Positions 1 through 64,000 of a DNA stretch of 64,000 nt are shown one piece after another. The translations under genes and the position numbers were made by a program. The notes below the pieces were generated by a model, which did no database searches, had not been told where the DNA came from, and worked only from the letters and a program-made list of their open reading frames with translations. How positions within the stretch are numbered: the first letter of the stretch is position 1; each line of letters opens with the position of its first letter. Origin of the DNA: an uncultured Bacilli bacterium (lineage in GTDB: Bacteria; Bacillota_I; Bacilli_A; RF39; UBA660); contig CAKOWQ010000001.1 in assembly GCA_934122395.1 (NCBI GenBank), forward strand, positions 125,602 through 189,601, given 5' to 3'.

Positions 1-667
1 TTTCTCCGATTAGTATTATGTTTGGGTCTTGACGTAAGATTGATCTTAATACCGCTGCAAAAGTTAATCCTATTTCACTATTAACTTGTACTTGATTTAT
101 TCCTTCAATATTCATTTCTATTGGATCTTCAACAGTAATGATATTGGTTTCTTCTTTATTTAATGCTTGTAACATAGAGTAGGTAGTAGTAGATTTACCA
201 GAACCTGTAGCACCAGTTACTAATATAATTCCATTAGGAACTGCCATCATCTTTTCTACTAATTGTAAGTTTTTAGGAGAGAACCCTAATGAATCCATAC
301 CAGTTAAACTTTTAGTAAAGTCAAGAATACGGATAACTACTTTTTCACCTTCGTTAGTTGGTAGAGCAGATACACGCATGTCCAAATCTTTTCCTTCGAT
401 ACGTCCTTTAATGGCTCCATCTTGTGGTAGTCTTGTCTCAGTGATATTCATGTTAGAAATAAGTTTAACTCTGGTAGTTAAGTTACGTTCATATTCTTTA
501 GGAATGATGGTATGATCTTTTAATTCACCATCCAAACGCATTCTAACGATTAGACAATCCTCCCTAGGATCCAAATGTATGTCACTGGCGTTATGTTGCG
601 CAGCATACAATATGATTTGGTTTACAATATCAACTATTGGTACGTGTTGTAAATCGTATTCTACCAT
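1..667 (-). CDS. Type IV pilus/competence assembly ATPase, ComGA/GspE family (partial, 3' end beyond window)
   Basis: Reverse-strand translation from ATG at ~667: MVEYDLQHVPIVDIVNQIILYAAQHNASDIHLDPRED…LVTGATGSGKSTTTYSMLQ. Walker A ~140 aa from the start as in short ComGA-type ATPases. RBS AGGGGAC upstream. Confidence 0.8.
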   Translation of the reverse strand, partial: MVEYDLQHVPIVDIVNQIILYAAQHNASDIHLDPREDCLIVRMRLDGELKDHTIIPKEYERNLTTRVKLISNMNITETRLPQDGAIKGRIEGKDLDMRVSALPTNEGEKVVIRILDFTKSLTGMDSLGFSPKNLQLVEKMMAVPNGIILVTGATGSGKSTTTYSMLQALNKEETNIITVEDPIEMNIEGINQVQVNSEIGLTFAAVLRSILRQDPNIILIGE

Positions 668-761
668 ACTTTTGTCCCCTTTTATATTTTTCTATATAGC
701 ATTCTATTCTAATTTATTATATAATACATTTAGAAGATAATCAATAAAGGTAAGTGAAAAA

Positions 762-1337
762 ATGAAAAAGATTGACAATAAGGGGTTCGTAATTGTAGAA
801 ACTATTATCGTTGCTGTATTTATAATAGGTATTTGTACTTTTCTATTTGCAAACTTTATACCTTTGATAGGTGAATATGAAAGAGTAGAAAAATATGATA
901 CTTTAGAGAAAAAGTATAAAACAAATGAGATAAGAAAAATGATTTTAATGGAGTTAGATAATTCCAATGAGGAAATATTTACGTCAACTAATTCAAGTGT
1001 ATATAAGATATATTCTACTGTAAAGACTAAAGAAGGTGAAAAAGAAGTAACTACTAATGAAATATGTGGTTATTTGAAATCTGTTAATTATTGCAATACT
1101 CTTTTAGGAGAAGACTTTATGAATGTTAAAAGTGTTGTTGTAACGCCATTTAAATTAAGTGATTTTAAGAGCCTAGCAAAGAACAGTAATAAGTTTACTA
1201 AAGCAGAAAAACAATATATTGATTATTTACCTAGTTATAAGAAATATTCTAGTAGATATGATAGTTATTATAGAATACTTGTATTTTATAATGATGGAGA
1301 ATTTTCTAATATAGAGGTGCATTATGAAATTGGATAA
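762..1337 (+). CDS. Prepilin-type (pseudopilin/minor pilin) protein
   Basis: N-terminus MKKIDNKG|FVIVETIIVAVFIIGI matches a class III (prepilin peptidase) signal: G-F, Glu at +5 and a hydrophobic helix. Divergent from the ComGA-like gene. Confidence 0.7.
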   Translation: MKKIDNKGFVIVETIIVAVFIIGICTFLFANFIPLIGEYERVEKYDTLEKKYKTNEIRKMILMELDNSNEEIFTSTNSSVYKIYSTVKTKEGEKEVTTNEICGYLKSVNYCNTLLGEDFMNVKSVVVTPFKLSDFKSLAKNSNKFTKAEKQYIDYLPSYKKYSSRYDSYYRILVFYNDGEFSNIEVHYEIG

Positions 1338-1875
1338 TAAAGGTTTTACAGTAATAGAATTAATTTTAAGTTTTACTTTAGTTATGTTTCTAACGCTAGG
1401 AATGTTTGCTCTAGTTAATAATTATCGAGCAAGAGAAGAAAAAGAATCAGTAAGAAAAGAACTTTTAGCTTACCAAAATACTTTAACTCAAGATATTTAT
1501 AATGATACTCTAGAAAGAAAAGTTAAAAGTATGAATTATTGTAAGGATAATAGTGGGCAAGTAATAAATCAATGTATTAATATAGATTTTTTAGATGGTA
1601 CTTCAAAAGAGTTACAAATAAAAAATAGAGAAATAGAAACAGAAGAGGATGGTACTACTTTTAGTTACAGTACTTTTAATATAATTTATGGTGGGGTTGC
1701 TTATGAAAATCCTGAACCTAAATTTGCAACGATTGTAAATGATTATATATTAACTATGACTACTGTTGATAATAACTTGGAAAAAGGTGTTATTTATAAA
1801 ATAAAGATTCGTATTAAATATCAGGATATAGATGATGAATTTGTAGTTGAGGTAATTACTACAGGTAGGGAATAA
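1324..1875 (+). CDS. Prepilin-type (pseudopilin/minor pilin) protein
   Basis: N-terminus MKLDNKG|FTVIELILSFTLVMFL (G-F-T-V-I-E prepilin motif). Start overlaps the upstream pilin gene by 14 nt, indicating translational coupling. Confidence 0.7.
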   Translation: MKLDNKGFTVIELILSFTLVMFLTLGMFALVNNYRAREEKESVRKELLAYQNTLTQDIYNDTLERKVKSMNYCKDNSGQVINQCINIDFLDGTSKELQIKNREIETEEDGTTFSYSTFNIIYGGVAYENPEPKFATIVNDYILTMTTVDNNLEKGVIYKIKIRIKYQDIDDEFVVEVITTGRE

Positions 1876-2845
1876 TAATATCAAAAGTAAAGTAGATTAT
1901 ACACCCTGTTAGTAATGCATGTAATATTCTTGCAGTTAAATATGGCAAGTATTTAATGTTAGTATTAGATAAAATATTCATAACTTGCATATGAATACTT
2001 AAACCACCAAAGGATATAAATGATCCTATTATGGTGGCTTTTATTTTTAAAGATAAATTTAATAAAGCAATGTTTTTTATGCCACCAGTCATTTCTAATA
2101 TTCCACTTATAATAGCACTAGTAAACTTATTAGTATTAAAGATATTTTTTATTAGAGAATTAATAATTAAAAAAACAGTAATTATACCTAGCAAAAGTAA
2201 TAAAGTATTTATAGTTTTAAAAATGCTATTACTAAGAATAGTACTAAAAGAAGAATTATTTTTTATTCTTCTTTTATACATTTTATTAATTCCTGATTTA
2301 ATTGATATTTTTTCTTGTACATATTTCTTTTCTTTAGGCCTATAAATTATTGCTATTATAAAGTTACTTAAAATATGAATACTCAAAATAAAAATTCCAA
2401 CATTTTTGTTGTTTAATAATAAAACTCCTATGGTACCTATAACAAATAAGGGATTAGAAAAGTGGTTAAATTTTAATAGATAACTAGCGTCAAATTCTGA
2501 TATTTGATTGTTTGTAAGTAGTTCATTAATATATTTGCTACTGCTAGGAAAACCTGATATTAGGCTTCCTATTAATACAAAAGATGCTTCCCCTGGTAAG
2601 TGAAAGATTTTATTCATTATGTTTTTTAATAATTCTCCTAATAATTCAACAAATCCATAATTTATTAGTAGTTCTGATATCAAAAAGAAAGGAAATAGTG
2701 AAGGAATTAAATTATCTTTCCAAATACTTATAGAAAAAGCTACTGCATTCATAACAGTAGTAGGAAATGTTAAAAATAAAATTATAATGGTAACTAATAA
2801 AACAGTAATTATTAAAGTTGTTATTTTTGTTTTCATAATTATCAA
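1859..2845 (-). CDS. ylbJ: Sporulation integral membrane protein YlbJ (nucleoside-transporter-like)
   Basis: 328-aa polytopic membrane protein with YlbJ-like sequence. Adjacent divergent YlbL-like gene, as in B. subtilis. Confidence 0.6.
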   Translation of the reverse strand: MIIMKTKITTLIITVLLVTIIILFLTFPTTVMNAVAFSISIWKDNLIPSLFPFFLISELLINYGFVELLGELLKNIMNKIFHLPGEASFVLIGSLISGFPSSSKYINELLTNNQISEFDASYLLKFNHFSNPLFVIGTIGVLLLNNKNVGIFILSIHILSNFIIAIIYRPKEKKYVQEKISIKSGINKMYKRRIKNNSSFSTILSNSIFKTINTLLLLLGIITVFLIINSLIKNIFNTNKFTSAIISGILEMTGGIKNIALLNLSLKIKATIIGSFISFGGLSIHMQVMNILSNTNIKYLPYLTARILHALLTGCIIYFTFDIIIPYL

Positions 2846-2878
2846 TCTTTCTGTTATAATTAAATAGGATGTGATTTT

Positions 2879-3895
2879 ATGCTTGGTAAAATATATGATA
2901 AATTCATAAAATTTATAAAAGAAAATTATAAAGAAATAATATTTTTAATACTATTTTATCTTATTATGACTTTTCCAGTACCATATTATATTTGTGTGTC
3001 TGGAGGTACTATAGATGTCGGTAAAAGACTAGATGTTGAAAACGGCTATACTGAAAAAGGCTCTTTTAATTTAGCGTATGTTTCGGAACTTAGAGGAACT
3101 ATTCCAACTTACTTATTAAGTTATGTTATTCCAACTTGGGAGAGAATTAAAATCGATAGTTATCAATTAAATGAAGATGAAACTATGGATGATGTTTCTA
3201 ATAGAGATAAAATGTATTTATTGGATGCAAATCAATCTGCTATATATGTCGCATATACTAAAGCAGGAAAGACTTTTACAATTAATAATCATCATTATTA
3301 TGTTTACTATGTTGATGAAAAAGCTAATGACAAAATAAAAGTAGGGGATGAACTATTAGGAGTAGATTCATCTAATATAGTTGATCTCGATGCTTTTAAA
3401 GAGTATATAAACACTAAGAATGTAGGAGACGAATTAAACATTAAGTTAAAAAGAAATAACAAAGAGTTTGAAGTTTCTACAACCGTATTTGAAGAAGAAG
3501 GAAAAAAATATGTTGGGATTGCTTTCTTTGATTTATTAGATTATGAAGTAGATCCTAGTATTACGTTGAAATTTAAGGAAAGTGAGACTGGACCATCAGG
3601 TGGACTTACATTATCTCTTGCTATTTATAATAAACTAGTTAGTGAAGATATAACTAAGGGTAAAAAAATAGTAGGAACTGGTACTATTGATCTTGATGGT
3701 ACAGTAGGAGAAATTGGTGGAGTCAAATATAAACTATTAGGAGCGGTTAAGAAAAAAGCAGACATATTTATTGTTCCTAATGGAAGCAATTATGAAGAAT
3801 GTATTAAGTTAAAAAAAGAAAAAGGATATAAAATTAAAATTATTGGTGTTGATACATTTGATGATGCCGTTAACAAACTAAAAGAATTGAAATAA
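2879..3895 (+). CDS. ylbL: PDZ domain / Lon-like S16 C-terminal protease domain protein (YlbL-like)
   Basis: 338 aa with an N-terminal TM segment, a PDZ-like middle and a C-terminal motif GPSGGLTLSLAIYNKL…KIVGTGTID typical of the Lon proteolytic domain. Synteny with ylbJ. Confidence 0.65.
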   Translation: MLGKIYDKFIKFIKENYKEIIFLILFYLIMTFPVPYYICVSGGTIDVGKRLDVENGYTEKGSFNLAYVSELRGTIPTYLLSYVIPTWERIKIDSYQLNEDETMDDVSNRDKMYLLDANQSAIYVAYTKAGKTFTINNHHYYVYYVDEKANDKIKVGDELLGVDSSNIVDLDAFKEYINTKNVGDELNIKLKRNNKEFEVSTTVFEEEGKKYVGIAFFDLLDYEVDPSITLKFKESETGPSGGLTLSLAIYNKLVSEDITKGKKIVGTGTIDLDGTVGEIGGVKYKLLGAVKKKADIFIVPNGSNYEECIKLKKEKGYKIKIIGVDTFDDAVNKLKELK

Positions 3896-3958
3896 TCAGT
3901 TCTTTTTTCTTTAAAAAAATACCTCTGTTTGGTATAATAATTGATGTGGTGAAGTAAT

Positions 3959-6511
3959 ATGAAACGTAGTGAAGTAGATAGGACTAAATTAAGTCCTATG
4001 ATGCAGCAATATTTAGATATTAAAGACAAGTATAATGATACCATTATCTTTTTTCGTCTTGGAGACTTTTATGAAATGTTCTTTGAAGATGCAGTTATCT
4101 GTAGTAGAGAATTAGAACTAGCATTAACTGGTAGAAATGCAGGCCTTGAAGAAAGAGTTCCAATGTGTGGTATTCCATATCATGCTTATATTGGATATTT
4201 AACTAAATTAGTAGATAAAGGTTATAAAGTGGCTATCTGTGAACAACTAACAGATCCTAAAGATACTAAAGGTATGGTAGATAGAGATGTCGTTCAAGTA
4301 ATTACTAAAGGTACTATGCTTGATAATACTTTGAATGAAAAAGATAATAGTTATGTTGGTAATATATATGATTTTGAATATTGTTATGGGGTTACTTATA
4401 CTGATATTACTACCGGATACTTCTATGCTTTAATATTAGAACACGATCAAAATAAACTAATAAAAGAAATAGTTAATCGTAATATTATTGAAGTAATAGT
4501 AAATGATAAAATAGATCGTGAAATAATAAGCGTATTGAGAGACAATTATCATTTATTGGTAACTATTACTGATGGATTATGTGAGGATAGTGAATATAGT
4601 TATTTATATGATAAGATTGATGATATTAGAATAGTAACGGCAGTAAAGCACTTATTACAATACTTGATTGACGTTAAAAAAGGTAATTTATCACACTTAC
4701 AAAAAGTAGAAGTAGTTGATACTAATAAATATTTAACTTTTGATATACATACTAAAAGGAACCTAGAACTTACTGAAACTATTAGATTAGGTGAAAGAAC
4801 TTATTCACTTTTATGGCTACTTGATAAAACTAAAACAGCAATGGGTAGTAGAGCATTAAAATCTAATATTGAAAATCCATTAACTGATGTTAAAGAAATA
4901 AATTCACGATACGATATTATTGAAAAATTACTTACTGAATTTATATTAAAAGAAGAATTGATACGTAATTTAAATGAAGTATATGACTTAGAACGTTTAG
5001 CCGGAAGAATTAGTTATGGTAACTTAAATGCTAGAGACTTGTTACAGTTAAAAAACTCTTTAAAAGTATTACCGGATATAAAAAGAATATTGGAAGAGAT
5101 TAAATATCCTAAGACTATTAATACTTTGGATGATGTATATGATTTATTGGAAAAATCAATTAATGATGATGCTCCTATTACAGTAAAAGAAGGTGGATTA
5201 ATTAAAGAAGGTTATTCTAGTGAGTTAGATGAATTAAAAAGTATTAGTAGTGGTTCTAAAGACTTTATTTTAAAAATAGAACAAGATGAAAAAGAACGTA
5301 CTGGAATTAAAAACTTAAAAGTAGGATTTAATAAAGTATTTGGTTATTATATAGAAGTATCTAAGAGCAATATTCCTTTAATTAAAGATGAGTATGGCTA
5401 CGATAGAAAACAAACTCTAGCTAACTGTGAGAGATTTATTACACCTCTTCTAAAAGAAAAAGAAAATATTATTTTAGGGGCTGAAGAGAAAATAATTAAT
5501 TTAGAATATAAATTATTTATTGAAATACGTGATTATATTCGTGAATACATTGGAATAATTCAAGATGTTTCAAGAGTTATTGCTGAAGTTGATATGATGG
5601 CTTCTTTAGCGACTGTTAGTGAAGAAAATGGTTATGTTAGACCTGTTATTACTAATGAACGAGTAATTTCTATTAAAGATGGACGTCATCCAGTAGTAGA
5701 AAAGGTAAGTAAAAAAGAATATGTACCTAATGATATTATGATGGGAAAAGGTGTTGATATATTACTTATTACTGGACCTAATATGGCTGGTAAATCAACT
5801 TATATGCGACAACTTGCAATTACTGTTATAATGGCTCAAATAGGGTCTTTTGTACCAGCTAAGAGTTGTACTATTCCTATATTTGATAAGATCTTTACAA
5901 GAATAGGTGCTAGTGATGATTTAGTTAGTGGTGAATCTACTTTTATGGTAGAAATGAAAGAAGCTAATAATGCTATTCAAGAAGCTACTCCTAATAGTTT
6001 AATACTATTTGATGAATTAGGTAGAGGAACTGCAACATATGATGGTATGAGTCTTGCTCAGGCAATACTTGAATATATTCATGATAAGATTAAAGCTAAA
6101 ACATTATTTTCAACTCACTATCATGAATTAACAACTCTATCAGCTGATTTAACAAATTTAAGAAACGTTCATGTAAGTGCTATAGAAGAAGATGGCAAAA
6201 TTACTTTCTTACATAAAATAAAACAAGGGGCAGTAGATAAAAGTTATGGTATCCATGTAGCGTCTTTAGCAAAGCTTCCTAAATCTTTAATTGAACGTGC
6301 TAATGAAATACTTGATGTGTATGAAAATAAAAACAATAAAAAGCAACCGTTCGTTCAAACATCGTTATTTTTAAATGCTGATGAAAAAGAACAAGAAGAA
6401 GAGAATTATGTAGAAGAAAAAATAAAAGAAATAGATCCGTTAAAAATGACTCCTATTGAAGCTTTAAATTTCCTATACGAATTAAAAAAGTCTTTAAAAG
6501 ACAAAGAATAA
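3959..6511 (+). CDS. mutS: DNA mismatch repair protein MutS
   Basis: 850 aa. Motifs GPNMAGKSTYMRQ (Walker A), DELGRGT, STHYHEL. N-terminal mismatch-binding domain. Confidence 0.95.
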   Translation: MKRSEVDRTKLSPMMQQYLDIKDKYNDTIIFFRLGDFYEMFFEDAVICSRELELALTGRNAGLEERVPMCGIPYHAYIGYLTKLVDKGYKVAICEQLTDPKDTKGMVDRDVVQVITKGTMLDNTLNEKDNSYVGNIYDFEYCYGVTYTDITTGYFYALILEHDQNKLIKEIVNRNIIEVIVNDKIDREIISVLRDNYHLLVTITDGLCEDSEYSYLYDKIDDIRIVTAVKHLLQYLIDVKKGNLSHLQKVEVVDTNKYLTFDIHTKRNLELTETIRLGERTYSLLWLLDKTKTAMGSRALKSNIENPLTDVKEINSRYDIIEKLLTEFILKEELIRNLNEVYDLERLAGRISYGNLNARDLLQLKNSLKVLPDIKRILEEIKYPKTINTLDDVYDLLEKSINDDAPITVKEGGLIKEGYSSELDELKSISSGSKDFILKIEQDEKERTGIKNLKVGFNKVFGYYIEVSKSNIPLIKDEYGYDRKQTLANCERFITPLLKEKENIILGAEEKIINLEYKLFIEIRDYIREYIGIIQDVSRVIAEVDMMASLATVSEENGYVRPVITNERVISIKDGRHPVVEKVSKKEYVPNDIMMGKGVDILLITGPNMAGKSTYMRQLAITVIMAQIGSFVPAKSCTIPIFDKIFTRIGASDDLVSGESTFMVEMKEANNAIQEATPNSLILFDELGRGTATYDGMSLAQAILEYIHDKIKAKTLFSTHYHELTTLSADLTNLRNVHVSAIEEDGKITFLHKIKQGAVDKSYGIHVASLAKLPKSLIERANEILDVYENKNNKKQPFVQTSLFLNADEKEQEEENYVEEKIKEIDPLKMTPIEALNFLYELKKSLKDKE

Positions 6512-6565
6512 TAATATTGATAAATTAAGTAATTATTGCTATAATTTCATTAAGGTAGGTGTCTT

Positions 6566-6817
6566 ATGAAATTTGCAATAATAAAAGATGGAAAAGAGAT
6601 TGAGTGTGAAATTTTATTTACTTTTCATGATGATAGTAATGATTTAAATTATATTGTGTATACTGATGGTACTAAGGATAGTGACGATGAGTTAGAAATA
6701 CTAGCAGCAAGATATAAAGAAAAAGATAAGAAGTATATTTTAGAGGAAATCAAGACTGATTTTGAATGGAATTTAATAGATAATATGATTGAATCATATT
6801 TTGAGGAAGTTAAATAA
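6566..6817 (+). CDS. DUF1292-family small protein
   Basis: 83-aa acidic protein with the Firmicutes DUF1292 pattern …YIVYTDG…ILAARY. Confidence 0.5.
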   Translation: MKFAIIKDGKEIECEILFTFHDDSNDLNYIVYTDGTKDSDDELEILAARYKEKDKKYILEEIKTDFEWNLIDNMIESYFEEVK

Positions 6818-6819
6818 TT

Positions 6820-8046
6820 ATGGAACATTTTGAAGTATTTGTAGATCACAGTGGACACTTAGTTTTAAATCGTTATGACACTAGAAACCCATCTAGGATA
6901 GAAAATATTGCTAGGAAAGCAGATGTATATTATCCTTTGAAGGAATTATCTAAATATCCTATAAGGCACGTTGATATTTATGAGCAAAGGGATCTATCAG
7001 TTACGTTTGATGGATTCGTAGTTGATTTTATTAATTGTGATAGATTAGACCGCTATGAAATGGTGATGGCACCAATGATTAAAAAAGTGGATAAGGCTAT
7101 GCAACAAGATAGGATAAGAGAGATAAAAAAGTCTAGAGAGAAAAAAGGGTTAAATACTGCACCTAAAGTTAAACGAACAAATAAACATTCTGGGCTTCAA
7201 TTGGTAGCCGGGGCTGTTGTTCTTGCAACTCTTGCTACAACTGCACACTTTATGTTGGGAGCAAAGGCAGAAGAATCTGTTAAGGATAATCCTCCAACCA
7301 ACATTGAAATTGTTGAAGTAGGTAATAAAGATGATGAATTTTCTATTGATAATCTAGTATTTGTTGATAATAAGGTAGCTAATAATATTTCAGATTCTAA
7401 TACTATAAGTATTAATTATGAAGACAGATCTAATACTGAAAAAGCAAGAAAAACAAAAGCACTGTATGGTGATATTATAGAAAAATATGCAGAAGATTAT
7501 GGACTTGATCCTATTTTAGTTACTGCTGTTGCTACCCAAGAACGTGGAGTTCACTCTAGCATTATGGATAAGGGCGGTGCAACAGGACTAATGCAAATTC
7601 AAAATTCAGTATGGGTAGGTCATGAAGTATCAGCCTATAATTTTGACACGGGCAAAAAAGAAAGATTTGAAGTTACTGATGAAATGCTTGGAAATGTAGA
7701 ATCTAATATAAAAATTGGATGCATGATTTTACAAAATGCAATGGAATATATGAATTACAATGTTTTAGCAGGTATCCAGTGTTACAATATGGGATATGGA
7801 AACATGAACAAGATACTTACAGAGTGCGCTATGAAAAATGGTACTACTAAACAAGCAATATTAAACGATCCTAATAATATTAGTTGGATGGATTATCGTG
7901 ATATTATCTCAGTAGGTGATCAAAAATATGCTGAACATGTACTATCTTGGATTGGACCTAATGTAAATATTAAAGTTAGTACTAATAACAAAGATACTTC
8001 GGTATTATGCTGTAACAATACTATTAGTGACACAAAAGTATATTAA
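6820..8046 (+). CDS. Membrane-anchored lytic transglycosylase (SLT domain) with a novel N-terminal cytoplasmic domain
   Basis: Central TM (LQLVAGAVVLATLATTAHFM). SLT family-1 motifs TQERGVHS…GATGLMQI…CYNMGYGN. Start 3 nt after the DUF1292 stop. Confidence 0.65.
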   Translation: MEHFEVFVDHSGHLVLNRYDTRNPSRIENIARKADVYYPLKELSKYPIRHVDIYEQRDLSVTFDGFVVDFINCDRLDRYEMVMAPMIKKVDKAMQQDRIREIKKSREKKGLNTAPKVKRTNKHSGLQLVAGAVVLATLATTAHFMLGAKAEESVKDNPPTNIEIVEVGNKDDEFSIDNLVFVDNKVANNISDSNTISINYEDRSNTEKARKTKALYGDIIEKYAEDYGLDPILVTAVATQERGVHSSIMDKGGATGLMQIQNSVWVGHEVSAYNFDTGKKERFEVTDEMLGNVESNIKIGCMILQNAMEYMNYNVLAGIQCYNMGYGNMNKILTECAMKNGTTKQAILNDPNNISWMDYRDIISVGDQKYAEHVLSWIGPNVNIKVSTNNKDTSVLCCNNTISDTKVY

Positions 8047-8088
8047 TATAAATTTAAAAAACTTACTATAATATAATAAGGAGGAGTT

Positions 8089-8799
8089 ATGAATATTATT
8101 GATGTATTGATTATATTATTAATCCTATGTGCTAGTGTGGTTGGATTTAAGCGTGGAGTATTAAAAGAAATTGTAATGACAGTAGGATTCTTATTAGTAT
8201 TTATTATATCGTTTAAATTAAAAAATCCTCTTGCTGAATGGTTTAGCTTACATCTACCTTTCTTTAAATTTGGAGGAATAGTAGAAGGAGCTACAGTATT
8301 AAATATTATCTTATACCAATTAATTGCATTTGTTCTTGTCTTTGCAGTAATTATGGTTATATTTAATGTAATACTAACAGTAACAGGATTTATTGAAAAA
8401 ATATTAAAATATACTATTATCTTAGGGATTCCATCTAAAATATTAGGAGCTATAGTTGGAGCTATTGAGGGTTATATTATCGCATTTTTTGTTGTATTTT
8501 TATTTAACCAACCTATGTTAGATGTAGGAATTATGAATGACTCTAAGTTTAAAGATCGTATTCTTTCTTCAACTCCAATACTAACAAATGTAGTATCAAG
8601 TGTTGGTGATACCGTTAGTGATGTATATAAACTAATAGAAAATAATAAAGATAATATGGATAGTGACGAATTTAATAGAGAAGCAATAAATATTATGCTT
8701 AAGCATAAAATGATCTCAGTAAGTTACGTTGAAAAATTGATTGATTATGGAAAAATAAGAATTCCTGGAATCGATTCAATACTTAATAATTATAGATAG
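8089..8799 (+). CDS. cvpA: CvpA family membrane protein
   Basis: N-terminus MNIIDVLIILLILCASVVGFKRGV and four TM segments, typical of CvpA. Confidence 0.7.
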   Translation: MNIIDVLIILLILCASVVGFKRGVLKEIVMTVGFLLVFIISFKLKNPLAEWFSLHLPFFKFGGIVEGATVLNIILYQLIAFVLVFAVIMVIFNVILTVTGFIEKILKYTIILGIPSKILGAIVGAIEGYIIAFFVVFLFNQPMLDVGIMNDSKFKDRILSSTPILTNVVSSVGDTVSDVYKLIENNKDNMDSDEFNREAINIMLKHKMISVSYVEKLIDYGKIRIPGIDSILNNYR

Positions 8800-8808
8800 G
8801 AGAAGATT

Positions 8809-9108
8809 ATGATAAAACATTTAACAAATGAAGATTTTAATAGTGAAATAAAAGAGGGTATGGTTTTAGTAGACTTTTATGCTGATTGGTGTGGACCATG
8901 TCGTATGTTATCTCCAGTTATAGAAGAAGTAGCAAAAGAATTACCAGATCTAAAAGTAATTAAAGTGAATGTTGATGAAAGAGAAGATATTGCTAAAATG
9001 TTTGGAGTTATGTCAATACCTACTTTAATATTATTTAGAGATGGTCAAATGGATAAAAAACAAGTTGGGTTTATGCCTAAAGAAGTATTGATGAGATGGT
9101 TTAATTAA
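8809..9108 (+). CDS. trxA: Thioredoxin
   Basis: 99 aa with the WCGPC active site. Confidence 0.92.
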   Translation: MIKHLTNEDFNSEIKEGMVLVDFYADWCGPCRMLSPVIEEVAKELPDLKVIKVNVDEREDIAKMFGVMSIPTLILFRDGQMDKKQVGFMPKEVLMRWFN

Positions 9109-9219
9109 ACACCCTTAAAAAAGGTTGTTTTTTTTATGGAATAATTTACCAAATAAAAACTTAATGGTTAAGGTTTATGATTAACTGTACAGTAAAAAAT
9201 AAAAAAGAGAATAAGTATC

Positions 9220-9249
9220 TTGCCAAATTCCTAGGGGGGGTGGTATAGT
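9220..9249 (+). promoter_or_regulatory. Sigma-A-type promoter with a G7 homopolymer in the spacer (putative phase-variation switch) for the 9296 gene
   Basis: TTGCCA (-35), 18-nt spacer aattcctaGGGGGGGtgg, then TGgTATAGT (extended -10). A similar architecture with G11 sits upstream of the paralog at 62394–63884. Confidence 0.55.
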
Positions 9250-9295
9250 AATTAAAGATAAATATAATTCGGAGCAATAATGAAAGAGAAGTATT

Positions 9296-10750
9296 ATGAA
9301 TAAGAAACAAATAATAATAGTTGCAATGTGTTTAGTAGTATGTTTAATGATAGTAGGATATTCTATACTTGGACAGAACCTAAATATAGATGGAACGGCA
9401 GATATAGAGTCCAATTGGAATATATTATTTACTAGTGTAACAGCAAAAGAACAAACAAGTGGTGCAACATTTACTAGTACTCCTACAATAAGTGGAACAA
9501 CTCTAACATTTGGATTAGATTTAAAAGCACCAGGAGATGGAGTAAAGTTAGATGTAACAGTAGCAAATAAAGGAACATTAAATGCAATAATAAATAATAT
9601 TGAAGCCAAAAAGGGTGCTAATGAAGTAGTAAAGATAGAAATAACAGGAATAAAGAAAGGCGACAAACTAGGAAAAGGTGAATCAAAGACATTTGAAATT
9701 TATATAACATTTGATTCATCTGTAACAGATCAGCCAATAATGGATAGTGATATGTTAAGCGTGAGTGTAGACTTTGTCCAAGATGTAGGACAGACAATTA
9801 CAAGTGAAGACTTAGAAATAGTATCAATGGGATTAAGAAAGAAGATATTAAGAGATAATGAAGCACAAGCTGATACAAATATAGATTTTTCACAAATAAG
9901 TAGTGATACAAATGGGAAGGGCTTGTATTATACTTCAACAAACACTGAAGATAATAAAATAACATATTATTTTAGAGGAGCAGTAGAAAACAATTATGTA
10001 ACATTCGCTGGATTCACATGGCGAATAATAAGAATAAACGAAGATGGTAGCATAAGATTAATAAAGAAAGACACAATAGACTCTACAAAATTTGATAATG
10101 ATGATGGAGATGCAGCCTATGTAGGATATATGTATGGAACGCCGGACTCGTCGACATACGAGGAAACGCATAAAAATATTAATTCTAGTACTGTAAAAGA
10201 AGTGGTTGATACGTGGTATGAAAGTAATTTAATTGATTATACTTCGTTTTTATCAGATTCAGGTTTCTGCGGGGATAGAAGTATGGCTTCTAGTGCAGGT
10301 GTGTGGAGTGATATAGATACTGCATTAGGTTACGGATTTAATTATACATATTATGGAGCTAATAATAGATTAGATATAAACAGTACTCCACAATTTAAAT
10401 GCCCACAAGAAAACGACCTGTATACAACAACAACTGCCACGAAGGGTAACAAAGCATTAACATATCCGATAGGTTTAATAACAGCAGATGAAGCATCGTA
10501 TGCAGGAGCAGTACGTAACATATCAAACAAAACCAATTATTTAGCAGCAGCAGGTATATTCTGGACAATGTCACCGGCATCTTCTAGTAAAAAAGCTTAT
10601 GTCTTACGGGTACACACCGATGGCCGTATAGCTGCCGAAAACATTTTAACTGATAGATATGCTCGTCCAGTTATAAATCTCAAGCCAACAATAGAGATAA
10701 CAAAAGGTGATGGAACCCAAAATAATCCATATGTTATTAAAACAAACTAA
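9296..10750 (+). CDS. Secreted TasA/camelysin-like N-terminal domain protein with a large conserved C-terminal domain of unknown function (long paralog 1)
   Basis: Sec signal MNKKQIIIVAMCLVVCLMIVGYS, then a core TLTFGLDLKAPGDGVKLDVTVANKGTLNAIINNI resembling TasA/CalY L-x-PGD…N-G-S-L-A-I. About 85% nt identity in sampled stretches to the 62394–63884 gene. Confidence 0.55.
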   Translation: MNKKQIIIVAMCLVVCLMIVGYSILGQNLNIDGTADIESNWNILFTSVTAKEQTSGATFTSTPTISGTTLTFGLDLKAPGDGVKLDVTVANKGTLNAIINNIEAKKGANEVVKIEITGIKKGDKLGKGESKTFEIYITFDSSVTDQPIMDSDMLSVSVDFVQDVGQTITSEDLEIVSMGLRKKILRDNEAQADTNIDFSQISSDTNGKGLYYTSTNTEDNKITYYFRGAVENNYVTFAGFTWRIIRINEDGSIRLIKKDTIDSTKFDNDDGDAAYVGYMYGTPDSSTYEETHKNINSSTVKEVVDTWYESNLIDYTSFLSDSGFCGDRSMASSAGVWSDIDTALGYGFNYTYYGANNRLDINSTPQFKCPQENDLYTTTTATKGNKALTYPIGLITADEASYAGAVRNISNKTNYLAAAGIFWTMSPASSSKKAYVLRVHTDGRIAAENILTDRYARPVINLKPTIEITKGDGTQNNPYVIKTN

Positions 10751-10777
10751 AAGCGTTAAATTAATTAACGCTTTTTT
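10749..10777. terminator. Bidirectional intrinsic terminator
   Basis: aaaagcgttaa-attaa-ttaacgctttttt hairpin between convergent genes. Confidence 0.6.
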
Positions 10778-11351
10778 CCATTTCTCTTTTATCGATTATT
10801 TCTAAGTTTTTAATGTTTAAATTTATTAGATCGTTTTCTGGTATTAGTGCGTGATAAGTAATATTTGTTCCGTACTCTTTAGTAAATTGATAATCTTTTA
10901 GAAGATAATCAATTCTTTTTTGATCTTCATAATTAGTTATAAAACTTATTTCTAATCCTTTGATTAGTTCTATTTTATTACTATTTCTAATTACCTCACT
11001 AGCAGATTTAGAATATGCTCTAATTAGACCGCCAGCACCTAATTTAATACCACCAAAGTATCTTATTACAACACATAAAACATAATTCAAATTATTCTTT
11101 TCTAATGCTTGAAGAATAGGTAATCCTGCTGTACCCCCTGGTTCATTATCATCACTTGACTTTTTTCTATCATTAATTATATATCCATAACAATAATGAG
11201 TTGCGTCCTTATATTCATCTTTTATATTTTCTAATATATTATCTATTTCTTTTACATCTTTAACTTTTATTAGTACTGCTATAAATCTTGATTTTTTAAC
11301 TTCTAATTTATAAGTATAGTTATTATCAATTGTATACATAATAATCACCAA
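10761..11351 (-). CDS. yigZ: IMPACT/YigZ family protein
   Basis: Motifs KSRFIA, HYCYGY, NEPGGTAGLPIL, VIRYFGGIKLGAGGLIRAY. Confidence 0.75.
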   Translation of the reverse strand: MVIIMYTIDNNYTYKLEVKKSRFIAVLIKVKDVKEIDNILENIKDEYKDATHYCYGYIINDRKKSSDDNEPGGTAGLPILQALEKNNLNYVLCVVIRYFGGIKLGAGGLIRAYSKSASEVIRNSNKIELIKGLEISFITNYEDQKRIDYLLKDYQFTKEYGTNITYHALIPENDLINLNIKNLEIIDKREMEKSVN

Positions 11352-11415
11352 GACAATTATAACTTATTTTATTTTTAATTGCTATATTTATGATATAATT
11401 AACAAAGGTGATATT

Positions 11416-13203
11416 ATGACTGAAGAGACAAAAAACCATATTAAAGAAAAACTATCTTTAGTACCAGAACTTCCTGGTAGTTATCAAATGAAAAATAAAG
11501 ATGGGATAATTATTTATGTGGGTAAAGCTAAGAATTTAAAACGAAGAGTATCTAGTTATTTTAATAAAGTACAAACAGGAAAAACAGCAATGCTTGTCAA
11601 TGATATAGCTACTTTTGAATATATAGTTACTTCTTCTGAACTAGAGTCATTAATATTAGAAATTACTTTAATAAAAAAATATAATCCTAAATATAATATT
11701 CTTTTAAAGGATGATAAAAGTTATCCTTATATTGAACTTACTAATGATAAGTATCCTATAGTTAGAGTAGTAAGAAATATAAATCGTAAAAGAAGTAAAA
11801 ATCATTTATTTGGACCTTATCCTAATGTTTTTGCAGCCCGAAGAACGGTTGAAATTATTAATAGAATGTATCCTTTAAGGAAGTGTGCAACCCTAAAAAA
11901 AGATGTGTGTCTATATTATCACTTGGGTGAATGCTTGGGATACTGCAAATATAAAGATATAGATCCTAAAATTATATCTAATATGAAGGATGAGATAACT
12001 TCTTTCTTAAAAGGTGATGCTAGTATTATTACTAAGAAAATAGGAGATGATATGTATAAAGCTAGTGAAGCATTAAATTTTGAAAAAGCAAGTGAACTTA
12101 AAAGCATGCTAGATGATATTAATATTACTTTAAAGCGTCAGAAAATTGATTTAAATCGTAAATACAACTTTGATATTTTTGCATATTATCAAAATAATAA
12201 TTACTTGTCTATTCAATGCTTTTTCATAAGAGATGGTCTTTTATTTGGAAGACACAAAGATATCTTAACTATAGTAGATGATCCTAGTGAAGAATTAATA
12301 GAATATATCATTAAGTTTTATGAAAAAGATCATTTATTACCTAAAGAAATTGTAGTACCATCTAATATTGATTCATCTTTATTAGAAGAATATTTAAATG
12401 TTAAAGTGTTAGTTCCTAAAAAAGGTGATGTTAGAAAACTACTTGAGTTAGCTAGTGAAAATGCTAAAGTGGCTTTAACAGAGGAAGAAGAGATATTAAA
12501 AAAGAATGATAGTGCAAGACTTGAAGCTAAGAGTGACTTAGAAAAAATATTAAATATTGATAATATTACTAGAATAGAATGCTTTGATAACTCTCATTTA
12601 TTTGGTACATTTTATGTTGGTGGGATGGTTGTATTTGATGACTTTATTCCTAATAAAGATTTATATCGTAAATATAAAATTACTACTGGTGTAAAAGATG
12701 ATTTAAGTGCAATGAAAGAAGTTATTTATAGAAGATATTATAAAGTACTTATGGAAGAAGATACAGCACCTGATTTAATTGTTGTTGATGGTGGTGAACT
12801 TCAAGTAAAAACTGTAAGTGATGTTTTAACAAGTTTAGGATTAGATATTCCTATATTAGGATTAAAAAAAGATGATAAGCATCGTACTAGTAGCTTGATA
12901 GACAAAAATTTAAATGCTATTTCAGTTAATAATAGAAGTAATTTATTTTTATTCTTAACTAAAATTCAAGATGAAGTTCATCGTTTTGCTATTACGTATC
13001 ATAGAAATATTAAAAGTAAAGGAATGTTATCTAGTATTCTAGATTTTGTTCCAGGAATTGGTGAAAAACGTAAAAAGGAACTTTTAAAAACTTTTGGCTC
13101 TTTGAAAAAAATGAAGGAAGCATCTATTTTAGAATTAGAAACAGTTTTAAATAAAGATGTAGCTCTTAGTCTTTGGAACTATTTACATCAAGATGAAAAC
13201 TAA
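11416..13203 (+). CDS. uvrC: Excinuclease ABC subunit C
   Basis: 595 aa. N-terminal GIY-YIG domain (GIIIYVGKAKNLKRRVSSYF) and C-terminal HhH. Confidence 0.93.
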   Translation: MTEETKNHIKEKLSLVPELPGSYQMKNKDGIIIYVGKAKNLKRRVSSYFNKVQTGKTAMLVNDIATFEYIVTSSELESLILEITLIKKYNPKYNILLKDDKSYPYIELTNDKYPIVRVVRNINRKRSKNHLFGPYPNVFAARRTVEIINRMYPLRKCATLKKDVCLYYHLGECLGYCKYKDIDPKIISNMKDEITSFLKGDASIITKKIGDDMYKASEALNFEKASELKSMLDDINITLKRQKIDLNRKYNFDIFAYYQNNNYLSIQCFFIRDGLLFGRHKDILTIVDDPSEELIEYIIKFYEKDHLLPKEIVVPSNIDSSLLEEYLNVKVLVPKKGDVRKLLELASENAKVALTEEEEILKKNDSARLEAKSDLEKILNIDNITRIECFDNSHLFGTFYVGGMVVFDDFIPNKDLYRKYKITTGVKDDLSAMKEVIYRRYYKVLMEEDTAPDLIVVDGGELQVKTVSDVLTSLGLDIPILGLKKDDKHRTSSLIDKNLNAISVNNRSNLFLFLTKIQDEVHRFAITYHRNIKSKGMLSSILDFVPGIGEKRKKELLKTFGSLKKMKEASILELETVLNKDVALSLWNYLHQDEN

Positions 13204-13255
13204 TTTACTTGTTTTAAAAATAGATATATAATTATTTTAGAAGGATGTGTGATTT

Positions 13256-13618
13256 ATGAAGTTTATAAAGAATAATTTAAGAGTTGTAATTGCGGTTGGT
13301 ATTGCAATAGTTTTGATTGTTACAGGAGTAATACTTTTGAATAATAATGATAGTAAAACTAATGGGGATGATGTTATTGATAATACTAAAGTGAAGGAAG
13401 ATAACATTATTAATACTACGGGAATGTCAAGTGATGATGCAATAAAATTAGTAAAAGAAAACTTTGGTAGTGATAATTATAAGTTTAGTGCTGAAGTTAC
13501 AGATGATGGATTATATAAAGTAACTGTTATTAATGTAGTTGATGATAGTAAGATTATATATTATGTTGATCCTACTACTGGTAGTGCTTATATAGATATA
13601 GATATAGATATAGAATAG
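13256..13618 (+). CDS. Membrane-anchored hypothetical protein with C-terminal Asp-Ile repeats
   Basis: N-terminal TM. C-terminus …YIDIDIDIE is encoded by the (TATAGA)x4 repeat. Confidence 0.45.
   Translation: MKFIKNNLRVVIAVGIAIVLIVTGVILLNNNDSKTNGDDVIDNTKVKEDNIINTTGMSSDDAIKLVKENFGSDNYKFSAEVTDDGLYKVTVINVVDDSKIIYYVDPTTGSAYIDIDIDIE
13591..13614 (+). repeat. (TATAGA)x4 hexanucleotide tandem repeat, in frame at the 3' end of the CDS
   Basis: tatagatatagatatagatataga, read directly from the sequence. Confidence 0.8.
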
Positions 13619-13626
13619 GAATAGTT

Positions 13627-15408
13627 ATGAGTAAAATAAAATTAATGAGTGAAGACTTAGCTAATAAAATAGCAGCAGGTGAAGTAGTTGAAAGAACTAT
13701 GAACGTTGTTAAAGAATTAGTAGAAAATGCAATAGATGCTAAAAGTACCTCAATAAAAATTGATTTAATAGATAGTGGAGTTAAAGAAATATCTGTTACG
13801 GATGATGGAGTAGGGATGGATAAAGATGATGCTGTTTTGGCATTTTCTAGACATGCTACTAGTAAATTAAAGACTTTAGAAGATTTATTTAATATTGATA
13901 GTTTAGGTTTTCGTGGCGAAGCACTTCCATCTATCGCATCAGTTAGTAATGTAACTTTAAAAACTAGTGATGGAGTTACTGGCACTGAAGTTGTTATTCA
14001 TGGAGGAGAAATAATTAGTGTTAATTCTAGTGACTTAAAAAAAGGAACTAAAATAACTGTTAGTGATCTTTTCTATAATACTCCAGTTAGATTAAAATAC
14101 TTAAAGAATTTATATATAGAACTTGCTAATATAGTTGAATATGTTAATAAAATGGCTTTGTCTTTTCCTAATATTAGATTTGTTTTAACTAATAATGAAA
14201 AAGTACTTTTAAATACGGATGGACAAGGTAACTTACTTAAAGTTATTTATAGTATTTATGGGCTTGATGTTTCAAGAAAAATGATTAAGATCTCTGGTGA
14301 GAATAAGGATTATAGAATAGAAGGATATGTATCTTATCCTGAAGTTACTAGAGCAAGTAGAAATGTTATAACAACACTTGTAAATGGACGCGTAATTAGA
14401 AATAATGAATTAATTAGAACTATATTAGATAGTTATCACACATATATACCAGAAGGTAAAAATCCAATAGTGGTATTGAATATTGAGGTAGATCCATACT
14501 TGATAGATATTAATATTCACCCAACTAAAATGGATATTAAGTTTTCAGAATTTTCAGGATTAAAAGAACTTATTACTACTACTATAACTAAACAATTAGA
14601 AAATATTAATTTAATTCCTAAAGTTGAAGTAGCTACTTATAAAGATGTTAAAGTTGAGAATGGTACAACAGACTTAAAAAATATAATTGATAGTTATATT
14701 GAATCTAAAACACCTTCTCCTACATTAGAAAAAACATATGAAAATATAGAAGAAGTGACATTAGATTTTAGTGTTAGTGAAAATAGTGATATTAAAGAGC
14801 ATGAGGGTGAGGGTAGTGAATTTCGTGTTAAAAAGATGTATCCCGTTGGATTAGTGCATGCTACTTATATTATTGCTGAGAATGAAGATGGAATGTATAT
14901 AATAGATCAACACGCTGCTAATGAACGAATTAATTATGAAAAATATTTAAAAGCAATGGGTACCCATGATAATAAAATGATTGATTTATTAGTACCTATT
15001 AAAATTGAACTTCCTAATAATGATTATATTATTTTAAAAGAACATTGGGATCTATTAGAAGGCCTAAATTTTATTGTTGAAGAGTTTGGAATAAATACCA
15101 TATTAATAAGGAGTCATCCTTTTTGGTTACCTAATTATAATGTAGAAGAAGCAATAAGACGTATTATTGAGATAATAGTATCAAAAGAAGCTTTTGATAG
15201 TTATAAGTTTACAGAGAAGGTTGCTACTACTTTAGCTTGTAAAATGAGTATTAAAGCTAATGATCATATTTCTCTTGAACAAATGGAATATTTGCTTGAT
15301 ACTTTAAGAAAGTCAGAAAACCCATTTACTTGTCCACATGGTAGACCTACTATTATATCTTATTCAAAATATGAACTTGAAAAAATGTTTAAAAGAGCAA
15401 TGAACTAA
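13627..15408 (+). CDS. mutL: DNA mismatch repair protein MutL
   Basis: 593 aa. GHKL ATPase N-terminal motifs (AAGEVVER…VKELVENAIDA, DDGVGM) and a C-terminal dimerisation domain. Confidence 0.93.
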   Translation: MSKIKLMSEDLANKIAAGEVVERTMNVVKELVENAIDAKSTSIKIDLIDSGVKEISVTDDGVGMDKDDAVLAFSRHATSKLKTLEDLFNIDSLGFRGEALPSIASVSNVTLKTSDGVTGTEVVIHGGEIISVNSSDLKKGTKITVSDLFYNTPVRLKYLKNLYIELANIVEYVNKMALSFPNIRFVLTNNEKVLLNTDGQGNLLKVIYSIYGLDVSRKMIKISGENKDYRIEGYVSYPEVTRASRNVITTLVNGRVIRNNELIRTILDSYHTYIPEGKNPIVVLNIEVDPYLIDINIHPTKMDIKFSEFSGLKELITTTITKQLENINLIPKVEVATYKDVKVENGTTDLKNIIDSYIESKTPSPTLEKTYENIEEVTLDFSVSENSDIKEHEGEGSEFRVKKMYPVGLVHATYIIAENEDGMYIIDQHAANERINYEKYLKAMGTHDNKMIDLLVPIKIELPNNDYIILKEHWDLLEGLNFIVEEFGINTILIRSHPFWLPNYNVEEAIRRIIEIIVSKEAFDSYKFTEKVATTLACKMSIKANDHISLEQMEYLLDTLRKSENPFTCPHGRPTIISYSKYELEKMFKRAMN

Positions 15409-15479
15409 TATTGCTCTATTTAATTATTTGCTTGTACATAAGCTTTTGCTGTGTTATTATATGCAGTTGAGGTGGGAGA

Positions 15480-16052
15480 ATGCAATTTTTACGAAGATTT
15501 TTTGTTGAAGTTTATGATGATGATGGTATGTATGATGATTTTTTAAGGGGTGAAGTTGTTTTAGATAATGAGAAAGTGATGAATTGGACTAAAACAATGC
15601 GTTTACGTAACAAAGAATTTGCTACATCTATTAAAGCTTTTAATAGGGTATATCCTAAAACTAAAATTATTGAATCAGCTCTAGGCGATGGATTGTCAGT
15701 ATCGGAGTTTTTGTATAATAAAAGCGAAATAACTACAAGTGATTTTGGAAAATTTGAAATTGGTAAAAAACCTTTAGGTGATGATAGAAACCATTATATT
15801 TGTAATGGTTGGTTCTTAGATACTTTAGATAATATTTACAAAGTATTAGAAAAAGGTTCATTTACAGTAGGAATTTGTTGTGAGAAGAAGACTGACTTAT
15901 ATCGTGACGTTAAAACTCAATATAATAAGTTAAAAGACTTTCTAATGAGAAATGGTTATATAGCAGGATCAGTAGAAAAGAATTGTGGTACTAAAGACAG
16001 AGTTTATTTGTTAATGTATGATAGTATGAGAAATAAAAAAGTAGGAAGGTGA
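15480..16052 (+). CDS. Hypothetical protein (no recognised family)
   Basis: 190-aa ORF with coding-like composition between mutL and miaA. Confidence 0.4.
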   Translation: MQFLRRFFVEVYDDDGMYDDFLRGEVVLDNEKVMNWTKTMRLRNKEFATSIKAFNRVYPKTKIIESALGDGLSVSEFLYNKSEITTSDFGKFEIGKKPLGDDRNHYICNGWFLDTLDNIYKVLEKGSFTVGICCEKKTDLYRDVKTQYNKLKDFLMRNGYIAGSVEKNCGTKDRVYLLMYDSMRNKKVGR

Positions 16053-16056
16053 TTAT

Positions 16057-16929
16057 GTGATTGTTGTAATTGTAGGACCAACAGGAGTAGGCAAAACTAA
16101 AATGTCTATCGAACTAGCTAAAAAGATAGATGCTGAAATAATTAATGCTGACTCCATGCAAGTTTATAAAGGACTTGATATAGCAACAGCCAAAGTAAGA
16201 GAAGATGAAAAAGAAGGCATTGTTCATCATCTTTTAGATATTGTTGATCCTAATTATAATTACACAGTATATGATTATCAAAAAGATTGTAGAAAAGTAA
16301 TAGATGAAATATCAAGAAAAGGTAAGAATATAATAATAGTAGGAGGGACAGGACTTTATATTAAAGCTGCACTTTTTAACTACGAATTTACTAGTGAAGA
16401 TAATACTTATGACTTTTCTAAGATGAGTAATGAAGAAATACTAGGTAAAGTAAAAGAACATTTTCCTAATACAAGTATACATTTAAATAATAGAAAAAGA
16501 TTAGAACGAGAATTAACTAAAATATATAATGGATCCACTAATACTGGTAAAGGTAATATACCATTATATGACTTTAAAATAATTGGACTTTCATTGCCAA
16601 GAGATCTTTTATATGAAAGAATTAATAAGCGTGTAGATATAATGGTTAAAAACGGACTCTTAAAAGAAGCTAAATCATTATATGATGAAAAAATTAATAG
16701 TAAAGCAATTAATACAGGTATTGGTTATAAAGAGCTATATCAATATTTTGATGGGAATATAACTTTAGATGAAGCCTTAGATTTAATAAAAAAGAACTCA
16801 AGACATTATGCTAAAAGGCAATATACTTTTTTTAATAACCAATTTAATATGAAGTGGTTTGATATTGATCTAAGTAATTTTGATAGTACAATAAATGAAG
16901 TTTATACTTATATTAAAAAGGAGGACTAA
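16057..16929 (+). CDS. miaA: tRNA dimethylallyltransferase
   Basis: GTG start. P-loop VVIVGPTGVGKT and MiaA-like length. Confidence 0.88.
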   Translation: MIVVIVGPTGVGKTKMSIELAKKIDAEIINADSMQVYKGLDIATAKVREDEKEGIVHHLLDIVDPNYNYTVYDYQKDCRKVIDEISRKGKNIIIVGGTGLYIKAALFNYEFTSEDNTYDFSKMSNEEILGKVKEHFPNTSIHLNNRKRLERELTKIYNGSTNTGKGNIPLYDFKIIGLSLPRDLLYERINKRVDIMVKNGLLKEAKSLYDEKINSKAINTGIGYKELYQYFDGNITLDEALDLIKKNSRHYAKRQYTFFNNQFNMKWFDIDLSNFDSTINEVYTYIKKED

Positions 16930-17636
16930 TGCAAAGATATTTTTGTGATAGTAATGAAGAAGTAGTAACATTATCTAGTGATGATAGTTATCATATTACT
17001 AAAGTAATGCGTATGAATGTTGGCGATAATATAGAATTAGTTTCTAATAATAAATTATATATAGCAGAAATTATTAAAACTACACCTAATGTAATAGTTA
17101 AGAAAAACTCTATTCAAGAATCTTTTGATACAAATATTAACATTGATATAGCTCAAAGTATAGTAGTAGAACAGAAGATGGATTATATATTGCAAAAAGG
17201 AACAGAGTTGGGAGCTAACAAGTTTATTCCTCTAATTGTAGATAGAAGTGTTGTAAAACTAAATGATAAATCAGATAAAAAGCAAAAACGTTGGCAAACA
17301 ATTGTAAAGGAAGCAGCAGAACAATCAAAAAGATTAGAAGTACCAACTGTTGCAAACCCTTGTAACATAAAGGAACTTGCTAAATTAGATTATGATTTAA
17401 AAATTTTATGTAGTGTAAATGAGACGTCAAAAAATATAAAAACTGTCTTATCAAATATTAGTATAAGTGATAGAATATTAGTTGTAGTAGGATCGGAAGG
17501 TGGCTTTACTAATCTTGAAGAACAAGAATTAATAAAAAATGGATTCGTTTCAGCATCTCTAGGCAATAGAGTATTAAGAACTGAAACGGCTTCTTTATTT
17601 GTATTAAGTGTAATTAATTATATATTTATGAGGTGA
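16929..17636 (+). CDS. rsmE: 16S rRNA (uracil1498-N3)-methyltransferase RsmE
   Basis: 235 aa. PUA-like N-terminus and C-terminal SPOUT motif VVVGSEGGFT. Confidence 0.8.
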   Translation: MQRYFCDSNEEVVTLSSDDSYHITKVMRMNVGDNIELVSNNKLYIAEIIKTTPNVIVKKNSIQESFDTNINIDIAQSIVVEQKMDYILQKGTELGANKFIPLIVDRSVVKLNDKSDKKQKRWQTIVKEAAEQSKRLEVPTVANPCNIKELAKLDYDLKILCSVNETSKNIKTVLSNISISDRILVVVGSEGGFTNLEEQELIKNGFVSASLGNRVLRTETASLFVLSVINYIFMR

Positions 17637-17640
17637 TTTT

Positions 17641-18663
17641 ATGACAGCATTTTTTGAGTTTCTTTCTTCTAATGAATTAACTATAGTAATTTGTTTAATG
17701 GTTGTTATTTTTCTTCTTATTATGACCGTTATTATGATTGATATAGTATCAAAAAGAAAAAATAATGATTTAATTGATAATGATCAATATGATGTAAACA
17801 AAGAATTAGAAGATACTAATATTAAGTTTGATAAAGATGGATTAGGAATGATTGCAAATTCTGAAGCTATTAAAGATTTGGATATGGATGCAATCACTAA
17901 AAATCTTGAAAAAACTAAAGAAATAGAAGAAATCAAATATGTTGAAGAAGATGCGGAATTAGAAAAAACTAAAGCTTTATTGGAACTTGAAACTATTAAG
18001 AAAGAACTTGCTAAACTAGAAGCAGAAAAAGAAATGCAGATAAAGCCACGGGAAGAAAAGAAAGAAGAAGTAAAAATTGAAGAACCTCAAATTATTAAAG
18101 AGGAAGTACCTGTTATTAATGAAGTGCCAGTTGAAAAATTAGAAGATAGTGTAGAAAATAATATAGAAAATGAAAGTACTACTCAAGAAAATGATTCTCT
18201 TGTAGAACTTCAAACTAAAATCAATACTTATGAGGATGAGGTTAATAATTTTGAATCGATGCAAGAAGAAAATGCTATTATAAGTGTTGAAGAACTTACA
18301 AAAGCTAGTCAAAATATTACTGATGAAGAGATAGAACAGTATGAAGATGATGGTAATGAACCTATCTCTTTAAAAGAACTAGAAGCTTTATATAAAAGTG
18401 TAGAACAAGAAGAAGTACCACAACTAGTAAAAAAGGAAGAAGAACCTATTCCAGCTGAGGATATTGTTAAACCAGCTAGTGAAGTGTACGATGATAAAGA
18501 ATTTAAAAATACTCCTGTTATTTCACCAGTTTATGGGCTTAAAAAGACAGAAGCTAGTATAGCACTAGAACAAACAGCGAATTTAGATAAATTAAATGAA
18601 GAAATTAGAAAAACAAATGAATTTTTATTAGCACTGAAAGAATTAAGAAAAAATTTAGATTAA
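17641..18663 (+). CDS. Membrane-anchored, highly acidic Glu/Lys-rich coiled-coil protein
   Basis: N-terminal TM, then low-complexity E/K-rich sequence. No catalytic motifs. Confidence 0.45.
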   Translation: MTAFFEFLSSNELTIVICLMVVIFLLIMTVIMIDIVSKRKNNDLIDNDQYDVNKELEDTNIKFDKDGLGMIANSEAIKDLDMDAITKNLEKTKEIEEIKYVEEDAELEKTKALLELETIKKELAKLEAEKEMQIKPREEKKEEVKIEEPQIIKEEVPVINEVPVEKLEDSVENNIENESTTQENDSLVELQTKINTYEDEVNNFESMQEENAIISVEELTKASQNITDEEIEQYEDDGNEPISLKELEALYKSVEQEEVPQLVKKEEEPIPAEDIVKPASEVYDDKEFKNTPVISPVYGLKKTEASIALEQTANLDKLNEEIRKTNEFLLALKELRKNLD

Positions 18664-18667
18664 TATG

Positions 18668-18700
18668 CTATAATATTTATTATTATAGCTTTTTATTTGG
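18668..18700 (+). terminator. Intrinsic terminator
   Basis: ctataatatttattattatag hairpin followed by a T run. Confidence 0.45.
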
Positions 18701-18713
18701 AAGGAAGTAGAGT

Positions 18714-19988
18714 ATGAAAGTTGGAATATATACATTAGGTTGCAAAGTAAATGCCTATGAAAGTGAGTATGTTACAAATTTATTAAAAAAGAATAATTAT
18801 CAGATATGTGATTTTGAGGATATTTGTGATGTTTATATAATTAATACTTGCACTGTTACTAATACAAGTGATATTAAAAGTAGAAAAATAATAAGACAAG
18901 CTAAAAGAAGAAATCCTAATGCACTTGTTATTGCTATGGGATGTTTTATTCAAGCTAATCCTAATTTAGTTATGGATGATGTTGATATACTAATAGGTAA
19001 CAAGGATAAAAGTAGGATAATAGATTTTATAGAAAACTATTTTAAAGACAAAGAGAAAGTTAACGATGTTTATAGTGATTTAGGTAATACCTTTGAAGAT
19101 ATGTATATTGATACTTTTGCACCTCGTACTAGAGCATTTGTTAAAATTCAAGATGGATGTGAAAATTTCTGCAGTTATTGTATTATTCCTTATGTTAGAG
19201 GTAAATGCAGATCTAAAAATTTTGATGCTGTAATTACTGAAGTAAATGATCTAGTTAATAATGGATTCAAGGAAATAGTTTTAACAGGTATTCATACAGG
19301 TAATTATGGTAGAGATATTAATACTAATCTTTGCGAATTATTAAAGGAATTAGTTAAAATAAAAGATTTAAAAAGAATTAGAATATCTTCTATTGAGATT
19401 ACTGAACTAAACGATGAAATATTGGATGTAATAAAGAATAATGATGTTATAGTTAATCACTTACATATACCAATCCAAGCAGCAAGTGATAAAGTCCTTA
19501 AAATAATGAATAGAAAATATGATCTTAGATATTTTATGGATAAAATTAAGGTTATTAAGTCAATAAAAAAAGACATATCAATAACTACTGATATAATTGT
19601 AGGACATCCTTATGAAGATGATGAAAGTTTTAATAACAGTATTGATGTTATTAAAGAGATAGGCTTCTCTAAACTACATGTTTTTCCATATTCTAAAAGA
19701 GATGGAACAAAGGCGAGTCTCATGGAACAAGTTGATGACAAAACAAAAAAAGAACGAGCTAAGACATTGCTATTATTATCAAGACAATTAGAAATCGATT
19801 ATATGAAGAAATTTGTTGGTAGAGAAGTAGAAGTTTTAGTGGAAGTTGTAAAAGATGGTTATAGTATTGGACATACTACTAATTATTTACAAGTGAAAAT
19901 TGGCAAAGAATTAGAACATAACACTTTTATAAATGTCAAGATTGACAGCATTGAATACCCTTATTGTATGGCTAGTATACATAAATAA
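18714..19988 (+). CDS. mtaB: Radical-SAM tRNA methylthiotransferase (MtaB-like)
   Basis: N-terminus MKVGIYTLGCKVNAYESEY. CxxxCxxC radical-SAM motif (CENFCSYCIIPYVRG). 424 aa. Confidence 0.8.
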   Translation: MKVGIYTLGCKVNAYESEYVTNLLKKNNYQICDFEDICDVYIINTCTVTNTSDIKSRKIIRQAKRRNPNALVIAMGCFIQANPNLVMDDVDILIGNKDKSRIIDFIENYFKDKEKVNDVYSDLGNTFEDMYIDTFAPRTRAFVKIQDGCENFCSYCIIPYVRGKCRSKNFDAVITEVNDLVNNGFKEIVLTGIHTGNYGRDINTNLCELLKELVKIKDLKRIRISSIEITELNDEILDVIKNNDVIVNHLHIPIQAASDKVLKIMNRKYDLRYFMDKIKVIKSIKKDISITTDIIVGHPYEDDESFNNSIDVIKEIGFSKLHVFPYSKRDGTKASLMEQVDDKTKKERAKTLLLLSRQLEIDYMKKFVGREVEVLVEVVKDGYSIGHTTNYLQVKIGKELEHNTFINVKIDSIEYPYCMASIHK

Positions 19989-20078
19989 AATAAAAATGTG
20001 TAAAATAAGTGAAAAAGGTAGCAAAAAAATTAGGTATATGTGTTATACTTAGTACATAATACAAGGAGGTAATAATTA

Positions 20079-20603
20079 ATGAATAAGAAAACAATTATGG
20101 CAGTAGCATTATGCGGAATGTTAGCTGCTATGGCAGTTGTTTATGCGGCATTCCAAACTACATTAACGGTAACTGGTACAACAACTCAAAGTGGTAACTT
20201 TAGTTTGCAAATTCTTGCAGAAGCAGCATCAGTAACAGGAACTGCAGGGTTAACTGGCGGAACAGCTCCAACAGCAACATGTACAAATACATCTGGATCT
20301 ACTACAGGAACTATGGCAGCAAAACTATATCAACCAGGAGATACTGTAACATGTTCTTATAAAGTAAAGAATGCTGGAACACTAAAAGCAAAAGCAAATG
20401 GAAATTATAGTTGTAGTCCATCATCACTTGCTAGTCCATTCTCTAGTTCAGTAACATGGAAGAAATCAGCACTAGCTAAAGGAGCTACAAGTGCTGCAGG
20501 AGAAATTACTATGACAATTACATACTTATCAAGTATAACTAGTCAACCAAGTACAACTAGTGCAAGTATTACATGTAATTTCCCATATACACAAGATATT
20601 TAA
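20079..20603 (+). CDS. Small secreted TasA/camelysin-like Thr/Ser/Ala-rich protein (short paralog A)
   Basis: Strong RBS AAGGAGG. Signal …AMAVVYAAF|QTTLTVTGT (AAF motif as in TasA WAAFND). Core LYQPGDTVTCSYKVKNAGTLKA. Confidence 0.55.
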   Translation: MNKKTIMAVALCGMLAAMAVVYAAFQTTLTVTGTTTQSGNFSLQILAEAASVTGTAGLTGGTAPTATCTNTSGSTTGTMAAKLYQPGDTVTCSYKVKNAGTLKAKANGNYSCSPSSLASPFSSSVTWKKSALAKGATSAAGEITMTITYLSSITSQPSTTSASITCNFPYTQDI

Positions 20604-20615
20604 TAGGAGGATATA

Positions 20616-21221
20616 ATGAAAGATAAAAAGGTATTATTAATATTAGTTTGTACTGCTGTATTAGTTCTAATGAGCGTAGCATTTGCAGCATTTAATCAAA
20701 CATTAAAAATAAATGGTACTGGTACTATTTCATCAACTTGGAAAGTTGAATTAGATACTGATACTGCTAATACTAAATGTACTGTATCAAGTAAGGATAG
20801 TGCTAATCCCACTACGTGTAACGTTACAGCGTTAAGCACTTCTGCATTAACTGCTAATATCAGTTGGGCTTCACCAGGGGACTCTGCTACAATCACTGCA
20901 AGAGTTAAAAATGGTGGTACACTTAATGCTAATGCTAGCATGTCTGCTAAGATAGGATTAACTAGTGCTGCTTCTTCTGCTTGTACAAATACTACAGCAA
21001 CAGCAAATTATACACAATATGCTGCTGATGGTAAAACTACTAGTGGAACAGCTAAAACTTTAACTGCAACAGCTCAAACAATTGGACCAATGAAAATATT
21101 AACACATGCAACATATAATTATGGTATTTATACAATTGTTATTACATATAATGCATCATCAACTGGAGCAGCTGGCGCATGTACATTCACAGGTACTGTT
21201 ACTGCAACACAAGCAGCTTAA
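20616..21221 (+). CDS. Small secreted TasA/camelysin-like Thr/Ser/Ala-rich protein (short paralog B)
   Basis: RBS AGGAGG. Signal …MSVAFAAF|NQTLKINGTGTISSTWKV. Core ISWASPGDSATITARVKNGGTLNA. Many N-x-S/T sequons. Confidence 0.55.
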   Translation: MKDKKVLLILVCTAVLVLMSVAFAAFNQTLKINGTGTISSTWKVELDTDTANTKCTVSSKDSANPTTCNVTALSTSALTANISWASPGDSATITARVKNGGTLNANASMSAKIGLTSAASSACTNTTATANYTQYAADGKTTSGTAKTLTATAQTIGPMKILTHATYNYGIYTIVITYNASSTGAAGACTFTGTVTATQAA

Positions 21222-21236
21222 TAAATAATATATGTT

Positions 21237-21267
21237 TTAAAAAGAGATATTAATACAATATCTCTTT
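21237..21267. terminator. Bidirectional intrinsic terminator
   Basis: aaaagagatatt-aataca-atatctctttt followed by T8, between convergent genes. Confidence 0.65.
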
Positions 21268-22542
21268 TATTTTTTTATAATTATATAGTGTTATAAATAT
21301 TGTACTTATACTAATACCTAATATAAGGCCCCATATTCCTATTTTAAAGGCCGAAAAGGTTAATAATGATATAATTCTTATACTCATGCCAATAATCGTT
21401 GTATTCATGTTTATTTTGCTTTTTCCCATGGCATCTAAACTTGATGCTAGAGGAGACTGTATATATTGAATTAAACATACTGGAGCAAGGAATCTGATAT
21501 ATGAAATTCCAAGATTAGTATTATATATTAGTTTTAGTGGAAAATTTGGAATAATTTCAAAGATTAAAGTAATGGGTATACCTATTAAAAGAGAGAAAAA
21601 TATTGCTTGTTTTACTTTTCTTATTATATATTTTTTATCATTATTAGCATATGCTTTACTTACTACTGGTAATAATGCTTGGGAGATAGCTCCAGTAAAA
21701 AAAGAAGGAAGCAATAATAACGGTAATACATAACCACTAACGATACCATATTCTCTTACAATAAAACTGTTTGAGTATCCAACTTTTAAAAGAACAAAAG
21801 TTAGTATTATTGGTTCTAGAAAATAACCAATTGATCCTATTATCCTACTGCCGGTAGTAGGAAGTGAAATATTTAATACTGCTTTTAAGTTTAATGGATC
21901 TGGAATTATATCTTTTTTTCTTAGTTTGAACTTTTTAGGCAGAAAGAAAAATAATACTAGAGAAGAACAAAGTTCACTTATTACATTAACTAAAATTAAG
22001 CCTGATACTGCATATACTAAGCTTTTATTTAATAGAGTAGGGATAGTAATAGTAATCAAAATTAATCTTGTTATCTGCTCTGTAATATTTGATACAACAT
22101 GAGGAATCATCTTTTGTTTTCCAAAAAAATAACCTCTTAATATACTTGATAAAGTATCAAAAGGTAACACTAGACCGATAGCTAAAATAGGGTAATAACA
22201 CCTAGGATCTTTTAATAAGTTGTTTGCAAGAATAGGAGATATTAGGATAATTACAAACATTAATATAATATTTAGTATTAGAGAAAATGGTATTATTGAA
22301 AAGACAATACTTTTATTATTATAATTATCCTCTGATACTAGCTTACTAATAGCAACAGGAAATCCTAGTTGTGAAATAGTCATAAAAAGAGCAAAAGTGG
22401 GAAAAATTAACATATATAAACCTATTCCTTCTACTCCTACTATTCTAGTCATAATTATTTTAATAATCATTCCTAATATTTTAGTTAGTAAGCCGCCTAT
22501 CATTAATATAATTGTTGATATTAAAAACTTTTCCTTTTTCAT
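21250..22542 (-). CDS. MOP-superfamily oligosaccharide flippase (SpoVB / polysaccharide biosynthesis protein family)
   Basis: 430-aa polytopic membrane protein. N-terminus MKKEKFLISTIILMIGGLLTKILGMIIKIIMTRIVGVEGIGLY is typical of the SpoVB/Wzx/MurJ-like family. Confidence 0.65.
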   Translation of the reverse strand: MKKEKFLISTIILMIGGLLTKILGMIIKIIMTRIVGVEGIGLYMLIFPTFALFMTISQLGFPVAISKLVSEDNYNNKSIVFSIIPFSLILNIILMFVIILISPILANNLLKDPRCYYPILAIGLVLPFDTLSSILRGYFFGKQKMIPHVVSNITEQITRLILITITIPTLLNKSLVYAVSGLILVNVISELCSSLVLFFFLPKKFKLRKKDIIPDPLNLKAVLNISLPTTGSRIIGSIGYFLEPIILTFVLLKVGYSNSFIVREYGIVSGYVLPLLLLPSFFTGAISQALLPVVSKAYANNDKKYIIRKVKQAIFFSLLIGIPITLIFEIIPNFPLKLIYNTNLGISYIRFLAPVCLIQYIQSPLASSLDAMGKSKINMNTTIIGMSIRIISLLTFSAFKIGIWGLILGISISTIFITLYNYKKIKEILY

Positions 22543-22616
22543 ATCTTAAATATATGTACAGAAAAACAGATATATCACTATATCTGTTTTAATACTTTTT
22601 AATAAAATTTATTACA

Positions 22617-22703
22617 TGTAAAGAATTCCTGCAATAAAAGATAAAATCATTACTATTAATAATACTATTGATACAACTTTAATAGTCTTTTTACTCATAT
22701 TAA
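22617..22703 (-). CDS. Small hydrophobic peptide (28 aa), speculative
   Basis: MSKKTIKVVSIVLLIVMILSFIAGILYM. Followed on the minus strand by an intrinsic terminator hairpin (acagatata…tatatctgt + T5) immediately upstream of the flippase gene. Confidence 0.25.
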
Positions 22704-22765
22704 CACCTCAATATAGATTATATCATAATAGTATCAAATTAGTAATATTTTTTATAGTTATTAAT

Positions 22766-23416
22766 ATGATTTTATTGGGTGAGATAATGAATTTAGGAAT
22801 TAAACGTACTAAGAATAATATAATGAAACAAAAAAAGCTATATCTATTTTTAATTGGATTAGTAATAGTTGGTATTATAGCAGGAATCTTATTTTGGTTT
22901 GTAATTAATAATGAAGACAAGCTATTGGTAACTAAAAATTTAAATAATTTTTTTGAATGTATAAAAAAAGGAAATGCAATTAATTATTGGGGGTCTTTAT
23001 TTAATTCATTAGTTACAGGCTTAATATATATAGTATTAATATGGTTATTGGGTATTTCAATTGTTGGCTTACCAATAATCTTGATTATTATAACAATTAA
23101 AAGTTTTATTGTAGGTTTTTCTATATCATCTATAATAGCTAGTTATGGATTTAAAGGAATATTAGGAGCTTTTGTATATACTTTTCCTCATCAAATAATA
23201 TTCTTATTGTTATTAATACTACTTGGCTTTTATTCATCATCTTTTTGCTTTAAGTTATTTAAATATTTATTTTTAAAGCAAGCTATTAATTTTAAAGATG
23301 CAATGCGTAAGTATTTTAAAATTTTGATTATTTCTTTAATCGTTGTATTGTTAACTTCTATATATGAAACGTTTATCGCAACTTATTTTATAAAGCTATT
23401 TACTTTATTAATTTAA
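22766..23416 (+). CDS. spoIIM: SpoIIM-like integral membrane protein
   Basis: About 200 aa with five TM segments, SpoIIM-like size and topology. The true start is probably internal, at MNLGIKR or MKQKKLY. Confidence 0.45.
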   Translation: MILLGEIMNLGIKRTKNNIMKQKKLYLFLIGLVIVGIIAGILFWFVINNEDKLLVTKNLNNFFECIKKGNAINYWGSLFNSLVTGLIYIVLIWLLGISIVGLPIILIIITIKSFIVGFSISSIIASYGFKGILGAFVYTFPHQIIFLLLLILLGFYSSSFCFKLFKYLFLKQAINFKDAMRKYFKILIISLIVVLLTSIYETFIATYFIKLFTLLI

Positions 23417-23473
23417 GTGTTTTTCTTTTAATTTTTTTTAAAATAATATATAATATGTTCGTGGTGAAGTTAT

Positions 23474-24583
23474 ATGAGTAAAAAAGTAGTAATAGGGATG
23501 AGTGGTGGAGTTGATTCTTCCGTTGCAGCAATATTATTAAAGGAACAAGGTTATGATGTAATAGGGCTATTTATGCGTAACTGGGATAGTTCGGTTAATA
23601 ATGATTATTTAGGTAATCCTGATCTTTTGGGTGACATATGTCCACAGGAAAGAGATTATAATGATGCAATTAAAGTGTGTGAAAAAATAGGTATTCCACT
23701 ACATAGAATAGACTTTGTTAAAGAATATTGGGACTATGTATTTACTTACTTTTTAGATGAGCTAAAAAAAGGTAGAACGCCTAATCCTGATATTATGTGT
23801 AATAAATATATTAAATTTGATTATTTCATTAGAGAAGCTAAAAGATTAGGGGCAGATTATATTGCAACAGGTCATTATGCTAAAATGAAAGATGGATATT
23901 TATGTAGAAGTAAAGATACTAATAAGGATCAAACTTATTTCTTATCTCAGCTTAACAAAGAACAATTAGAAAATGTTATTTTCCCTTTAGGAGATATTGA
24001 TAAGACTGAAGTACGTGAGATTGCTAAAAAATATGGATTAGTAACTGCTACTAAAAAAGATTCAACTGGTATTTGTTTTATAGGAGAACGAAATTTTAAA
24101 GAATTTCTAAAGAATTATTTACCTAATCAAAAAGGTAAAATAGTAAATATTGATACTAAAGAGGTTGTTGGTGAACATATTGGTCTTATGTATTATACAA
24201 TTGGTCAAAGACGTGGACTTGATATAGGTGGTAATGATGAAAGATTATTTGTAGTTGGTAAAAATCTTAAAGATAATATTTTATATGTTGCATTAGGCGA
24301 TGATAATGAATATTTGTATTCAGATAGCTGTATCATAGATAATATTAATTTTAATTGCTCTTTAAGACCTCAAAAATGTACTGCTAAATTTAGATATAGA
24401 GCAAGTGACTATCCAGTTAGTTTAGAATATATTAATGATAACGAAATATTAGTTAAATATGATCATATAAAATCAGTTACTCCAGGACAAGCGTGTGTTT
24501 TATATATGGATGAAAAGTGCATAGGTGGAGGAATCATTAAAGAAGTTAGAAAAAATAACGAAAAATTGTGGTACTTATTGTAA
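23474..24583 (+). CDS. mnmA: tRNA-specific 2-thiouridylase MnmA
   Basis: PP-loop VVIGMSGGVDSSVAA. 369 aa. Confidence 0.92.
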   Translation: MSKKVVIGMSGGVDSSVAAILLKEQGYDVIGLFMRNWDSSVNNDYLGNPDLLGDICPQERDYNDAIKVCEKIGIPLHRIDFVKEYWDYVFTYFLDELKKGRTPNPDIMCNKYIKFDYFIREAKRLGADYIATGHYAKMKDGYLCRSKDTNKDQTYFLSQLNKEQLENVIFPLGDIDKTEVREIAKKYGLVTATKKDSTGICFIGERNFKEFLKNYLPNQKGKIVNIDTKEVVGEHIGLMYYTIGQRRGLDIGGNDERLFVVGKNLKDNILYVALGDDNEYLYSDSCIIDNINFNCSLRPQKCTAKFRYRASDYPVSLEYINDNEILVKYDHIKSVTPGQACVLYMDEKCIGGGIIKEVRKNNEKLWYLL

Positions 24584-24585
24584 TA

Positions 24586-24615
24586 TTTAGAACTAGTAAT
24601 AGTTCTTTTTATTTT
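24586..24615 (+). terminator. Intrinsic terminator
   Basis: agaactagtaatagttct hairpin followed by a T run. Confidence 0.6.
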
Positions 24616-24644
24616 GTGTTATAATTATTTTAGGAGAAAATGAT

Positions 24645-25730
24645 ATGAATGATAGACAAACAGTATTAGAAATTAATATAGAAAATTTTAAACACAATAT
24701 AAAAGAAGTAAAGAAGTTAGTTGGTTCGAAAGAAATAATGTATGTAATGAAAGCAAATGCTTATGGTACTTATTTAAATAAAAATATTGATGTAATAAAA
24801 GATTTTAGAATAATTGGTGTTGCAATAGTTAAAGAAGCAATAGAATTAAGACGTCTTGGTTTTAAAGGTGAAATATTCCTATTAAATCAACCATACATAG
24901 AAGATATAGAAAATATTATTAAATATGATGTAACTGTAGGTGTTGCTGATTATTGCTTTATTAAGGAACTTTGTAAGAATAATAATAAGTTTAGAGTACA
25001 CCTTGAAATCGAAACGGGAATGGGTAGAACGGGCATTAATATTAATGAGTTAGATAAAGTACTAGATTTATTAAAAGAATCATCAAATATTACTGTTGAA
25101 GGAATATATACTCATTTAGCAGTAGCTGATAGTGATTTATCTTTTACTTTGCAACAAATGGATATATTTAAGAATGCTGTATCAAAAATTAAGCTAGTTT
25201 TTCCTAATATAAAATATATTCATGCTGAAGCATCTAATGGAATTCAAAACATAAACGATAGTTTTTGTAATCTAGTACGTCCAGGGATGATTTTGTATGG
25301 TTATAATACAACTAATAGACCTAAATATAAACTCGATTTAAAGCCAGTAGCTGTTTTAAAAAGTAAGATTTCTTTTGTTAAAGAAGTACCTATTAATACA
25401 AGTATTAGTTATGGTAGAACTTTTATAACTAAAAGAGAAAGTAAAATTGCTACAGTTGGTATTGGATATGCCGATGGTATTAGAAGAATTTTATCAAATA
25501 ATGGTAGAGTTGTTGTTAATAATAAAGTTGCTAATATAGTAGGTACAATATGTATGGATTCATTTATGATAGATGTAACTGATGTTGATAATGTTAAATG
25601 TGGTGATGAAGTATATATATGGGATAATAATTTAATTACACTAGATGAAATAGCTTCAAATTCTAATACTATTAATTATGAAATTTTATCTACTATTTCT
25701 AATAGAGTACCAAGAAAATTTATTGACTAA
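24645..25730 (+). CDS. alr: Alanine racemase
   Basis: 361 aa. PLP-lysine region VMKANAYG and racemase C-terminal domain. Confidence 0.85.
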   Translation: MNDRQTVLEINIENFKHNIKEVKKLVGSKEIMYVMKANAYGTYLNKNIDVIKDFRIIGVAIVKEAIELRRLGFKGEIFLLNQPYIEDIENIIKYDVTVGVADYCFIKELCKNNNKFRVHLEIETGMGRTGININELDKVLDLLKESSNITVEGIYTHLAVADSDLSFTLQQMDIFKNAVSKIKLVFPNIKYIHAEASNGIQNINDSFCNLVRPGMILYGYNTTNRPKYKLDLKPVAVLKSKISFVKEVPINTSISYGRTFITKRESKIATVGIGYADGIRRILSNNGRVVVNNKVANIVGTICMDSFMIDVTDVDNVKCGDEVYIWDNNLITLDEIASNSNTINYEILSTISNRVPRKFID

Positions 25731-25837
25731 TATTTAATTTTACCATAGTTTTACATTAATTAAATGACTAATTATTGTAAGTTTACACTTGACAATGTCA
25801 ACAACTATGATAAAATTATTATTGGAGGGTAGGTAAT

Positions 25838-26605
25838 ATGGATAAGTTAAATAACTTACTAAATGAATTAGGGGTTTCAAAGGTTAGATTAGCTAAATAT
25901 TTAGGAGTATCTAGACAAATGTTATATAATTATTTAGCATTAAATTCATTAAGCGATTGGCCAAAGGAAAAGGCAACTAAATTAATGAGTTTATTAAATA
26001 TTAAAGATGAAGATGAATTAAAATCTATTACGGTAGATGGCAATTATATAATTGATGTTGAAGGAAGATTAAATGAAGGTGTTAAGGATTCTTCAGAACG
26101 TGAAGTATTAGCTGATTTAAAAGGATTTAATAAGAAAGAACAAGAATTATTAACTGATATAATTAATTTATTAAAAGAAAAATTACAAGAAGATACAACA
26201 AGAGATACATATAATGCTTATGTTTATTTATATCATTATTTACAATCTATGGAGACTTCTAAAGAATTAAAATATATACTTGCTTATATGTCAAAATCAA
26301 TGGGATTTACTGATCCAATGGAATTTGTATTTAATCCTGATCAACAATTTATTTTTGAGAGTATATTGTTCTCTGGATTAACATTATATAATAATGGTAG
26401 TGCTTCTAAAGTTAAACTAGCAGAATCTCATAAGAGATTTGTTCAAGATATTGAACATAAAAATGAAGAAAAGTTAAGTAGAACTCAAGAATTAAATACA
26501 GCAAAGGTACAAGCTTTAAGAGAACTTGGCTATACTGAAATAAATGAAGAAAATGCTAAAGAAGTATTAGAAAAAATTGCAGAAATTCAATCTAGAAAAG
26601 TATAG
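25838..26605 (+). CDS. HTH (XRE-like) domain protein
   Basis: N-terminus LGVSKVRLAKYLGVSRQMLYNY is helix-turn-helix-like. The rest is unassigned. Confidence 0.5.
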   Translation: MDKLNNLLNELGVSKVRLAKYLGVSRQMLYNYLALNSLSDWPKEKATKLMSLLNIKDEDELKSITVDGNYIIDVEGRLNEGVKDSSEREVLADLKGFNKKEQELLTDIINLLKEKLQEDTTRDTYNAYVYLYHYLQSMETSKELKYILAYMSKSMGFTDPMEFVFNPDQQFIFESILFSGLTLYNNGSASKVKLAESHKRFVQDIEHKNEEKLSRTQELNTAKVQALRELGYTEINEENAKEVLEKIAEIQSRKV

Positions 26606-26690
26606 TTGTTGCAAATTATATTTTTTATGATAAAATAAGGTTAATTTAAGTTATGTTCAATTAGAATATAGCTTTTTTTTGTGAAACGGA

Positions 26691-27500
26691 GTGATTAAAT
26701 TGAAAGTAGCTGAAGAGATAAAAATTTGGATTAAACTATTAAAAGAGAATATTGGGTGGATAACTGCTACGGTTGCTGCTTTTGTTGCCGTTAGTGCTTT
26801 CCTATTAAATATTTGTAGTTATATCAAATACAGTTCTTTATCTTCGTATTACGGAACGAGCATAGAATTTTTTACTTACGATTACTGGTATTATGTTTAT
26901 ACAATTGTTTTGCTAACTTTGATTATCTTGGCAGTGTTAGCTTGGTTTTTTTCTTTCAATGATTTATTTGGATCACTTTTTTTGAAGAAAAGTAAAAAGT
27001 ATATAATAAGTAATGCTGTAATTATTATATCTTCTTATGTAATGTTATTTTTAATTTTAAAATTAATATTTGGAATAATTCAATCTCTAATTTTAACAAC
27101 ATTAATTCAATTGTTTTCTTATGCCATAGTAAATTTTATATACAAAAAATTTTCTGATATTGATAAAACTAGTAATGATGCTGATTATAATCCATATATA
27201 GAAGCCAAACATTATTTTAAAAAAATACCATTTTACTTTATAATGATAATCATTTTAACTGTAGTGATTAACATGTCGGAATATGTTGCTGAGAAAGAAT
27301 ATAAAATAGTCAATACTGAGAATGATAGTTGTCAAGCTATAGTTTATACTACTAAGGACTATTATTTAACGTTGGATTGTGAAATTGAAGATAAGAAGTT
27401 AACTTTATATAAAGGAACTGAAACTAAAATAGCTACAGATAATGTTAAAACAAAACAAATAACGTTTGATAATGTACACATTAAATTAAATAACGATTAA
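26691..27500 (+). CDS. Hypothetical polytopic membrane protein
   Basis: Several TM segments. No family recognised. Confidence 0.4.
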   Translation: MIKLKVAEEIKIWIKLLKENIGWITATVAAFVAVSAFLLNICSYIKYSSLSSYYGTSIEFFTYDYWYYVYTIVLLTLIILAVLAWFFSFNDLFGSLFLKKSKKYIISNAVIIISSYVMLFLILKLIFGIIQSLILTTLIQLFSYAIVNFIYKKFSDIDKTSNDADYNPYIEAKHYFKKIPFYFIMIIILTVVINMSEYVAEKEYKIVNTENDSCQAIVYTTKDYYLTLDCEIEDKKLTLYKGTETKIATDNVKTKQITFDNVHIKLNND

Positions 27501-27501
27501 A

Positions 27502-27540
27502 AAAGAGAAGGGGAACTAATATTAAACCTTTCTCTTTTTT
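27502..27540 (+). terminator. Intrinsic terminator
   Basis: aaaagagaagg…cctttctctttttt. Confidence 0.5.
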
Positions 27541-27768
27541 AGTTTTCTAAGTGTACTACGAATTAAATGTATATTATTGATTAGTAAACAATAAGTTAAT
27601 TATTTATTTAGTTAGAATAATAAGTGATATGTTTTATTAGATAAAGTTACATCAAACTTGATATTATAAAACGCAAAATACATTAATTTAATAAGAATTA
27701 AAATAATCAAATTTTATTATTAATAAATGAAAGTATTATTAATTATTGAATTTTTATTTGTTTTTATA

Positions 27769-27796
27769 ACTTCCGATAATTTATATTATGTTGACT
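27769..27796. other. dif: Candidate dif (XerC/XerD chromosome-dimer resolution) site
   Basis: ACTTCCGATAATTTATATTATGTTGACT matches the Bacillus dif ACTTCCTAGAATATATATTATGTAAACT at 23/28 positions. It lies in a 700-bp gene-free AT-rich region 1.8 kb from xerD. Confidence 0.45.
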
Positions 27797-28197
27797 TCTT
27801 ATAATATTGCTTTTAAGTGACTAGTTTTATATTACTTACTACTATGCTTATTTATATATGTATTCTTACTCTTATTTAAGAAATATATAATATTATTATT
27901 TATTATTAATACTATTATATAATATATTTATTGTAATTAAAATCTGTTTTTATAAATTATTTATTTAAATGCAATTTAATTAATTTATATATTATATATT
28001 ATTTGATATTTCATTGTTTAGACTCAATTATTATTTATTCATAATCGTTAATGAGATGGATAATTACCTTACTTTTTAATTCTCATTTCGTTTTAGAACG
28101 CATAATTTTTAAGTATGTTTCCCCTACTTTAAATTAATAAAATGTAATAGGGGAATAATTAATAAAAAAATGGGAAAAGTAATAGTGGAGGTAAATT

Positions 28198-28383
28198 ATG
28201 AAAAAGAATCAAAAAATTAACTGTAATGTTGAATCATGTGAATACAATGATTGTAATTGTCATGAATGTAATTTAAAAGAAATAGAAATTTCATGTGATT
28301 GTGGTTGTAATAATGATGACGTTAAACATCAAAGTGAAACAATATGTTCAAATTTTAAAGCAAATAAAAAGCAAGATAATTAA
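28198..28383 (+). CDS. Small Cys-rich protein, DUF1540-like
   Basis: 61 aa. RBS GGAGG. CNVESCEYNDCNCHECNLKEIEISCDCGC pattern. Confidence 0.5.
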   Translation: MKKNQKINCNVESCEYNDCNCHECNLKEIEISCDCGCNNDDVKHQSETICSNFKANKKQDN

Positions 28384-28412
28384 TCTTGTTTTTTTTGTTA
28401 TACTCTCCTACT

Positions 28413-29582
28413 CTATTTTAATTGGCTTAAAAAACTAGTTCCCATGTCTGTATTTGGCACATTAAAGTTCTCAGCAATAGTAGCACCTATATCAGCTAAA
28501 GAGTTTAAAATAGGCATCTTTTTGGGTTCTTTAAAGTTTCTTCCAAAGACAATGATAGGTAAATTTTCTCTTGTATGATAATTACCAGGGAATGTTGGAT
28601 CATTACCATGATCAGCTGTAATTATTAATAAGTCATCATTATTTAACTTATTTAATATCATAGGTATTTCTACATCTAATTCTTCAATTGATTTTGCATA
28701 CCCTACTACATCACGTTTATGTCCATACATAGTATCAAATTCACTTAAATTAGTAATACATACTCCATTAAAGTTTTTAGCCATTATATCAGTCATTTTA
28801 TTAATTGTATCTATATTAGTAGTAGATGATTTAATGATTTTAGTAATACCTTCACCATCTACAATGTCATTTAATTTACCAATAGATATAACACTGTAAT
28901 CATTATCTTTTAAATTATTTAAAACACTCTTTTTTTGTGGCTTTAAAGTGTAATCTTTACGGTCGTTAGTAAATCTATATTTACCATTTTTCCCTACGAA
29001 TGGTCTTGCTATTACTCTAGCAACTCGCCATTCTTCCTTTTCGGTTATCTTTCTTATTTTCTCACAATAAGAGTATAATTTACTTACTGGTATTATATCT
29101 TCGTGTGCAGCTATTTCAAGGGTTGAATCTCCAGAAGTATAAAGTATTAAAGAGCCATAGTTTAAATGTCTATCTCCTAATTCTGCTAGTATATTTTCAC
29201 CACTAGTAACTTTATTACCAATTAAACGTTTTCCTATAGTTTTTTCTATTGCATCAATTAACTCGATAGGAAAAGCTTTTTCTGAAAAAGTTTTAAAAGG
29301 CATTTTGTTATCTAGTCCTATTATTTCATAATGACCTGAAATACTATCTTTACCATGATTTGTAGGTCTTGCAATTGTATAGTATGCATCTACATTCGGA
29401 TTATCATCCATATTAATAGTATTTAAAAATCCTAGTTTTTTTAAATTTGGAATAAATAGATCATAATTATCCATAATATGTTTTAAGGTATTTGCACCAT
29501 TATCATTATACTCATTTGCATCAGGTGCTTCTCCGACACCTAATGAATCTAGTATTAATACAAATATTCTTTTAAAAGTCAT
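28413..29582 (-). CDS. deoB: Phosphopentomutase
   Basis: 389 aa metalloenzyme-superfamily N- and C-termini. Adjacent to xerD as in B. subtilis (drm–ripX). Confidence 0.85.
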   Translation of the reverse strand: MTFKRIFVLILDSLGVGEAPDANEYNDNGANTLKHIMDNYDLFIPNLKKLGFLNTINMDDNPNVDAYYTIARPTNHGKDSISGHYEIIGLDNKMPFKTFSEKAFPIELIDAIEKTIGKRLIGNKVTSGENILAELGDRHLNYGSLILYTSGDSTLEIAAHEDIIPVSKLYSYCEKIRKITEKEEWRVARVIARPFVGKNGKYRFTNDRKDYTLKPQKKSVLNNLKDNDYSVISIGKLNDIVDGEGITKIIKSSTTNIDTINKMTDIMAKNFNGVCITNLSEFDTMYGHKRDVVGYAKSIEELDVEIPMILNKLNNDDLLIITADHGNDPTFPGNYHTRENLPIIVFGRNFKEPKKMPILNSLADIGATIAENFNVPNTDMGTSFLSQLK

Positions 29583-29594
29583 AATAACCGCTCC

Positions 29595-30641
29595 TTACTT
29601 TTTGCTTCTAGGATGATATGATTCATAATCTTGTCTTACTTTTTGATTTGATATATGAGTATATATTCTAGTTGTACTTATATCGGAATGTCCTAAGAGT
29701 TCTTGTACAACTCTTAAGTCTGAACCGCTTTCAATCATATGAGTTGCAAAACTATGTCTTAAAGTATGTGGGGATACATCTATATGTATATCACATACTT
29801 TTAATCTATGTTTTAACATCTTAAAAAAGCCACTTCTACTAAGCTGTAATCCATGATTATTCAAAAATATATGATCATCTTTTTTCATTATATAAAGTTC
29901 AGGTCGCATTTCTAAGTAGTTCTTCATTGAATCAATGACATATTCACCGATTGGAATCATTCTTTCTTTTGAACCTTTTCCCATACAACGAACTATACAA
30001 TTTTCGAGATCTATATCATTCATAGTTAGATTTAACAGCTCACTAATTCTTAATCCTGTTGCATATAATAATTCTAACATAGCTTTATCACGATAGTCAA
30101 ATATAGTTACTGTATCAATATCTAGTAGCCTATTTACTTCTTCAACAGTTAAAACTTTAGGTAATGTTTTAGGAAGTTTAAGTCGGTTGATTGTTAAAGC
30201 TACATTAGAAGAAGTTAGGCCTTCTTGATATAAGTATGTATGAAAATTTTTAATAGATGTTAATTTTCTAGTGATACTTTTTACTTCTAGTTTCTCATCA
30301 ACTGATAAATATTCAAGGTAATCTTTTATATTTGATTTTTGAATACTATTTGTTTTATAAATATTATTAGAATGTAAATATCTAGCATATTTTTCTAAAT
30401 CGTTTTTATAAGAATTATATGTATTTTTAGATAGCCTTCTTTCAAATATTATATAATTTAAATATTCATCAATTTTATATTCTATATCACTATATTCACT
30501 AATACTATCTATGTCATGAGTATTAATAATATTATCCCCTACTCTAATGTAATCACCTGTTTGTTCAATTACTAACCCCTCATAGCTTTTACTGCTTTTA
30601 ACGATTAATCTTACCTTTTTATCTATATAGTTAGTACTCAT
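29595..30641 (-). CDS. xerD: Tyrosine recombinase XerD with an ~58-aa N-terminal extension
   Basis: C-terminal LRHSFATHMIESGSDLRVVQELLGHSDISTTRIYTHI with the catalytic RHRY residues. XerD-like core starts about residue 60. Confidence 0.85.
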   Translation of the reverse strand: MSTNYIDKKVRLIVKSSKSYEGLVIEQTGDYIRVGDNIINTHDIDSISEYSDIEYKIDEYLNYIIFERRLSKNTYNSYKNDLEKYARYLHSNNIYKTNSIQKSNIKDYLEYLSVDEKLEVKSITRKLTSIKNFHTYLYQEGLTSSNVALTINRLKLPKTLPKVLTVEEVNRLLDIDTVTIFDYRDKAMLELLYATGLRISELLNLTMNDIDLENCIVRCMGKGSKERMIPIGEYVIDSMKNYLEMRPELYIMKKDDHIFLNNHGLQLSRSGFFKMLKHRLKVCDIHIDVSPHTLRHSFATHMIESGSDLRVVQELLGHSDISTTRIYTHISNQKVRQDYESYHPRSKK

Positions 30642-30757
30642 TTTATCACCATCTTATATAAACATTATATCACATACTTTTAATTTAATAATTATTATAT
30701 TTATTGCAAACATATTTTCGATATGTTAAAATAATTAGTGTAAAAAGTGGTGATATT

Positions 30758-31981
30758 ATGGAAAAACCTTTAGCATTAAAATTAGCTCCTAATAATTTAG
30801 ATGAAGTTATTGGGCAGACACATTTAATTGGTAAAGATAAAGTATTAACTAATTTAGCAAATAATAAAAAGATATTTTCCATGATTTTATATGGTCGTCC
30901 TGGAATAGGAAAAACATCTATTGCTAATGCCCTAGTTAAACAATTAGGAGTAAAATACCGTTTTTTAAATGCTACTATTAATAATAAACATGACTTTGAT
31001 ATAGTTGTAGAAGAAGCAAAGATGTATGATGGAATGGTTTTAATAATGGATGAAATACACCGTTTAAATAAAGATAAGCAAGACTTATTATTACCCCAAT
31101 TAGAAAGCGGACTAATTACTTTAATCGGACTTACTACTAGTAATCCATTTCATGCGATTAATCCTGCTATTAGAAGTAGATGCCAATTATTCGAACTTCT
31201 TCCTTTAACTGATGAAGATATAGTAAAAGGATTGCAAAGAGCTGTTAAAAGCGAATATTTAAGTGGTATAGAAATAGATGATGAAAGTATTGATTATATT
31301 GCTAAAGTATCCAATACTGACTTAAGATATGCATACAATTTGTTAGAAGTTGCGTACTACTCTACTAGTGATAAGAAAGTTAATCTTGACGTACTTAAAA
31401 AAATTAATAATAAACCAGTTTTCTTCCACGATAAAAATGAAGATGGTCATTATGATGTATTAAGTGCTTTTCAAAAGTCTATTCGTGGTAGTGATGTTGA
31501 TGCTGCACTACATTATTTAGCTAGATTAATTGAAGCTGGTGACCTTGATAGTATCTATAGAAGAATGAGTGTTATTTGTTATGAAGACATTGGACTAGCT
31601 AATCCTTCGATGGGTCCTAAAGTTATGGCAGCTATTCATGCTAGTGAACTAGTAGGTCTTCCGGAAGCCAGAATACCTCTTGCTGAAGTAGTTGTAGAAC
31701 TCGCTTTGTCTCCTAAATCCAACTCTAGTCATTTAGCGCTAGATAAGGCTATAGAAGACGTTAAAACAGGTAGATGTGGCAACGTACCAAATCATATTAA
31801 AACATCATCACCTGACTATAAATATCCTCATGATTATCCTAATCATTATGTAGTACAACAATATTTGCCAGATAATTTAAAAAACAAAAAGTACTATATT
31901 CCGTGTGATAACTCTAAAAATGAGAAAGTATTAAAACAAATAAAAGAAAATTTAGATAAATTAAAAGAAAAGAACCTTTAA
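30758..31981 (+). CDS. rarA: Replication-associated recombination protein A (AAA+ ATPase RarA/MgsA)
   Basis: Walker A GRPGIGKTS. The track ORF starts at an upstream TTG; RBS GGTG supports the ATG at 30758 (MEKPLALKLAPNNLDEVIGQ). Confidence 0.85.
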   Translation: MEKPLALKLAPNNLDEVIGQTHLIGKDKVLTNLANNKKIFSMILYGRPGIGKTSIANALVKQLGVKYRFLNATINNKHDFDIVVEEAKMYDGMVLIMDEIHRLNKDKQDLLLPQLESGLITLIGLTTSNPFHAINPAIRSRCQLFELLPLTDEDIVKGLQRAVKSEYLSGIEIDDESIDYIAKVSNTDLRYAYNLLEVAYYSTSDKKVNLDVLKKINNKPVFFHDKNEDGHYDVLSAFQKSIRGSDVDAALHYLARLIEAGDLDSIYRRMSVICYEDIGLANPSMGPKVMAAIHASELVGLPEARIPLAEVVVELALSPKSNSSHLALDKAIEDVKTGRCGNVPNHIKTSSPDYKYPHDYPNHYVVQQYLPDNLKNKKYYIPCDNSKNEKVLKQIKENLDKLKEKNL

Positions 31982-31987
31982 TAGGTT

Positions 31988-33091
31988 CTATTTTTTTACA
32001 TATTCATTGAATGATTTAATTTCACTGTCTTCTAAATCAGTATCATTTAATTCTTCTAGTAATTCTTTTTGAATCTTAGATAATTTTTTAGGAGATTTTA
32101 CTTTAATAATAATATACATATCTCCTTTTCGGAAACTGTTAGCATTATCTACTCCTTTACCTTTAATTCTTTGTTTATCACCAGTATTAGATCCTGCTGG
32201 AATAGTCAATTTTACATTTCCATAAAGGGTTGGAATTTCTTTTTTGCAACCTAGTACAGCTTCCGTTATAGTTATTGGAACTTCCAAATAAATATCATCG
32301 TCTTCTCTAGTAAAATATTTATGTTTATCTACTACAAATTCAAGATATAAGTCACCATTAGGCCCACCGTTTGCTCCAACTTCCCCTTTACCGCTCATTC
32401 TTAATCTATATCCGTTATCAACACCTTTTGGAATAGTTACAGATAGATTCTTATTTTGTCTTATTGTACCTTTACCACGGCAAGTACTACATTTTTCTTT
32501 ATAACTCTTACCAAGTCCTCCACATTTAGGACAAGTTGTTTTAGTCATAAACGTTCCAAACAATGTTCTTTGTTCTGTAGTTACTGTACCACTTCCATGA
32601 CATTTATCACAAGTTGATTCATTAAATCCTCCGTGACCATCACAATCTGGACAAGTAGAATCTACATCTATATTAATTGTTTTTTCACATCCGAATACTG
32701 CTTCTTCAAAAGTTAATCTAATACGCATTAATTTATCACTACCACGACTTGCTCTGGTAGTTGAACGTGATTGGCCAAATCCAAAACTGTTTCCAAAAAT
32801 ACTGTCAAATATATCACTAAAATCAAATCCAGATGCATCAAATCCGCCATATCCACCAGCACCAGTTCCATCAAATGCAGCATGACCAAATTGATCATAT
32901 TGTTTTCTACGTTCTTCATCAGATAATACAGCATATGCTTCTTGTATTTCTTTAAACTTTGCTTCAGCATCTGGTGCTTTATTAACATCTGGGTGATATT
33001 GCTTTGCTAGTTTCCTAAAAGCACTTTTTATTTCCGCCTCACTAGCACTTTTATCTATACCTAATACTTCATAGTAATCTCTTTTGTTCAT
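31988..33091 (-). CDS. dnaJ: Chaperone DnaJ
   Basis: J domain with HPD (QYHPDVNK), G/F-rich region and four CxxCxGxG zinc-finger repeats. Confidence 0.95.
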
Positions 33092-33099
33092 TTTAACAC

Positions 33100-34908
33100 C
33101 TACTTCTTGATTTTATTATAAAGTTCTTCAAACTCCTTTAAATATTCTTTAAACATGTCTATTGCGCTTAGTACTACTTCTTTTTTAGTCATATCAACGC
33201 CTGCTATTTTTAATTCATCTAATGGATAATATCTTCCACCTGTACTTAAGAATTTTAAGTAATCCTCTTTAGCATTTTTCTCTTTATTTAAAATACGCTT
33301 TACTATATGACAAGCAGCTGATAAGCCAGTCGCATATTTATACACATAGAAATTGTAATAGAAGTGTGGAATACGTTCCCATTCATAACGAATTTCATCA
33401 TCAATAACTACTTTGTCACCAAAATACTTCTTATTTAAATCATAATAAATATTTTCTAATACTTCATGAGTTAACACTTCTTTGTTTTCTTCTTTTTCAT
33501 ACATTTTTTTCTCAAACTCTGCAAACATTACTTGACGATATATTGTACCCTTAAACATATCAAGTAAATCATTAAGAACAGTTAATCTTACCTCATCAGT
33601 ACTGTTATCTAACAAGTAATTAGCAAGTAATAATTCATTAACAGTAGATGCTACTTCAGCTACAAATATTTTGTATGATGAATATTGATATGGATTATTC
33701 TTTCTTGAATAATAGCTATGCATAGAGTGGCCTAATTCATGTGCTAGAGTTGATACATCATCTAATGTACCATTATAGTTCAAAAGTAAGAATGGATTAG
33801 TATCATAAGAACCAGAAGAATAAGCTCCTGACATTTTACCTTTATTAGGATAAATGTCAATCCACTTTTCATCAAAAGCTTTAGATAAGTCTTTGATATA
33901 GTCATCTCCTAAAACACTAAGAGCTTTCATAACTAAATCCTTAGCTTCATCAAAAGTATATTCTTTATTATTTTCCTTAATAACCGATGCATATGTATCA
34001 TATAAATGTAATTCATCTAGCCCTAGCATTTTTCTTTTTAATTCAAAATAATAATATAAAGGTTCTAGGTTGTTATGAACTGTATCAATTAAATTGTCAT
34101 ATACCTTTTTATCTATATTATCTGCAAATAACGATGCTTCTAATGCACTAGGATAATGTTTAAGTTCGCTACATGCTACATTAGCTTTAACGTCACCTGA
34201 TATTATCTTAGCCATTGTATTTTTATATGATGAGTAGACTTCATATAATCTTTTAAATGTATCATATCTTACTCTTCGATCATTAGATTTTATTAGTTTG
34301 GAATAACTAGAATTAGTAAGTTCTACTTCTTCACCATCTTCATCTTTAATAAATCCAAAACTCATATCAGAATTAGTTAATGCATCAAATACTTCTTCAC
34401 TGTTACCCATTACTTGTGAAAGACTGGATAATATTTTTTCTTCTTTTTCGCTTAACACATGGTCTTTATAACGATATATATCTTTTAAGTTAATTTCATA
34501 ATCCAATAGTTCTTCCTCATCGTTATAAAAATTTACAATAGTACTATAATCATATTTTAATAATGTTGGAACTACAAATGTTGATGCTTTACTGTACTCG
34601 ATATCTAAATTTTGTACTCTACCTTTTAATGATTGGTAAAAAGTATCGGTAGTATCACTATCACTATTTAGGTGAGCATACATATATAATTTACCAATTA
34701 ACCTTGATATTTCCATATCATCTTTTAAAGTGTTTAATAAGTTATTAGCACTATCCATCATGTCTTTTTCATGATTCTTAAAAGATTCAATTAATTTTTT
34801 TGTTTTCAAGTAGTCACTATCAAACTCACTAATTGTTTTATATATTGTACTTAAATCCCACTTGTATTCATTACTTATTTCACTACGCAATTTCTCTTTT
34901 TTAGCCAT
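33100..34908 (-). CDS. pepF: Oligoendopeptidase F (M3B family)
   Basis: 602 aa. HELGHSMHS zinc-binding motif. Sits between dnaK and dnaJ. Confidence 0.85.
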
Positions 34909-34971
34909 GTTTTCTCCTTTTTACAGATAAAGTTCTAGTTTCCTAGAACTTCATCCAATATATAAATTTAA

Positions 34972-37384
<2,413 letters not shown>

Positions 37385-37394
37385 GTTCTCTCCT

Positions 37395-38378
37395 TTACTG
37401 TTCTAGATTAGACTTAATATAATCTAACATTGATATGACTCTATCATATTCCATACGTTTAGGACCTACTATTGCGATAGTACCTTCTTCTAATGGAGTC
37501 CTATACTTAGTTTTTATGACTGTCATATCTTCATCTAGGTTATTTTCTTTACCTATATATATCTTTATATCGTTATCCTGTTCTTCAACCATATTAACTA
37601 CATTACTGTCATCTAGTTTATCTAGAATTTCTTTTACTTTATCTATATTGTTAAATTCTGGTTGATTTAAGATGTTTTTCTTACCAACGATATCGACATT
37701 TTTATTGGTAAAGTTAGTAAATACATCGTAGAAAACATTATATAATCTTTCGTGTTCTTTAACATATTTACCAATTACTGGTTTTACTTCGTATTCTAAT
37801 TTAGCACTTACTTCATCTATTGGAGTACCAATTATCATATTGTTGATTAGGCTAACAGTTTTCTTAACATCTTCAATATCAATATCTCCTATATCAATAT
37901 TTTTATGTTCTACATGACCTTTATCAGTGATAACTATTGCTATCATAGTGCTATTATCAAGCGGAACTACATTGAACTCTTTTAAGATGTTTTCGTGAGA
38001 TGTAACACCAAGTTTAATTGAAGTATAATTAGTTAACTCAGATACTATTTCAAGGCTTTTCTTTAAGCAATCTGATACTTCAAGTTGATTGTTATGAAAT
38101 ATTATCTGTAATTTTAACATATCTTCAGCACTCATCTTTTTAAGTTCCATTAAGTTATCAACGTAATATCTATATCCTTCTTCACTAGGAACACGTCCTG
38201 ATGAAGTGTGTGTTTTTTCTAGTAACCCATAGTCTTCCAATGTTGCCATTTCAGCACGGATTGTTGCACTAGAACATTTTAAGGTATCACATATCAAATT
38301 AGAACTTACAGGTTTAGCTAACTTGATATATTCCAAAACTATTATTTTTAATATTTCGTTTTGTCTCTTAGTTAACAT
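37395..38378 (-). CDS. hrcA: Heat-inducible transcription repressor HrcA
   Basis: 327 aa. N-terminal winged HTH, HrcA-like. First gene of the hrcA–grpE–dnaK operon. Confidence 0.9.
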   Translation of the reverse strand: MLTKRQNEILKIIVLEYIKLAKPVSSNLICDTLKCSSATIRAEMATLEDYGLLEKTHTSSGRVPSEEGYRYYVDNLMELKKMSAEDMLKLQIIFHNNQLEVSDCLKKSLEIVSELTNYTSIKLGVTSHENILKEFNVVPLDNSTMIAIVITDKGHVEHKNIDIGDIDIEDVKKTVSLINNMIIGTPIDEVSAKLEYEVKPVIGKYVKEHERLYNVFYDVFTNFTNKNVDIVGKKNILNQPEFNNIDKVKEILDKLDDSNVVNMVEEQDNDIKIYIGKENNLDEDMTVIKTKYRTPLEEGTIAIVGPKRMEYDRVISMLDYIKSNLEQ

Positions 38379-38388
38379 TTTTACCTCC

Positions 38389-38460
38389 TAGCAATATCCT
38401 TTCTCAATTGCTAATATCATTATATTACTATCATTAGCACTTGTCAATTAGTTTTGCTAA
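38389..38460 (-). promoter_or_regulatory. hrcA sigma-A promoter with two CIRCE-like inverted repeats
   Basis: Minus strand: TTGACA, 17 nt, TATAAT. IR2 TTAGCAAAA-N9-AAGTGCTAA overlaps the -35 (CIRCE consensus TTAGCACTC-N9-GAGTGCTAA). IR1 TAGCAAT-N11-ATTGCTA lies between the -10 and the RBS. Confidence 0.5.
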
Positions 38461-38482
38461 TTTTTAACACATTTATTTCGAC

Positions 38483-38510
38483 AAAAATAAAAGAGACTTT
38501 TATGTCTCTT
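38483..38510 (-). terminator. Intrinsic terminator of tyrS
   Basis: agagac-ttttat-gtctct hairpin plus U run on the minus strand. Identical hairpin reused at 42246–42263. Confidence 0.65.
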
Positions 38511-38546
38511 CAAAATATTGATAAAGTTCGATGCTCTGTTATTTTT

Positions 38547-39743
38547 TTATTTTAAAATTATCTTTTTGAATTGCTTTTTGCCCTTCTGAATTACCAATGC
38601 ATTATTTTCGAAAACATCAACAGTAATCTGTTTAGTTACGTCATTTTCTTTACTACCATTTATACTTATACCATTTTGCTCTATCATTCTTCTTCCTTCA
38701 GATTTAGATGGAACAATTTTTGTTAAAACTAATAAATCAGTTAGTAAAATACCATTTTCAACTAAGGATTTATCTATTTCTACTTCTTCAATATTTTCTG
38801 GAATGCCACCATTTGCAACAGTTGAATACCTTTCTTCTGCAAGCGAAATAAATTCTTCACCATGATACATTTTAATTATCTCTCTTGCGTATACCTTGTG
38901 AGCTTCTACTACATCTTTCCTCATTATTTTTTCAATATCATCAAGATTTAAATCAGTTGTCAATTTAAAATAATTCATTAATACATCATCCGGTATCCTC
39001 ATTGCTTTTTCATACATTACTTCTGCAGGCTCATCAACACCAATATAATTTCCAAGTGATTTGCTCATCTTTTCTTTGCCATCTAGTCCAACCAACAATG
39101 GAAAGCACATAACATCTTGTGGTTCTTGACCATAATCGCGCTGTAGTTCTCTACCTACTAACAAATTAAATGTTTGGTCTGTTCCACCTATTTCAATATC
39201 TGCATGTAATGCTACTGAATCATATCCTTGCATCAACGGATATAAAAATTCATGTATTCCTATTGGAATATTATTTTTAAATCTATTGTTAAAATCATCT
39301 CTTTCTAAGATTCTTGCAACAGTATATTTTCCAGTTAAATTAATCACATCTTCAAAAGACATTTTTGCTAACCATTCAGAATTATAAGCTATTCTTATCT
39401 TTTTTGGATCTAGTATTTTAGCAACTTGCTTAAAATATGTCTCTCCATTTTTTCTAGTTTCTTCAAAACTTAGTGATGGCCTTGTTTTTGATTTACCAGA
39501 TGGATCTCCAATCATTGCAGTAAAATCTCCAATAACAAAAACAATCTCATGCCCTAATTCTTGCAATATTTTTAATGCTCTAAGTGGTACTGTATGTCCT
39601 AGATGTAAATCTGGTCTAGACGGATCAGCACCAAATTTTACAACCAATTTCTTACCACTATTTAATTTTTTAATTAAAGTATCTTTATTATGAACTTCTA
39701 CAGTTCTTCTTAATATTAAATCTATTTGGTCTTTTTTATTCAT
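38547..39743 (-). CDS. tyrS: Tyrosine--tRNA ligase
   Basis: HLGH (…PDLHLGHTVP) and KMSKS motifs. Start set at MNKKDQ, 7 nt after AGGAGG. The track ORF runs upstream through the T-box terminator. Confidence 0.9.
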   Translation of the reverse strand: MNKKDQIDLILRRTVEVHNKDTLIKKLNSGKKLVVKFGADPSRPDLHLGHTVPLRALKILQELGHEIVFVIGDFTAMIGDPSGKSKTRPSLSFEETRKNGETYFKQVAKILDPKKIRIAYNSEWLAKMSFEDVINLTGKYTVARILERDDFNNRFKNNIPIGIHEFLYPLMQGYDSVALHADIEIGGTDQTFNLLVGRELQRDYGQEPQDVMCFPLLVGLDGKEKMSKSLGNYIGVDEPAEVMYEKAMRIPDDVLMNYFKLTTDLNLDDIEKIMRKDVVEAHKVYAREIIKMYHGEEFISLAEERYSTVANGGIPENIEEVEIDKSLVENGILLTDLLVLTKIVPSKSEGRRMIEQNGISINGSKENDVTKQITVDVFENNALVIQKGKKQFKKIILK

Positions 39744-39755
39744 AATCATTCCTCC

Positions 39756-39985
39756 TTCTAAAAAAACGCGATAATTTCTATCCCATAAGGACGAATTATC
39801 GCGGTACCACCTTAATTTATGATTAATAATCATACACTCAAAGTTATAAAGTAACTAACTAATAAACTCATAATGTGTAATTCAATCGTATTATATGTTT
39901 AATTTCACCAAACTTAAACTCTCTAAAATATAACTAACACAATCTACTTATCATTAATCAACATTTATTTAACATAAGACAATTA
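39756..39985 (-). promoter_or_regulatory. T-box riboswitch leader (Tyr-responsive) with terminator/antiterminator
   Basis: Minus strand: extended -10 TGATATAAT, AGAGAG box, candidate specifier UACA, T-box sequence AAATTAAGGTGGTACCGCG, then a 10-bp terminator stem CGCGATAATT/AATTATCGCG plus U7 immediately before the tyrS RBS. Confidence 0.8.
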
Positions 39986-40242
39986 TATTATATCATATAA
40001 CTATCTTTTTGTACTATTTTTAATATGATTTAAAAAGGATTAAAAAACGTAGAGAAAAACGATTAAAATTTGATTATCTAAAATTGCAGTTTTTTCTTAT
40101 ACTATGTATATTTGTATAAAATTTACTTCACACTAGATTTTATCGAACCAATAGAAAATTAACTTTCTTGTTTTCGAACGTTTTTAATTATATCTAAGAA
40201 TATAAATATTTTGCATAATACAAATTAAGTATTTGATGTAAA

Positions 40243-40268
40243 TAAAAAAAGATAGTAATTAAACTATC
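40243..40268 (-). terminator. Intrinsic terminator of the ABC exporter gene
   Basis: gatagt-aattaa-actatc hairpin plus U7 on the minus strand, abutting the stop codon. Confidence 0.6.
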
Positions 40269-41999
40269 TTATGAATTTAAAGTTTCGTTTTTATATAAGT
40301 TTTGATAAATTTTACTAGTTTCTAACAATTGATTATGAGTACCTGATGCTACTACTTTACCTTTATCTACAACATGAATTATATCAGCATCTATTATAGT
40401 AGATAAACGGTGTGCTACTATTACTACAGTATGATCTTTTACTAAATTATCTATTGACTTTTTTATACATTCTTGTGACTCATTATCAAGTGCACTTGTC
40501 GCTTCATCAAATAAGATAATTTTACTCTTTTTAGACAATGTTCTTGCTATAGATAATCGCTGCTTTTGACCTCCTGATAAATTAACACCACCTTCGCCTA
40601 AGGTAGTATCATACTTATTAGGAAGAGACATAATATAGTCATCAATGTAAGCTGTTTTAGCATATTTTCTTATTTCTTTTATAGTTATTTTATCATTTAT
40701 TAATTTAAAGTTTTCTTTTATACTTTTATTAAAAATAAATGGTTCTTGTCTTATTATTGAAATATGCTTTCTTAGCTCTTCTTCGCTCAATTCAGTTATA
40801 TCTATATTATCTATTGTAATATTACCACTATTTACATCAAATATTCGAGTGATCAAGTTGAATAAAGTTGATTTACCTTGTCCAGACTTTCCTACAATAG
40901 CAACCTTTTTATTTGGTTCTATTGATAGATTAAATTTATTTAATGTAACGTCTTCGTCTGGATATGCAAATGTCACATCTTTAAATTTGATATTTCCTTT
41001 TATGTTTTCTATTTTTTTATAACCAAATTTTTCATCATTATATAATCTATTTTCTAATATATCATTGACTCTACTAATTGATACTACTGTCTTTTGATAA
41101 GTTTGAGTTAGATCGTTCATTTCTTCTATTAACCACATATATCTATAAACATAATAAGTCATAGAGATGAAAAACGTTAACGAAATCATTTTATAATAAA
41201 GCAATATTAAGCAAGTAATAAATACGCCAACTTCCAATATTGATTTTATAAATCTAGTTATAATGTTAAATTGTTTTTGAATATCTATTTCTTTTTCTGA
41301 CTTGTTATAAATAACTTTAATTATTTCAGTCATATCTTTTATTAAATTTGATTTAATTCCTAATGTTTTTATTTCTCGTATACCTCTAATTGATTCTGTT
41401 ACTAATGATGTAAATTTATCTTGCTCTTCTTTTCTTTCTTTGTGTACTTCTTTTAACTTTGGATTATACTTTCTAATTATTGAAAATAGTATTAACACAA
41501 TTATTATTATTTCTAATCCTACTATCCAAGAATTCAAAAATACGTATACTATTATAATTAAAGATGCTACCAAAGAAGAAAACATATTTAATAGTTTTCC
41601 AAAAGCAAAGCTTAAGGAATCAGCATCATTAGTAATTCGATTAATAATTTCACCTGACGATTTTTTTTCAAATGCTACAGCAGGCAAATCTAATGCTTTT
41701 TTATAAGAGAAAAATCCCAACTTTCTTGTTAAGGAACTTTCTACTTTGTATAACATAGATTTTGCTATATGAAGTAATGAACCGCCAAGCGTTAATTCAA
41801 TTATAAAATAAATCATTAAAAAAATAATTGCTTTTTTTAATTGTAAATTAGTAATAGCTTCTACTGCTGCTCCATTTAAGTATCCAGTAAAAATTTCGGC
41901 TATTCCTGATAAAAATATAAGAATACTTGCTATTATTAATCTTCTTTTATCGTTTCCTATTAATTTAATTAGAGGTATGAATTCTTTTAAACTCTTCAT
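40269..41999 (-). CDS. ABC transporter, fused permease/ATP-binding type I exporter (MsbA/LmrA/Sav1866-like)
   Basis: 576 aa. Six-TM N-terminal domain. Walker A GKSGQGKST, signature LSGGQKQRLSIAR, Walker B ILFDEATSALD. Confidence 0.9.
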   Translation of the reverse strand: MKSLKEFIPLIKLIGNDKRRLIIASILIFLSGIAEIFTGYLNGAAVEAITNLQLKKAIIFLMIYFIIELTLGGSLLHIAKSMLYKVESSLTRKLGFFSYKKALDLPAVAFEKKSSGEIINRITNDADSLSFAFGKLLNMFSSLVASLIIIVYVFLNSWIVGLEIIIIVLILFSIIRKYNPKLKEVHKERKEEQDKFTSLVTESIRGIREIKTLGIKSNLIKDMTEIIKVIYNKSEKEIDIQKQFNIITRFIKSILEVGVFITCLILLYYKMISLTFFISMTYYVYRYMWLIEEMNDLTQTYQKTVVSISRVNDILENRLYNDEKFGYKKIENIKGNIKFKDVTFAYPDEDVTLNKFNLSIEPNKKVAIVGKSGQGKSTLFNLITRIFDVNSGNITIDNIDITELSEEELRKHISIIRQEPFIFNKSIKENFKLINDKITIKEIRKYAKTAYIDDYIMSLPNKYDTTLGEGGVNLSGGQKQRLSIARTLSKKSKIILFDEATSALDNESQECIKKSIDNLVKDHTVVIVAHRLSTIIDADIIHVVDKGKVVASGTHNQLLETSKIYQNLYKNETLNS

Positions 42000-42010
42000 A
42001 ATACCTCCAC

Positions 42011-42040
42011 AAAAAAAACCACTTCTTTTTGAAAAGTGGC
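42011..42040 (-). terminator. Leader terminator (attenuator hairpin) upstream of the ABC exporter
   Basis: Minus strand: GCCACTTTTCAAAAAGAAGTGG plus U8, 8-bp stem. Ends ~10 nt before the RBS GGAGG of the exporter. Confidence 0.6.
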
Positions 42041-42060
42041 TCTATAAATTCTTTATAAGA

Positions 42061-42147
42061 CTAAGCGAAAAAACAAAGAAGTTTCTCCACTTTCTTATTA
42101 TAAACCAACTTTTCTTCATTAAAAACTCTAAAATTAAACTTCTTCAT
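42061..42147 (-). CDS. Putative leader peptide (28 aa) of the ABC exporter attenuator
   Basis: RBS AAAGGAG. MKKFNFRVFNEEKLVYNKKVEKLLCFFA. Lies between the promoter and the leader terminator. Confidence 0.5.
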   Translation of the reverse strand: MKKFNFRVFNEEKLVYNKKVEKLLCFFA

Positions 42148-42179
42148 TTTTTCACTCCTTTCACTTTAAATTCAACATC

Positions 42180-42208
42180 ATCATACCACGCATATATTTA
42201 TGTGTCAA
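42180..42208 (-). promoter_or_regulatory. Sigma-A promoter for the leader and ABC exporter
   Basis: Minus strand: TTGACA, 17 nt, TGgTATGAT (extended -10). Confidence 0.55.
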
Positions 42209-42235
42209 CAAAAAAATGTTAACATTATAATTTTT

Positions 42236-42263
42236 ACAAAATAAAAGAGACTTTTATGTCTCT
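42236..42263 (-). terminator. Intrinsic terminator of spoIVB-like gene
   Basis: Same agagac-ttttat-gtctct hairpin plus U run as downstream of tyrS. Confidence 0.6.
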
Positions 42264-43249
42264 TAATTTTCTCCTTCTTCTAGCATTGTAGTGATAAAGA
42301 TTCCATATCCTTTTTCATTATCATTTACAATAGCGTGAGTAACTGCTCCTATCAATTTATTGTTTTGTACAATAGGACTTCCACTCATTCCTTTAATTAC
42401 ACCATTAGTTTTATTAAGTAATTCTTTATCTGTAATTTCAAATAAGATGTTTTTTGTTTTAGTACTAGTATTAATCTTTAAAATATTAATAGAATATTCT
42501 TCAATCTTATTATCTTTTAATACAGTTAGTATCTTAGCTTCACCAGGGACTATTTCGTTAGGAGACGCAACTTCTATTAAATTATTCGTATTAAATTCAC
42601 TAGTATATGTTCCAAAAATACCGCTTATTGTATTTTCTTTTATATTACCATATACTATTCCCTTATTAAAAATTGCGTTCTTTTCACCAGTAGTAGTTCT
42701 ATCACTTTTAGTTGTTCCTGTAACATCAGATTTAAAGATTTTACCATCTTTTACTTCTATTTTCTGATTAGTATTAGCTTCTATTATTTCATGTCCAAGT
42801 GCTCCATATATTTTAGTTTCAGGGTCAATATAAGTTAATGTACCTATACCAGTAATTTCATCTTTAACGTATAGTCCGGTTTTATATACATCATTATTAT
42901 CACGTACTAAATCCAGTGTAACAGGTATTTCTCTATTACCTCTTGAGATAGTCATTTTTACTTTTGAATCTTTAATATTCTTATTAATTGCTGTAACCAT
43001 ATCACTGATTGAATAAACATTGGTATTAGAAACTCTAATTATTTTATCTCCTATTTCTATACCTGAATTCTTCCCAATATAAGAATCATTTACCTTGTAG
43101 AATCCTACAACCATTATACCTTTGGAATTAACCTCAATTCCGATGTTTTGTCCACCTAAGACAACTTTATTTGAATAAGCATAAGTAGATGTAGGAATTA
43201 CTAGTAAAAGAAGTGAGAAAAAAGTAAGTAGTTTATGTTTAAAATTCAT
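42263..43249 (-). CDS. spoIVB: SpoIVB peptidase (S55) with PDZ domain
   Basis: 328 aa. Signal peptide, PDZ, catalytic Ser motif GMSGSPI. Confidence 0.8.
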   Translation of the reverse strand: MNFKHKLLTFFSLLLLVIPTSTYAYSNKVVLGGQNIGIEVNSKGIMVVGFYKVNDSYIGKNSGIEIGDKIIRVSNTNVYSISDMVTAINKNIKDSKVKMTISRGNREIPVTLDLVRDNNDVYKTGLYVKDEITGIGTLTYIDPETKIYGALGHEIIEANTNQKIEVKDGKIFKSDVTGTTKSDRTTTGEKNAIFNKGIVYGNIKENTISGIFGTYTSEFNTNNLIEVASPNEIVPGEAKILTVLKDNKIEEYSINILKINTSTKTKNILFEITDKELLNKTNGVIKGMSGSPIVQNNKLIGAVTHAIVNDNEKGYGIFITTMLEEGEN

Positions 43250-43319
43250 GGTTCCATCTCCTTTTAAATCAAACTACATTATTATTATCTGCAACAAAAA
43301 AATTACCATAACTGGTAAT

Positions 43320-43541
43320 TTATTCTGCTTTAAAATCTTCTAATGTTCCATCTTTATTTAGTATTTTATTTACGCTTTCTTCGGCATTATTTAGTTTGTC
43401 ATTACAAATTTTGGCAATTTTCATTGCTTCATTAAATTTTGTAATAGCATCATCCAACGGAACGTTACCACTTTCTAAATCTTTAACAATTGTTTCTAAT
43501 TCAGTTAAAGATTCTTCAAAACTTTTTTCTTTAGTTGCCAT
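43320..43541 (-). CDS. xseB: Exodeoxyribonuclease VII small subunit
   Basis: MATKEKSFEESLTELETIVKDLESGNVPLDD is XseB-like. Start chosen at the internal Met of the track ORF. Confidence 0.8.
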   Translation of the reverse strand: MATKEKSFEESLTELETIVKDLESGNVPLDDAITKFNEAMKIAKICNDKLNNAEESVNKILNKDGTLEDFKAE

Positions 43542-43779
43542 TTGGTCTACCACCTTTATTAAATTCATTTCTTATTAAGTTTTCACCACTAGAATTCATT
43601 ATTTGTTTTGATAATTGACGGTCCATTTTAATTTTACTAAATGGATTATTTGCAGTAGGCATTTTATTAATTCCACCTATATTAGTAGGTGTTTTATTAA
43701 TTCCTCCAATATTATTTGGTCTATTAGGAATACCTGCAATATTTCTATTACCAAAACCGTTCATACCATTATTAAACAT
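43531..43779 (-). CDS. Small Asn/Gly-rich tandem-repeat protein
   Basis: RBS AGGAGG overlapping the xseA stop. Decapeptide repeats NIGGINK(T/M)PT encoded by ~30-nt tandem DNA repeats. Overlaps the xseB start by 11 nt, so it is translationally coupled. Confidence 0.55.
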   Translation of the reverse strand: MFNNGMNGFGNRNIAGIPNRPNNIGGINKTPTNIGGINKMPTANNPFSKIKMDRQLSKQIMNSSGENLIRNEFNKGGRPNGN

Positions 43780-43787
43780 GTAACCTC

Positions 43788-45038
43788 CTATAATACTTTA
43801 GCTTCTATATTACCATCTTGTAATTCTATATTAATTATATCATCTTTTTTAATTTTTTTAATACTTTCAATTGCTTTATTATTATGTTTTACAATTGCAT
43901 ATCCTCTTTTTAATGTAAGAATAGGATTTAATGCTTCTAGTTTTTGAATTAAATTATTATATCTATTAGTATTATTAGTTAGTAAATGAGACATACTATT
44001 AACAAGATTATTATTAATTATAATCATCTTATTACTATTATTATTTACTAAATTTTTATAACTTATTAGTAATCTTTCATATAAATTATCGAATTTTTGA
44101 TCTTTTATTTCATATATTGAAATTGGATTTTTTAAAACGAAACTGTTTTCCAATTTTTTAAGTATTTCTTTTTTTACTTTAATATTATTACTTATATTAG
44201 TTGCTAGTCTTAAATTTAATTGATTTAAATACGTTTTAACATCACTCATATTAGGTACAGCCATTTCAGCGGCTCCAGTAGGAGTTGGTGCTCTTAAATC
44301 TGCTACAAAGTCTGATATAGTAAAATCTATTTCGTGTCCTACAGCTGATATTACAGGAGTATCTAATGAATAAATAGCACGAGCAACAATTTCTTCATTG
44401 AATGGCCACAAGTCTTCAATAGATCCGCCACCACGACCTACTATTAAGACATCTAAATCAAAGTTTTTAGATAATTCTATATTACGAACTATATCACTTG
44501 CAGCTTCTTCACCTTGAACTAAACTTGGAAAAAGAATAGTTTTAGCAAGAGGCCAACGTCTTTTAATAGTTGATAATATATCTTTAATAGCTGCTCCAGT
44601 TGGAGCGGTAATAATTCCTATTGTGTTTGGTATTTTAGGTATTTTTTTCTTGTGTTTTGGATCAAATAGGCCCTCTTGTTCAAGTTTCTTTTTTAATTGT
44701 TCAAAAGCAATATATAAGTTACCTACTCCATCTTCTAACATTTCATTTACGTAGATTTGATATCCACCAGTTGCTTCATATACACTTATTTTACCCGATA
44801 CTAAAACTTTCATACCATCAGTTGGAACAAATTTTATTTTAGATGCACTCGATGAAAACATAACAGCATTTATTCTAGTGTTCTCATCTTTAATTGTAAA
44901 ATAGAAATGGCCTCTAGTATGAGCCTTAAAGTTAGATATTTCTCCTTTTAAGTAAACGTTTTCTAGATTAACGTCATTATCTATTTTGTACTTGATATAT
45001 TTAGTTAATTGGGTAACAGTAATATAATTACGTTCCAT
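43788..45038 (-). CDS. xseA: Exodeoxyribonuclease VII large subunit
   Basis: 416 aa. N-terminal OB fold and XseA catalytic domain. Confidence 0.88.
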   Translation of the reverse strand: MERNYITVTQLTKYIKYKIDNDVNLENVYLKGEISNFKAHTRGHFYFTIKDENTRINAVMFSSSASKIKFVPTDGMKVLVSGKISVYEATGGYQIYVNEMLEDGVGNLYIAFEQLKKKLEQEGLFDPKHKKKIPKIPNTIGIITAPTGAAIKDILSTIKRRWPLAKTILFPSLVQGEEAASDIVRNIELSKNFDLDVLIVGRGGGSIEDLWPFNEEIVARAIYSLDTPVISAVGHEIDFTISDFVADLRAPTPTGAAEMAVPNMSDVKTYLNQLNLRLATNISNNIKVKKEILKKLENSFVLKNPISIYEIKDQKFDNLYERLLISYKNLVNNNSNKMIIINNNLVNSMSHLLTNNTNRYNNLIQKLEALNPILTLKRGYAIVKHNNKAIESIKKIKKDDIINIELQDGNIEAKVL

Positions 45039-45040
45039 TA

Positions 45041-45439
45041 TTAAACCTCGTTATGATATATCTTATCTAAAGTAGCATTTAACATCTTAGTAACTTTTTC
45101 ATCACTATATTTTTTAGAAAGTTCAATTGCTTCGTTAATTGCAACAACACTTGGAGTTTCAGTATAAAGTAATTCATAAATACCGATACTTAATATAGCT
45201 TTATCAACTTTACTTAATCTATCAATATTCCAATTTGCTAAATACTTATTAGCTATTTCAGAAATTTTTTCTTGATTAGTAACAACTCCATTTACTAGTT
45301 CATTTACAAAATCATTTTCTACTTCTAATTGTTCTTTAATTAAACTTTTTACATCATATGAAGTATTAGTATTTTCTAATATATAGACTTGGTATAATAC
45401 CTTCATACTTATTTCTCTTAATTCACTTCTGTTTTTCAT
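45041..45439 (-). CDS. nusB: Transcription antitermination factor NusB
   Basis: 132 aa NusB-like. Synteny nusB–xseA–xseB. Confidence 0.85.
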   Translation of the reverse strand: MKNRSELREISMKVLYQVYILENTNTSYDVKSLIKEQLEVENDFVNELVNGVVTNQEKISEIANKYLANWNIDRLSKVDKAILSIGIYELLYTETPSVVAINEAIELSKKYSDEKVTKMLNATLDKIYHNEV

Positions 45440-45509
45440 ATAACTTCACCTACAAAGATTTTATCATAAATAAAAAACAAAGTCATTATAAACTTTGCTT
45501 TTTCTACTG

Positions 45510-46778
45510 TTATTTAAATTCGAAATAGAAATCAAGGATACGAACCATATCTCCTTCTTTACAACCCATTTCTACTAGTTTGTCATCTATTCCCATCTTT
45601 CTTAGCTTGTTAGTAAATCTTTGAATACCTTCTTCAGTAGTAAATTTAGTCATCTTGAATAATTTTTCTATTTCTTCCCCACGAATTACATATTCATCAT
45701 TTTCTTTTACAATTGTATAAGGCTCTTCTTTCTTAAATTTATATAATACATGTGACTCGAATGCTTCTTCTTCATATAAAGGCGTTACCGGTATTTCATC
45801 TAACATATCAGCAAGATGAGTTAAGACATCTTCAAGGCCTTCATTTGATATTGCTGATACAGGATAGATTGGAGCGTTTACTTTCTTTTTAAAGTTTTCT
45901 AAATTTTCTTTAGCATTTTCCATATCCATTTTATTAGCAATAATTAATTGGGGTTTATTAAGAATTTTAGGATTAAAGTTTTCTAGTTCTTTATTAATTA
46001 AGACATAATCATCGTATGGAGCTCTTCCTTCAAAACCTGACATATCAATAACATGTGCGATTACTCTAGTACGTTCAATATGTCTTAAGAAACGGTCTCC
46101 TAAACCTTCGCCTAGGGATGCTCCTTCAATTAACCCTGGCAAATCGGCCATAACGAAGCTTCTACCGTCTTTAGTTCTACATACTCCAAGATTAGGTGTT
46201 AAAGTAGTAAAGTGATATGCTGCTATTTTAGGTTTAGATGCAGATACTTTAGAAATAATAGTACTTTTACCAACACTAGGTAATCCAACCAATCCAACAT
46301 CAGCAAGTAGTTTTAATTCTACTTTTAATGTTCGTTCTTCTCCAGGTTCACCATTTTCAGCAAAATTAGGAGCAGGATTACTTTGAGTTTTAAAAGCAGT
46401 ATTTCCTCTACCACCTCTACCACCATATGCTACAACAACTTCATCATTTTTATGTTTTAAATCAGCTAGGATTAAACCAGTATCGTTATCAGTTACTACT
46501 GTTCCTTGTGGTACTTTTATAATAATATCTTTAGCTGCTGCTCCATTTTGATTTTTACCTCTTCCGTTTTCGCCTTTATCACCTTTAATTTTTTTCATAT
46601 AACGTAAATCAATCAAGGTATGAAGCCCTTCGTCTACTACAAATTTTATATCTGATCCTTTACCACCGTTACCACCATATGGTCCACCCATTGGTATATA
46701 TTTTTCACGTCTAAAAGCTAGACATCCATCTCCACCATGCCCTGCTTCTACTTTAATAATTACTTCATCTATAAACAT
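45510..46778 (-). CDS. obg: GTPase Obg
   Basis: N-terminal Gly-rich Obg fold (GGDGCLAFRREKYIPMGGPYGGNGGKG). G1 GLPSVGKST. C-terminal OCT domain. Confidence 0.93.
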   Translation of the reverse strand: MFIDEVIIKVEAGHGGDGCLAFRREKYIPMGGPYGGNGGKGSDIKFVVDEGLHTLIDLRYMKKIKGDKGENGRGKNQNGAAAKDIIIKVPQGTVVTDNDTGLILADLKHKNDEVVVAYGGRGGRGNTAFKTQSNPAPNFAENGEPGEERTLKVELKLLADVGLVGLPSVGKSTIISKVSASKPKIAAYHFTTLTPNLGVCRTKDGRSFVMADLPGLIEGASLGEGLGDRFLRHIERTRVIAHVIDMSGFEGRAPYDDYVLINKELENFNPKILNKPQLIIANKMDMENAKENLENFKKKVNAPIYPVSAISNEGLEDVLTHLADMLDEIPVTPLYEEEAFESHVLYKFKKEEPYTIVKENDEYVIRGEEIEKLFKMTKFTTEEGIQRFTNKLRKMGIDDKLVEMGCKEGDMVRILDFYFEFK

Positions 46779-46841
46779 AACGTCACCCCTTTTAAACAGT
46801 CAAATTATATCATAATTGCATCAAAATAACAATTATTTATC

Positions 46842-47528
46842 TTACATCTTAACTTCTTTTATAGTTTTTATTTTTTGCTTTTCAATAGAACTCATATTAT
46901 ATGTAGTAAAATAGTCATAAAATCTTATACTTTTAGGTATTTCTATTAAACCATCACCTGCTACAGTATAATTATAAGACTTTTCATTAAGTCTAATAGC
47001 AGTATAATGATCACCATGATTAGAACATACATAGTAATAATAAAACACTTTTTCATCACTTGGATAAACCAATATACTATCTACTGGTGGTTTATTATCT
47101 AAAAGATATTCTTCCACAAATACATCATTATATTCACTAGGACTATCAGCAGCACCTATAACAATCTTCTTATATAAATTTCTTTTAAAGTTTTTAAAAG
47201 TGTTTTCAGTTATTGTAAAATTAGTAGTAGGAATTATATCCTCATATTCTAATTGATACAAACATTCATTAACTCTAGAATCATGTTTGATTGGATAAAA
47301 TCTAGATCTAAGAATAGTACCATTTCTTTTAGAAGTATTAGTTGTTAATGGACATCCAAAGAAATAATCGGCATTAAGACTAGTAATCAAATACATTGCT
47401 CTTTTCCCAAACAACTCTTGATCCGGTCTATCATAATAAATTTTTCTATTAGCCCATACAACTGTACCTGGATGTAAATCTTTTTTTAATGTATACATAA
47501 AATCACCTTGGCACATATTGTAATTCAA
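46842..47528 (-). CDS. Hypothetical protein at the spo0B position
   Basis: 228 aa between obg and rpmA, where Bacillus has spo0B. No resemblance to Spo0B. Confidence 0.4.
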   Translation of the reverse strand: MNYNMCQGDFMYTLKKDLHPGTVVWANRKIYYDRPDQELFGKRAMYLITSLNADYFFGCPLTTNTSKRNGTILRSRFYPIKHDSRVNECLYQLEYEDIIPTTNFTITENTFKNFKRNLYKKIVIGAADSPSEYNDVFVEEYLLDNKPPVDSILVYPSDEKVFYYYYVCSNHGDHYTAIRLNEKSYNYTVAGDGLIEIPKSIRFYDYFTTYNMSSIEKQKIKTIKEVKM

Positions 47529-47572
47529 GTATAAATTAAAGTCAAATAAAAATAAAGCTTAGAGCTTTAGTT

Positions 47573-47713
47573 TCAATTTTTTTTAGTAAACATTGTAATA
47601 CCTAATAGTATTATTACAAATATTAATAATACTATAATTATGTTATTAATCGTTTGTTGTGTTAATAAGTTGCTATTTGCAATAGCATTAAATAATGCAT
47701 TAAATTCTTTCAT
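47573..47713 (-). CDS. Small membrane peptide (46 aa), speculative
   Basis: MKEFNALFNAIANSNLLTQQTINNIIIVLLIFVIILLGITMFTKKN. Confidence 0.25.
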   Translation of the reverse strand: MKEFNALFNAIANSNLLTQQTINNIIIVLLIFVIILLGITMFTKKN

Positions 47714-48005
47714 AAAATCATTCCTTTACTTCTATTGTCTTTATTAATAATATCGATTTTTGGCGCAAAAATAATATAAATATAGATGTCTATACTTATA
47801 TTATTTAAAAATATATATTATTAATTACCCTCATGTAATTATATTAGAAAGGGTTGTTAAATTTAATCTGTTATAACTTTGATAGATGAAAAAAGAAATA
47901 TTTATTATCTATTTTCTCTATCGTTTTATCATTATACCTTCTATTAGTATTTAGAACAATAAATATATAAAAAATTTCACAAATATTTTTTTATTTAACG
48001 TAAAG

Positions 48006-48040
48006 AAAAAAGGAAATAAAAAAACAGTATTAAATACTGT
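48006..48040 (-). terminator. Intrinsic terminator of the rplU–prp–rpmA operon
   Basis: acagtatttaatactgt hairpin plus U7 on the minus strand. Confidence 0.6.
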
Positions 48041-48041
48041 C

Positions 48042-48329
48042 TTATTCAGCTGGATAACAACTTACTTGTTTTTTATCTTTTCCAACGCTTTCAAATTTTA
48101 CTACACCAGTTACTGTAGTGTATAATGTATCATCATTACCTTTTCTTACATTAACACCTGGAAATATTTTAGTTCCTCTTTGTCTATATAAAATAGATCC
48201 AGCACTAACTAATTCTCCATCAGCTGCTTTTGCTCCTAATCTACGTCCTTTAGAATCACGTCCATTAGATGTAGAACCTTGTCCTTTGTGGTGAGCAAAT
48301 AACTGGATATTTAACTTTAACATATTCAT
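48042..48329 (-). CDS. rpmA: 50S ribosomal protein L27 (with N-terminal propeptide)
   Basis: [11 protein letters not shown]|[15 protein letters not shown]. Firmicutes-type cleavable N-extension. Confidence 0.95.
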
Positions 48330-48637
48330 CGCATTTCCTCCTTTATCTTAATATTACTTGGATAATCATTTTCTAATTCTTTTAATAAATCTAACATATT
48401 AGTAATTAAGTTATTAACTACTTCATTCCAAGTATTAATAGTAATTGTAAGTTTATCTTTTTCTTCTTTATAAGAAATATAATCTTTATTAAATCTTATT
48501 ATCGCATTTATTGTTGTTGTAACTATTGATGAAGCTGCACTACATACGATATCTTTTCCAAAGTCATCATAACAAGCATGACCAGTAAGAATAACTTTCT
48601 CAATATTTTTATTTACTAATACATTTACTTTAATCAT
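48326..48637 (-). CDS. prp: Ribosomal-processing cysteine protease Prp
   Basis: 103 aa between rplU and rpmA. His/Cys dyad motifs …[21 protein letters not shown]. Confidence 0.85.
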
Positions 48638-48641
48638 TTTA

Positions 48642-48944
48642 TTATCCTTTAATTTTTTCTATAACAACTTTAGTATAAGGTTGTCTATGACCTTGTTTAC
48701 GGCGATTACTTCTATCTTTTTGTTTATATTTGAAGATTGTAATCTTAGGTTGTTTACCTTGTTTTTCGATTTTTCCTTCAACCGTAACAGATTCAAGATA
48801 AGGATTTCCTACTTTCCCATCACATAATAATACTTCTGTAAATACTACTTTGTCACCTACTTTACCATCTAGTTTTTCAACGTAAATAGTATCTCCTTCA
48901 GCAACATAGTATTGTTTACCACCAGTTAAAATTACTGCTTTCAT
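48642..48944 (-). CDS. rplU: 50S ribosomal protein L21
   Basis: 100 aa. [18 protein letters not shown]. Confidence 0.95.
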
Positions 48945-49103
48945 TTTTTTACCTCCTTTATATATTTCTAGACTCGCTTTTAAGGTAACAATTACTTGTT
49001 TTATAACCTAATCAATGCGGTTTGAGCTATAAAGGCTACAAACAAGAAGATTTTATCATAATTATTTACCCAAGTCAATAAAAAAAGACTATTATAGCCT
49101 TTC

Positions 49104-49313
49104 TTACATATATTTTTCCATTGATTTCATCATTTGATTAACTTGCTTTTGAGATGGTTTTCTTCCCATTTGAGTCATTAAAGCTTTAATCATTTCTTCA
49201 TTTATAGGTGGATTTTTCTTTAAATAATTAGTCATTACTTTTTTTGATACAAAGAAGCCAATTACAAATCCTACTATGATACCAATTACTACTTGTAATA
49301 TATCTAGCCACAT
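49104..49313 (-). CDS. yneF: UPF0154/YneF family small membrane protein
   Basis: 69 aa. …[34 protein letters not shown]. Confidence 0.75.
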
Positions 49314-49356
49314 ATTAATTCATCTCCTTACTACCATTTTACTAAATTTATCTATT

Positions 49357-49800
49357 TTATACAAGTAATTTAACGTCCCTTAAAAAGAAATAATCATTAT
49401 TATTGAAGTCACATACAAATAATTTAGAATCATAATTATTTAAAAGAGCAAAAAACTCAGTATAACTTTTGTTAGAATTAATTAATATATAAGTACCTTT
49501 TACTCTTAAAACGCTTACTTCATCTTTATACAAATTATTTAATATATGATTTTCTCCTTTTTTACTATATTTCATTTTAGTATGTAGTAATACATATAAA
49601 TACTTATCTAGATCAAACTTATTTATTCTATTAATCATTTGATTAAATAAAGTAAATCCATAACCTATTTCATTTCTTTTCATGTAGTACATTTGATTTA
49701 AAATATTATATAGTGTTCTAGGACTATCTTTATATAACTCAATGTATTCATCTTTAATTTTAAATACAAAATATATTCTCACTTTATCACCCAATATCAA
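49357..49800 (-). CDS. SirA/YneE-like protein (sporulation inhibitor of replication), tentative
   Basis: 147 aa. tkt–sirA–yneF synteny as in B. subtilis. N-terminal Y-x-F-x-IK-x-EY pattern. Confidence 0.4.
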   Translation of the reverse strand: MILGDKVRIYFVFKIKDEYIELYKDSPRTLYNILNQMYYMKRNEIGYGFTLFNQMINRINKFDLDKYLYVLLHTKMKYSKKGENHILNNLYKDEVSVLRVKGTYILINSNKSYTEFFALLNNYDSKLFVCDFNNNDYFFLRDVKLLV

Positions 49801-49842
49801 TATACAAAAGGTATTGGGATCTTTTTGTCAAAAAAAGAGAAA

Positions 49843-51819
49843 CTATTTTAAAAGTTTCTCTATTTTATCTGCAATTTTTTCACTATCAAATCCATAATGT
49901 TCTAATAAGTCTTTTCTGTTACCACTAGAACCAAAAGAATCTACTGTAAATAAATGTTCAGGATCATTAGTATATTTATACCAAGAGTATGAAGAAGATA
50001 ATTCTATTACAAAGACATCTTTTAAAGGTGGAATGATACTTTCTTGATATTTTTTAGTTTGACGTTCAAATAAACTAGTAGATGGCATTGATACAAGTCT
50101 TATTGCTATACCACGTTCTGTTAATATTCTATAAACATCATGAGCAAGGCTCATTTCTTCACCATCAGATATTAGAACTGCCTCTAGTTCTCCATGTTCT
50201 TCTTCTAAAATATAAGCGCCTTTCTTTACTTCATTTACTTTAGTAAATGGACTTAATTCGACTTTATTTCTACTAAGTATTAGGCAAGATGGACGTCTAG
50301 ATTCTAATATTGTTTTATATGCCCCTAAAGTTTCGTTAGCGTCATATGGACGATATACATCAATATTAGGAGTAGATCTTAACATTACTAACTGCTCAAC
50401 TGGCTGATGGGTTGGACCATCTTCTCCTACTGTTATAGAATCGTGAGTAAATACATATATAACTGGTAGATTCATAAGAGCACTCATTCTAAGAGCTGGT
50501 TTCAAATAATCAGAGAACGAGAAGAATGTTGATACAAACGGTGTTATTCCTGTTAGTGCTAATCCATTAGCGATACAAGCCATAGCATGTTCTCTTATAC
50601 CAAAATTAATGTTTCTATTATTAGGAGTGCTATTAGAAAAAGCTTCTTCACCTTCTATTTTAGCATGAGTAGAAGATGCAACGTCAGCACTTCCTCCCAT
50701 TATAAATGGATAATTTTTAGCAATAGAATTTAATATTTTACCAGATGATACTCTAGTTGCTTCATATCCATCTTCTGGTACTTCATAATATATATCTTTA
50801 ACTTTTAAAGGTTCTTTATTATTAATACTGTTTAATTCATCAAGTTTTTCTTGTGGAAGTAGTTCTACATTATGTTTCCATATATTATAGGTTTCATTAT
50901 TACGTTCAGCTATACAAGCTCTAAAGTTAGTTACAGCTTCACTTGATACTGAAAAAGGAATATCTCTTAAATTTAGTTTTTCTTTTATATTTTTAATATC
51001 TTCCTCATCTAATGGTGAACCATGAACTTTAGATGTTCCTTGGTATTTAGAAAACTTACCAATAGTAGTTTTTACTTCAATAATGGTTGGCCTATCACTT
51101 GCCTTAGCTTTTACTATAGCAGCATCAATACTTGCTGTATCTTCTCCATCACTTACTAAAATATAGTTCCAACCAATTGACTCAAATCTTAACTTTGTAT
51201 TTTCAATTGTTGCATTAGATAGTTCTCCATCTAAAGTAATATTATTTGAGTCATATAAAACAATTAATTTATTTAATGATAGTTTTCCTGCAAGGGATAA
51301 AGCTTCATAGCTAACACCTTCCATCAAGTCTCCATCACCACATAGGACGTATGTATAATGGTTAATTATATCTTTTCCAAAGTAATTTGATAAATATGCT
51401 TCACCAATTGCCATACCAACACTTGATGCAATGCCTTGACCCAAAGGGCCAGTAGAAATATCCACTCCTTTAGTAATACCATATTCAGGATGTCCTGGAG
51501 TAATCGATCCAAACTGTCTAAAAGACTCAAGGTCATTTAACTCAATAGGGAAACCTGCCATATATAGTGTTGCATATAAAAGACTTGAACCATGTCCTGC
51601 AGATAATACAAATCTATCTCTATCTATCCATTTATCATCGGTTGCCATAAACTTTAAGTGATTAGTATATAGAGTTGCAATAATTGGTGCTGCGCCTAAA
51701 GCTATACCTGGATGTCCACTCTTTGCTTTAGCAATAATATCTATACTCAAGCCTCTTAAATTATCAATTATCTTCTTATCGACTTGTCCTTCTTTACTTT
51801 CTTTCTTTAATAAGTTCAT
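49843..51819 (-). CDS. tkt: Transketolase
   Basis: 658 aa. TPP-binding GHPG…, GDGDLMEG motif. Confidence 0.95.
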   Translation of the reverse strand: MNLLKKESKEGQVDKKIIDNLRGLSIDIIAKAKSGHPGIALGAAPIIATLYTNHLKFMATDDKWIDRDRFVLSAGHGSSLLYATLYMAGFPIELNDLESFRQFGSITPGHPEYGITKGVDISTGPLGQGIASSVGMAIGEAYLSNYFGKDIINHYTYVLCGDGDLMEGVSYEALSLAGKLSLNKLIVLYDSNNITLDGELSNATIENTKLRFESIGWNYILVSDGEDTASIDAAIVKAKASDRPTIIEVKTTIGKFSKYQGTSKVHGSPLDEEDIKNIKEKLNLRDIPFSVSSEAVTNFRACIAERNNETYNIWKHNVELLPQEKLDELNSINNKEPLKVKDIYYEVPEDGYEATRVSSGKILNSIAKNYPFIMGGSADVASSTHAKIEGEEAFSNSTPNNRNINFGIREHAMACIANGLALTGITPFVSTFFSFSDYLKPALRMSALMNLPVIYVFTHDSITVGEDGPTHQPVEQLVMLRSTPNIDVYRPYDANETLGAYKTILESRRPSCLILSRNKVELSPFTKVNEVKKGAYILEEEHGELEAVLISDGEEMSLAHDVYRILTERGIAIRLVSMPSTSLFERQTKKYQESIIPPLKDVFVIELSSSYSWYKYTNDPEHLFTVDSFGSSGNRKDLLEHYGFDSEKIADKIEKLLK

Positions 51820-51901
51820 GTTACCATCTCCTATTTTATTATAACATATATACTTAACTTTTCTAGATTGTTTACTATAACTTTACATAAAAAGGAGTTA
51901 G

Positions 51902-52906
51902 TTATTGACTAACTCCATCGGTTACTTCTATTTTATTTAACGAATAATTATTGTTTTCATCTTTTATAAATGTGTACTTATAAATAGTGCCTTTATCGAT
52001 GTATGTACTAATAGTGGCATCTGGATCATTAGTTATAAGAGTTTCAAACTTAGGATCCATAAATACCCCTTCTCTAGTTATAAAGACTACTCTTTGATAT
52101 AATTCTATTCCATCTATAGTTTTATAAGCTTTAATTAACTTTTGTTGAATCAATTTACTTAATTCACCTGATTCACTATATTCATTACATGTAACTCTAT
52201 ATTTATCGTTTTCAAACGTTAGTAATAACTTCTTTGGTGTTTGATTTGAATTATAATAAGTATAGTTTAAATTTTTATAATTTATTGTAGTATTAGCTCC
52301 AAATAATAGTTGCATTTCTTTATCAAATACTTCTTTAGAAATTTCTATACCTTTTTCATCACATGTAGTTACATATTCTTCTACTCCTGAGTTTTTTAAC
52401 ATTTCACTAAAACTAATAGTTCTTTTTAATAAATATAGTTTTATATCATCAGAAATATCATTAGAATTTAGAGCTTGGTTCAAAAATAACGGATATAAAT
52501 CGATTTTCATAAAATCTGTTTCATAAAAGCTCATTCTACTATTTAATTCAACTACAGTACTATCAGTTAATGATAATTCACCCAAGGTATCTTCATTATT
52601 ATCATCAGCTTTGTCATTTACTGGAGTTTCATCTAGCTTTTTATCATTTATTTTAAAAGGATTAATAAGTACAATTAATACAATAACACCTGCTGCTATA
52701 ACACCTATTAATAGATATAATAGTTTTTTTCTTATTTCTTGTAATTCATTTTGATCATACTCTTTGTGAGGCTCTTCTTTGGTTGATACTCCGTATAACC
52801 TATTAATACGCTCTGTTAGTTCATCATTTTCTTTTTCAATAATCTCTTTAGTGTCTATTTTTTCATGATTAATATTAGAATTATTTTCTGACATAGTAAA
52901 CACCAC
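51902..52906 (-). CDS. Membrane-anchored hypothetical protein (paralog of the 55034–55882 product)
   Basis: Cytoplasmic N-terminus, one TM, external domain. C-terminus …YKYTFIKDENNNYSLNKIE matches …TYTFKMDEENNYYFYSSKIE of the paralog. Confidence 0.45.
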   Translation of the reverse strand: MVFTMSENNSNINHEKIDTKEIIEKENDELTERINRLYGVSTKEEPHKEYDQNELQEIRKKLLYLLIGVIAAGVIVLIVLINPFKINDKKLDETPVNDKADDNNEDTLGELSLTDSTVVELNSRMSFYETDFMKIDLYPLFLNQALNSNDISDDIKLYLLKRTISFSEMLKNSGVEEYVTTCDEKGIEISKEVFDKEMQLLFGANTTINYKNLNYTYYNSNQTPKKLLLTFENDKYRVTCNEYSESGELSKLIQQKLIKAYKTIDGIELYQRVVFITREGVFMDPKFETLITNDPDATISTYIDKGTIYKYTFIKDENNNYSLNKIEVTDGVSQ

Positions 52907-52989
52907 CTATTATAATATAATTTATTGTAGCATTTTTTAGTAATTTTTACAATACAAATAAAAAAATAACGCAGTGCGTTACTTCTTAA

Positions 52990-53244
52990 TTATTTTCTTT
53001 TTTTCTCCCACATTTTCCTTACTATATTTAATGATAAAGTAGATAAGAAGAAACCTATTACAGGTACTAATGAGCTTAAAAATATATTATTTATTTTATT
53101 AATTGAAAATGAGTATAATATTACAACAATATAAGTTAATAGCATAATGCAAACTTTTCTAGTCCAAGATGTTTCCCAAGCTTTATTTGTTTCAACTTTT
53201 TTATTTCTTTCTTTTATTTCATTTATTTCTTTTTCAAAGTTCAT
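52990..53244 (-). CDS. Small two-TM membrane protein
   Basis: 84-aa ORF, hydrophobic. Confidence 0.4.
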   Translation of the reverse strand: MNFEKEINEIKERNKKVETNKAWETSWTRKVCIMLLTYIVVILYSFSINKINNIFLSSLVPVIGFFLSTLSLNIVRKMWEKKRK

Positions 53245-53512
53245 AAAGTTTTCCTCCTGAAAGCGTATTTAAAGTTCGAATAGTTTAAACAAATTATCTA
53301 GTGGTACAAGTGTCGTAGTAATCTACGACTCTTTATCAAAGAAAATTGATATAAGAATCAATCTATAAATAAATTATAATACATATCTTTGAAAATTTAA
53401 CGAAAACTCTCGTCTGTTCGATTGTTTTATAAATTTACTTATTATATAATTTTAATAGGAACGTTTGATGTGAGTGTCGTCCTCCAATCTTGAAATAGAA
53501 AGGAGGGATACA

Positions 53513-53605
53513 ATGAAGAAAAGAACTTTTATAATAAGAGTCCTTCTTCTTATTGCTATCATTTTATTACTCCTTACCCTATTGGTAATAGCAATAAAAA
53601 TATGA
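53513..53605 (+). CDS. Small hydrophobic peptide (30 aa), type I toxin-like
   Basis: RBS AAAGGAGGG. MKKRTFIIRVLLLIAIILLLLTLLVIAIKI. Followed by a hairpin plus T7 terminator. Confidence 0.4.
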   Translation: MKKRTFIIRVLLLIAIILLLLTLLVIAIKI

Positions 53606-53647
53606 CACTCTTTCATCTCTGATTGAGTGTCAATACTAAGTTTTTAG

Positions 53648-53697
53648 AGGCGACATTCACTTGCAGAATCGAATGTTCCTCTTTTTTTATTTTACGC
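53648..53697 (+). terminator. Intrinsic terminator after the small peptide gene
   Basis: agaggcgacattc…gaatgttcctct followed by T7. Confidence 0.45.
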
Positions 53698-53727
53698 AAG
53701 TTTTCTTGCTTACATACCAATGATAAC

Positions 53728-53760
53728 ATAAAAAAGAACTTTTAACAAGTTCTTTTGTTT
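53728..53760. terminator. Bidirectional intrinsic terminator (downstream of the tRNA genes)
   Basis: aaaagaactt-ttaac-aagttctttt with flanking T/A runs. Confidence 0.55.
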
Positions 53761-53795
53761 ATAGTAAATTCGAATAGTTCGAACAGATTCTCTAG

Positions 53796-53879
53796 TGGTG
53801 CGGGTAACAGGAGTTGAACCTGCATGCCTAAGGCGCTAGATCCTAAGTCTAGTGCGTCTGCCAATTCCGCCATACCCGC
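53796..53879 (-). tRNA. tRNA-Leu (anticodon TAG), class II with long variable arm
   Basis: Reverse complement GCGGGTATGGCGGAATTGGCAGACGCACTAGACTTAGGATCTAGCGCCTTAGGCATGCAGGTTCAACTCCTGTTACCCGCACCA. Cloverleaf with encoded CCA. Confidence 0.8.
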
Positions 53880-53887
53880 AAAATAAA

Positions 53888-53964
53888 TGGTGGACCCTAT
53901 AGGACTCGAACCTATGACCGTCCGGTTATGAGCCGGATGCTCTAACCAACTGAGCTAAGGGTCC
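53888..53964 (-). tRNA. tRNA with CAT anticodon, most like tRNA-Ile2 (lysidine) / tRNA-Met
   Basis: Reverse complement GGACCCTTAGCTCAGTTGGTTAGAGCATCCGGCTCATAACCGGACGGTCATAGGTTCGAGTCCTATAGGGTCCACCA. Closely resembles Bacillus tRNA-Ile(LAU). Confidence 0.8.
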
Positions 53965-54072
53965 ATGACTTTTTAATAATAACATATTATTTTAAGTTAA
54001 TCAATATCAAAAATAAACTTTTTCTCTTTTTTCTATTAAATATCTTTGTTATAATGTTTATGAGGTGTAAAT

Positions 54073-54981
54073 ATGAACGTCGTTATTAGAGTTAGTGATA
54101 AAACAAAAGAAAAAATGATTAAATATTATGCAAATAAAAAAAGAGATAAAGTAATCCCCTACGTTGTATTTCAGGCGCAAGATGAAGATACTGTTATAAC
54201 TATGTATGAATCAGGTAAAGTTATGTTTCAGGGATCTAGCGCTGATGTAGATGCTACTATGTGGAAAGAAATGGATGGTCAAAGCGATAAAAAAGAAGAA
54301 GCAAAAGAAGTGATTCAAAAATACTATAACTGCTCTTCTATCGGATCAGATGAAGTTGGTACGGGAGACTATTTTGGTCCTATCGTTGTTACAAGCTGTT
54401 TTGTAAAAAAAGAAGATATTCCATTTTTAGAGTCGCTAGGAATTAAAGATTCAAAAAAATTAGATGATAATAAAATCCTTAAAATAGCACCTGAACTTAT
54501 TAAGAAAGTCCAATACAAAAGCATTATTTTAAATAACAGTGAATATAATGCTAGATATAACAGTTCATATAATATAAATAAAATTAAAGCTATCATGCAT
54601 AATAAAGTTTTGTTTGAAATGGTGCATACAGTAAAAGATCATTATGATTATATAATTGTTGATGAATTTGCAAGAGAAGCAAGATATTACGACTATATTA
54701 AGGAAAGTCCTAATATACAAAGAGGTATTACTTTCATGACAAAAGCAGAAGATAAAAACTTAGCTGTTGCTTCAGCATCAATTATAAGTCGTTATATTTT
54801 TATAAAAGAATTCGATAAATTAAGTGATTCGTTACATATACCTCTTCCTAAAGGTGCTGGGGATATGGTAGATAAGATCGGTATGGAAGTAGTAGAAAAA
54901 TATGGAAAAGATAAGCTTAATGAGATTGCTAAGTTAAACTTTAAAAATACTGAAAGAATATTAAGAACTTGTATATTTTAA
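54073..54981 (+). CDS. rnhC: Ribonuclease HIII
   Basis: 302 aa. N-terminal TBP-like domain and RNase H domain with GSDEVGTGDYFGP. Confidence 0.85.
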   Translation: MNVVIRVSDKTKEKMIKYYANKKRDKVIPYVVFQAQDEDTVITMYESGKVMFQGSSADVDATMWKEMDGQSDKKEEAKEVIQKYYNCSSIGSDEVGTGDYFGPIVVTSCFVKKEDIPFLESLGIKDSKKLDDNKILKIAPELIKKVQYKSIILNNSEYNARYNSSYNINKIKAIMHNKVLFEMVHTVKDHYDYIIVDEFAREARYYDYIKESPNIQRGITFMTKAEDKNLAVASASIISRYIFIKEFDKLSDSLHIPLPKGAGDMVDKIGMEVVEKYGKDKLNEIAKLNFKNTERILRTCIF

Positions 54982-55033
54982 GTTCTTTTTTTATGCATAA
55001 AAAAATTAGTTTAAAAATAAACTAATCTTAAAA

Positions 55034-55882
55034 TTACGATTCTATTTTACTACTGTAGAAATAGTAATTATTTTCTTCATCCATTTTAAATGTATAAGTT
55101 ATTATTCCTGAATCTTTAGCATAATCATCAAACTTAAACTTTTTAATAAAATCATTAGTTGGATAATCAATTTCTTTAATTAAATCTTCTTGATATATGT
55201 CTCGATAAAGCTTAATACTTGTTATATCTTTATCATTATCACTATATTCTTTATTAACAAACATAAAGTTTTCTTTTATTGTTATAGTTTTATTATCATT
55301 ATCAATATCATAACTATTTAATTTGTAATAATAGTTTTTAATCTTGTCATTATTAGGTTTAAAGCCATTAATTCTAGTTATTACATATTCATTATTATCT
55401 TTATCAAAACTAATAGACATAATACTGTTTTTTACTATTTTATTAGTCATAATTACTACCTCTTTTGAATTATCATGAACTGTATTCTTACCAAAGATAG
55501 TTTCTATATATCCATTATATATACCAGCATCAATCGAATATGTACGATCATCTTTTTTAGTTACTTGTTTTTCGTCTAATAAACCAAATGCATATCTAAC
55601 TTTTTCAAGTGCATCGAATTTTTCATAATTTAGTTCATTATTTTGATAAAAATAATATGTTGGTTCTACATCTCTATTAAATGTAATATATCCATATAAT
55701 GTATCAATTATGCTTTTATTGGTATCTTTTTCAATATTTTCTTCTTCCTTAGTATCTTTATGTCCTAATGCTGTATTGAATGAAAAGATAATAGCACTAC
55801 CTAATATTAAAATTGTACATACTAACATTAATTTCATTACAAAGTTTGAATAACTTGTATCTCTTTCTTTACACTTCATCAC
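55034..55882 (-). CDS. Membrane-anchored hypothetical protein (paralog of the 51902–52906 product)
   Basis: N-terminal TM. C-terminal similarity to the 51902 product. Confidence 0.45.
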   Translation of the reverse strand: MMKCKERDTSYSNFVMKLMLVCTILILGSAIIFSFNTALGHKDTKEEENIEKDTNKSIIDTLYGYITFNRDVEPTYYFYQNNELNYEKFDALEKVRYAFGLLDEKQVTKKDDRTYSIDAGIYNGYIETIFGKNTVHDNSKEVVIMTNKIVKNSIMSISFDKDNNEYVITRINGFKPNNDKIKNYYYKLNSYDIDNDNKTITIKENFMFVNKEYSDNDKDITSIKLYRDIYQEDLIKEIDYPTNDFIKKFKFDDYAKDSGIITYTFKMDEENNYYFYSSKIES

Positions 55883-55969
55883 ACATCACCCTATTATCAT
55901 TATAACATAATTATTTCTTTTTAAAATACTTTTTAAAACAAAAAAGCCCGAAGGCTTTTATTAAGTTAA

Positions 55970-57184
55970 TTATTCAACTTTTGTTCCGCAATTACCACAA
56001 AAGTTACCATGTACTTCCATACCACAGTTAGAGCATTTCTTAACTACTTGAACTGGAGTTCCACATTCGCCGCAGAATTTTCCAGTAACTTCTTTACCAC
56101 AATTTGTACATATTGTTTTTTCTTGTGTTGGCGCTGGAGTTACTACTTCCTCTTGTGGTTTAGCATATGGATCTACTGGAGTTGTAGCTACTGATGAAGC
56201 ACCTTGGGCTTGGAAAGCATTATTAGATACTTGGCCCATCATGTTAGTTCCTGTAGCCATGTTTACCATACCTACCCCCATAAATCCATTAGCTGCTCCA
56301 TTAGCATTATTAGCAGCATCACTCATAGCTCCAATAATTGCACCTTGTTGCATAAATGCATTTGAACTCATTTCGTATTGAGAAATCTTCTTATCACTAT
56401 CTTCATCTAATGATACTGATTCGATTACAAATCCTACTAATTTGATACCTCTTGCTCTAATAGGTTCATCAAATACTTTTTCATCCATAATCTTTTTGAT
56501 TTCATCAGTATTACTAGGTAACTCTAATACTGGTACTTTATGATTACTATTTCCTAATTCGTTTAATACGTTTTGGAAAGCACCTTTTACTTCTGAATCC
56601 ATTTGTTCTACTATTAAGTCTTTAGTTACAACATCAGCTGTACCAGCATGGTTTCTTAAGAACACATCTACTTTTTCAGGATCAATTCTAAATGTATATT
56701 TACCATAACATCTAACTTTAACTCCCATAGGTGCTAGTGTACCTGTCATTTGATTTGGAATAGCATGTGACCAATCTTGGAAAGGTATTGGTGTTGCTGT
56801 ACCAAATTTATTATCTAATATTTCTTTTGTATTAAAATAGAATACTGCTTGTTCTTTAGCAGGTGTTCCATTGTATGTAAATCTTTGCCACATTTCTTTA
56901 AATACAGCACCAAAGTTACCCCCAAAGAATGATGGAGATGAAGATTCATCAAAATCATATACTCCTTCTTCTGCTGTAGCATCAAGTATTCTACCTGAAT
57001 CATAGATAACTGCTACTTGACTTGGTCCTACTATTATTCTACTTCCTTTAGATATTTGACCACTTTTTGTAGTTTTTTTAACCATTAGGATATCATTTCC
57101 CATATCCTCACATTTAATTAAATCTTGCCATTGTTCATGTAATGTACCACCAACGGCACTTACTGCTGCTTTTATTAATCCCAT
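55970..57184 (-). CDS. SPFH/band-7 domain protein with two C-terminal zinc ribbons (COG4260/YdjI-like)
   Basis: N-terminus MGLIKAAVSAVGGTLHEQWQD… C-terminus CTNCGKEVTGKFCGECG…CSNCGMEVHGNFCGNCG. Confidence 0.65.
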   Translation of the reverse strand: MGLIKAAVSAVGGTLHEQWQDLIKCEDMGNDILMVKKTTKSGQISKGSRIIVGPSQVAVIYDSGRILDATAEEGVYDFDESSSPSFFGGNFGAVFKEMWQRFTYNGTPAKEQAVFYFNTKEILDNKFGTATPIPFQDWSHAIPNQMTGTLAPMGVKVRCYGKYTFRIDPEKVDVFLRNHAGTADVVTKDLIVEQMDSEVKGAFQNVLNELGNSNHKVPVLELPSNTDEIKKIMDEKVFDEPIRARGIKLVGFVIESVSLDEDSDKKISQYEMSSNAFMQQGAIIGAMSDAANNANGAANGFMGVGMVNMATGTNMMGQVSNNAFQAQGASSVATTPVDPYAKPQEEVVTPAPTQEKTICTNCGKEVTGKFCGECGTPVQVVKKCSNCGMEVHGNFCGNCGTKVE

Positions 57185-57217
57185 AAAATCCTCCTAAATT
57201 ATATCTATATTTTACAT

Positions 57218-58171
57218 CTATCTAATTGATGTGATGTCACTTAATACCCAATCGTGTTCACCAGTTGTAATAACACTCTTACAGTATTCACATTGACCTG
57301 CTGAAGTGATTTCTGTTGGTGCTCCACAATTTGGACAGTTAGTAGTCGATTTATTACTAACTCCTTTTTCTGTTTTAACTCCTACTTTACGATTGAAAGT
57401 CATCAAATAATTCATATGCCAATCTTTGTTAGGATCACTTTCTAATACTTTATTAGTAGTAGCATCTACTACATAATCACGCATAATCGCATGTAGTTCT
57501 ACAGTTAATACTTCTTTATCACCATCTACTTTAAAATCTCTTAAAGTACAGTAATTAACGTTAATTTTTTCAATTTTATTAATCTTGTTATTCTTTATGT
57601 ATTCATCAAGTTGTGCACTATGTTGACTGAATAGAGATTCACTTTCAAATGGGCGAATTAACTTCCAATTTCTATCGCTCCATGCTTGTTGAATCTTAAC
57701 AAATACTTCTCTTGCCCATCCAATAAATTTATCTTCTGAGAAGTTAGGATCGATCGCTCTAATTTCTTCAGCTACTTTTTGAGTATTATCTATATTTATA
57801 GCAGACGTTCCACTTGTATTCATGTTTGAAACGCTATTTTTTGCTTGATTTAAGAACTTATCTAACTTTCCTTTTTTCTTAGCCCATATCAAGAATATAA
57901 CTAAAGCAATTAAAATGATTGTTCCTGGAATTGGTCCAAACAATTCAAATAAGATATAAATAATCCAACCTATGTCAAAGGAACCACCACTGCCGCTACT
58001 ATCGCTTCCTCCATCATCATACCTATTATTATTACCTACATCCGCTAATGCACTATTATTAAATATTAAGCCAATTACCAAAATAATGCATACGGTTATT
58101 AAAGCAAATTTAATAATCTTTTTTAACTTCTCTTTTTGCTCTTTACTCACACTACACACTCCTATTTTCAA
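57218..58171 (-). CDS. Membrane protein with Tim44-like domain and C-terminal zinc ribbon (YdjG/YdjH-like)
   Basis: N-terminal TM and Gly/Ser-rich linker. C-terminus CPNCGAPTEITSAGQCEYC. Confidence 0.5.
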   Translation of the reverse strand: MKIGVCSVSKEQKEKLKKIIKFALITVCIILVIGLIFNNSALADVGNNNRYDDGGSDSSGSGGSFDIGWIIYILFELFGPIPGTIILIALVIFLIWAKKKGKLDKFLNQAKNSVSNMNTSGTSAINIDNTQKVAEEIRAIDPNFSEDKFIGWAREVFVKIQQAWSDRNWKLIRPFESESLFSQHSAQLDEYIKNNKINKIEKINVNYCTLRDFKVDGDKEVLTVELHAIMRDYVVDATTNKVLESDPNKDWHMNYLMTFNRKVGVKTEKGVSNKSTTNCPNCGAPTEITSAGQCEYCKSVITTGEHDWVLSDITSIR

Positions 58172-58226
58172 AATTAGTATATCACAAACTAATTCTTGTT
58201 ACTATATTATTCTTATACCATTGACA

Positions 58227-59219
58227 CTATTTTACTAATACCCATTCATCGTATCCATAAGTATTAGTAATTGCTCCAGTTGTCCTAATCTCTTCTTTTA
58301 ATACTACAACAGGTCTTGCTCCAAATGGACCACTAACAAGATCAAGTATACGCTGGCCACCATAAGTTGGCGCACCAGTACCTAAAGTAGATTTAGTAAA
58401 ACCTTTTAAGCAGGTTTTATCATCACACAAATCAGCTAATACATAACCTGCATCAGTATTTGATACTGAAGTTTTCAAATCAGTTAATATGTTACCTGAA
58501 TCATTATTTTTAGTTGAATTCTTCAAATCAGCTTCATTAGCCATCCTAGCACTCTCTGCATAATCACTATTAACAAAAGTATTCCAATCGTATGGATTAC
58601 TGGTAATAATACTAGTATCTGTAAACTTACTATTATCTCCAGTAAAGAAATAATATGTAGATGCCGAATAAGCAAGTTTATCATCAGTGTTATTATTAGA
58701 TGCTAAGTAATAACAGAATGGAGATCCTGCATGAATAATTGTTACTGTACTTTCACTAATTGAAAGAATTCGCCATCCATCATATTTATTAGTATTTCTA
58801 CTAGCGCATGTAATACTATTATTCTTACTAGTACCAGCATTATAACCACCAAATTCGAAATCATCTCCTTCTGGTAATGCTACAGTACTTGCCCATGTTC
58901 CAGCATCATAACTAACAAAATCACCTACTTGAGCTTTTTCTGCTAAAAGAAATGTCACTTCTTTTTTACCTATACAATTATTATATTCTCTTGCATCACA
59001 CTTACCACCATTTAAGTAACACTCTTCTAATATAGCCTCGCTAAGTGCACATTTATTCATTTTATCTTCTACACTTTTTACTAGTTCCTGATTCGTATCT
59101 TTACTTGATTTCATTATTCCAAAAATAAGCATTAAAATAATTATGATCAATGATAAAGTTCCATATAAAATAGTAGAAACTGCAAACCCCTTATTATTAA
59201 GTTTAATCATAACTTTCAC
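58227..59219 (-). CDS. Secreted Cys-rich protein with prepilin-like N-terminus (candidate minor pilin/adhesin)
   Basis: N-terminus MKVMIKLNNKG|FAVSTILYGTLSLIIIILMLIFGI: KGF motif and hydrophobic helix as in the 762 and 1324 pilins, but Thr rather than Glu at +5. 12 Cys. Confidence 0.45.
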   Translation of the reverse strand: MKVMIKLNNKGFAVSTILYGTLSLIIIILMLIFGIMKSSKDTNQELVKSVEDKMNKCALSEAILEECYLNGGKCDAREYNNCIGKKEVTFLLAEKAQVGDFVSYDAGTWASTVALPEGDDFEFGGYNAGTSKNNSITCASRNTNKYDGWRILSISESTVTIIHAGSPFCYYLASNNNTDDKLAYSASTYYFFTGDNSKFTDTSIITSNPYDWNTFVNSDYAESARMANEADLKNSTKNNDSGNILTDLKTSVSNTDAGYVLADLCDDKTCLKGFTKSTLGTGAPTYGGQRILDLVSGPFGARPVVVLKEEIRTTGAITNTYGYDEWVLVK

Positions 59220-59255
59220 CTATTATGATTATAGCAAAAAAAAATAAATATTTCA

Positions 59256-59801
59256 CTATTTATTTTTTAATATTATAACTATCTTGTCGCCATATTTTCT
59301 TATAGTTACCTCATCCAATTTTTCGTACTTATCAATATAATTATTGCTAACTTCGCATATTATTAATCCATCTTTATTTAGTAGGTCATATTCTATAATT
59401 TTATTTATTACTTTATTTAAACATTCATCTTTATAAGGGGGATCTAGAAATATTAAATCAAGTTTTATATTTTGCTCTTTTAAATATTTCAAACAATCTT
59501 CCCATTTTCTATTAATAATTTCTACTTTATCTTGGATATTAAATGTCTTTACATTTTCATTAATTACTTTAATACAATTTCTATTGATATCATTTAAATA
59601 ACAAAAACTACTACCATTACTAATAGACTCTAATCCTAAGTTACCACTTCCTGCGAATAGATCCAAAGAAACTGAACCCTTTACTTTATTTTGGATAATA
59701 GCAAAAAGAGATTCCTTAACCCTATCCATAGTAGGTCTAGTGCCTTCTATATCATAACCTTTTATTACTCTTCCTTTTAAAGTACCACTAATTATTCTCA
59801 C
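59256..59801 (-). CDS. rsmD: 16S rRNA (guanine966-N2)-methyltransferase RsmD
   Basis: 181 aa. Motifs LDLFAGSGNLGLE and DPPY. Confidence 0.85.
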   Translation of the reverse strand: MRIISGTLKGRVIKGYDIEGTRPTMDRVKESLFAIIQNKVKGSVSLDLFAGSGNLGLESISNGSSFCYLNDINRNCIKVINENVKTFNIQDKVEIINRKWEDCLKYLKEQNIKLDLIFLDPPYKDECLNKVINKIIEYDLLNKDGLIICEVSNNYIDKYEKLDEVTIRKYGDKIVIILKNK

Positions 59802-60111
59802 TTTGACACCTCTTTTTATCTACCAATTTATTTAATCTTTTATTCATTTCCAACACAGTAAAATATAACTCATCTTCTAAAGAACGATATTCACTAATCA
59901 AAGGATTTTCTATTATTTGTTTTTTTAGTTCTACATATTCTTTAGAATACTTATTATCCATATTACGATATTTTTCTAGTAAGTTTTTTAATTCTTCATT
60001 AGATGTAATTTCTTCTTTTAATTTTTTCATTTTTAGTATTTCATCGCAATTATTAAGTTCTTTAAAAAGAGAGTCTATTCTATCTAATATTTTTTCATTC
60101 ATAAAGAGCAC
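59788..60111 (-). CDS. YlbF/YmcA (UPF0342) family protein
   Basis: 107-aa helical protein upstream of rsmD, the position of ylbF/ylbG in Bacillus. Confidence 0.5.
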   Translation of the reverse strand: MLFMNEKILDRIDSLFKELNNCDEILKMKKLKEEITSNEELKNLLEKYRNMDNKYSKEYVELKKQIIENPLISEYRSLEDELYFTVLEMNKRLNKLVDKKRCQSENN

Positions 60112-62326
60112 CTCTTAATTCTTTTATTAAGTCTTCTACTTCTTTATTTGATTCATTAAATAGTTCTATTCTAAAAACATTAATACCTTTATTTAGATAA
60201 GTATTTATATTAGATATTTTATCTATTACTTTAGAATCCATAATATGAGTTAGATGTTTACTTTGAAGTAATGGATATTCTCTTAATTCTTTATCTTTCA
60301 AATAATAGTTGTCTTTATTTAAACACAAATCACATTTTTTATCATCTTTATTAATAAGCATATTTAAAGGGCAGTATTTAGTAATCATAAGTTCTATTCT
60401 GCCATATATAACTATTTCTACATCAACTTTAGAATTGATTTTAGATAGACCAATAACTTCAGGAGATAGTGTTACTCTTTTTACTCCTAGACTTTCTAAT
60501 AATTTTATACTTTCGTTATTGTTAACGTTTAAGTAGTAATCAGTGCATACTTCATTATCTTTAGAATATTTATTTATGCCACCTAATTCGCATACTAAAA
60601 TGTTTGTATTTTTATATTCTTGAAACTTATTAATAACACGATCTAGTCTCAAATAAATTCTAGAGTCAGATTTATATTTATTAAAAAGATTTATATCAGA
60701 CACATATATGTAATCAACATTATTAGATAATGCCGTTAGTAATTGTTCTTCATTTCTTACTAAAATACTTATTTTCTTTTCATTAGTACGGTTAATAGAA
60801 GGGCTAGGTTCTAAAGTATTTATTTTTTTCTCTTTTACATAACATCTTTTATTAATTAAGTCTTCTGTTAACTCACGTCGCAAATTATTTAAGCTGCTTA
60901 ATGGAATAAAAATATTAGAATTCATTTCAATATTGATATTATTGACTTTAAATGGAGTGTTTCCTAATTTAGATAATTGTTTTATTATATCTTCTTTTCC
61001 AACTGGACGATTAGTAGAGGATCCTACTACATCACCTTTTATACTAGAAGTGTTAATGCCATCAGTAAAAGATATTTCTAAAGGTGTGTTTAATAAGGCT
61101 TTAACTGTAATATCAATATTAATTTTCTTTTCTTCATAATTATGTAATTTTTTTAATAATTTACTATCTATCGTAATTGAGACATTAGATTTTTCTTTTA
61201 ATCCTACTTTATTATCTACTATAGCAATATTATTACTAGAAATACTGTTAGTTAGCAGCATCTTAGAATTGTACAATTTATTTACAATCATACCTTTATC
61301 AACATCAGTAAACTTAATACCATCTTCTTGATTTAATTCATGATCTAGTTTTATTTTGATATATTTAGGATCTACTTCTATTACTTTACCTATTCTTAGA
61401 CCAATATGGTTTGGTGACTTAATATTCATAACATCTTTGCCATATTCATTAAATAAGTATCCATTAGTGAATTGTCTATTGAATAAAGTTTTTAATTCGT
61501 TAATTTCCTCGTTATCAATAGTTAGTTCTTGATTATTATAATATTTATCTATTAAAGTGCGATAGAATTTAGTAATAAATCCAACATATTCAGGGCTTTT
61601 CATACGTCCTTCTATTTTTAGACTTATAATATCACTATCTAAGATATCTTTTAAATACTTACTAGTATTTAATTCTTTCATACTTAATAAATAGTTACCA
61701 TCCGTTTTAATTTTTTCATCATTTTTATAAAGTTCATAAGGTAATCTACAAGAAGCGATGCATTCTCCTCTATTACCAGATCTATTCGTATTCATTGCAC
61801 TAAAAAGGCAACAACCAGAATAGCATACACATAATGCACCATGAATAAATACTTCTTTTTCAATATCTACATCTATATTTTTAATTTCATCAAGTGATAA
61901 TTCACGAGCTAGCACTACTCTTTTAACACCAAGATCTTTTAATAATTTTATTCCTTCAGAATTATGATTATGAGTTTGAGTAGATGCATGTATTTCAAGA
62001 AGAGGATATTTTTTGTGAACTAAAGAAATCATACCAATATCCTGCATTATTACAGCATCAACACCATTAACATATAAAAATTCTATATAATCCAAAAAAT
62101 CTTCTATCTCACTATCAAAAATAATAGTATTAACTGTTATATATATTTTAACACCATACAAGTGGCAATATCTAATAGCTTGTTGTAAATCTTCTGGTGC
62201 AAAATTGTCTGCGAACATACGGGCACCAAACTTCTTTCCGCCTAAATAAACAGCATCACAGCCATTATGTATTGCTTGATACAAGCTTTCCATATTACCA
62301 ACTGGACTTAACAGTTCTTTCTTCAT
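60095..62326 (-). CDS. Peptidase U32 family protein (collagenase-like, tandem U32 domains)
   Basis: 743 aa. U32 signature region E-x-F-x-H-G-A-L-C-x-x-Y-S-G-x-C. Confidence 0.8.
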   Translation of the reverse strand: MKKELLSPVGNMESLYQAIHNGCDAVYLGGKKFGARMFADNFAPEDLQQAIRYCHLYGVKIYITVNTIIFDSEIEDFLDYIEFLYVNGVDAVIMQDIGMISLVHKKYPLLEIHASTQTHNHNSEGIKLLKDLGVKRVVLARELSLDEIKNIDVDIEKEVFIHGALCVCYSGCCLFSAMNTNRSGNRGECIASCRLPYELYKNDEKIKTDGNYLLSMKELNTSKYLKDILDSDIISLKIEGRMKSPEYVGFITKFYRTLIDKYYNNQELTIDNEEINELKTLFNRQFTNGYLFNEYGKDVMNIKSPNHIGLRIGKVIEVDPKYIKIKLDHELNQEDGIKFTDVDKGMIVNKLYNSKMLLTNSISSNNIAIVDNKVGLKEKSNVSITIDSKLLKKLHNYEEKKINIDITVKALLNTPLEISFTDGINTSSIKGDVVGSSTNRPVGKEDIIKQLSKLGNTPFKVNNINIEMNSNIFIPLSSLNNLRRELTEDLINKRCYVKEKKINTLEPSPSINRTNEKKISILVRNEEQLLTALSNNVDYIYVSDINLFNKYKSDSRIYLRLDRVINKFQEYKNTNILVCELGGINKYSKDNEVCTDYYLNVNNNESIKLLESLGVKRVTLSPEVIGLSKINSKVDVEIVIYGRIELMITKYCPLNMLINKDDKKCDLCLNKDNYYLKDKELREYPLLQSKHLTHIMDSKVIDKISNINTYLNKGINVFRIELFNESNKEVEDLIKELRGALYE

Positions 62327-62393
62327 ATAACCACCACAAAGATTATATCATGTATTAAAAAAGAATGAAATCATCTTCATTCTTTTTGACTTA

Positions 62394-63884
62394 TTAATTA
62401 GTTTTTATAATGTATGGGTTATTTTTAGTTCCGTTTCCACCCATGATTTGAGCATCAAATTTTAAATTGATAACTGGTCGAACATCCCATTCACGATAAG
62501 AACCATCGTAACTCGTTTGTCCCTCGTCTACTACAAGGCATACATAAGCAGTTGAAGAAACATAATTAGGCGATATCATCCAAAAGCTTATTCCCGAATT
62601 CATATAATAACCATTATTTTCCCAGCCACTAATTCCTCCTGCATAATTCGTTTCATCAGCCGTTATTAATCCGATTGGATAATCTAGAGCTTTATTACCT
62701 TTATTAGTCGTCTTAGTTGTATATAAATCATTTACTTGAGGACATTTGAATTGTGGCTTCTTCCTAGTCCAATTTTTAAATGATTCTAGTCTTGCTGTAG
62801 ATCCATAAACCGTTTCGTTAACACCATATCCTAAAGCAGTATCACCTGGCTTCCAAATATTAGGGGCAGATGCTACACTTCTATCTCCACAGAATCCTGA
62901 ATCAGCTAAATAACTTGAATAACTCATTAAATTATTTTGATACCATGTATCTATAAAAGTCTTTATTGTACTTGAATTAATATTTGCATGTGTCTCTTCA
63001 TACGTTGAAGCACCAACTGTCCCATACATATATCCTACATATGCATTATCAGTATCATCCTCATTAAACTTGCTCTTGCCTATCGAATCTTGCTTTATTA
63101 ATCTTATTGAACCATCTTCATTTATTCTTACTATTCTCCATGTGAATCCTGCGAATGTTACATAGTTATTTTCTACTTCTCCTCTAAAATAATATGTTAC
63201 TTTATTATCTTCGGTATTGGTACTTGTATAATATAATCCTTTACCATTTGTATCACTACTTATCTTAGAAAAATCTATACTTGTATCCGCTTGTGCTTCA
63301 TTGTCTTTCAATATTTTTGCTGCTAGTCTTGTTGGTACTATTATAGTATCATCTGTTACTATCGTTTGTCCTGTATCTTGTACATAATTAATATTTATTG
63401 TTAATGTACTATCTATTAAATTAGGTTGGCTTGTTACATTGTTATCATATGATATTGTTACATCAAATGTCGTTGTTGTTTTACTTGCTAATTTGTCTCC
63501 CTTTTTAATACCTGTTATTTCAAAATTTATTGCATCACTTCCAGTCTCGCTTGCTGTTATATCATCTATTACTGCATTTAATGTCCCTTGATTTGCTACT
63601 GTTATTTTGTAGACTATATTGTCTCCTGGGCTTGTTAAGTCTATATTGAATGTTGCTGTTGTTCCACTTGCTGTTGGTGTTTCTTTTATCTTTATTCCAC
63701 TTGTTTTGAACACCTCTGTTATGTCTGTAAATACCACTTTCCAGGTTGACTCTATACTTGATGTTCCTGTTATTGTTAGTTTTGTTGCAAAGGCTGCATA
63801 CCCTACTGCCATTATACATATTAAGCTACACATTGCTATTATCAATATCTTCTTACTTTTCATATACTTTTCTTCCATCTCCAT
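62394..63884 (-). CDS. Secreted TasA/camelysin-like N-terminal domain protein with conserved C-terminal domain (long paralog 2)
   Basis: 496 aa. Signal …AMCSLICIMAVGYAAF|ATKLTITGT. Core ATFNIDLTSPGDNIVYKITVANQGTLNAVIDDI. C-terminal domain collinear with the 9296 gene. RBS GGAGG favours the second or third Met as the start. Confidence 0.55.
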   Translation of the reverse strand: MEMEEKYMKSKKILIIAMCSLICIMAVGYAAFATKLTITGTSSIESTWKVVFTDITEVFKTSGIKIKETPTASGTTATFNIDLTSPGDNIVYKITVANQGTLNAVIDDITASETGSDAINFEITGIKKGDKLASKTTTTFDVTISYDNNVTSQPNLIDSTLTININYVQDTGQTIVTDDTIIVPTRLAAKILKDNEAQADTSIDFSKISSDTNGKGLYYTSTNTEDNKVTYYFRGEVENNYVTFAGFTWRIVRINEDGSIRLIKQDSIGKSKFNEDDTDNAYVGYMYGTVGASTYEETHANINSSTIKTFIDTWYQNNLMSYSSYLADSGFCGDRSVASAPNIWKPGDTALGYGVNETVYGSTARLESFKNWTRKKPQFKCPQVNDLYTTKTTNKGNKALDYPIGLITADETNYAGGISGWENNGYYMNSGISFWMISPNYVSSTAYVCLVVDEGQTSYDGSYREWDVRPVINLKFDAQIMGGNGTKNNPYIIKTN

Positions 63885-63910
63885 CCTCCATTATTATTTT
63901 ATCTGTAATT

Positions 63911-63941
63911 ATTATACCCCCCCCCCCTAGGGATTTTGCAA
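63911..63941 (-). promoter_or_regulatory. Sigma-A-type promoter with a G11 (C11 on the + strand) homopolymer in the spacer (putative phase-variation switch)
   Basis: Minus strand: TTGCAA aatcccta GGGGGGGGGGG TATAAT, spacer 19 nt. Conserved with the 9220–9249 promoter, which has G7 and an 18-nt spacer. Confidence 0.55.
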
Positions 63942-64000
63942 GATTATTTTTATAACTCTATTCTTTACTATATATTTAATTATAAACTAATTTCTTATTT

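Follow-up and report, generated by a model that had tools for sequence, protein, structure and literature searches.

Results

A G tract in the promoter of a putative secreted-protein gene

The window analyzed here, the whole 64,000-nt stretch of DNA from an uncultured Bacilli bacterium, reads TTGCCA-aattccta-G7-tgg-TATAGT at positions 9220-9249, with 18 nt between the -35 and -10 hexamers (Table 1). The sequence-only reading that drew attention to this site had given exactly this order of elements and this spacer, and it was right in every detail. A consensus promoter scan ranked the site first among promoter-like sites between positions 8700 and 11500 (10/12 matches, with a TG before the -10), and the ATG of a 484-aa open reading frame lies 47 nt downstream. 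The unit is monocistronic and ends at a bidirectional terminator-like hairpin. The fixed part of the spacer and the first Gs of the tract together form a palindrome, CCTAGG, from position 9226 onward, which is CCCTAGGG in the consensus of the cassette family described below. Rfam gave no match at the promoter site; its matches in the window (a T-box, an L21 leader and two tRNAs) all lie elsewhere. A sigma-54 or other alternative promoter reading was considered and rejected, as we found no GG-N10-GC geometry upstream of the TTGC.

G/C homopolymers of this kind are very rare in the window, as had been claimed: in 64 kb at 27.6% GC there are only two G or C runs of at least 6, and both are the promoter tracts of paralogous genes. 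G7 matches number 6 in the window compared to a mean of 0.24 in 100 dinucleotide-preserving shuffles, none of which reached 6. The second tract belongs to a 494-aa paralogue (paralogue 2) that is 57% identical to the first (paralogue 1) and matches P0006 at 493 of 494 residues. The earlier reading had placed a paralogue with the same promoter and a G11 tract at 63.9 kb, and we found it there as TTGCAA-aatcccta-G11-TATAAT with a 19-nt spacer, a length not called by our scan, which takes spacers of 16-18 nt. The paralogue 2 tract is also G11 in L050 and L051, so that three assemblies are alike.

Table 1. Coordinates of the two promoter cassettes, their genes and the mismatch repair genes in the window.
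Feature	Position	Strand	Basis or detail
mutS	3959-6511		translation read by eye
-35-like hexamer TTGCCA	9220-9225	+	5/6 match to TTGACA
Fixed spacer part AATTCCTA	9226-9233	+	cassette consensus AATCCCTA
Interrupted G tract G7-T-GG, 10 nt	9234-9243	+	G7 at 9234-9240
Extended -10 element TGG-TATAGT (TGn and -10 hexamer)	9241-9249	+	consensus promoter scan; TGG at 9241-9243, TATAGT at 9244-9249
Conserved 5' leader	9271-9303	+	sequence read
GGAG Shine-Dalgarno	9271-9274	+	within the 5' leader of paralogue 1
Upstream ORF MKEKYYE*, 7 codons	9280-9303	+	ATG at 9280 to TAA at 9303; ATG AAA GAG AAG TAT TAT GAA TAA
Paralogue 1, 484-aa putative secreted or surface protein	9296-10750	+	ATG at 9296
Bidirectional terminator-like hairpin	10749-10775	.	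terminator-like by scan
mutL	13627-15408		translation read by eye
Paralogue 2, 494 aa	62394-63878	-	ATG at 63878
Paralogue 2 promoter cassette	63911-63941	-	19-nt spacer; TTGCAA at 63941-63936, AATCCCTA, G11 at 63927-63917 (C11 on +), TATAAT at 63916-63911

The 5' leader of paralogue 1 has a further peculiarity, in that the GGAG is followed by a short upstream open reading frame that overlaps the main ATG out of frame. The same arrangement is found in L002, L003, L024 and L026, which share with the window a common 1-nt insertion in the leader, while the corresponding ATG of most other paralogues is read in frame with the gene (MEEKYMKSKK...). The insertion and the overlapping upstream frame suggest translational coupling or re-initiation in this group.

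Elsewhere in the window, a 201-aa protein (20616-21221) is 29.5% identical to the first 97 residues of the paralogue family, a stretch that comprises the signal or anchor and the start of a beta-sandwich; this protein has a weak DUF4307 match and its gene is also present in L026, at the same distance. It is preceded by a 174-aa open reading frame (20079-20603) that has no Pfam match.

The encoded protein family

Searches of Pfam and NCBIfam returned no family match to the paralogue 1 protein, although it has more than 3,500 database relatives, nearly all of them unnamed. The name 'TasA-like' given by the sequence-only reading could not be upheld: an assignment to TasA or camelysin (Peptidase_M73) was backed neither by Pfam or NCBIfam nor by a PDB profile search or fold searches, and TasA was absent among the fold matches. 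An AlphaFold model built with 28 homologues (mean pLDDT 80) predicts a hydrophobic helix at the N terminus, an Ig-like beta-sandwich of eight strands and, at the C terminus, an alpha/beta domain of C-type-lectin-like fold. On this model the product looks surface-exposed and ligand-binding, and such products are the usual cargo of phase-variable switches. The C-terminal domain (residues ~190-484) resembles the Thomasclavelia ramosa IgA protease, the matched part apparently being the C-type-lectin-like N-terminal domain of the protease. That domain holds a structural zinc bound through Cys, His and Asp, and the family-invariant H292, C325 and C369, together with several Asp residues, could bind a structural zinc likewise.

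A shared promoter cassette across genomes

The promoter of paralogue 1 is one of about 35 copies of a cassette with the consensus [terminator hairpin and T-run, or AT-rich lead-in]-TTGCMA-AATCCCTA-Gn-TATAAT-(~30-nt leader)-(C)GGAG-start. Its -35 (TTGCCA or TTGCAA), 8-mer and -10 are nearly invariant among the copies. When one genome per species was scanned, the motif turned up in just two MAGs, both labeled 'uncultured Bacilli bacterium', at 16 sites, with 4 in the MAG from a Hadza human gut and 12 in that from a rabbit. Metagenome contigs yielded 11 further sites, and look-ups of homologous proteins gave more cassettes upstream of further paralogues. The 31 complete pure tracts comprise 9 of G10, 20 of G11 and 2 of G12, corresponding to spacers of 18, 19 and 20 nt; none of the 31 is G9 (a 17-nt spacer) or shorter. 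In 261 kb of sequence (the window and the fetched loci, the latter picked because they carry the cassette), 33 of 34 G or C runs of at least 7 lie inside a cassette. Tract purity is kept across many paralogues in at least three lineages despite a 28%-GC genome. A cassette match in a viral contig (L036) was set aside as a chance occurrence inside a phage repressor-like coding sequence.

Many cassettes adjoin an upstream terminator hairpin at the -35, so that in these copies no other promoter can precede the tract. We therefore ruled out a role for the tract in a 5'-UTR or in transcriptional slippage. A distant relative (L043) keeps G12-TATAAT with a degenerate -35 and reads TTTCCT-G12, in which the palindrome is lost. 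Tract control does not appear to extend to all family members: P0118, a 44%-identical paralogue, has an ordinary promoter without a G tract, identical in six assemblies (L037-L042, 2320-2500). P0118 also has a weak CBM_X2 match and adjoins a gene for a sigma-70-family factor.

Of the 12 cassette sites in the rabbit MAG (CANQDV01, L005-L019), at least 11 are terminal or nearly terminal on their contigs, with some uncertainty over where L012 falls, and at least seven contigs stop within the G run or 4 nt past it. The cause of these breaks could be either the repeat or tract heterogeneity. As proof of heterogeneity within a sample they were discarded as ambiguous, since a repeat with differing tract lengths alone breaks de Bruijn graphs. 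In either case the repeated cassette and its tracts fragment metagenome assemblies at these genes, and the family is systematically fragmented or lost in short-read MAGs.

Tract length differs in identical backgrounds

The locus of paralogue P0014, whose exact sequence occurs in many samples, allowed tract length to be compared among seven independent assemblies, six fetched with P0014 (L044-L049) and one from the species-representative MAG (L017). L044-L049 are free of mismatches over ~2,900 nt (1,503 nt of gene and 1,400 nt of flank upstream of it). A pure tract lies directly 3' of P0014, in the promoter of the next paralogue, and the 1,500 nt that lead up to this tract are free of mismatches in all seven assemblies. 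This pure tract reads G11, G10, G10, G12, G11 and G11 in L044-L049 and G11 in L017, lengths that come from short-read consensus assemblies in which one-G errors are possible at homopolymers of 10 or longer. Between L045 (G10) and L017 (G11) the tract is the sole difference, as the 1,500 nt before it and the 1,400 nt after it contain 0 mismatches; L047 (G12) likewise agrees with L044 and L048 (both G11) throughout 1,500 nt on the upstream side and ~125 nt on the downstream side. P0014's own promoter, 1.6 kb from the varying tract, is interrupted (TTGCCA-ATTCCTTA-GGGGGAGGGGG-TATAAT, G5AG5, 19-nt spacer), and it is the sole interrupted tract we found besides G7-T-GG. The G5AG5 tract is the same in 7/7 assemblies. 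In L048 (3029-3060) we also noted an A-to-T change just 5' of the pure tract (CCCTT-G11 rather than CCCTA-G11) in an otherwise identical 3 kb, which could reflect either a true SNP or an error at the edge of the homopolymer.

At orthologous loci with flanks 84-89% identical, tracts differed by one G in 3/3 comparisons while the promoter motifs were identical (L028 G11 versus L035 G10, L023 G10 versus L032 G11, and L015 G11 versus L029 G12 or longer). Strains that carry a pure tract at the thioredoxin-linked locus of paralogue 1 (flanks 97-98.5% identical) are all G11. Because these tracts do not differ, and because the paralogue 2 tract is G11 in three assemblies, pure-tract turnover is apparently not fast enough for every comparison to show a change. 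The proposal of a slipped-strand tract and the comparison of tract length across strains that went with it thus gave a divided answer. Pure tracts of the family differ between strains (G10, G11 and G12 within identical flanks), while the flagged G7-T-GG has one and the same form in the window, L001 and L021, and the idea did not gain support at the very copy for which it was raised. Because pure tracts vary in identical DNA and the interrupted tract 1.6 kb away does not, the cassette family appears to behave as a slipped-strand contingency system.

We considered whether these length differences could be sequencing or assembly artefacts laid over tracts that are in fact fixed. All of the data are short-read metagenome assemblies, in which poly-G trimming and stutter are known problems, and many contigs end in or beside a tract, as if assemblers struggled there. 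Consensus calls normally give the modal length, however, and three assembly pipelines applied to many samples agree on G10-G12, with the same assemblies making 0 errors in the G5AG5 tract and across ~3 kb of flanking sequence; the contig ends, moreover, are also explained by a cassette repeat with differing tract lengths. We consider an artefact of this kind very improbable.

Real differences in length could still be incidental if the tract were a conserved structural or protein-binding element, either an operator at CCCTAGGG or a rigid spacer for an activator. Such an element would account for the strong G11 mode (20/31), the narrow range of 10-12 and the lack of a 17-nt allele, for the conservation of the palindrome CC(C)TAGG(G) at the 5' boundary of the tract, and for the G11 common to strains with 97-98.5% identical flanks. 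It fits less well with length differences in backgrounds that have zero other differences, with the loss of the palindrome in the distant copy L043, or with the persistence of 10-12 uninterrupted Gs, which a binding site does not need. This explanation also overlaps with slippage-driven switching, since a change in length would still alter the phasing of an activator, as tract length does at the Bordetella fim promoters. On balance we regard a binding element with incidental length differences as improbable, and a slippage-prone promoter spacer as the better account of the pure tracts.

The flagged promoter as a derived, interrupted allele

Given this pattern, the G7-T-GG tract stands out as an exception. 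In L025 (flanks 98.5% identical), L003 (97.4%) and L024, the corresponding thioredoxin-linked locus reads AATCCCTA-G11-TATAAT, and in L026 a gene 98.3% identical to that of the window also stands behind G11-TATAAT. Compared to these G11 copies, the window promoter carries three substitutions in 30 nt, which are a C-to-T in the 8-mer, a G-to-T in the tract and an A-to-G in the -10. By this comparison, G7-T-GG is derived from a pure G10-G12 cassette tract, and the longest run at this copy is 7, down from 10-11. The G7-T-GG form is identical in the window, in L001/L020 (Hadza) and in L021 from another sample, with only a few SNPs in the gene; this invariance is that of three assemblies, to which a look-up through the thioredoxin neighbor added L021 only, and the exact paralogue 1 protein is present in 21 other contigs.

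The interrupting T sits at -15 and creates TGG-TATAGT, a TGn extended -10, where pure cassettes have GGG-TATAAT without TGn. This element is evidently used by the host RNA polymerase and is typical of its housekeeping promoters, because the L21-leader (TTGACT-17-TGA-TAAAAT), tRNA (TTGATT-17, TGT-TATTAT) and T-box leader (TGA-TATAAT with a weak -35) promoters of the window all carry it. The T should therefore lessen the dependence of the promoter on the spacing of its -35. The flagged allele is probably a stabilized promoter, perhaps locked on, and as such probably constitutively active. Locking on would be no general rule for interrupted tracts, as G5AG5, likewise interrupted, has a fixed spacer of 19 nt rather than 18.

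That the G7 run is itself an active slipped-strand switch, toggling the flagged promoter on and off, was the reading from which this work started. The run does sit in the spacer of a good promoter, deletion of a single G would bring the spacer to the optimal 17 nt, variation in tract length is demonstrated for the cassette family, and G7 is at the lower edge of the tract lengths usually counted as potentially phase-variable. However, slippage rate drops steeply as a run shortens, the tract is invariant in three assemblies, and G5AG5, the other interrupted tract, is invariant in 7/7 assemblies beside a varying pure tract; the TGn created by the interruption should also cut the dependence on -35 spacing through which a switch would act. 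Slippage can still occur in the G7 run, only less often, but we consider it unlikely to be an active switch, and we favor the reading that G7-T-GG is a derived and stabilized allele of a switchable cassette.

Comparing the window (9100-10750) to L003, L024 and L025, we found flanks 97-98.5% identical around a gene that is only 81-84% identical (78% in protein). L026 has the gene of the window and the same downstream neighbors, with a SecA-like gene upstream in place of the thioredoxin gene, and L028 and L035 have their upstream flank in common and carry different genes. Coding regions thus appear to have been swapped between loci through the common promoter and 5' region, with the cassette as the recombination junction.

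Discussion

A proposed model of spacer-length switching

We propose that the pure G10-G12 cassette is a switchable promoter, of which the flagged G7-T-GG copy is a derived and stabilized form and the paralogue 2 copy a form that is still switchable, and we assign this model as a whole a probability of about two in three. In these uncultured gut Bacilli of low GC content, the cassette would drive many dispersed genes of one family, whose two-domain products are predicted to be secreted. Its pure G tract would be a hypermutable simple-sequence repeat, at which replication slippage adds or removes single Gs and so shifts the spacing of the -35 and -10 among 18, 19, 20 and presumably 17 nt. Through such random shifts, transcription of every paralogue would go up or down independently of the others, which would make the family a contingency-locus 'phasome'. 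At the flagged copy, a G-to-T change would have split the tract into G7-T-GG, leaving a shorter slippable run and a TGn extended -10 at an 18-nt spacer, and thus a stabilized, probably constitutive promoter rather than an efficient switch. Paralogue 2 at 63.9 kb, with its G11, would keep the switchable form.

We infer that tract length controls transcription from established promoter biology, in which spacing changes initiation (Neisseria fetA, porA and opc, and Mycoplasma hyorhinis vlp). The consensus scan passes the 18-nt form of the cassette and not the 19-nt form, and most copies have the 19-nt spacer, which is predicted to be weak. That G11 prevails and G9 is missing would be compatible with a population in which the typical cell keeps the majority of paralogues off or weakly expressed.

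A broader claim would be that uncultured commensal gut Bacilli maintain at least a dozen dispersed lectin-like surface proteins behind hypermutable cassettes as a phasome, in which a single G-to-T change can lock a copy by ending the repeat and making an extended -10 at once, and the cassette serves as the junction for swapping genes. We advance this fuller picture tentatively and would rate its chances as slightly under even.

Comparison to known systems

Neisseria poly-G and poly-C promoters appear to be the closest known system in sequence chemistry. In porA (poly-G) and in opc and fetA (poly-C), as here, a G/C homopolymer of ~10-14 nt lies between the -35 and -10, and its length differs between strains. 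The Neisseria genes encode surface proteins and their expression is graded by spacing, as is predicted for the cassette family. Full expression of porA comes with the tract that gives a 17-nt spacer, compared to the 18-20 nt that we observed. Neisseria is a Gram-negative pathogen with such tracts at single loci, whereas here a shared cassette precedes many paralogues in a Bacilli commensal that encodes MutS and MutL. The spacer-length mechanism has been described for fetA, porA and opc, and fetA tracts in six gonococcal strains range from C10 to C14 (PMC5320596).

In architecture the closest analogue is vlp of M. hyorhinis, a surface-protein multigene family with a homopolymer in the spacer of each promoter. 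In work credited to Yogev 1991 and to Citti and Wise 1995, the vlp genes reportedly share a conserved promoter and 5' region with a spacer homopolymer and are expressed on or off independently and in combination. M. hyorhinis is, like the host here, a low-GC organism of the Bacilli lineage. Its tracts are poly-A and its genes clustered, whereas the tracts here are poly-G and the genes dispersed around the chromosome, and the vlp products are lipoproteins with repeats rather than proteins with Ig-like and C-type-lectin-like domains. The variable lipoprotein family has been described (PMC4198240).

Two further systems share parts of the arrangement. Like the cassette, Bordetella pertussis fim2 and fim3 have a homopolymeric C/G promoter tract before paralogous genes. 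There, a poly-C of ~13-15 nt modulates transcription of the paralogous surface-structure genes; that tract lies between the site for an activator (BvgA) and the -10, whereas the cassette here comes without a known activator. In Bifidobacterium breve the pilus tract is said to be intragenic and to act by frameshift, as opposed to the promoter tract here. B. breve resembles our host in being a gut commensal with a G tract, and replication slippage at the G tract switches its sortase-dependent pilus, a surface structure (PMC9187656).

The class of mechanism is thus well known; for its occurrence in gut Bacilli, our literature searches covering RF39, Erysipelotrichaceae, Firmicutes and gut Bacilli found no prior description. 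Multi-locus phase variation through simple-sequence repeats is known almost entirely from pathogens, and a 2025 review treats as an open question whether this restriction is real or a bias of the databases (PMC11868660). The cassette family described here, with poly-G promoters in many copies, comes from commensals, the uncultured gut Bacilli of Hadza humans and of a rabbit. If the broader claim above holds, the family would bring multi-locus contingency of the Mycoplasma or Neisseria style to a non-pathogenic, mismatch-repair-proficient member of the human microbiota. The mutS and mutL genes of the window flank the paralogue 1 locus; because both proteins are encoded, poly-G variation would arise in a mismatch-repair-encoding background. 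Pure and interrupted alleles offer a natural contrast of putatively switchable and frozen promoters, and the cassette sits before an uncharacterized family with a C-terminal domain similar to the lectin-like part of a gut IgA protease.

Several neighboring genes bear on the nature of the host and of the family. That the host is a spore-forming Bacilli or Erysipelotrichales-like organism is suggested by sporulation-type genes, namely SpoIIM in the window (22766-23416), a SpoIIGA-type peptidase in L043 and YlbD_coat in L050. In L034 (118-3982), the paralogue P0087, which has a G10 promoter, lies directly downstream of T2SSF (PilC/ComGB-like) and prepilin peptidase genes, and an N_methyl pilin-like gene is found nearby in L002, so that the family may be linked to a type IV pilus or pseudopilus.

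Follow-up and report, generated by a model that had tools for sequence, protein, structure and literature searches.

A tandem pair of small secreted proteins in an uncultured Bacilli bacterium as putative subunits of a TasA-superfamily filament

Two adjacent genes in a 64-kb stretch of DNA from an uncultured Bacilli bacterium, referred to here as the window, appear to encode subunits of a surface filament. Gene A (20079..20603, + strand) encodes a small Thr/Ser-rich secreted protein of 174 aa and gene B (20616..21221, + strand) a second small, Thr/Ala-rich secreted paralogue of 201 aa. The favoured reading, held with only a little more belief than doubt, is that A and B are co-transcribed and that their products are Sec-secreted subunits of a filament of the TasA superfamily, closest to its AbpX branch. 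The family to which they belong would then be a divergent clade of this superfamily of donor-strand filaments; the case for homology is suggestive rather than decisive. The earlier note had proposed TasA-like secreted fibre subunits. At the superfamily level this can be upheld by inference, from a profile search of the PDB, from hhalign, from the donor-strand register and from the locus of one family member (P0011), but it does not extend to the TasA/camelysin family proper.

Each of the two ORFs is preceded by an AGGAGG ribosome-binding site, read from the sequence at 20064..20069 (+) for gene A, 9 nt 5' of the ATG, and at 20605..20610 (+) for gene B, 5 nt 5' of the ATG, which agrees with the earlier description of the pair. 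The intergenic gap is 12 nt. A and B are real genes rather than chance ORFs, because they have orthologues with conserved synteny and yield confident AlphaFold2 (AF2) models. The orthologues of A fall into 18 clusters (41–98% identity) and those of B are 55–98% identical, while A and B are 28% identical to each other by BLASTP. The same synteny surrounds the orthologues (41–98% identity) in several gut metagenomes and in MAGs labelled 'uncultured Bacilli', and none of the source annotations of these orthologues names the protein. The GC content of A and B is 35–37%, against 26% in their neighbours. Horizontal transfer, which the higher GC might suggest, was rejected, since Ala, Gly and Thr codons explain the difference and synteny of the locus is kept throughout the lineage. 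Between B and the convergent spoVB-like gene there is a 12-bp hairpin with a T-run (21240..21276, no strand assigned), with a fold energy of -11.8 kcal/mol (z=-2.99 against shuffles). This is likely to be a bidirectional terminator, and was missed by a consensus terminator scan because its stem is AT-rich.

The predicted Sec signal peptide of A covers aa 1–23 (20079..20147, +), with MNKK as its n-region, a hydrophobic core, and small residues at -3 and -1; cleavage is predicted at VYA↓AF. That of B covers aa 1–24 (20616..20687, +) and would be cleaved at AFA↓AF, an AXA-type site, with residues 2–26 forming a helix in the AF2 model. The A↓AF junction, the predicted cleavage site, is 79–95% conserved in the family. 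By eye, the junction AFA↓AFNQ of B resembles TWA↓AFND of TasA. An AAF-type signal peptide had also been attributed to the long paralogues in the window. The sequence (V/G/F)(Y/F)A-AF is indeed carried by A, B and the paralogue at 62394–63884 (-), but the paralogue at 9296–10750 (+) has GYS-IL. The SipW-cognate signal-peptide model TIGR04088 is unmatched by A and B, although the HMMER filters may drop very short weak matches. In an NCBIfam scan (E up to 10) no family was found for A, and B had only unrelated weak matches.

Other classes of exported protein were considered. The lipobox [LVI][ASTVI][GAS]C is absent from the signal-peptide ends of both proteins. The sole Cys of the signal region is C12 in each case, in the middle of the hydrophobic core and preceded by A-L in A and by L-V in B, and a lipoprotein reading is therefore out on motif grounds. 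Sortase substrates were rejected as well, the C-termini being NFPYTQDI (A) and VTATQAA (B) and not of the LPXTG type, and there is no sortase among the window ORFs scanned with Pfam. A and B are not type IV pilins or pseudopilins, since neither has the G↓F-T-L-x-E leader motif (PF07963). Two other ORFs in the window, 762–1337 and 1324–1875, do carry the type IV pilin motif. The pilin-like genes of the window (762–1875 and 58227–59219) are 18–37 kb from A and B.

Across 155 non-orthologous family members, conservation of the segment that follows the signal peptide equals that of the structural PGD/N/G core; its consensus is AF-S-x-T-L-x-I-x-G-T. In mature A this N-terminal extension begins AFQTTLTVTGT (20148..20204, +), and in mature B it is AFNQTLKINGTGTISSTWKVEL (20688..20753, +). 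Conservation and the register with AbpX make each of these a candidate donor strand. For L30, I32, G34, S40 and W42 of B, conservation reaches at least 90% among 104 diverse members, and at least 86% when the larger set of 155 is taken in as well. The core is marked by the strand pair PGD-x9-N-x-G-T-L-x-A, found by family conservation at aa 86–104 of A (20334..20390, +), in which P, G, D, N, G and A hardly vary between family members. The matching PGD...N.G.L.A motif of B is at aa 87–105 (20874..20930, +) in alignment A1, where P87, G88, D89, N99, G101, L103 and A105 are invariant.

In the AF2 model, mature A (pLDDT 85.9, pTM 0.79) is a beta-sandwich in which the N-terminal ~19 residues have no secondary structure and are of low confidence. 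The model of B (pLDDT 86.2, pTM 0.75) has a pLDDT below 50 at residues 27–36, and its sandwich has an extra insertion of ~50 aa. The modelled jelly-roll or beta-sandwich core with a disordered N-terminal extension is as expected of the TasA superfamily, which includes TasA, AbpA, AbpX, CanA, the 0406 thread and Tafi. Also expected is an amphipathic strand directly after the signal peptide, with an aromatic second residue in the mature chain; A and B have this if cleavage is as predicted from their sequences. Structural comparison, put forward in the earlier note as a test of likeness to TasA, proved unspecific. Fold searches returned generic sandwiches, PapD/MSP/ASH-like Ig domains and CBMs, TasA was absent among the structural matches listed for the A and B models, and the searches do not single it out.

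A profile (A5) from 24 clean and diverse sequences, searched against 177,635 PDB sequences, matched AbpX (9sj2, E=0.0035; 9rhp, E=0.013) and TasA (5of1, E=0.18; fibre 8aur, E=0.2), these being four of the five best matches. With the independent alignment A3, the same proteins were three of the four best (E=0.043, 0.35 and 0.56). The PDB search needed a trimmed, diverse alignment: the messier full-length alignment of 104 sequences (A4) gave no matches, and searches of the PDB sequences with single proteins gave nothing useful. The profile alignment sets 'sqqLkInGT' of the family on AbpX residues 3–11, 'SETLSLSAT'. With cleavage at YA↓AF, as predicted, the family Phe falls at mature position 2 and matches W2 of AbpX. 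[quoted passage not shown] When the family was compared by hhalign with 111 TasA homologues, the probability was 87% when signal peptides were included and 74% (P=2.8e-5) when only the mature parts were compared, against 0.5% or less for reversed or column-shuffled controls. The strand pair of A is the core of this match, and the PGD...N.G.L.A stretch of B makes up most of that core; at low stringency the C-terminal '...Y-x-Q' strand is also paired with 'FEATQ' of TasA.

The Pfam model for TasA and camelysin, PF12389 (Peptidase_M73), does not match B, and matches A with 12.6 bits (E=0.13) over aa 84–105 only, compared to a cut-off of 22.5 bits. A and B are not therefore members of the TasA/CalY/camelysin family proper, as PF12389 is below threshold, TIGR04088 is unmatched, and there is no sipW in the window. 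Among 104 family members, 10 match PF12389 at E<=0.01, the best at 9e-5. Weak Pfam matches on the N-terminal module of these 104 are more often to DUF7507 (38), HYDIN-Ig (27) and DUF11 (26), with CARDB at 9, and aa 84–106 of A are likewise a weak match to PF12389 and CARDB. DUF7507, DUF11, HYDIN-Ig and CARDB are non-polymerising sandwich domains with the same PGD...N.G motif. The strand-turn-strand 'PGD-x-(V/I)-x-Y-x-(I/V)-x-V-x-N-x-G' is common to the module and to CARDB, DUF11 and DUF7507, domains of large surface proteins in bacteria and archaea, which are its most frequent weak matches, all below gathering thresholds.

These matches raise the prospect that the proteins do not polymerise, the module being only a signal peptide, or an uncleaved signal-anchor, and a CARDB/DUF11/DUF7507-like stalk on which C-terminal domains are displayed. 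A and B would then be stand-alone stalks forming a variable, Thr-rich coat. The generic sandwiches, Ig domains and CBMs from the fold searches would fit such proteins, as would the lack of a dedicated peptidase nearby in this lineage. A and B also diverge faster than their neighbours (41–57% against 58–85% identity in relatives L007 and L017) and their copy number varies from 2 to 4, both typical of variable surface antigens. Stalks of this kind, however, leave unexplained a post-signal segment that is as conserved as the core, unplaced in the monomer models, and in the register of a solved donor strand. CARDB, DUF11 and DUF7507 domains are internal, often repeated, and without a conserved post-signal strand, whereas the module is single and at the extreme N-terminus. 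The locus of P0011, described below, with its SipW-type peptidase and DUF5305 protein, is also unaccounted for. Non-polymerising stalks are regarded as somewhat unlikely.

The N-terminal module of ~170 aa is common to A, B and two long paralogues in the window, with BLASTP E values among the four of 1e-12 to 1e-23 over the first ~100–170 aa. The first paralogue (9296..10750, +; 484 aa) has the module at aa ~1–170 (E=2e-15 to A), followed by a C-terminal domain of ~300 aa with a weak Pfam match to DUF6273. The second (62394..63884, -; 496 aa as the longest ORF) has the module and a DUF6273-like C-terminal domain, with E=1e-22 to A and 2e-16 to B. Its true start is likely to be MKSKK at 63863, and an orthologue in L011 is 74% identical. 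A C-terminal domain shared between the long paralogues ('RPVINLK') and ORF 58227–59219 ('ARPVVVLK') was considered and rejected, there being no similarity by BLASTP. Beyond the window, the module was found in 8,263 protein clusters (50% identity), and in nearly all of the best 150 of these it starts no more than ~10 residues from the N-terminus. It is often fused in relatives to adhesin-type domains, including DUF6273, BspA-LRR, DUF285, Flg_new, CBM and Hint. No Pfam or NCBIfam model covers it. Family members were recovered from human (Hadza) and rabbit gut metagenomes. Tandem arrays of 2–5 paralogues recur in the loci examined, but most of the other family genes examined are scattered amid housekeeping genes, which counts against the filament reading.

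In the filament proposed here, a signal peptidase would cut at (V/F)(Y/F)A↓AF. This would free an amphipathic N-terminal segment, A-F-(S/N/Q)-x-T-L-x-I-x-G-T, whose second residue is aromatic, as conservation and the AbpX register suggest. The freed segment, predicted by the AF2 models to be disordered in the monomer, would insert as a beta-strand into the jelly-roll of the next subunit. Such donor-strand complementation could generate either a homopolymer or an A/B heteropolymer. The long paralogues and the thousands of module-bearing relatives may join these filaments through the same strand, as tip or decorating adhesins. A strictly N-terminal module is the expected position, because the strand must be freed by signal-peptide cleavage. 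A broader scheme, tentative and on balance unlikely, would make the module a general assembly handle. One SipW-type peptidase and DUF5305 system per genome would process dozens of scattered substrates, the freed strands of which would let A, B and the paralogues carrying adhesin, LRR, CBM and Hint domains co-polymerise into mixed, possibly O-glycosylated filaments.

AbpX, from Pyrodictium abyssi and with AbpX-like proteins in Bacillota and Chloroflexota, is the best PDB match of the family profile (9sj2, 9rhp), with marginal sequence similarity. The mature proteins are similar in size (150–180 aa for A and B, 163 aa for AbpX). In both, an amphipathic strand comes straight after the signal peptide, its aromatic second residue and its register are shared (AWSETLSLSATI-type in AbpX, AFSTTLKINGT in the family), and the jelly-roll core has a P-G-x...N-x-G-T strand pair. 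The N-terminal extension of A and B is unstructured in the monomer models, as reported for AbpX and BsaA monomers. Paralogues with the same module are proposed as minor subunits and tip proteins in both cases, and at least one family locus (P0011) has the polytopic SPase I and DUF5305 protein of abpX loci. The chemistry is different. AbpX-like proteins have a pI of ~4 and ~15% Asp/Glu, whereas mature A and B have 2.6–3.4% and are net positive (4 Asp+Glu and 8 Lys+Arg in the 151 residues of A; 6 and 10 in the 177 of B). The acidic donor position 4 used by AbpX for Ca2+-triggered assembly is Thr in A, Gln in B, and Thr in the family consensus. Unlike AbpX, A and B each have four Cys and a Thr/Ser/Ala/Gly content of 56%, and their neighbourhood lacks a peptidase, DUF5305, an SLH/LPXTG anchor and c-di-GMP genes. 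The low pI and the acidic position 4 that mark the AbpX clade of Ca2+-responsive biomatrix proteins are both lacking in A and B.

Of the TasA systems (B. subtilis TasA/TapA/SipW; B. cereus CalY), TasA has in common with the A/B family, besides the similar junction, a PGD-x8-N-x-G-S/T-L motif one strand later and a C-terminal strand ending in -(A/Y)-(T/V)-Q. TasA fibres form by donor-strand exchange of the N-terminus, which for A and B is proposed from sequence and models. At 234 aa, mature TasA exceeds A and B in size and contains helical insertions, and in Bacillus sipW is in the same operon, while it is absent from the window of A and B. A further parallel in gene arrangement is BsaA/BsaB/SipW/BsaC of Clostridium perfringens, where tandem small proteins of an anaerobic member of the Bacillota are remote TasA homologues (PMC11580942); A and B are likewise in tandem, and the tandem paralogues of the family in general recall the BsaA and TasA loci. 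One protein of the BsaA/BsaB pair makes long oligomers, whereas its partner stops at dimers; in models the disordered start of the mature chain inserts into the adjacent monomer, and the presence of several paralogues per bsa operon is taken to suggest heteropolymers (PMC11580942). By analogy with BsaA/BsaB and with the two-gene major and accessory arrangement of TasA/TapA, it is plausible that A and B are major and minor subunits. The BsaA strand is locked by an Asn-Lys isopeptide bond (N-E-K triad), but A lacks an Asn at the corresponding place of its candidate donor strand. Mature position 9 is Asn in B and Thr in A, and the family alignments show no Lys or Glu that is conserved throughout. 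The bsa operon also includes sipW and a vWA protein, unlike the A/B locus.

Locus evidence comes from a relative. Family member P0011 (L009/L010; E=4e-10 to B) is one of three tandem paralogues of 185–195 aa. Past an IS element, this locus has a DUF5305 (PF17231) protein and a 382-aa polytopic SipW-type signal peptidase (PF10502; TIGR02228 with 99 bits against a cut-off of 51.85) containing the SGSMSP and VHRI motifs. An SPase I with DUF5305 is typical of AbpX and Tafi loci (bioRxiv 10.64898/2026.01.04.697558), and those papers of the searchable literature in which DUF5305 is mentioned all concern filaments of the TasA superfamily. SPase I motifs were not found in any ORF of at least 50 aa in the 64-kb window, nor was DUF5305 among the window ORFs scanned with Pfam. 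Neither the peptidase nor DUF5305 was found when 8–10 kb around the A/B orthologues and 10 kb upstream of the long-paralogue orthologue (L011, 74%) were inspected, and the other family loci examined likewise lack this association. These absences count against the filament reading.

Downstream of the pair, the MOP-family flippase gene reported earlier is present at 21250–22542, but it is on the opposite strand, convergent to A and B. It encodes a SpoVB-like protein (TIGR02900, 307 bits) and is beside spoIIM. In L007, L017 and L018 a DNA-alkylation-repair gene, sometimes with another ORF, is between it and B. A functional link to A and B was rejected, as the gene is SpoVB-like, convergent, and separated by other genes in relatives; for the same reasons the hint of glycan modification is unsupported. 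The window encodes SpoVB-like, SpoIIM and SpoIVB proteins, the first two immediately downstream of A and B, and the family pair P0014 is ~1 kb from two CotZ-type spore-coat genes. TasA was itself first annotated as spore coat-associated protein N. A and B might be components of a spore coat, exosporium or appendage instead of fibres of a vegetative biofilm, possibly crosslinked by disulfides through the four conserved Cys of each mature chain, which would be compatible with a TasA-like fold. Against this, the signal peptides of both are classical, while Ena and the majority of coat proteins have none and assemble in the mother cell. The neighbouring spoVB and spoIIM are in convergent or divergent orientation to the pair and are set apart from it by other genes in relatives, and a match to Ena2A is one of hundreds of jelly-roll matches. 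A role in the spore is held to be improbable.

The composition of the pair had been correctly described as rich in Thr, Ser and Ala with multiple Cys. Thr, Ser, Ala and Gly make up 56.3% of mature A and 56.5% of mature B, compared to ~23% in the other window ORFs. There are four Cys per mature chain, and those of mature B are all invariant across 10 orthologues. A nearly uncharged surface rich in Thr/Ser/Ala/Gly, with two probable disulfides per subunit, is specific to the A/B subfamilies. It is a matter of speculation that these features serve O-glycosylation or protease resistance in the gut.

At least eight N-x-S/T sequons had been claimed for the second protein. B has exactly eight, about twice the 4.1±1.6 expected when its own composition is shuffled (P=0.02), while A has three against 2.0 expected (P=0.32). 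The sequon count of B is largely a by-product of its Thr/Ser/Asn richness, and the excess is marginal. An N-glycosylated fibre, with modified sequons and lipid-linked glycan supplied by the adjacent MOP flippase, would make sense of this excess, of the NGT, NTT/NVT and NYT sites of B that are kept in orthologues, and of the neighbouring gene itself. In L006 the pair is also preceded by a YfhO/PgfM-like GT-C protein (E=1e-122 to PF09586; best NCBIfam match S. mutans PgfM2) and a second polytopic protein with a 'DE' motif. No STT3/PglB-type transferase or other glycosyltransferase was identified in the window, however, A has no sequon excess, and the flippase is of the SpoVB-like lipid II/cortex type, with the position already described. 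The conserved NGT belongs to the family-wide candidate donor-strand motif and occurs also in members without Thr richness. The targets of YfhO/Pgf-type enzymes are Ser/Thr or teichoic acids, and Asn is not known to be one. N-glycosylation of the pair is considered extremely improbable. O-glycosylation of Thr/Ser in A and B is possible, the GT-C genes of L006 being its only hint.

If the filament reading is wrong, the pair amounts to no more than small, variable proteins on the surface of an uncultured Firmicute. If it is true, the TasA superfamily gains a very large unannotated clade, whose 8,263 clusters at 50% identity lack a Pfam or NCBIfam model as well as any name from the sources. Its members could be annotated by the signature G-Y-A↓A-F-S-T-x-L-x-I-x-G-T...S-x-W, followed by PGD-x9-N-x-G-T-L-x-A and then Y-x-Q. 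The chemistry of this clade would be uncharged and Thr-rich, in contrast to the AbpX type, which is acidic and triggered by calcium. A module placed strictly at the N-terminus, ahead of varied adhesin-like domains, would suggest that one filament mounts diverse binding domains, which bears on gut colonisation and biofilm formation. Should the module also be a general assembly handle, uncultured gut Bacilli would have a modular surface display system similar in scope to sortase pili, but based on strand donation of the TasA type.

The most likely explanation for A (20079-20603(+), 174 aa) and B (20616-21221(+), 201 aa), favoured on balance, is that they encode putative secreted building blocks of an AbpX-like donor-strand filament in the TasA superfamily. 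These same-strand ORFs lie between mtaB and a convergent MOP-family flippase gene (21250-22542). The tandem pair with strong ribosome-binding sites described in the earlier note is confirmed: AGGAGG stands 9 nt ahead of A and 5 nt ahead of B, and a gap of 12 nt separates the genes. Downstream of B comes a 12-bp hairpin and U-run. GC content is 35–40% over the pair (20079-21221) versus 22–30% in its neighbours and 27.6% in the whole window; this fits the Thr/Ala/Gly codon content and is not indicative of foreign origin.

The housekeeping and sporulation genes of the window are of the low-GC spore-forming Firmicute type, with mutS, mutL, miaA, rsmE and mtaB upstream of the pair, the SpoVB-like flippase, spoIIM, mnmA and alr downstream, and dnaK/dnaJ/grpE/hrcA, spoIVB, obg and transketolase farther downstream. 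A spore-associated role of A and B is a minor alternative to the filament. Rfam matches are ordinary, being a T-box leader, an L21 leader and two tRNA genes (39784-39970(-), 48960-49032(-), 53799-53964(-)). Three ORFs of 228–334 aa have no Pfam match (51902-52906(-), 55034-55882(-), 46842-47528(-)); the first two are Asn/Lys-rich with a hydrophobic N-terminal segment and may encode membrane or secreted proteins peculiar to this lineage.

A and B are real genes, because orthologues at 41–98% identity hold the same place in gut metagenomes, human (Hadza) and other, in the order mtaB-A-B-...-flippase-spoIIM. In a scan of the genome collection, related loci turned up in three MAGs that bear the title 'uncultured Bacilli bacterium', from one Hadza and two rabbit ('Lapin') samples. 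Of these loci, L005 (Hadza) and L007 (rabbit) retain the genomic place; L006, the second from rabbit, differs in its upstream context. Source annotations name none of the proteins. In L007 (CANRAE010000006.1, 9456-11876) there are four tandem small paralogues of 175, ~195, 171 and 178 aa, with a DNA-alkylation-repair gene between them and the flippase. Copy number at this locus therefore varies between lineages.

The compositional description in the earlier note also holds. Thr, Ser, Ala and Gly make up 56% of mature A and B, versus ~23% in other window ORFs, and each mature chain has four Cys, all four in B being invariant across 10 orthologues. No lipobox, LPXTG signal or prepilin motif is present in either protein. 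B has eight N-x-S/T sequons, and shuffling of its mature chain leads one to expect 4.1±1.6 (P=0.02); for A the figures are 3 observed and 2.0 expected. The number in B is mostly compositional, and N-glycosylation is a minor alternative. In the earlier note the flippase was a possible hint of glycan modification. Its best match is SpoVB, of the lipid II/cortex type; the gene runs convergently towards A and B, and in three relatives other genes separate it from B. Its adjacency is regarded as incidental. Directly upstream of the A/B orthologues in L006 (CANQGH010000043.1, 4185-9264) are genes for three products: a polytopic protein of 556 aa whose loop motif 'YYIDELWSYG' is GT-C-like, an additional A-like paralogue enlarged to 237 aa, and a YfhO-family GT-C of 808 aa (PF09586, E=1e-122) whose best NCBIfam match is S. 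mutans PgfM2/PgfM1. In S. mutans the Pgf system adds O-linked sugars to Thr-rich adhesins. These genes may be an O-glycosylation module for the Thr-rich proteins; they are one isolated hint of possible O-glycosylation on the Thr/Ser-rich surface of A and B.

The first ~170 residues of A and B are shared with the long paralogues 9296-10750(+) and 62394-63884(-) (BLASTP, E 1e-12 to 1e-23). A k-mer-seeded database search gave only ~20 relatives for each query; an exhaustive HMMER profile search over 1.84 billion cluster representatives found 8,263 clusters at E 1e-3, 4,761 at 1e-10 and 649 at 1e-30. Among the 150 best of the 8,263, nearly all have the module beginning no later than residue ~10, and protein length ranges from 164 to 1,080 aa. 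C-terminal extensions of family members contain DUF6273 (as in the two long paralogues of the window), BspA-type LRR, DUF285, Flg_new, CBM, Laminin_G or Hint domains. The family signature opens with a basic n-region and a hydrophobic core that ends in ...M-A-V-G-Y-A; next come A-F-S-T-x-L-x-I-x-G-T-x-x-I-x-S-x-W-x-V and, past a variable stretch, S-P-G-D-x-(V/I)-x-Y-x-(I/V)-x-V-x-N-x-G-T-L-x-A, and finally ...Y-x-x-x-(V/I)-T-S-Q-P...Y-x-Q. Most other family genes examined are dispersed among housekeeping genes, a point against the filament reading. The member P0017 (GCA_016648615.1) is one of five consecutive genes of 259–330 aa, the others without Pfam match. P0014 (199 aa; L014, 2948-4123) lies immediately 3' of a 186-aa ORF, with two CotZ-type spore-coat genes ~1 kb away.

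Affinity to the donor-strand filaments of the TasA superfamily is indicated by four mutually independent lines of evidence. A diverse 24-sequence family profile, compared with 177,635 PDB sequences, had AbpX (9sj2, E=0.0035; 9rhp, E=0.013) and TasA (5of1, 0.18; 8aur, 0.2) among its five best matches, and the same proteins were three of the four best matches of an earlier alignment. The AbpX alignment begins at chain residue 3, placing the post-signal segment in register with the donor strand W2-I12; the conserved Phe would therefore be mature position 2, if cleavage is between YA and AF. An aromatic residue at position 2 is named as the conserved hallmark of the AbpX donor strand (bioRxiv 10.64898/2026.01.04.697558).

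For B and mature A, AlphaFold2 predicts monomeric sandwiches with confidence (pLDDT 86); exactly the conserved N-terminal segment is unplaced, as is reported for the monomers of AbpX (bioRxiv 10.64898/2026.01.04.697558) and BsaA (PMC11580942) before strand donation. The member P0011 (L009, 150-6738; L010) is in a row of three tandem paralogues of 185–195 aa, followed past an IS (DDE_Tnp_1) by a 382-aa polytopic SipW/archaeal-type signal peptidase (TIGR02228, 99 bits, cut-off 51.85) and a DUF5305 protein. SPase I and DUF5305 are described as the accessory pair of AbpX and Tafi loci (bioRxiv 10.64898/2026.01.04.697558), and the searchable literature mentions DUF5305 in four papers, every one of them on Tafi or AbpX filaments. 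A U32 peptidase is found near the L009/L010 paralogues, and likewise adjoins a long paralogue in the window (60095-62326).

Local hhalign of 185 family sequences with 111 true TasA homologues gave 87% probability with signal peptides and 74% (P=2.8e-5) for mature parts only; reversed or column-shuffled controls gave ≤0.5%. The confident core is only 29 columns, the PGD...N.G.L stretch, and this line is not specific by itself because CARDB and DUF11 domains share that motif. No Pfam or NCBIfam model is above threshold on the module. Weak Pfam matches among 104 members, all centred on PGD-x9-N-x-G, are to DUF7507 (38), HYDIN-Ig (27), DUF11 (26), Peptidase_M73/TasA (10, best E 9e-5) and CARDB (9). 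The main rival, that the module is a non-polymerising CARDB/DUF11-like surface 'stalk', is considered less likely. If A and B are filament subunits, the long paralogues would be further subunits that carry adhesins and rely on this strand as well.

The pair does not belong to the TasA/camelysin family proper, and several results count against the filament reading. PF12389 is below threshold, and no NCBIfam model, hence not TIGR04088, matched A or B. A search of the window ORFs found no signal peptidase motif, and those ORFs that were covered by Pfam scans yielded no DUF5305, sortase or glycosyltransferase. The 8–10 kb around the A/B orthologues, and 10 kb on the upstream side of one long-paralogue orthologue, yielded neither signal peptidase nor DUF5305. 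A and B also differ from AbpX in chemistry: acidic residues are ~15% of AbpX but 2.6–3.4% of A and B, and donor position 4 is acidic in AbpX whereas it is Thr or Gln in A and B.

Pilin-like ORFs are also present in the window. The overlapping 762-1337(+) and 1324-1875(+) have type-IV-pilin-like N-termini (NKGFVIVETII and NKGFTVIELILS) with weak PF07963 matches, and resemble minor pseudopilins from a Com/T4P/T2SS-like operon starting before the window. L008 (12322-12768) and L009 (10763 onward) likewise have N_methyl proteins in the vicinity of family members. In C. perfringens the TasA-locus protein BsaC needs a type IV pilin for secretion (PMC11580942). A 330-aa ORF, 58227-59219(-), has a pilin-like N-terminus (NNKGFAVSTILYG) and hydrophobic helix with no Pfam match; kinship of its C-terminus ('...ARPVVVLK') with the long paralogues ('RPVINLK') was rejected, BLASTP finding no real similarity.

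The A/B clade is best filed as a divergent new clade within a known kind of system. This kind of system is already known to be widespread; the clade itself has a very large membership and no annotation, and it is modular, with an unusual chemistry.

Follow-up and report, generated by a model that had tools for sequence, protein, structure and literature searches.

A probable chromosome dimer resolution site (dif) at the replication terminus of an uncultured low-GC gut Bacilli bacterium, close to a xerD-type gene

The DNA analysed here, hereafter the window, is a stretch of 64 kb from an uncultured low-GC gut bacterium of the Bacilli. A greedy gene call of the window gives 60 genes, 90% coding sequence and a median gap of 50 bp. 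An earlier note on this DNA had pointed to a gene-free, extremely AT-rich and unusually large gap of ~700 bp at 27501-28197, and this description holds: no open reading frame (ORF) of at least 40 aa was found between these positions, the GC content is 17.1% as against 27.6% for the window, and the gap, at 912 bp, is the largest of the window when a 61-aa DUF1540-like ORF is ignored, and measures 697 bp when this ORF is counted. The second-largest gap, at 53245-54072 (828 bp, 32% GC), lies between diverging genes and coincides with a local GC-skew reversal at 53-56 kb. Relatives of the locus, given L numbers here, were found via the recombinase encoded in the window, in metagenome-assembled genomes that bear the label 'uncultured Bacilli bacterium' and come from gut samples, among them human and rabbit ones.

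The gap is not empty. Besides a dif-like site, it carries a terminator-like hairpin and a conserved block of ~125 nt. The hairpin (27498-27541, + strand; inverted repeat I5) follows a 269-aa ORF and has 15-nt arms that are 93% complementary, with A and T runs on its flanks; a consensus terminator scan called no site in the region and missed this hairpin because its loop measures 14 nt. The non-coding block (28037-28160, + strand) is near-identical in L002, the closest other species, amid otherwise scrambled spacer, has partial matches in L003-L007, and lies ahead of the DUF1540-like ORF with its ribosome-binding site and start codon; it is probably the promoter or leader of this gene. An RNA element is not claimed for the block, since an Rfam scan of 26500-29000 at E<=1 returned nothing and the fold z-score of -1.99 is only marginally better than that of shuffled sequences. 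The ORF itself (28198-28383, + strand), small and Cys-rich, lies directly right of the dif-like site, scores 21.5 bits against PF07561, just below the cutoff of 22.1, and adjoins dif also in L002, L003, L006, L007, L063 and L074. What remains of the AT-rich gap is an ordinary spacer between convergent genes, with the hairpin on the left and the probable DUF1540 promoter or leader on the right, and among 14 terminus spacers no conserved motif besides dif rose above the shuffled background.

The dif-like site occupies 27769-27796 on the + strand and consists of an XerC-type arm (ACTTCCGATAA, 27769-27779), a central region (TTTATA, 27780-27785) and an XerD-type arm (TTATGTTGACT, 27786-27796), that is, two imperfectly inverted arms of 11 bp around a 6-bp centre in the classical 28-bp architecture. 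We compared it with the B. subtilis dif, ACTTCCTAGAATATATATTATGTAAACT, which is experimentally confirmed according to Kono et al. 2011 (PMC3025954) and served there as the search seed. The two agree at 23/28 positions, with 9/11 in the XerC arm, 5/6 in the centre and 9/11 in the XerD arm, and the inner ATAA/TTAT dyad and the asymmetry between the arms (6/11) are equal in both. Agreement with the E. coli dif, also taken from PMC3025954, is 20/28, of which the XerD arm contributes 9/11. The earlier note had quoted these letters correctly and had counted 23 matches spread over both arms, as we did; its description of the reference as a Firmicutes dif consensus was mistaken, the sequence being that of the confirmed B. 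subtilis site and not a consensus (PMC3025954). It had also proposed a search for further dif-like copies, and within the 64-kb window 27769-27796 was the only position with at most five mismatches to the B. subtilis site, the runner-up having eight.

A cumulative-skew maximum with converging genes marks a replication terminus, and a minimum with diverging genes an origin. In the window the former signature falls at 27000-28400 (no strand assigned). Over the first ~27 kb the GC skew is positive (+0.23 to the left of the site), and between 28 and 64 kb it is negative (-0.19 to the right); the cumulative G-C curve peaks at 28397, ~600 bp from the site; and gene orientation flips at the same place, with 24 genes on the plus and 3 on the minus strand to its left and 3 and 30, respectively, to its right. 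Most related loci likewise carry the site at a local skew switch. The suggestion that this is the dif of the chromosome terminus is thereby supported by the skew switch, by the convergence of genes and by nine relatives, and the skew analysis that had been named as a possible refutation yielded, within the window, nothing against it. Dif sites have been recognized in the literature by their match to B. subtilis dif, their occurrence as one copy per genome and their location at the terminus (PMC1914069; PMC3025954). The 28-mer matches in sequence, sits at the terminus and is single within the 64-kb window.

Oligomer polarity was considered as a further line of evidence. The heptamer GAAGAAG points toward the site 42:6, a polarity inseparable from the general purine-rich bias of the coding strand. 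The B. subtilis SRS octamer GAGAAGGG occurs twice in the window, both times directed at the site (2:0), and was set aside because one of the two copies is part of the stem of the hairpin at 27498-27541 and at least two copies arise in 9/100 shuffles. On these grounds neither motif was taken as independent evidence, and when polar 7- and 8-mers were sought without bias, nothing but generic purine-rich coding words came up.

To the right of the DUF1540-like ORF lie deoB (phosphopentomutase; 28413-29582, - strand; NF003766, 468 bits) and the gene for a tyrosine recombinase of 348 aa (29595-30641, - strand). The latter passes the cutoff of the NCBIfam XerD equivalog (TIGR02225, 335.6 bits against 329.6) and stays below those of the XerC model (305.2 bits against 335.15) and the XerS model (123.1 bits against 267). 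It contains the Pfam domains Phage_integrase and SAM_1 and all catalytic motifs (R, K, H-x-x-R, H, Y), and the same residues are found in a protein from a Hadza human gut metagenome. Its stop codon lies 1,799 bp from the end of the site, in agreement with the 1.8 kb given earlier. No other tyrosine recombinase, XerC/CodV included, was found in the 64-kb window, nor was a gene for FtsK/SpoIIIE identified. We also observed an N-terminal extension of ~55 aa in this XerD (30477-30641, - strand, the first ~55 codons), which is common to L002-L005 and L007 and absent from L006 and all more distant relatives; it is probably a small beta-rich domain, with weak Sm-like, KfrB and DUF6897 hints.

The genes on the left, all on the + strand, are mnmA (23474-24583; Pfam tRNA_Me_trans), alr (24645-25730), a gene for a 255-aa helix-turn-helix (HTH) protein that we call hth255 (25838-26605), and an ORF for a 269-aa membrane protein (26691-27500). 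The alr gene and the 269-aa ORF are missing from these positions in every related locus and therefore look like recent insertions beside the terminus, which suggests recent gene gain at this place in the present species. The 269-aa ORF belongs to no family in Pfam, NCBIfam or PHROG and has no homologue in the related loci; a phage remnant was considered for it and rejected, as neither PHROG nor INPHARED offered a match and the ORF bears no likeness to the prophage elements described below. The product of hth255 combines an XRE-type N-terminus, a five-helix DNA-binding domain of the lambda-repressor type, with a helical C-terminal domain for which no solved relative was found. Its family counts 6,169 database matches and has neither a Pfam family nor a name.

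A dif-like 28-mer is present in nine related species, 1.6-3.4 kb from xerD; in most of them, no more than a few hundred bp separate it from the peak of the local cumulative skew. The order xerD-deoB-dif is kept in L002-L008, L011 and L012. Across these species the arms are near-invariant, A[C/G]TTCC[G/T]ATAA and TTATGTT[G/A]ACT, with L012 somewhat more divergent, whereas six different centres occur among the relatives (TTTATA, CTTAGA, TTAATG, TTAATA, TTGATA and TATATA). Conservation ends ~2 nt past the XerD arm, and the flanks cannot be aligned among the nine; in an alignment of the full spacer with that of L002, the 28-mer stands as an island of identity in scrambled AT-rich DNA. Constrained, protein-contacted arms around a free crossover centre are the selection pattern expected of a recombinase target. 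Further afield, a scan of viral contigs with the dif pattern of the clade gave 36 matches, which range from 26 to 51% GC, and this form of dif is therefore widespread in Firmicutes. The same two arms (ACTTCCGATAA and TTATGTTGACT), here around GC-rich centres, were found in 14 metagenome contigs of 62-69% GC (L062, L064-L073 and L075-L077). That so AT-rich a pair is kept at such a composition must be due to selection for a generic recognition sequence, one common to very distant bacteria.

Several relatives differ in arrangement. The orientation of dif relative to the flanking genes is flipped in L008 (9592-9619), L011 (12655-12682) and L053 (9417-9444). In L004 (206-4006), a block of xerD, deoB, dif and hth255 is inverted as a unit relative to mgsA and dnaJ, and the skew maximum is no longer at dif. 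L057 (1759-1786) and L058 (1572-1599) carry a near-perfectly palindromic dif-like site, ACTTCCCATAA TATATA TTATGGAAGGT, in which both arms are of the XerC type (ACTTCC-like) and which lies at the point of gene convergence beside a homologue of hth255; this could be a single-recombinase variant in that lineage.

Prophages provide a further view of the site. One of the viral contigs recovered in the scan, L031 (7,095 bp, 27% GC), begins with a homologue of hth255 followed by ACTTCCTATAA TTAATA TTAAAAATAAT at 1097. There follow an XRE repressor, small membrane ORFs, a Zot-type ATPase (phrog_197, 5.6e-12; PF05707, 27 bits with a cutoff of 20.3), a 414-aa protein and a G2P-type rolling-circle Rep (phrog_3419, 4.7e-28; PF23343, 1.1e-17), then a second site, ACTTCCTATAA TTAATA TTATGTTAACT, at 6832, and a Cys-rich ORF similar to the DUF1540 gene. 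The two sites, repeated in direct orientation, agree fully in XerC arm and centre, and only in the first has the XerD arm degenerated; both junctions of this inovirus-like element (1097-6859, 5.7 kb) are thus seen. Filamentous phages that integrate at dif by means of the host Xer proteins leave a functional dif behind (PMC3025954; XacF1, PMC5666396), and the junctions of L031 show this pattern.

The metagenome contig L063 (3,497 bp, 29% GC) carries the exact 28-mer of the window, abutted on its left by a different inovirus-like element (1-2812) of which one junction is present. Its genes encode a Zot-like ATPase (phrog_197, 2.5e-9) and a Rep_OBD/RepB_C protein (PF01719, 2.3e-38), and the ORF of the Rep protein continues across dif. 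The host flank on the right is 95% identical to L002, whose empty site has CTTAGA as its centre and not TTTATA. The integration in L063 appears to have replaced the central region of dif, and the very 28-mer found in the window seems to have served as the crossover point in this sister species. A possible third junction, in L080 (3065-4031), joins a perfect XerD arm and centre to a foreign XerC arm with an XRE repressor gene adjoining, the contig ending before the other junction. A dif site was revealed through the integration of mobile elements by the same reasoning in Legionella (PMC9765430), and the junctions in L031 and L063 are likewise natural, if indirect, evidence of Xer crossover at the site. 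Two further direct dif-like copies, L025 148-175 and L016 14320-14347, belong to one viral contig of 40,024 bp, where they lie 39.7 kb apart, each in an imperfect repeat of ~270 bp near a contig end; this pair could stem from a tandem element, from strain variants joined in assembly, or from a prophage whose att repeats are long.

Given the sequence match, the position and the conservation, we consider it highly likely that 27769-27796 is the chromosome dimer resolution site (dif), at the place where both replication forks meet, and the 28-mer is very probably the genuine dif of this uncultured gut bacterium. Could it be a chance likeness in very AT-rich spacer DNA? The spacer has 17% GC, the centre and inner arms of dif are themselves AT-rich, and a second AT-rich near-palindrome at 27982-28009 comes within eight mismatches of dif. 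Against this, first-order Markov sequences of 64 kb, simulated 200 times with the composition of the window, never got down to five mismatches, and 1/200 did so at the 17% GC of the spacer; the mismatches avoid the GC-containing outer positions of the arms; identical arms are present in high-GC genomes as well; and across nine species the 28-mer alone is conserved. Such cross-species conservation effectively refutes a chance origin, which we regard as next to impossible. [quoted passage not shown] This proved right in kind, as the prophages of L031 and L063 sit at a homologous or identical site, and for that reason it is compatible with the dif reading; as to the window, no integrated element was found there. 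The two direct sites that frame the element in L031 have no counterpart here: no second copy of XerC arm plus centre was found in 64 kb, and the window has no nucleotide or translated similarity to either element.

A stricter form of this alternative, in which 27769-27796 is an attL or attR remnant left by such an element in place of a functional chromosomal dif, could draw on the insertions at this exact sequence in L063 and at the homologous site in L031, and on the species-specific 269-aa ORF, which lies on the side of dif where the elements of L031 and L063 lie. It could also draw on a weak direct pseudo-site at 26874-26901, with 5/22 arm mismatches; its centre is different, the stretch codes for a Tyr-rich part of the 269-aa ORF, and by expectation ~0.25 sites of this kind occur in 64 kb, so that we dismissed it as chance. 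An inverted partial match of 39 nt at 27391-27429 was likewise put down to chance, its orientation being wrong for an integration product. In view of the two intact arms of the window site (the remnant junction of L031 has a degenerate XerD arm), its lone occurrence, the dissimilarity of the window to both elements and its place at the skew switch, as in the relatives, a mere remnant seems very improbable, and we retain the reading as a functional dif.

Which recombinases act on this dif is a separate question. We favour with good, if lesser, confidence a two-recombinase model with XerC and XerD, by analogy with the well-studied systems. The alternative is that XerD alone acts on both arms, like XerS on difSL or XerH on difH, with xerD and dif forming one module. 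The conserved xerD-deoB-dif arrangement is what raises this possibility: the gene lies near dif in 9/9 close relatives, the block in L004 that was inverted as a unit includes both, and closeness of dif to its recombinase gene has been named as a possible hallmark of single-recombinase systems (PMC5357621), the classical xerC and xerD genes being far from dif (PMC1914069; PMC5357621). The lack of a second recombinase gene in the 64-kb window and the palindromic, doubly ACTTCC-like site of the distant lineage L057/58 would also fit.

The site itself argues otherwise: it is of the classical 28-bp kind, its centre measures 6 bp, and its arms are unlike each other (6/11), each agreeing at 9/11 positions with its CodV or RipX counterpart in B. 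subtilis, and the same arm pair recurs in unrelated genomes of 62-69% GC. The recombinase passes the XerD equivalog cutoff and reaches less than half of that for XerS (123 versus 267 bits). Moreover, the linkage is lost in the deeper lineages L053 and L078, which keep the same dif, so that proximity of xerD does not define the system. In B. subtilis, xerD and deoB are likewise adjacent, as ripX-drm, and part of the linkage is therefore old synteny. With an atypical site wanting and the XerS cutoff not reached, the window would not belong to the XerS/XerH class, and action of XerD alone appears rather unlikely.

Under the two-recombinase model, sister chromosomes that have formed a dimer would be resolved at this dif. 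A XerC-type recombinase would bind the left arm and XerD, encoded 1.8 kb away, the right arm; as the septum closes, two copies of dif would synapse there; and exchange of strands in pairs across the 6-bp centre would add one crossover, by which the monomers are restored. This scheme is drawn by analogy with CodV/RipX of B. subtilis and XerC/XerD of E. coli. The XerC partner, the order of strand exchange and the coupling to cell division through a translocase of the FtsK/SpoIIIE type are inferred parts of it, while the sequence match, the position at the terminus, the pattern of conservation, the orthology of XerD and the apparent use of the site for prophage crossover in relatives can be read from the genomes themselves.

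The most constant neighbour of dif on the left is hth255. Homologues were found in L002-L008, L011, L031, L053, L056, L057, L060, L078 and L080, and in eight of nine informative lineages the 3' end of the gene lies 46-1,164 bp from dif. Homologues of 36-58% identity adjoin dif in L031, L053/55, L056, L057/58, L060/61, L078 and probably L080; in the one exception, L059, neither a dif nor a skew switch was found within 8 kb. On the far side of dif these lineages vary, with xerD-deoB, PNP, MazG, GerA or Zip genes. The gene stays with dif through the inversion in L004 and after replacement of the far side, xerD included, in L053 and L078, and within the close clade it is more conserved than XerD, DeoB or MnmA. 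As mnmA is nearly as constant a neighbour (the two genes are adjacent in L053, L056, L060, L078, L079 and L080, with alr intervening in the window), the simplest explanation is inherited synteny of the mnmA-hth255 pair at the end of one replichore.

On positional grounds, hth255 is tentatively also a candidate for a dedicated dif or terminus factor in a large group of uncultured low-GC Bacilli, an idea we hold to be doubtful. It may in that case regulate or activate Xer recombination, organise the terminus or arrest forks. An HTH protein, XafT, activates Xer catalysis for a Vibrio phage (PMC6744903), and according to reviews activation of CodV/RipX has been demonstrated for neither of the B. 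subtilis translocases (PMC5357621), so that such a factor could, if real, fill this gap and would bear on how Xer recombination is controlled in Firmicutes.

A dif at this position fixes the replication terminus of a widespread uncultured lineage of human and animal guts, and a known terminus aids the checking of assemblies, the analysis of replichores and the estimation of growth rates from metagenomes. The junctions further suggest that, in gut Bacilli, host Xer is put to use by filamentous phages in much the way that CTX-phi uses it in Vibrio, and that phage integration can rewrite the central region of dif. The added value of the locus lies in these corroborating junctions, in the clade-level linkage of xerD and dif, and in the hth255 lead.

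Among known systems, the position of hth255 beside the terminus site recalls rtp beside Ter in B. subtilis and tus beside TerB in E. coli, a likeness of position only, and with XafT of TLC-phi, which controls Xer catalysis (PMC6744903), it shares the HTH character. No similarity of sequence or fold to RTP, Tus, MatP or XafT was found, and the terminus spacers have no conserved motif other than dif. The prophages of the relatives resemble the IMEX CTX-phi and XacF1: in both L031 and L063, small elements with Zot and a rolling-circle Rep lie at dif, and L031 has a duplicate of XerC arm and centre and, at the far junction, a degenerate XerD arm, so that a functional dif is kept. As has been reported for XacF1 (PMC5666396), the att sequence of L063 is part of a phage ORF. 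The prophages differ in that their hosts are uncultured low-GC gut Bacilli and not Proteobacteria, and that the window itself carries none.

With XerS/difSL and XerH/difH the window shares the linkage of recombinase gene and site across a clade. Unlike difSL (31 bp, 11-bp centre), its site has 28 bp and a 6-bp centre, its recombinase is an XerD and not an XerS orthologue, deoB and a small ORF separate xerD from dif where the genes of those modules abut their site, and the linkage disappears in deeper lineages. From classical systems, in which the xer genes are distant (PMC1914069), the window differs in having xerD only 1.8 kb away. It differs from B. subtilis in five substitutions in dif, in the ~55-aa N-terminal extension of XerD, confined to a sub-clade, and in that a CodV partner was not found within the 64-kb window. 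The likeness to dif/CodV/RipX of B. subtilis nevertheless extends to the 28 bp in 11-6-11 arrangement, the 23/28 matches, ACTTCC in the outer left and TTATGT in the inner right arm, and the location at the terminus. The XerD orthologue of B. subtilis adjoins deoB (drm), too, as it does in the window. A classical dif at a terminus is an ordinary feature of a well-known kind, unsurprising in itself, and is seen here in an uncultured lineage.

Follow-up and report, generated by a model that had tools for sequence, protein, structure and literature searches.

Predicted ribosome-dependent attenuation of an ABC exporter gene in an uncultured bacterium of the Bacilli

A monocistronic ABC exporter gene of an uncultured Bacilli bacterium is probably gated by a ribosome-dependent transcription attenuator, with translation inhibitors as the probable inducers; inducibility of the pump by antibiotics is a prediction drawn from the sequence. 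The gene lies on the minus strand of the window (i.e. the whole stretch of 64,000 nucleotides that was analysed). A strong constitutive promoter is predicted to drive a leader of ~165 nt with a 28-codon ORF, in which three mutually exclusive helices (P1, an antiterminator and a terminator) would set whether RNA polymerase stops at U8, 12 nt before the exporter ATG. A preliminary description had proposed ribosome-stalling transcriptional attenuation, and this architecture is supported at the sequence level by an ORF that is kept, an antiterminator that covaries and a terminator; P1, the predicted pairing of the leader SD/AUG with the ORF 3' end, is a third helix missing from that description.

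Organization of the leader and the exporter unit

The predicted features of the unit are as follows (coordinates are those of the window).

42180..42208, minus strand: sigma-70-type promoter (TTGACA at 42208-42203, 17-nt spacer, extended -10 TGgTATGAT)
42164..42173, minus strand: conserved 5' box GAAUUUAAAG, predicted mRNA 5' end
42155..42161, minus strand: leader-ORF Shine-Dalgarno (SD) AAAGGAG, 7 nt before the AUG
42136..42158, minus strand: segment A (SD, spacer, AUG, codons 2-4), 5' strand of P1; A:C2 duplex -26.1 kcal/mol
42061..42147, minus strand: leader ORF MKKFNFRVFNEEKLVYNKKVEKLLCFFA, 28 codons plus stop (ATG at 42147, TAG at 42063-42061)
42031..42120, minus strand: whole antiterminator domain (B1:D outer, AUAAG/CUUAU middle, C1:C2 apex)
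42099..42117, minus strand: segment B1 GAAGAAAAGUUGGUUUAUA, codons 11-16, 5' strand of the antiterminator; B1:D duplex -13.8 kcal/mol
42082..42096, minus strand: segment C1 AAGAAAGUGGAGAAA, SD-region mimic; local pairing with C2 gives the apical hairpin
42063..42084, minus strand: segment C2 AAACUUCUUUGUUUUUUCGCUU, last ORF codons; 3' strand of P1 or of the apical hairpin
42011..42048, minus strand: intrinsic terminator (5' arm D at 42048-42031, 3' arm E at 42030-42015, U8 at 42018-42011)
42004..42008, minus strand: exporter Shine-Dalgarno GGAGG, invariant in alignment A1
40269..41999, minus strand: ABC exporter, 576 aa, fused TMD-NBD, type IV / ABCB-like half-transporter (PF00664, PF00005)
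40244..40268, minus strand: terminator-like hairpin GATAGTTTAATTACTATC plus T7, directly 3' of the exporter stop, read from the sequence

The promoter, described earlier as TTGACA-17-TGgTATGAT on the minus strand, is present where it had been placed. The spacer TG is found at 42188-42187 and the -10 element TATGAT at 42185-42180 (minus strand); 11 of 12 consensus positions are matched in addition to the TG, and the site ranks second among 45 promoter-like sites in 6 kb. The promoter (TTGACA...TGNTATNAT) recurs in orthologous leaders, 6 nt upstream of a conserved GAATTT, and the transcription start is predicted at the G at 42173, placed by spacing alone. The 5' box occurs once in the window (0 expected) and is near-invariant in A1, a MAFFT alignment of the leaders. 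It may form a weak helix, P0, with codons 3-7 (cognate -4.1 vs shuffled -2.8 kcal/mol, p = 3e-4). Two further pairings in the window join the 5' UTR to the terminator region, GAAUUU of the 5' box to another GAAUUUA shortly before D, and AAAGUG to D itself (the 5' arm of the terminator); both were taken as chance because they were absent from the other leaders inspected by eye. The minimum free energy of the 196-nt leader is -42.3 kcal/mol (z = -3.6), and none of 200 shuffles was as stable.

The ribosome-binding site AAAGGAG (42161-42155) and the 28-codon ORF (from ATG 42147 to TAG 42063-42061) were likewise recovered as first described, and the SD context AAAGGAGUGAGAAnAUG is conserved across the leaders. 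ORFs were called from the conserved SD/AUG, with three (L005, L008 and L049) set by hand. From the conserved AUG, all 51 genome leaders stay open for 18 codons or more (median 28), vs a median of only 4 open codons in the frame +2 comparison for the same leaders; the probability of 24 open codons from composition alone is 0.08. All 55 distinct metagenome leaders carry an ORF of 24-35 codons, and over the family the length is 18-40 codons, in a sequence that is AT-rich yet open in every leader examined. The leader ORF thus appears to be kept open by selection, and it is, we infer, translated. A conserved arrest motif was sought in 99 leader peptides and none was found; the peptide sequence is not conserved. 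The macrolide '+x+' arrest motif was rejected, with [KR]x[KR] in residues 2-9 of only 18 of the 99 peptides and not in the window peptide, and the 28-aa peptide gave no match against NCBIfam. The leader peptides consist of 12% F, 11% K and 10% N, and F or L is found at position 4 in 68 and at position 6 in 48 of the 99.

The strong intrinsic terminator, claimed with an 8-bp stem and U8, was confirmed at 42043-42011. Its hairpin (42043-42015; -12.0 kcal/mol) has a core of 8 bp, CCACUUUU/AGAAGUGG, extendable to 12 bp and followed by T8, and the ORF stop lies 18 nt upstream of it. Terminator-like sites number 5 in 6 kb vs 1.0 expected, and in most orthologous loci a terminator is placed 16-30 nt before the exporter ATG by a scan for hairpin and U-tract. 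RNAalifold on A1 did not return the terminator; A1 puts the terminator 3' arm and C2 of L005, L008 and L016 out of register, and for this reason terminator pairs were left uncounted on it.

The exporter GGAGG and ATG (41999) are both present as described, but the distance given between them, about 10 nt, was loose, and the ATG starts 5 nt after GGAGG; this SD is outside the hairpins. The exporter has an N-terminal 6-TM ABC_membrane domain (PF00664, E = 2e-26) fused to an ABC_tran NBD (PF00005, E = 2e-32), its motifs are canonical (Walker A GKSGQGKST, signature LSGGQ, Walker B ILFDE, and the H-loop), and its PDB matches include ABCB1, MsbA, BmrA and YheI. The best solved-structure match to the TMD, a weak one, is B. 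subtilis YheI/BmrC (E = 1.3e-11, 47.7 bits). None of the NCBIfam equivalog cut-offs was reached (best, MsbA_lipidA with 349 bits vs a cut-off of 602), and the exporter falls below every curated NCBIfam cut-off for the MsbA, SmdAB, Tet(46), CydDC and bacteriocin-exporter subfamilies. There is no C39 peptidase domain on it. Because it is a single fused gene with canonical ATPase motifs, the exporter is predicted to be of the homodimer type and not a BmrC/BmrD-like pair. The hairpin after the exporter stop, which the terminator scanner did not list because it has fewer than 3 G-C pairs, implies that the unit is monocistronic. A T-box-tyrS unit is next after this hairpin.

Conservation of the competing helices

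The leader precedes exporter orthologues in 51 of 80 genome loci. The exact 5' box finds 73 metagenome loci, and the leader precedes the exporter in all 70 of the box-bearing loci with enough downstream sequence; no leader before other genes and no extra copies were found in the window or in the 153 loci. About 100 distinct leaders ahead of orthologous exporters repeat the complete set of elements, a recurrence that puts the predicted arrangement beyond chance. The carriers are uncultured gut Bacilli with small genomes, under the labels Acholeplasma/Mycoplasma sp. CAG or RF39-like. In Rfam 15, the best overlapping matches to the region at E up to 10 were ~21 bits or less vs thresholds of 41-52, and a search of the whole window at gathering score gave no match in the leader region.

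P1 is recovered by RNAalifold with 15 pairs, 7 of them compensatory. In the relatives its cognate strands score -19.4 vs -12.7 for non-cognate strands, and 90.7% of the P1 cells are paired vs 54-60% with the partners slid. The predicted P1 helix covaries, and the start of the leader ORF would sit inside this anti-antiterminator helix. The interior of its loop varies in length and sequence and is without a conserved junction or bulge. Its 3' strand, C2, holds the TTNTTT-type motifs TTCTTT and TTGTTT, as read from the sequence.

An alternative pairing of the leader ORF with the 5' arm of the terminator, which the preliminary description had left to RNA folding, was found and covaries across relatives. 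The pairing is stronger for cognate than for shuffled partners (-8.3 vs -4.5 kcal/mol, p = 2.5e-14), also in an independent metagenome set (-9.7 vs -5.7, p = 6e-10), in which the strand starts at codon 13 (IQR 12.5-14). At the homologous B1:D columns, 85% of the cells are paired vs 31-64% when slid, in a MAFFT alignment that was not structure-fitted, and 7 of 9 pairs are changed on both sides; none of 500 shuffles reached as high a value. The whole antiterminator domain folds at -26 kcal/mol (z = -4.05; none of 200 shuffles matched this stability), and its C1:C2 hairpin at -12.8 kcal/mol; the C1:C2 pairing of the window scores -8.5 vs -3.4 when shuffled, with 0 of 100 shuffles as good. The antiterminator is thus predicted to share a strand with the terminator and to overlap the ORF, and P1 together with B:D would make a pseudoknot unless P1 excludes B:D.

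Two other candidates were set aside. An antiterminator of the window via C1 (AAAGUGG : CCACUUU, -10.2 kcal/mol) is possible, but B1 is homologous and stronger. The SD mimic in C1 is present in many leaders, but is missing from many distant ones and is no universal feature.

Ribosome position and alternative explanations

Folding was carried out with a ribosome footprint as constraint, on transcripts ending before the terminator 3' arm. In the truncated transcript of the window, P-sites at codons 1-7 and from codon 22 on are predicted to give the antiterminator, and those at codons 8-21 are not; across 43 leaders, its probability is 0.86 at codons 1-4 vs 0.18 at codons 11-16. Without a ribosome the antiterminator is still predicted for roughly every second leader (mean 0.54), and P1 is therefore no universal off-switch in silico. 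A ribosome that has reached codons 22-28, at the stop, would permit the antiterminator as well, and the off state would therefore need an RNA polymerase that outruns the ribosome. A purely thermodynamic switch was rejected: equilibrium folding of the full leader keeps P(terminator) at 0.87 or above at every ribosome position. Because equilibrium folding never disfavours the terminator, the switch must be kinetic, and read-through would rest on a kinetic order of folding that, like the inducers and the pump cargo, we infer.

The proposed switch would operate as follows. With no ribosome on the leader, P1 would form and the antiterminator domain would be dismantled, leading to termination. In normal elongation, a ribosome over codons 8-21 would mask the antiterminator strand while the terminator is synthesized, again leading to termination. 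A ribosome held at the start or on the first few codons would block P1 and leave codons 11-16 free, such that the antiterminator, capped by a local hairpin in which the SD mimic C1 holds the ORF 3' end C2, could form ahead of the synthesis of the terminator 3' arm and the exporter would be transcribed. Among natural inducers, translation inhibitors acting by arrest at initiation or in early elongation are the most likely. A further and more tentative reading, which we hold to be possible at somewhat less than even confidence, is that the leader works as a timer, independent of sequence and set by whichever ribosome loads first; every inhibitor that acts on initiation or early elongation would then be an inducer, and no arrest peptide would be needed. 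Since the leader SD/AUG is one strand of P1, only a co-transcriptionally loaded ribosome that does not get beyond ~codon 7 would turn the pump on.

The same RNA switch could instead respond not to antibiotics but to the general capacity for translation, as set by nutrient limitation, stationary phase, (p)ppGpp or ribosome shortage, making the pump stress- or starvation-induced. A generic sensor would fit 99 different peptides without a common arrest motif and a predicted decision that hinges on ribosome position alone; the exporter is below all curated drug-resistance family cut-offs, and bmrCD is also growth-phase controlled (PMC4191407). We consider this explanation unlikely, however, as the Firmicute leader-ORF attenuators with experimental characterisation that were compared here all respond to ribosome-targeting drugs (PMC4191407, PMC9226507), and as initiation that is slow, with no ribosome on the leader, should lead to P1 and so to termination and not to induction.

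For a ligand- or protein-binding riboregulator (a riboswitch or protein-mediated antitermination) to which the ORF is incidental, one can point to the conserved 5' sequence, the long conserved helix and the z-scores of -3.6 and -4.05. Such an element is nevertheless very improbable here: no Rfam family is matched even at E up to 10, the variable P1 loop lacks a conserved junction or bulge, and the ORF is open in ~100 of ~100 leaders despite a stop-codon frequency near 10%, which would be needless if it were untranslated.

Attenuation by amino-acid or charged-tRNA supply (trp/his/phe-leader type), with a stall at early hungry Phe, Asn or Lys codons, would draw on the F/K/N-rich peptides and the frequent F or L at positions 4 and 6. 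An AU-rich RNA encodes such a composition anyway, however; there is no conserved run of one regulatory codon in the 99 peptides, the target is an exporter and not a biosynthetic operon, and the same genome has a T-box for tyrS only 2 kb off, all of which makes this type of control hardly credible.

The ORF product could also be a micropeptide with a function of its own, for instance as an accessory subunit, a bacteriocin-like product or an exported signal, and the terminator would then merely set the peptide-to-pump ratio. This is suggested by a small ORF that always co-occurs directly upstream of an ABC exporter, but is scarcely to be expected for a peptide that is unconserved and follows RNA pairing constraints, an exporter without a C39 peptidase domain, no double-glycine leader seen, and selection on a pairing of mid-ORF and terminator arm that a simple partial terminator does not need.

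Relation to known attenuators and significance

The best reading of the comparisons is that the closest analogue of the ribosome-dependent attenuator is vmlR of B. subtilis by layout and bmrB-bmrCD by target. The vmlR leader contains an anti-antiterminator (SL-1) with the uORF(MIN), an antiterminator and a terminator; the uORF lies within the anti-antiterminator, which is opened when a ribosome stalls there during initiation (PMC9226507). Both leaders would share this three-helix logic with the uORF start inside the anti-antiterminator, and in both a held ribosome would give an antiterminator with a small apical hairpin, and this antiterminator would prevail over the intrinsic terminator. U-rich motifs of the TTNTTT type lie close to the apical hairpin in both leaders; a NusG-dependent pause at TTNTTT, by which ribosome loading is timed, is a vmlR-type feature. 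Unlike vmlR, in which the uORF has 3 codons and the SD is single-stranded, the ORF here has 28 codons (18-40 in the family) and its SD is within a helix; here the ORF also spans the antiterminator strand, such that an elongating ribosome can mask that strand. The target of vmlR control is a soluble ABC-F ribosome-protection factor, whereas here it is a membrane exporter (PF00664), and no sequence relationship was detectable between the two leaders.

For bmrB, ribosome-mediated attenuation controls a multidrug-resistance ABC exporter (PMC4191407), and the match to bmrB-bmrCD made in the preliminary description stands as far as leader-ORF attenuation of an ABC exporter is concerned: both would have a translated leader ORF and three alternative structures upstream of a type IV multidrug-type ABC exporter. 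It does not extend to the terminator, which is outside the ORF here, or to the target, which is a single gene and not a pair. The bmrB ORF has 53 codons and a GTG start, with all three structures inside the coding region (PMC4191407), in contrast to the 28-codon ORF with the terminator downstream of the stop; BmrCD is a two-gene heterodimer, whereas one gene with canonical ATPase motifs is found here. An AbrB-type growth-phase layer, as in bmrCD, is not evident here. A further mark of the bmrB-bmrCD system is its induction by 50S-targeting antibiotics.

The uORFs of erm, cat, msrD and tlrB (yxjB), reviewed within PMC4191407 and PMC9226507, are similar in that a short uORF senses a drug-stalled ribosome and remodels downstream mRNA structure; most of these use a sequence-specific arrest peptide, however, and many unmask an SD (translation), whereas here the peptide is unconserved and the predicted output is transcription termination. 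The E. coli trp/his attenuators have the same competing helices (1:2 / 2:3 / 3:4) read by ribosome position; the leader described here differs in having no regulatory codon runs, in a segment '1' to which its own SD and AUG belong, and in its Firmicute-type lineage, for which tight transcription-translation coupling is not expected.

Of the known routes to inducible resistance in Gram-positive bacteria, attenuation by a leader ORF is the principal one. Among membrane ABC exporters, bmrB-bmrCD is the only leader-ORF attenuator to have been dissected experimentally (PMC4191407). The leader described here would represent a known kind of control in a new lineage, as an independent example that is absent from Rfam and that comes with about 100 natural variants, the covariation of which supports P1 and the antiterminator. 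If it responds to translation inhibitors, the exporter family would be a candidate for a drug-responsive pump among gut commensals of humans and animals, and the leader a compact RNA part for sensing ribosome arrest, independent of a specific peptide; if it does not respond, it would still be a clean natural data set on how ORF position, and not peptide sequence, programs an attenuator. If the timer reading is true, induction by inhibitors whatever their chemistry would be family-wide in an abundant uncultured gut lineage (RF39-like Bacilli), and these commensals would have a broad drug-inducible efflux that is invisible to resistance-gene catalogues.

Leader, exporter and gene neighbourhood

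The leader is the RNA region with a short ORF and competing hairpins between the promoter and the ABC exporter gene. The preliminary description had placed a promoter, a ribosome-binding site, a 28-codon ORF, a terminator with U8, GGAGG and the exporter ATG on the minus strand, and all are found there; they are listed together with the strands of the anti-antiterminator helix (P1), which is added here, and of the antiterminator.

42208-42203, minus: TTGACA, -35 of the leader promoter, followed by a 17-nt spacer containing TG
42185-42180, minus: TATGAT, -10 of the leader promoter
42161-42155, minus: AAAGGAG, Shine-Dalgarno (SD) sequence upstream of the leader ORF
42158-42136, minus: P1 5' strand (SD, spacer, AUG, codons 2-4)
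ATG 42147 to TAG 42063-42061, minus: leader ORF, 28 codons
42117-42099, minus: antiterminator 5' strand (codons 11-16)
42096-42082, minus: C1, mimic of the SD region, pairing locally with C2 (the ORF 3' end)
42084-42063, minus: P1 3' strand (last ORF codons)
42048-42031, minus: antiterminator 3' strand, i.e. the terminator 5' arm
42018-42011, minus: terminator U-tract T8, after the core CCACUUUU/AGAAGUGG; stem extendable to 12 pairs
42008-42004, minus: GGAGG, exporter SD
41999, minus: exporter ATG

In the window sequence the promoter matches 11 of 12 consensus positions. The leader fold is more stable than 200/200 shuffles (z = -3.6), and terminator-like sites are 5 times commoner in the 6 kb around the leader than in shuffles.

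The gene order on the minus strand is xseA, xseB, a SpoIVB-type S55 peptidase gene and a terminator; promoter, leader, exporter and a terminator-like hairpin; a T-box leader (39970-39784), tyrS (about 39743-38547) and a terminator; and a consensus promoter followed by hrcA-grpE-dnaK. Given this order, with its own promoter and leader in front and a terminator-like hairpin behind, the exporter unit is monocistronic. The exporter (576 aa) is an ABC_membrane and ABC_tran fusion with canonical Walker A, LSGGQ signature, Walker B-Glu and H-loop; by its sequence it fits a homodimeric type IV exporter rather than a BmrC/BmrD-like heterodimer. None of the curated NCBIfam subfamily cut-offs was reached by the exporter, and the top solved-structure match of its membrane domain, a weak one, was B. 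subtilis YheI/BmrC (E = 1.3e-11).

The T-box leader (94.4 bits; gathering score 93) precedes the tyrosyl-tRNA synthetase gene directly downstream of the exporter; the genome's aminoacyl-tRNA sensing is thus by T-box and not by leader-peptide control. A 27-nt perfect direct repeat, AAAATAAAAGAGACTTTTATGTCTCTT (plus strand), at 38484-38510 and 42238-42264 represents the terminators behind tyrS and behind the S55 peptidase gene; the copies are 3754 bp apart, exactly flank the promoter-leader-exporter-T-box-tyrS block, and may be the trace of an insertion or duplication of this block. The S55 peptidase gene (42263-43249, minus; with PDZ domain) adjoins xseA/xseB. The nearest relatives, gut Bacilli with small genomes and Acholeplasma/Mycoplasma sp. 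CAG labels, form a lineage that would not be expected to sporulate; the sporulation-type protease therefore looks out of place, presuming a non-sporulating lineage. An 82-aa ORF without Pfam match (43531-43779, minus) lies between xseA and xseB and overlaps the xseB start (xseB, 43320-43568) by about 38 nt. Also present are a ribosomal protein L21 leader barely over its gathering score (36.4 vs 36) and two tRNA genes side by side (jointly at 48960-49032 and 53799-53964, minus).

Distribution of the leader and maintenance of its ORF

Scanning, with each species represented by a single genome, yielded 80 loci with exporter orthologues (44-98% identity), all from uncultured gut 'Bacilli' or Tenericutes-labelled MAGs (e.g. 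Acholeplasma sp. CAG:878, Mycoplasma sp. CAG:877). A common leader plan was found upstream of the exporter at 51 of them: a promoter (TTGACA / TGNTATNAT), a 5' box (GAAUUUrArG) where transcription is predicted to start, the context AAAGGAGUGAGAAnAUG followed by a short ORF, and a terminator 16-30 nt ahead of the exporter ATG. A metagenome scan by exact match to the 5' box added 73 loci, and an exporter orthologue was located 140-200 nt downstream of the box in 70/70 with enough downstream sequence. No leader copies before other genes were found in the window or among the genome and metagenome loci.

In a rabbit-gut MAG clade (L020-L024, L026, L028-L032, L035; 54-57% identity), the exporters lack the leader entirely and have unrelated genes upstream; presence of the attenuator has therefore changed, by gain or loss, inside the exporter family. 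At four other loci (L025, L088, L091, L118) promoter, ORF and P1 are kept and no recognisable terminator was found by the scan; two of these, L025 and L088, retain the antiterminator strand as well as the terminator 5' arm and appear to have lost the 3' arm. These may be constitutively read-through alleles, and are possible natural controls.

In 51/51 genome leaders the frame from the conserved AUG runs for 18 codons or more without a stop (median 28), the +2 frame for a median of only 4 codons; the chance of 24 open codons from base composition alone is 8%. ORF lengths in 55 distinct metagenome leaders are 24-35 codons. The 99 distinct leader peptides have little in common beyond F or L at positions 4 and 6 and a C-terminus encoded by U-rich sequence, and just 18 of them carry the macrolide [KR]x[KR] motif early in the peptide. 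Given the open frame and the unlike peptides, selection acts on ORF length and position, not on a particular peptide.

Competing helices and ribosome position

P1 pairs the start region with the ORF 3' end, at -26.1 kcal/mol in the window. Across leaders, the cognate mean is -19.4 vs -12.7 with divergent non-cognate partners (p = 7e-10). From a plain MAFFT alignment, RNAalifold recovered 15 P1 pairs, 7 with compensatory changes; 90.7% of P1 cells are paired vs 54-60% with partners slid, and 0/500 shuffles equal the leaders in paired percentage or in covariation score. [quoted passage not shown]

The 5' box (GAAUUUAAAG, 42164-42173, minus) can pair with leader codons 3-7 (42126-42135, minus) in a weak, AU-rich helix with SD and AUG inside its loop. 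This pairing is listed for loci L011, L015, L019, L027, L036, L056 and L062, with some apparent compensatory changes (GAAUUUGAA with UCAAAUUU; CGAAUUAUAAA with UUAUAAUUC) and modest statistics (p = 3e-4 vs shuffles); it might stabilise the 5' end or serve as a standby element.

Pairing of the leader ORF with the terminator 5' arm, which the preliminary description had proposed looking for, is present (-13.8 kcal/mol in the window) and covaries in relatives, where the homologous ORF segment (often AUGGUAGU) complements the terminator arm of its own leader (AUGAUAGU with ACUAUCAU, AUGGUAGUUU with AAACUACCAU, GAUGACCU with AGGUCAUC). The cognate energy is -8.3 vs -4.5 with shuffled ORF interiors (p = 2.5e-14), and -9.7 vs -5.7 in the independent metagenome set (p = 6e-10), where the strand starts at codon 13 (IQR 12.5-14). 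On an alignment unfitted to structure, 85% of cells are paired vs 31-64% when slid, with both-side changes in 7/9 pairs (0/500 shuffles as high). The C1:C2 hairpin, found in the window and many, not all, relatives, caps the antiterminator domain (42120-42031, -26 kcal/mol in all, z = -4.05); the terminator hairpin has -12.0 kcal/mol. These helix energies give a balance of about -38 (P1 plus terminator) vs -26 (antiterminator) with the start region free, and of -26 (antiterminator) vs about -25 (C1:C2 plus terminator) with it masked.

The ribosome was simulated as a 27-nt footprint in constrained folding. With the full terminator present, equilibrium P(terminator) is at least 0.87 at every footprint position, and the switch is therefore not thermodynamic. 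The decision point was represented by transcripts ending ahead of terminator 3' arm synthesis; here the window leader forms the antiterminator with the P-site at codons 1-7 or 22-28, and not at codons 8-21. In a set of 43 non-redundant leaders, the ORF interior holds the terminator 5' arm with a probability of 0.86 for the P-site at codons 1-4, 0.18 at codons 11-16, and 0.54 with no ribosome. The stop codon varies widely relative to the helices (inside the terminator to 40 nt ahead of the P1 3' strand), whereas the start region and antiterminator strand are constant in position; early ribosome occupancy is therefore most likely the variable that the leader reads.

Proposed mechanism and relation to known attenuators

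The elements, with their conservation, covariation and energies, are shown above; how they would act together is inferred. A ribosome with normal loading and elongation would cover codons 8-21 during terminator synthesis, and termination would follow; with no ribosome, P1 would form and strip C2 from the antiterminator domain, again leading to termination. Arrest of the ribosome at the AUG or within the first few codons would block P1 and leave the antiterminator strand free to take the terminator 5' arm while the 3' arm is still to be made, allowing read-through and exporter expression. The weak points are a kinetic assumption about folding order, the modelled ribosome at the stop codon, which would likewise permit the antiterminator, and the competition of P1 with the antiterminator helix, a potential pseudoknot.

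A general sensor of translational capacity, with the same RNA logic and another signal, appears unlikely. The other alternatives conflict with tested features: codon runs expected for amino-acid attenuation are absent; a functional micropeptide is opposed by an unconserved peptide and an exporter without peptidase domain, and a ribosome-independent riboregulator by the universally open leader ORF.

The leader-peptide attenuator of the preliminary description is borne out by architecture and comparative evidence, with exporter type and leader layout corrected. Its likeness to bmrB-bmrCD, which sets the precedent for ribosome-mediated attenuation of a membrane MDR ABC exporter (PMC4191407), extends to attenuator type and ABC exporter target; bmrB itself has 53 codons, a GTG start, three structures all inside the ORF and a two-gene heterodimer target (PMC4191407), unlike the single homodimer-type gene here. 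Closest in logic is B. subtilis vmlR, whose anti-antiterminator, SL-1, contains the uORF; when lincomycin or retapamulin stalls the initiating ribosome, SL-1 is prevented and an antiterminator with an apical pause hairpin forms (PMC9226507). In contrast to the window leader, the uORF of vmlR has 3 codons, its SD is free and the target is an ABC-F gene. No Rfam 15 family matches the leader. Given the shared logic, the differing layout and the lack of an Rfam match, we class it, by analogy, as a new, non-homologous attenuator that would work like those of vmlR and bmrB and belongs to neither named system. Leader inducibility and exporter substrate are predictions; the most plausible inducers would be drugs trapping ribosomes during initiation or early in elongation.

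Follow-up and report, generated by a model that had tools for sequence, protein, structure and literature searches.

Changes in the length of the spacer between fixed -35 and -10 hexamers alter the activity of sigma-70-type promoters. Promoter switches based on simple-sequence repeats (SSRs) are known mainly from pathogens such as Neisseria, Haemophilus and Mycoplasma; for gut commensals, most of what is known of phase variation concerns the invertible promoters of Bacteroidales. In Neisseria meningitidis, porA has a poly-G tract between the -35 and -10 elements, and opc and fetA have poly-C tracts. At these loci, which are single-copy and belong to a Gram-negative pathogen with mismatch repair present, a G/C homopolymer of about 9–14 nt lies in or next to the spacer, steps of one base lead to high, intermediate or no transcription, and the optimum is a 17-nt spacer. 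The vlp genes of Mycoplasma hyorhinis carry poly-A tracts in their promoter spacers (Citti and Wise, 1995, as summarised in PMC10502178), and each gene forms its own transcription unit, with insertions and deletions switching the genes independently (PMC10502178). For Vmm of M. mycoides the repeat is a TA dinucleotide within the promoter spacer, the repeat number determining whether transcription is ON or OFF (PMC10502178).

The stretch of DNA analysed here (the window, 64,000 nucleotides with a GC content of 27.6%) contains two members of a gene family, paralog 1 and paralog 2. The promoter of paralog 2 contains a long homopolymer, and the elements of this gene are as follows:

63936 to 63941, minus strand: -35 hexamer TTGCAA of the paralog 2 promoter, read directly
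63928 to 63935, minus strand: aatcccta, the fixed 8-nt part of the spacer, read directly and from the paralog alignment
63917 to 63927, minus strand: G11 homopolymer (C11 on the plus strand), adjoining the -10 hexamer, read directly
63911 to 63916, minus strand: -10 hexamer TATAAT, read directly
63885 to 63889, minus strand: ribosome-binding site GGAGG, 6 nt 5' of the ATG at 63878, read directly
62394 to 63878, minus strand: coding sequence of paralog 2, 494 aa

Read on the minus strand, the promoter is cTTGCAA-aatcccta-GGGGGGGGGGG-TATAAT-aattacagataaaataataatGGAGGatggagATG with a spacer of 19 nt, and re-reading returned the same promoter coordinates, G11 tract and spacer length as the initial annotation. 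The -35 hexamer at the equivalent position of homologous family promoters is TTGCCA, TTGCAA or TTGAAA, and the fixed part of the spacer is kept as aa(t/a)(c/t)ccta in the paralogs of the same species. Public assemblies start the identical protein of 494 aa (P0001), which is present on five contigs, at this same ATG (63878). Only two G/C runs of at least 6 nt occur in the window, the G11 run at 63917–63927 and a G7 run at 9234–9240. At 27.6% GC about 4e-5 runs of at least 11 nt would be expected in 64 kb, which excludes a chance origin of the G11 run. Paralog 2 therewith has, between its -35 and -10 elements, a homopolymer of the size at which length is mutable (about 8 or more). The spacing had also been described as lying off the usual optimum, in agreement with what near-consensus promoters of these genomes look like: the spacers of stringent consensus promoters, counted over the window and the related loci, are most often 17 nt long (17 matches vs 4–6 at 18–20 nt), as compared to 19 nt in paralog 2. 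A promoter scan limited to a spacing of 16–18 nt calls the promoter of paralog 1 (10/12 matches), but not that of paralog 2.

The designation of the protein as “TasA-like” is not supported, since neither TasA/camelysin (Peptidase_M73) nor a SipW-type signal was matched in the PDB-profile search or in searches of Pfam at E up to 0.1 and of NCBIfam at E up to 1; the C-terminal domain instead resembles DUF6273. In the AF2 model of paralog 2 (mean pLDDT 75), residues 2–24 are predicted with low confidence to form an N-terminal hydrophobic helix, which would be a signal or an anchor, followed by a predicted Ig-like β-sandwich (about 45–170) and a C-terminal mixed domain that is DUF6273-like (about 185–494). 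In its fold, the C-terminal domain is similar to the DUF6273 domain solved for ThomasA, the IgA protease of Thomasclavelia ramosa. The window proteins stay below the Pfam threshold for DUF6273 (PF19789; 14.2 and 13.6 bits vs 23.5), and several homologues at 61–66% identity have precomputed PF19789 hits. No family exceeded the threshold for the two paralogs in Pfam, NCBIfam, PHROGs or the PDB sequence-profile search, and Foldseek against the PDB gave nothing at E≤1e-3, only generic β-sandwiches. DUF6273 domains of the phage tentaclins are C-type-lectin-like and are targets of DGRs (PMC10743442), and the N-terminal DUF6273 domain of ThomasA (PDB 9qa6) is dispensable for catalysis (PMC12402451). 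The C-terminal module of ~300 aa recurs in giant metagenomic proteins (P0121, 4905 aa; P0122, P0127, P0129), with up to 11 matched stretches. Two observations concern pilin-related genes: in L093 (1–2682) the genes for a T2SSF platform protein and a prepilin peptidase (Peptidase_A24) are directly followed by the same-species paralog P0060, which has a G10 promoter, and the 330-aa protein encoded at 58227–59219 of the window has a pilin-like N-terminus (NNKG-FAVSTILYG). The latter was considered as a relative of the family owing to the “RPV..LK” look of its C-terminus, but BLASTP revealed no relation. The window further contains ordinary Firmicute features, namely a T-box leader upstream of tyrS, a ribosomal L21 leader and two tRNA genes (39784–39970, 48960–49032 and 53799–53964).

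The second family member of the window lies between two mismatch-repair genes:

9220 to 9249, plus strand: promoter of paralog 1, TTGCCA-aattccta-G7-T-GG-TATAGT, with an 18-nt spacer, read directly and from the alignment
9280 to 9303, plus strand: upstream ORF of 7 codons (MKEKYYE, then stop), overlapping the start codon of paralog 1, read directly
9296 to 10750, plus strand: coding sequence of paralog 1, 484 aa, 57% identical to paralog 2 over the full length
3959 to 6511, plus strand: mutS (Pfam MutS_I/III/IV/V)
13627 to 15408, plus strand: mutL (Pfam MutL_C and DNA_mis_repair)

Paralog 1 had been said to have the same promoter skeleton as paralog 2, and the skeleton is indeed common to both, because the two promoters are homologous. 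The upstream regions are near-identical from the -35 hexamer to ~15 nt 3' of the -10 hexamer, and the upstream alignment (304 columns, 77% mean column identity) extends into the region coding for the signal peptide; judged from this alignment, the two promoters are duplicated copies of one ancestral promoter. They are accordingly not the “two independently tract-bearing promoters” of the initial annotation, and the argument that an independent origin speaks for selection fails for these two copies. Furthermore, the tract of paralog 1 is not intact: the G7 run at 9234–9240 is broken by a T at 9241, and this tract is probably locked rather than variable. The T creates a TGn extended -10 element (TGGTATAGT, 9241–9249), so that a single substitution appears both to stabilise the tract and should strengthen the promoter. 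The promoter of paralog 1 is identical in L002, the one other assembly compared at the DNA level, and the exact protein is found on 22 contigs. The upstream ORF of paralog 1 starts at ATG 9280, has its own GGAG (9271–9274) and ends with a stop overlapping the main start at 9296, while in paralog 2 and most relatives the corresponding MxEKYM peptide is in frame as an N-terminal extension, a difference of 1 nt. This arrangement suggests that paralog 1, specifically, is subject to translational coupling or attenuation. Between mutS and mutL lie genes for SLT, CvpA and thioredoxin, the family gene, and genes for an Impact_N protein and uvrC. A loss of mismatch repair was considered as a cause of tract instability and rejected, as both mutS and mutL are present.

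Scanning of the GTDB species representatives yielded 452 confirmed family copies, the best 80 of which were taken as loci. These best 80 of the 452 derive from seven MAGs of “uncultured Bacilli bacterium” from Hadza, “BRZ”-labelled and “Lapin” (rabbit) samples, with one to several dozen of them per MAG, and many contigs end inside family genes. At the protein level there are more than 5,380 matches among 90%-identity cluster representatives and 9,060 at E≤1e-3 among 50%-identity representatives. Within the 296 kb of related loci, each of the 22 G/C runs of at least 8 nt is a run of G's when read on the coding strand of its family gene; the runs upstream of the matched gene are located ~45–55 nt 5' of its start. 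All 22 have the arrangement TTGnnn-(7-9 nt)-G10-13-(-10), in which the tract is directly followed by TATAAT in 21 cases and by TACTAT in one. At L065 (1490–1540) a deletion has brought a G12 tract and what remains of a -10 element (TACTAT) into direct contact with the sequence coding for the signal peptide; this copy is probably dead, or else an artefact of assembly. Parsing was possible for 47 family promoters, which comprise 24 with a pure tract, 9 with an interrupted G-rich tract and 14 with no tract. The pure tracts are distributed over G10 (8), G11 (10), G12 (5) and G13 (1), corresponding to spacers of 17 nt (1), 18 nt (7), 19 nt (12) and 20 nt (4), and the promoters lacking a tract mostly have spacers of 17–18 nt. 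A scan of JGI metagenomes with a degenerate promoter pattern gave three matches, all G11; the family was found mostly in ENA assemblies.

The tract is retained across species that differ in their -35 hexamer and fixed part (TTGCCA-aatcccta, TTGAAA-atttcct, TTGCAA-aaaccgat). Selection had been inferred from the two promoters of the window, which is unsound; the valid argument rests on the family-wide pattern, in which the tract has been kept across dozens of paralogs and several species with diverged -35 and fixed parts. Moreover, when the window and the loci L001–L111 are taken together (36 distinct pure tracts), a fixed part of 7 nt goes with a modal G12, although this group is small, and one of 8 nt with a modal G11, such that the total spacer is centred on 19 nt whatever the length of the fixed part. 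The conserved quantity is the total spacer length and not the length of the tract. At several loci a T-run, often with a short hairpin-like repeat 5' of it, abuts the -35 hexamer and leaves no room for another promoter. In a subset of promoters the upstream T-run and the -35 hexamer are separated by a conserved AT-rich leader of ~90 nt, which begins with GG(C/A)AAAATTTACCAA (window ~9139–9219; L001 2850–2940; L093 1055–1140; L103 895–985); the other family promoters have the T-run directly at the -35 hexamer. Possible roles of the leader are a regulator site, an UP element or a recombination substrate.

The regularity of this arrangement could also mean that the G-tract is a conserved cis element, either a regulator site or a rigid, A-form-like spacer that tunes melting, and that changes in its length are tolerated slippage noise without any switching. 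Consistent with this are the strict conservation of the tract position and of its contact with the -10 hexamer, the persistence of interrupted G-rich versions of similar total length, and the centring of the spacer on 19 nt instead of the canonical 17 nt, with no 17-nt state in the group with an 8-nt fixed part. However, a length range of 10 to 13 is unlike a fixed binding site, the family promoters lacking a tract function without one, and pure tracts vary in length while thousands of flanking bases stay fixed (see below). Since altered spacer lengths are in addition established to change the activity of promoters of this type, we consider a cis element without switching unlikely.

Comparison of the same promoters between independent samples revealed the following tract lengths:

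Family gene downstream of P0051 (L103–L109), 7 samples, 0 mismatches in 2542 nt upstream (1 in one sample): G11, G10, G10, G12, G11, G11 and G10
P0029 (L110 vs L111), 2 samples, no mismatch over 940 nt of upstream and 2497 nt of downstream sequence: G11 vs G10
P0004, from the species of the window (L101 vs L102), 2 samples, no mismatch over 1440 nt of upstream sequence: G12 vs G11
Paralog 2, 4 sequences, identical 115-nt upstream flank and a few other differences in the promoter: G11 in three of them (window, L001 and L003), G10 in the fourth (L087)

Variants across 63917–63927, as had been predicted, were thus sought by assembly comparison and found, with G11 in three sequences and G10 in L087. 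The absence of any tract-length polymorphism had been named as evidence that would speak against a switch, and lengths differ at four family promoters, including that of paralog 2. L004 at first sight adds a further G10 allele to those of paralog 2, but its promoter and 5' end are those of another family locus; as a chimera or recombinant it was not counted. The P0004 promoter is also found in a JGI contig, with G11. The repeat number is hence polymorphic between close strains with conserved flanks, as read from short-read consensus sequences, and the tract is the main variable site between the samples. By comparison, the interrupted tract upstream of P0051, GGGGGAGGGGG, is invariant in the same seven contigs (L103–L109), and a family promoter without a tract (P0112) is identical in six samples.

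All tract lengths are consensus calls from Illumina metagenomes assembled with SPAdes or MEGAHIT, in which homopolymers of 10–12 nt are error-prone. It is therefore conceivable that the tract is real and the differences in its length stem from sequencing or assembly: indel errors are raised in runs of G10–12, and some of the contigs are chimeric or broken inside family genes. Such errors would not, however, spare interrupted tracts or yield recurrent lengths. The consensus calls differ at coverages of 12x to 196x, the same lengths recur across several samples, and in the same contigs both the interrupted tract and the remaining 2.5 kb are free of indels. In addition, the lengths have a structured distribution over paralogs and species, in which fixed part and tract compensate for each other. 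We therefore judge it very improbable that the length differences are errors.

Apart from the tract, the family genes are mosaic, and alleles have 100%-identical blocks in common with different paralogs (L003/L004/L087/L100/L101). L005 and L088, two independent contigs, both have their position 1 at one and the same base, where the N-terminal domain of paralog 2 meets the C-terminal one. The mosaic blocks and shared breakpoints indicate gene conversion, or at least assembly breaks driven by repeats. One may thus ask whether phase variation is brought about in another way, for instance by inversion of the promoter or by recombination and gene conversion among the paralogs, with the tract being incidental. 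The mosaic structure, the contigs that break at the domain boundary and L004, in which the promoter and 5' end of one locus are joined to the 3' end of paralog 2, would be in line with such a mechanism. An inverton was rejected, as the promoter of paralog 2 is flanked by short, imperfect AT-rich inverted repeats only, without inverted repeats of the kind that would flank an invertible promoter, and inverted copies, which would appear as C-runs (of at least 6 nt), are absent from the 296 kb of related family loci. Recombination fits antigenic mosaicism, but not changes of the tract by 1 nt with identical flanks. We attach almost no probability to a mechanism in which the tract is incidental; recombination and slippage of the tract are complementary rather than exclusive.

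Taken together, we regard it as likely that the G11 tract of paralog 2 is a slippage switch, which would make this a phase-variable promoter of a gene for a secreted or surface protein. In the proposed mechanism, the tract would act as a hypermutable simple-sequence repeat in the -35/-10 spacer of a sigma-A-type promoter, and slipped-strand mispairing during replication would lead to the gain or loss of single G's, presumably at a high rate within a clone. As the 3' part of the spacer consists of the tract, right up to the -10 hexamer, each G gained or lost moves the -35 hexamer relative to the -10 hexamer, namely by one base pair and about 34 degrees per step. Both the distance and the rotational phasing of the two elements (17 to 20 nt across the family) would be altered in this way, and the strength of the promoter would change in a heritable and reversible manner. 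By analogy with vlp, Vmm and porA, spacers of 19–20 nt would be weak or OFF and those of 17–18 nt ON. Paralog 2, with 19 nt, is thus predicted to be weak or OFF and one deletion away from the 18-nt state of the sister strain, and paralog 1, with its interrupted tract, 18-nt spacer and TGn extended -10, is predicted to be fixed ON. With about half of the family promoters having their own pure G10–13 tract, each cell lineage would express a different subset of the family, forming a combinatorial “phasome.” The claim of a phase-variable surface-protein promoter accordingly holds up in part: at the level of sequence, the position of the tract, the spacer, the polymorphism and the family pattern all speak for it, whereas the tract of paralog 1 looks locked.

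In the two best-sampled MAGs, one or two promoters have a spacer of 17–18 nt and the others one of 19–20 nt, a distribution that fits with “few ON, most OFF.” G9, which with an 8-nt fixed part would give a 17-nt spacer, does not occur among the 36 distinct pure tracts, so that the optimum for a G-rich spacer might be 18–19 nt and the response might be graded instead of ON/OFF. The alternative to such a shifted optimum is that most copies are OFF.

The mechanism is of a known kind, a classical contingency locus with an SSR in the promoter spacer. What is new is the setting, with poly-G tracts in a genome of 27.6% GC, a DUF6273-like surface family, dozens of switches per genome in some MAGs and an uncultured lineage of gut commensals; the literature searched contained no prior description of the family, of the lineage or of SSR phasomes in gut MAGs, which is not proof of novelty. 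For a lineage-wide system of combinatorial surface variation in human and rabbit gut Bacilli, in which genomes of some MAGs would have dozens of mosaic lectin-like paralogs, about half of them with a poly-G switch, complemented by gene conversion and by “locking” through interruption of the tract, we see an even chance. If it exists, it would be the largest promoter-SSR phasome known to us and a commensal counterpart of the contingency loci of pathogens, and pressure by IgA or phages would be a plausible shaping force. The case suggests that an uncultured low-GC gut lineage has a large family of switches on lectin-like surface proteins. Population heterogeneity would then be readable from metagenomic reads as tract-length spectra, and the family would provide concrete candidates for surface molecules facing the host, IgA or phages in organisms that cannot yet be grown. 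The repeated mosaic genes of the family coincide with many contig ends in these MAGs.

There is a close resemblance to the vlp system of M. hyorhinis, as both involve a low-GC lineage and a multigene family of surface proteins in which each gene has its own homopolymer in the promoter. Unlike vlp, the tract described here is poly-G and not poly-A, in a genome of 27.6% GC, and the proteins are unrelated, lack a lipobox and have an Ig-like and DUF6273-like architecture. The family is also far larger than that of the vlp genes, some related MAGs having dozens of copies in a genome, and its switching is deduced from the promoters. With Vmm of M. mycoides it shares a repeat located within the promoter spacer, although the Vmm repeat is a dinucleotide at a single gene. 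In contrast to ThomasA and the tentaclins, the proteins have neither an M64 peptidase domain nor an associated DGR, and their Pfam score for DUF6273 is below the threshold (14 vs 23.5 bits). As for porA, opc and fetA of Neisseria, a G/C homopolymer lies in or next to the -35/-10 spacer and mismatch repair is present; here, by contrast, the spacers cluster at 18–20 nt, the tract always abuts the -10 hexamer, and the arrangement is replicated over a family of paralogs.
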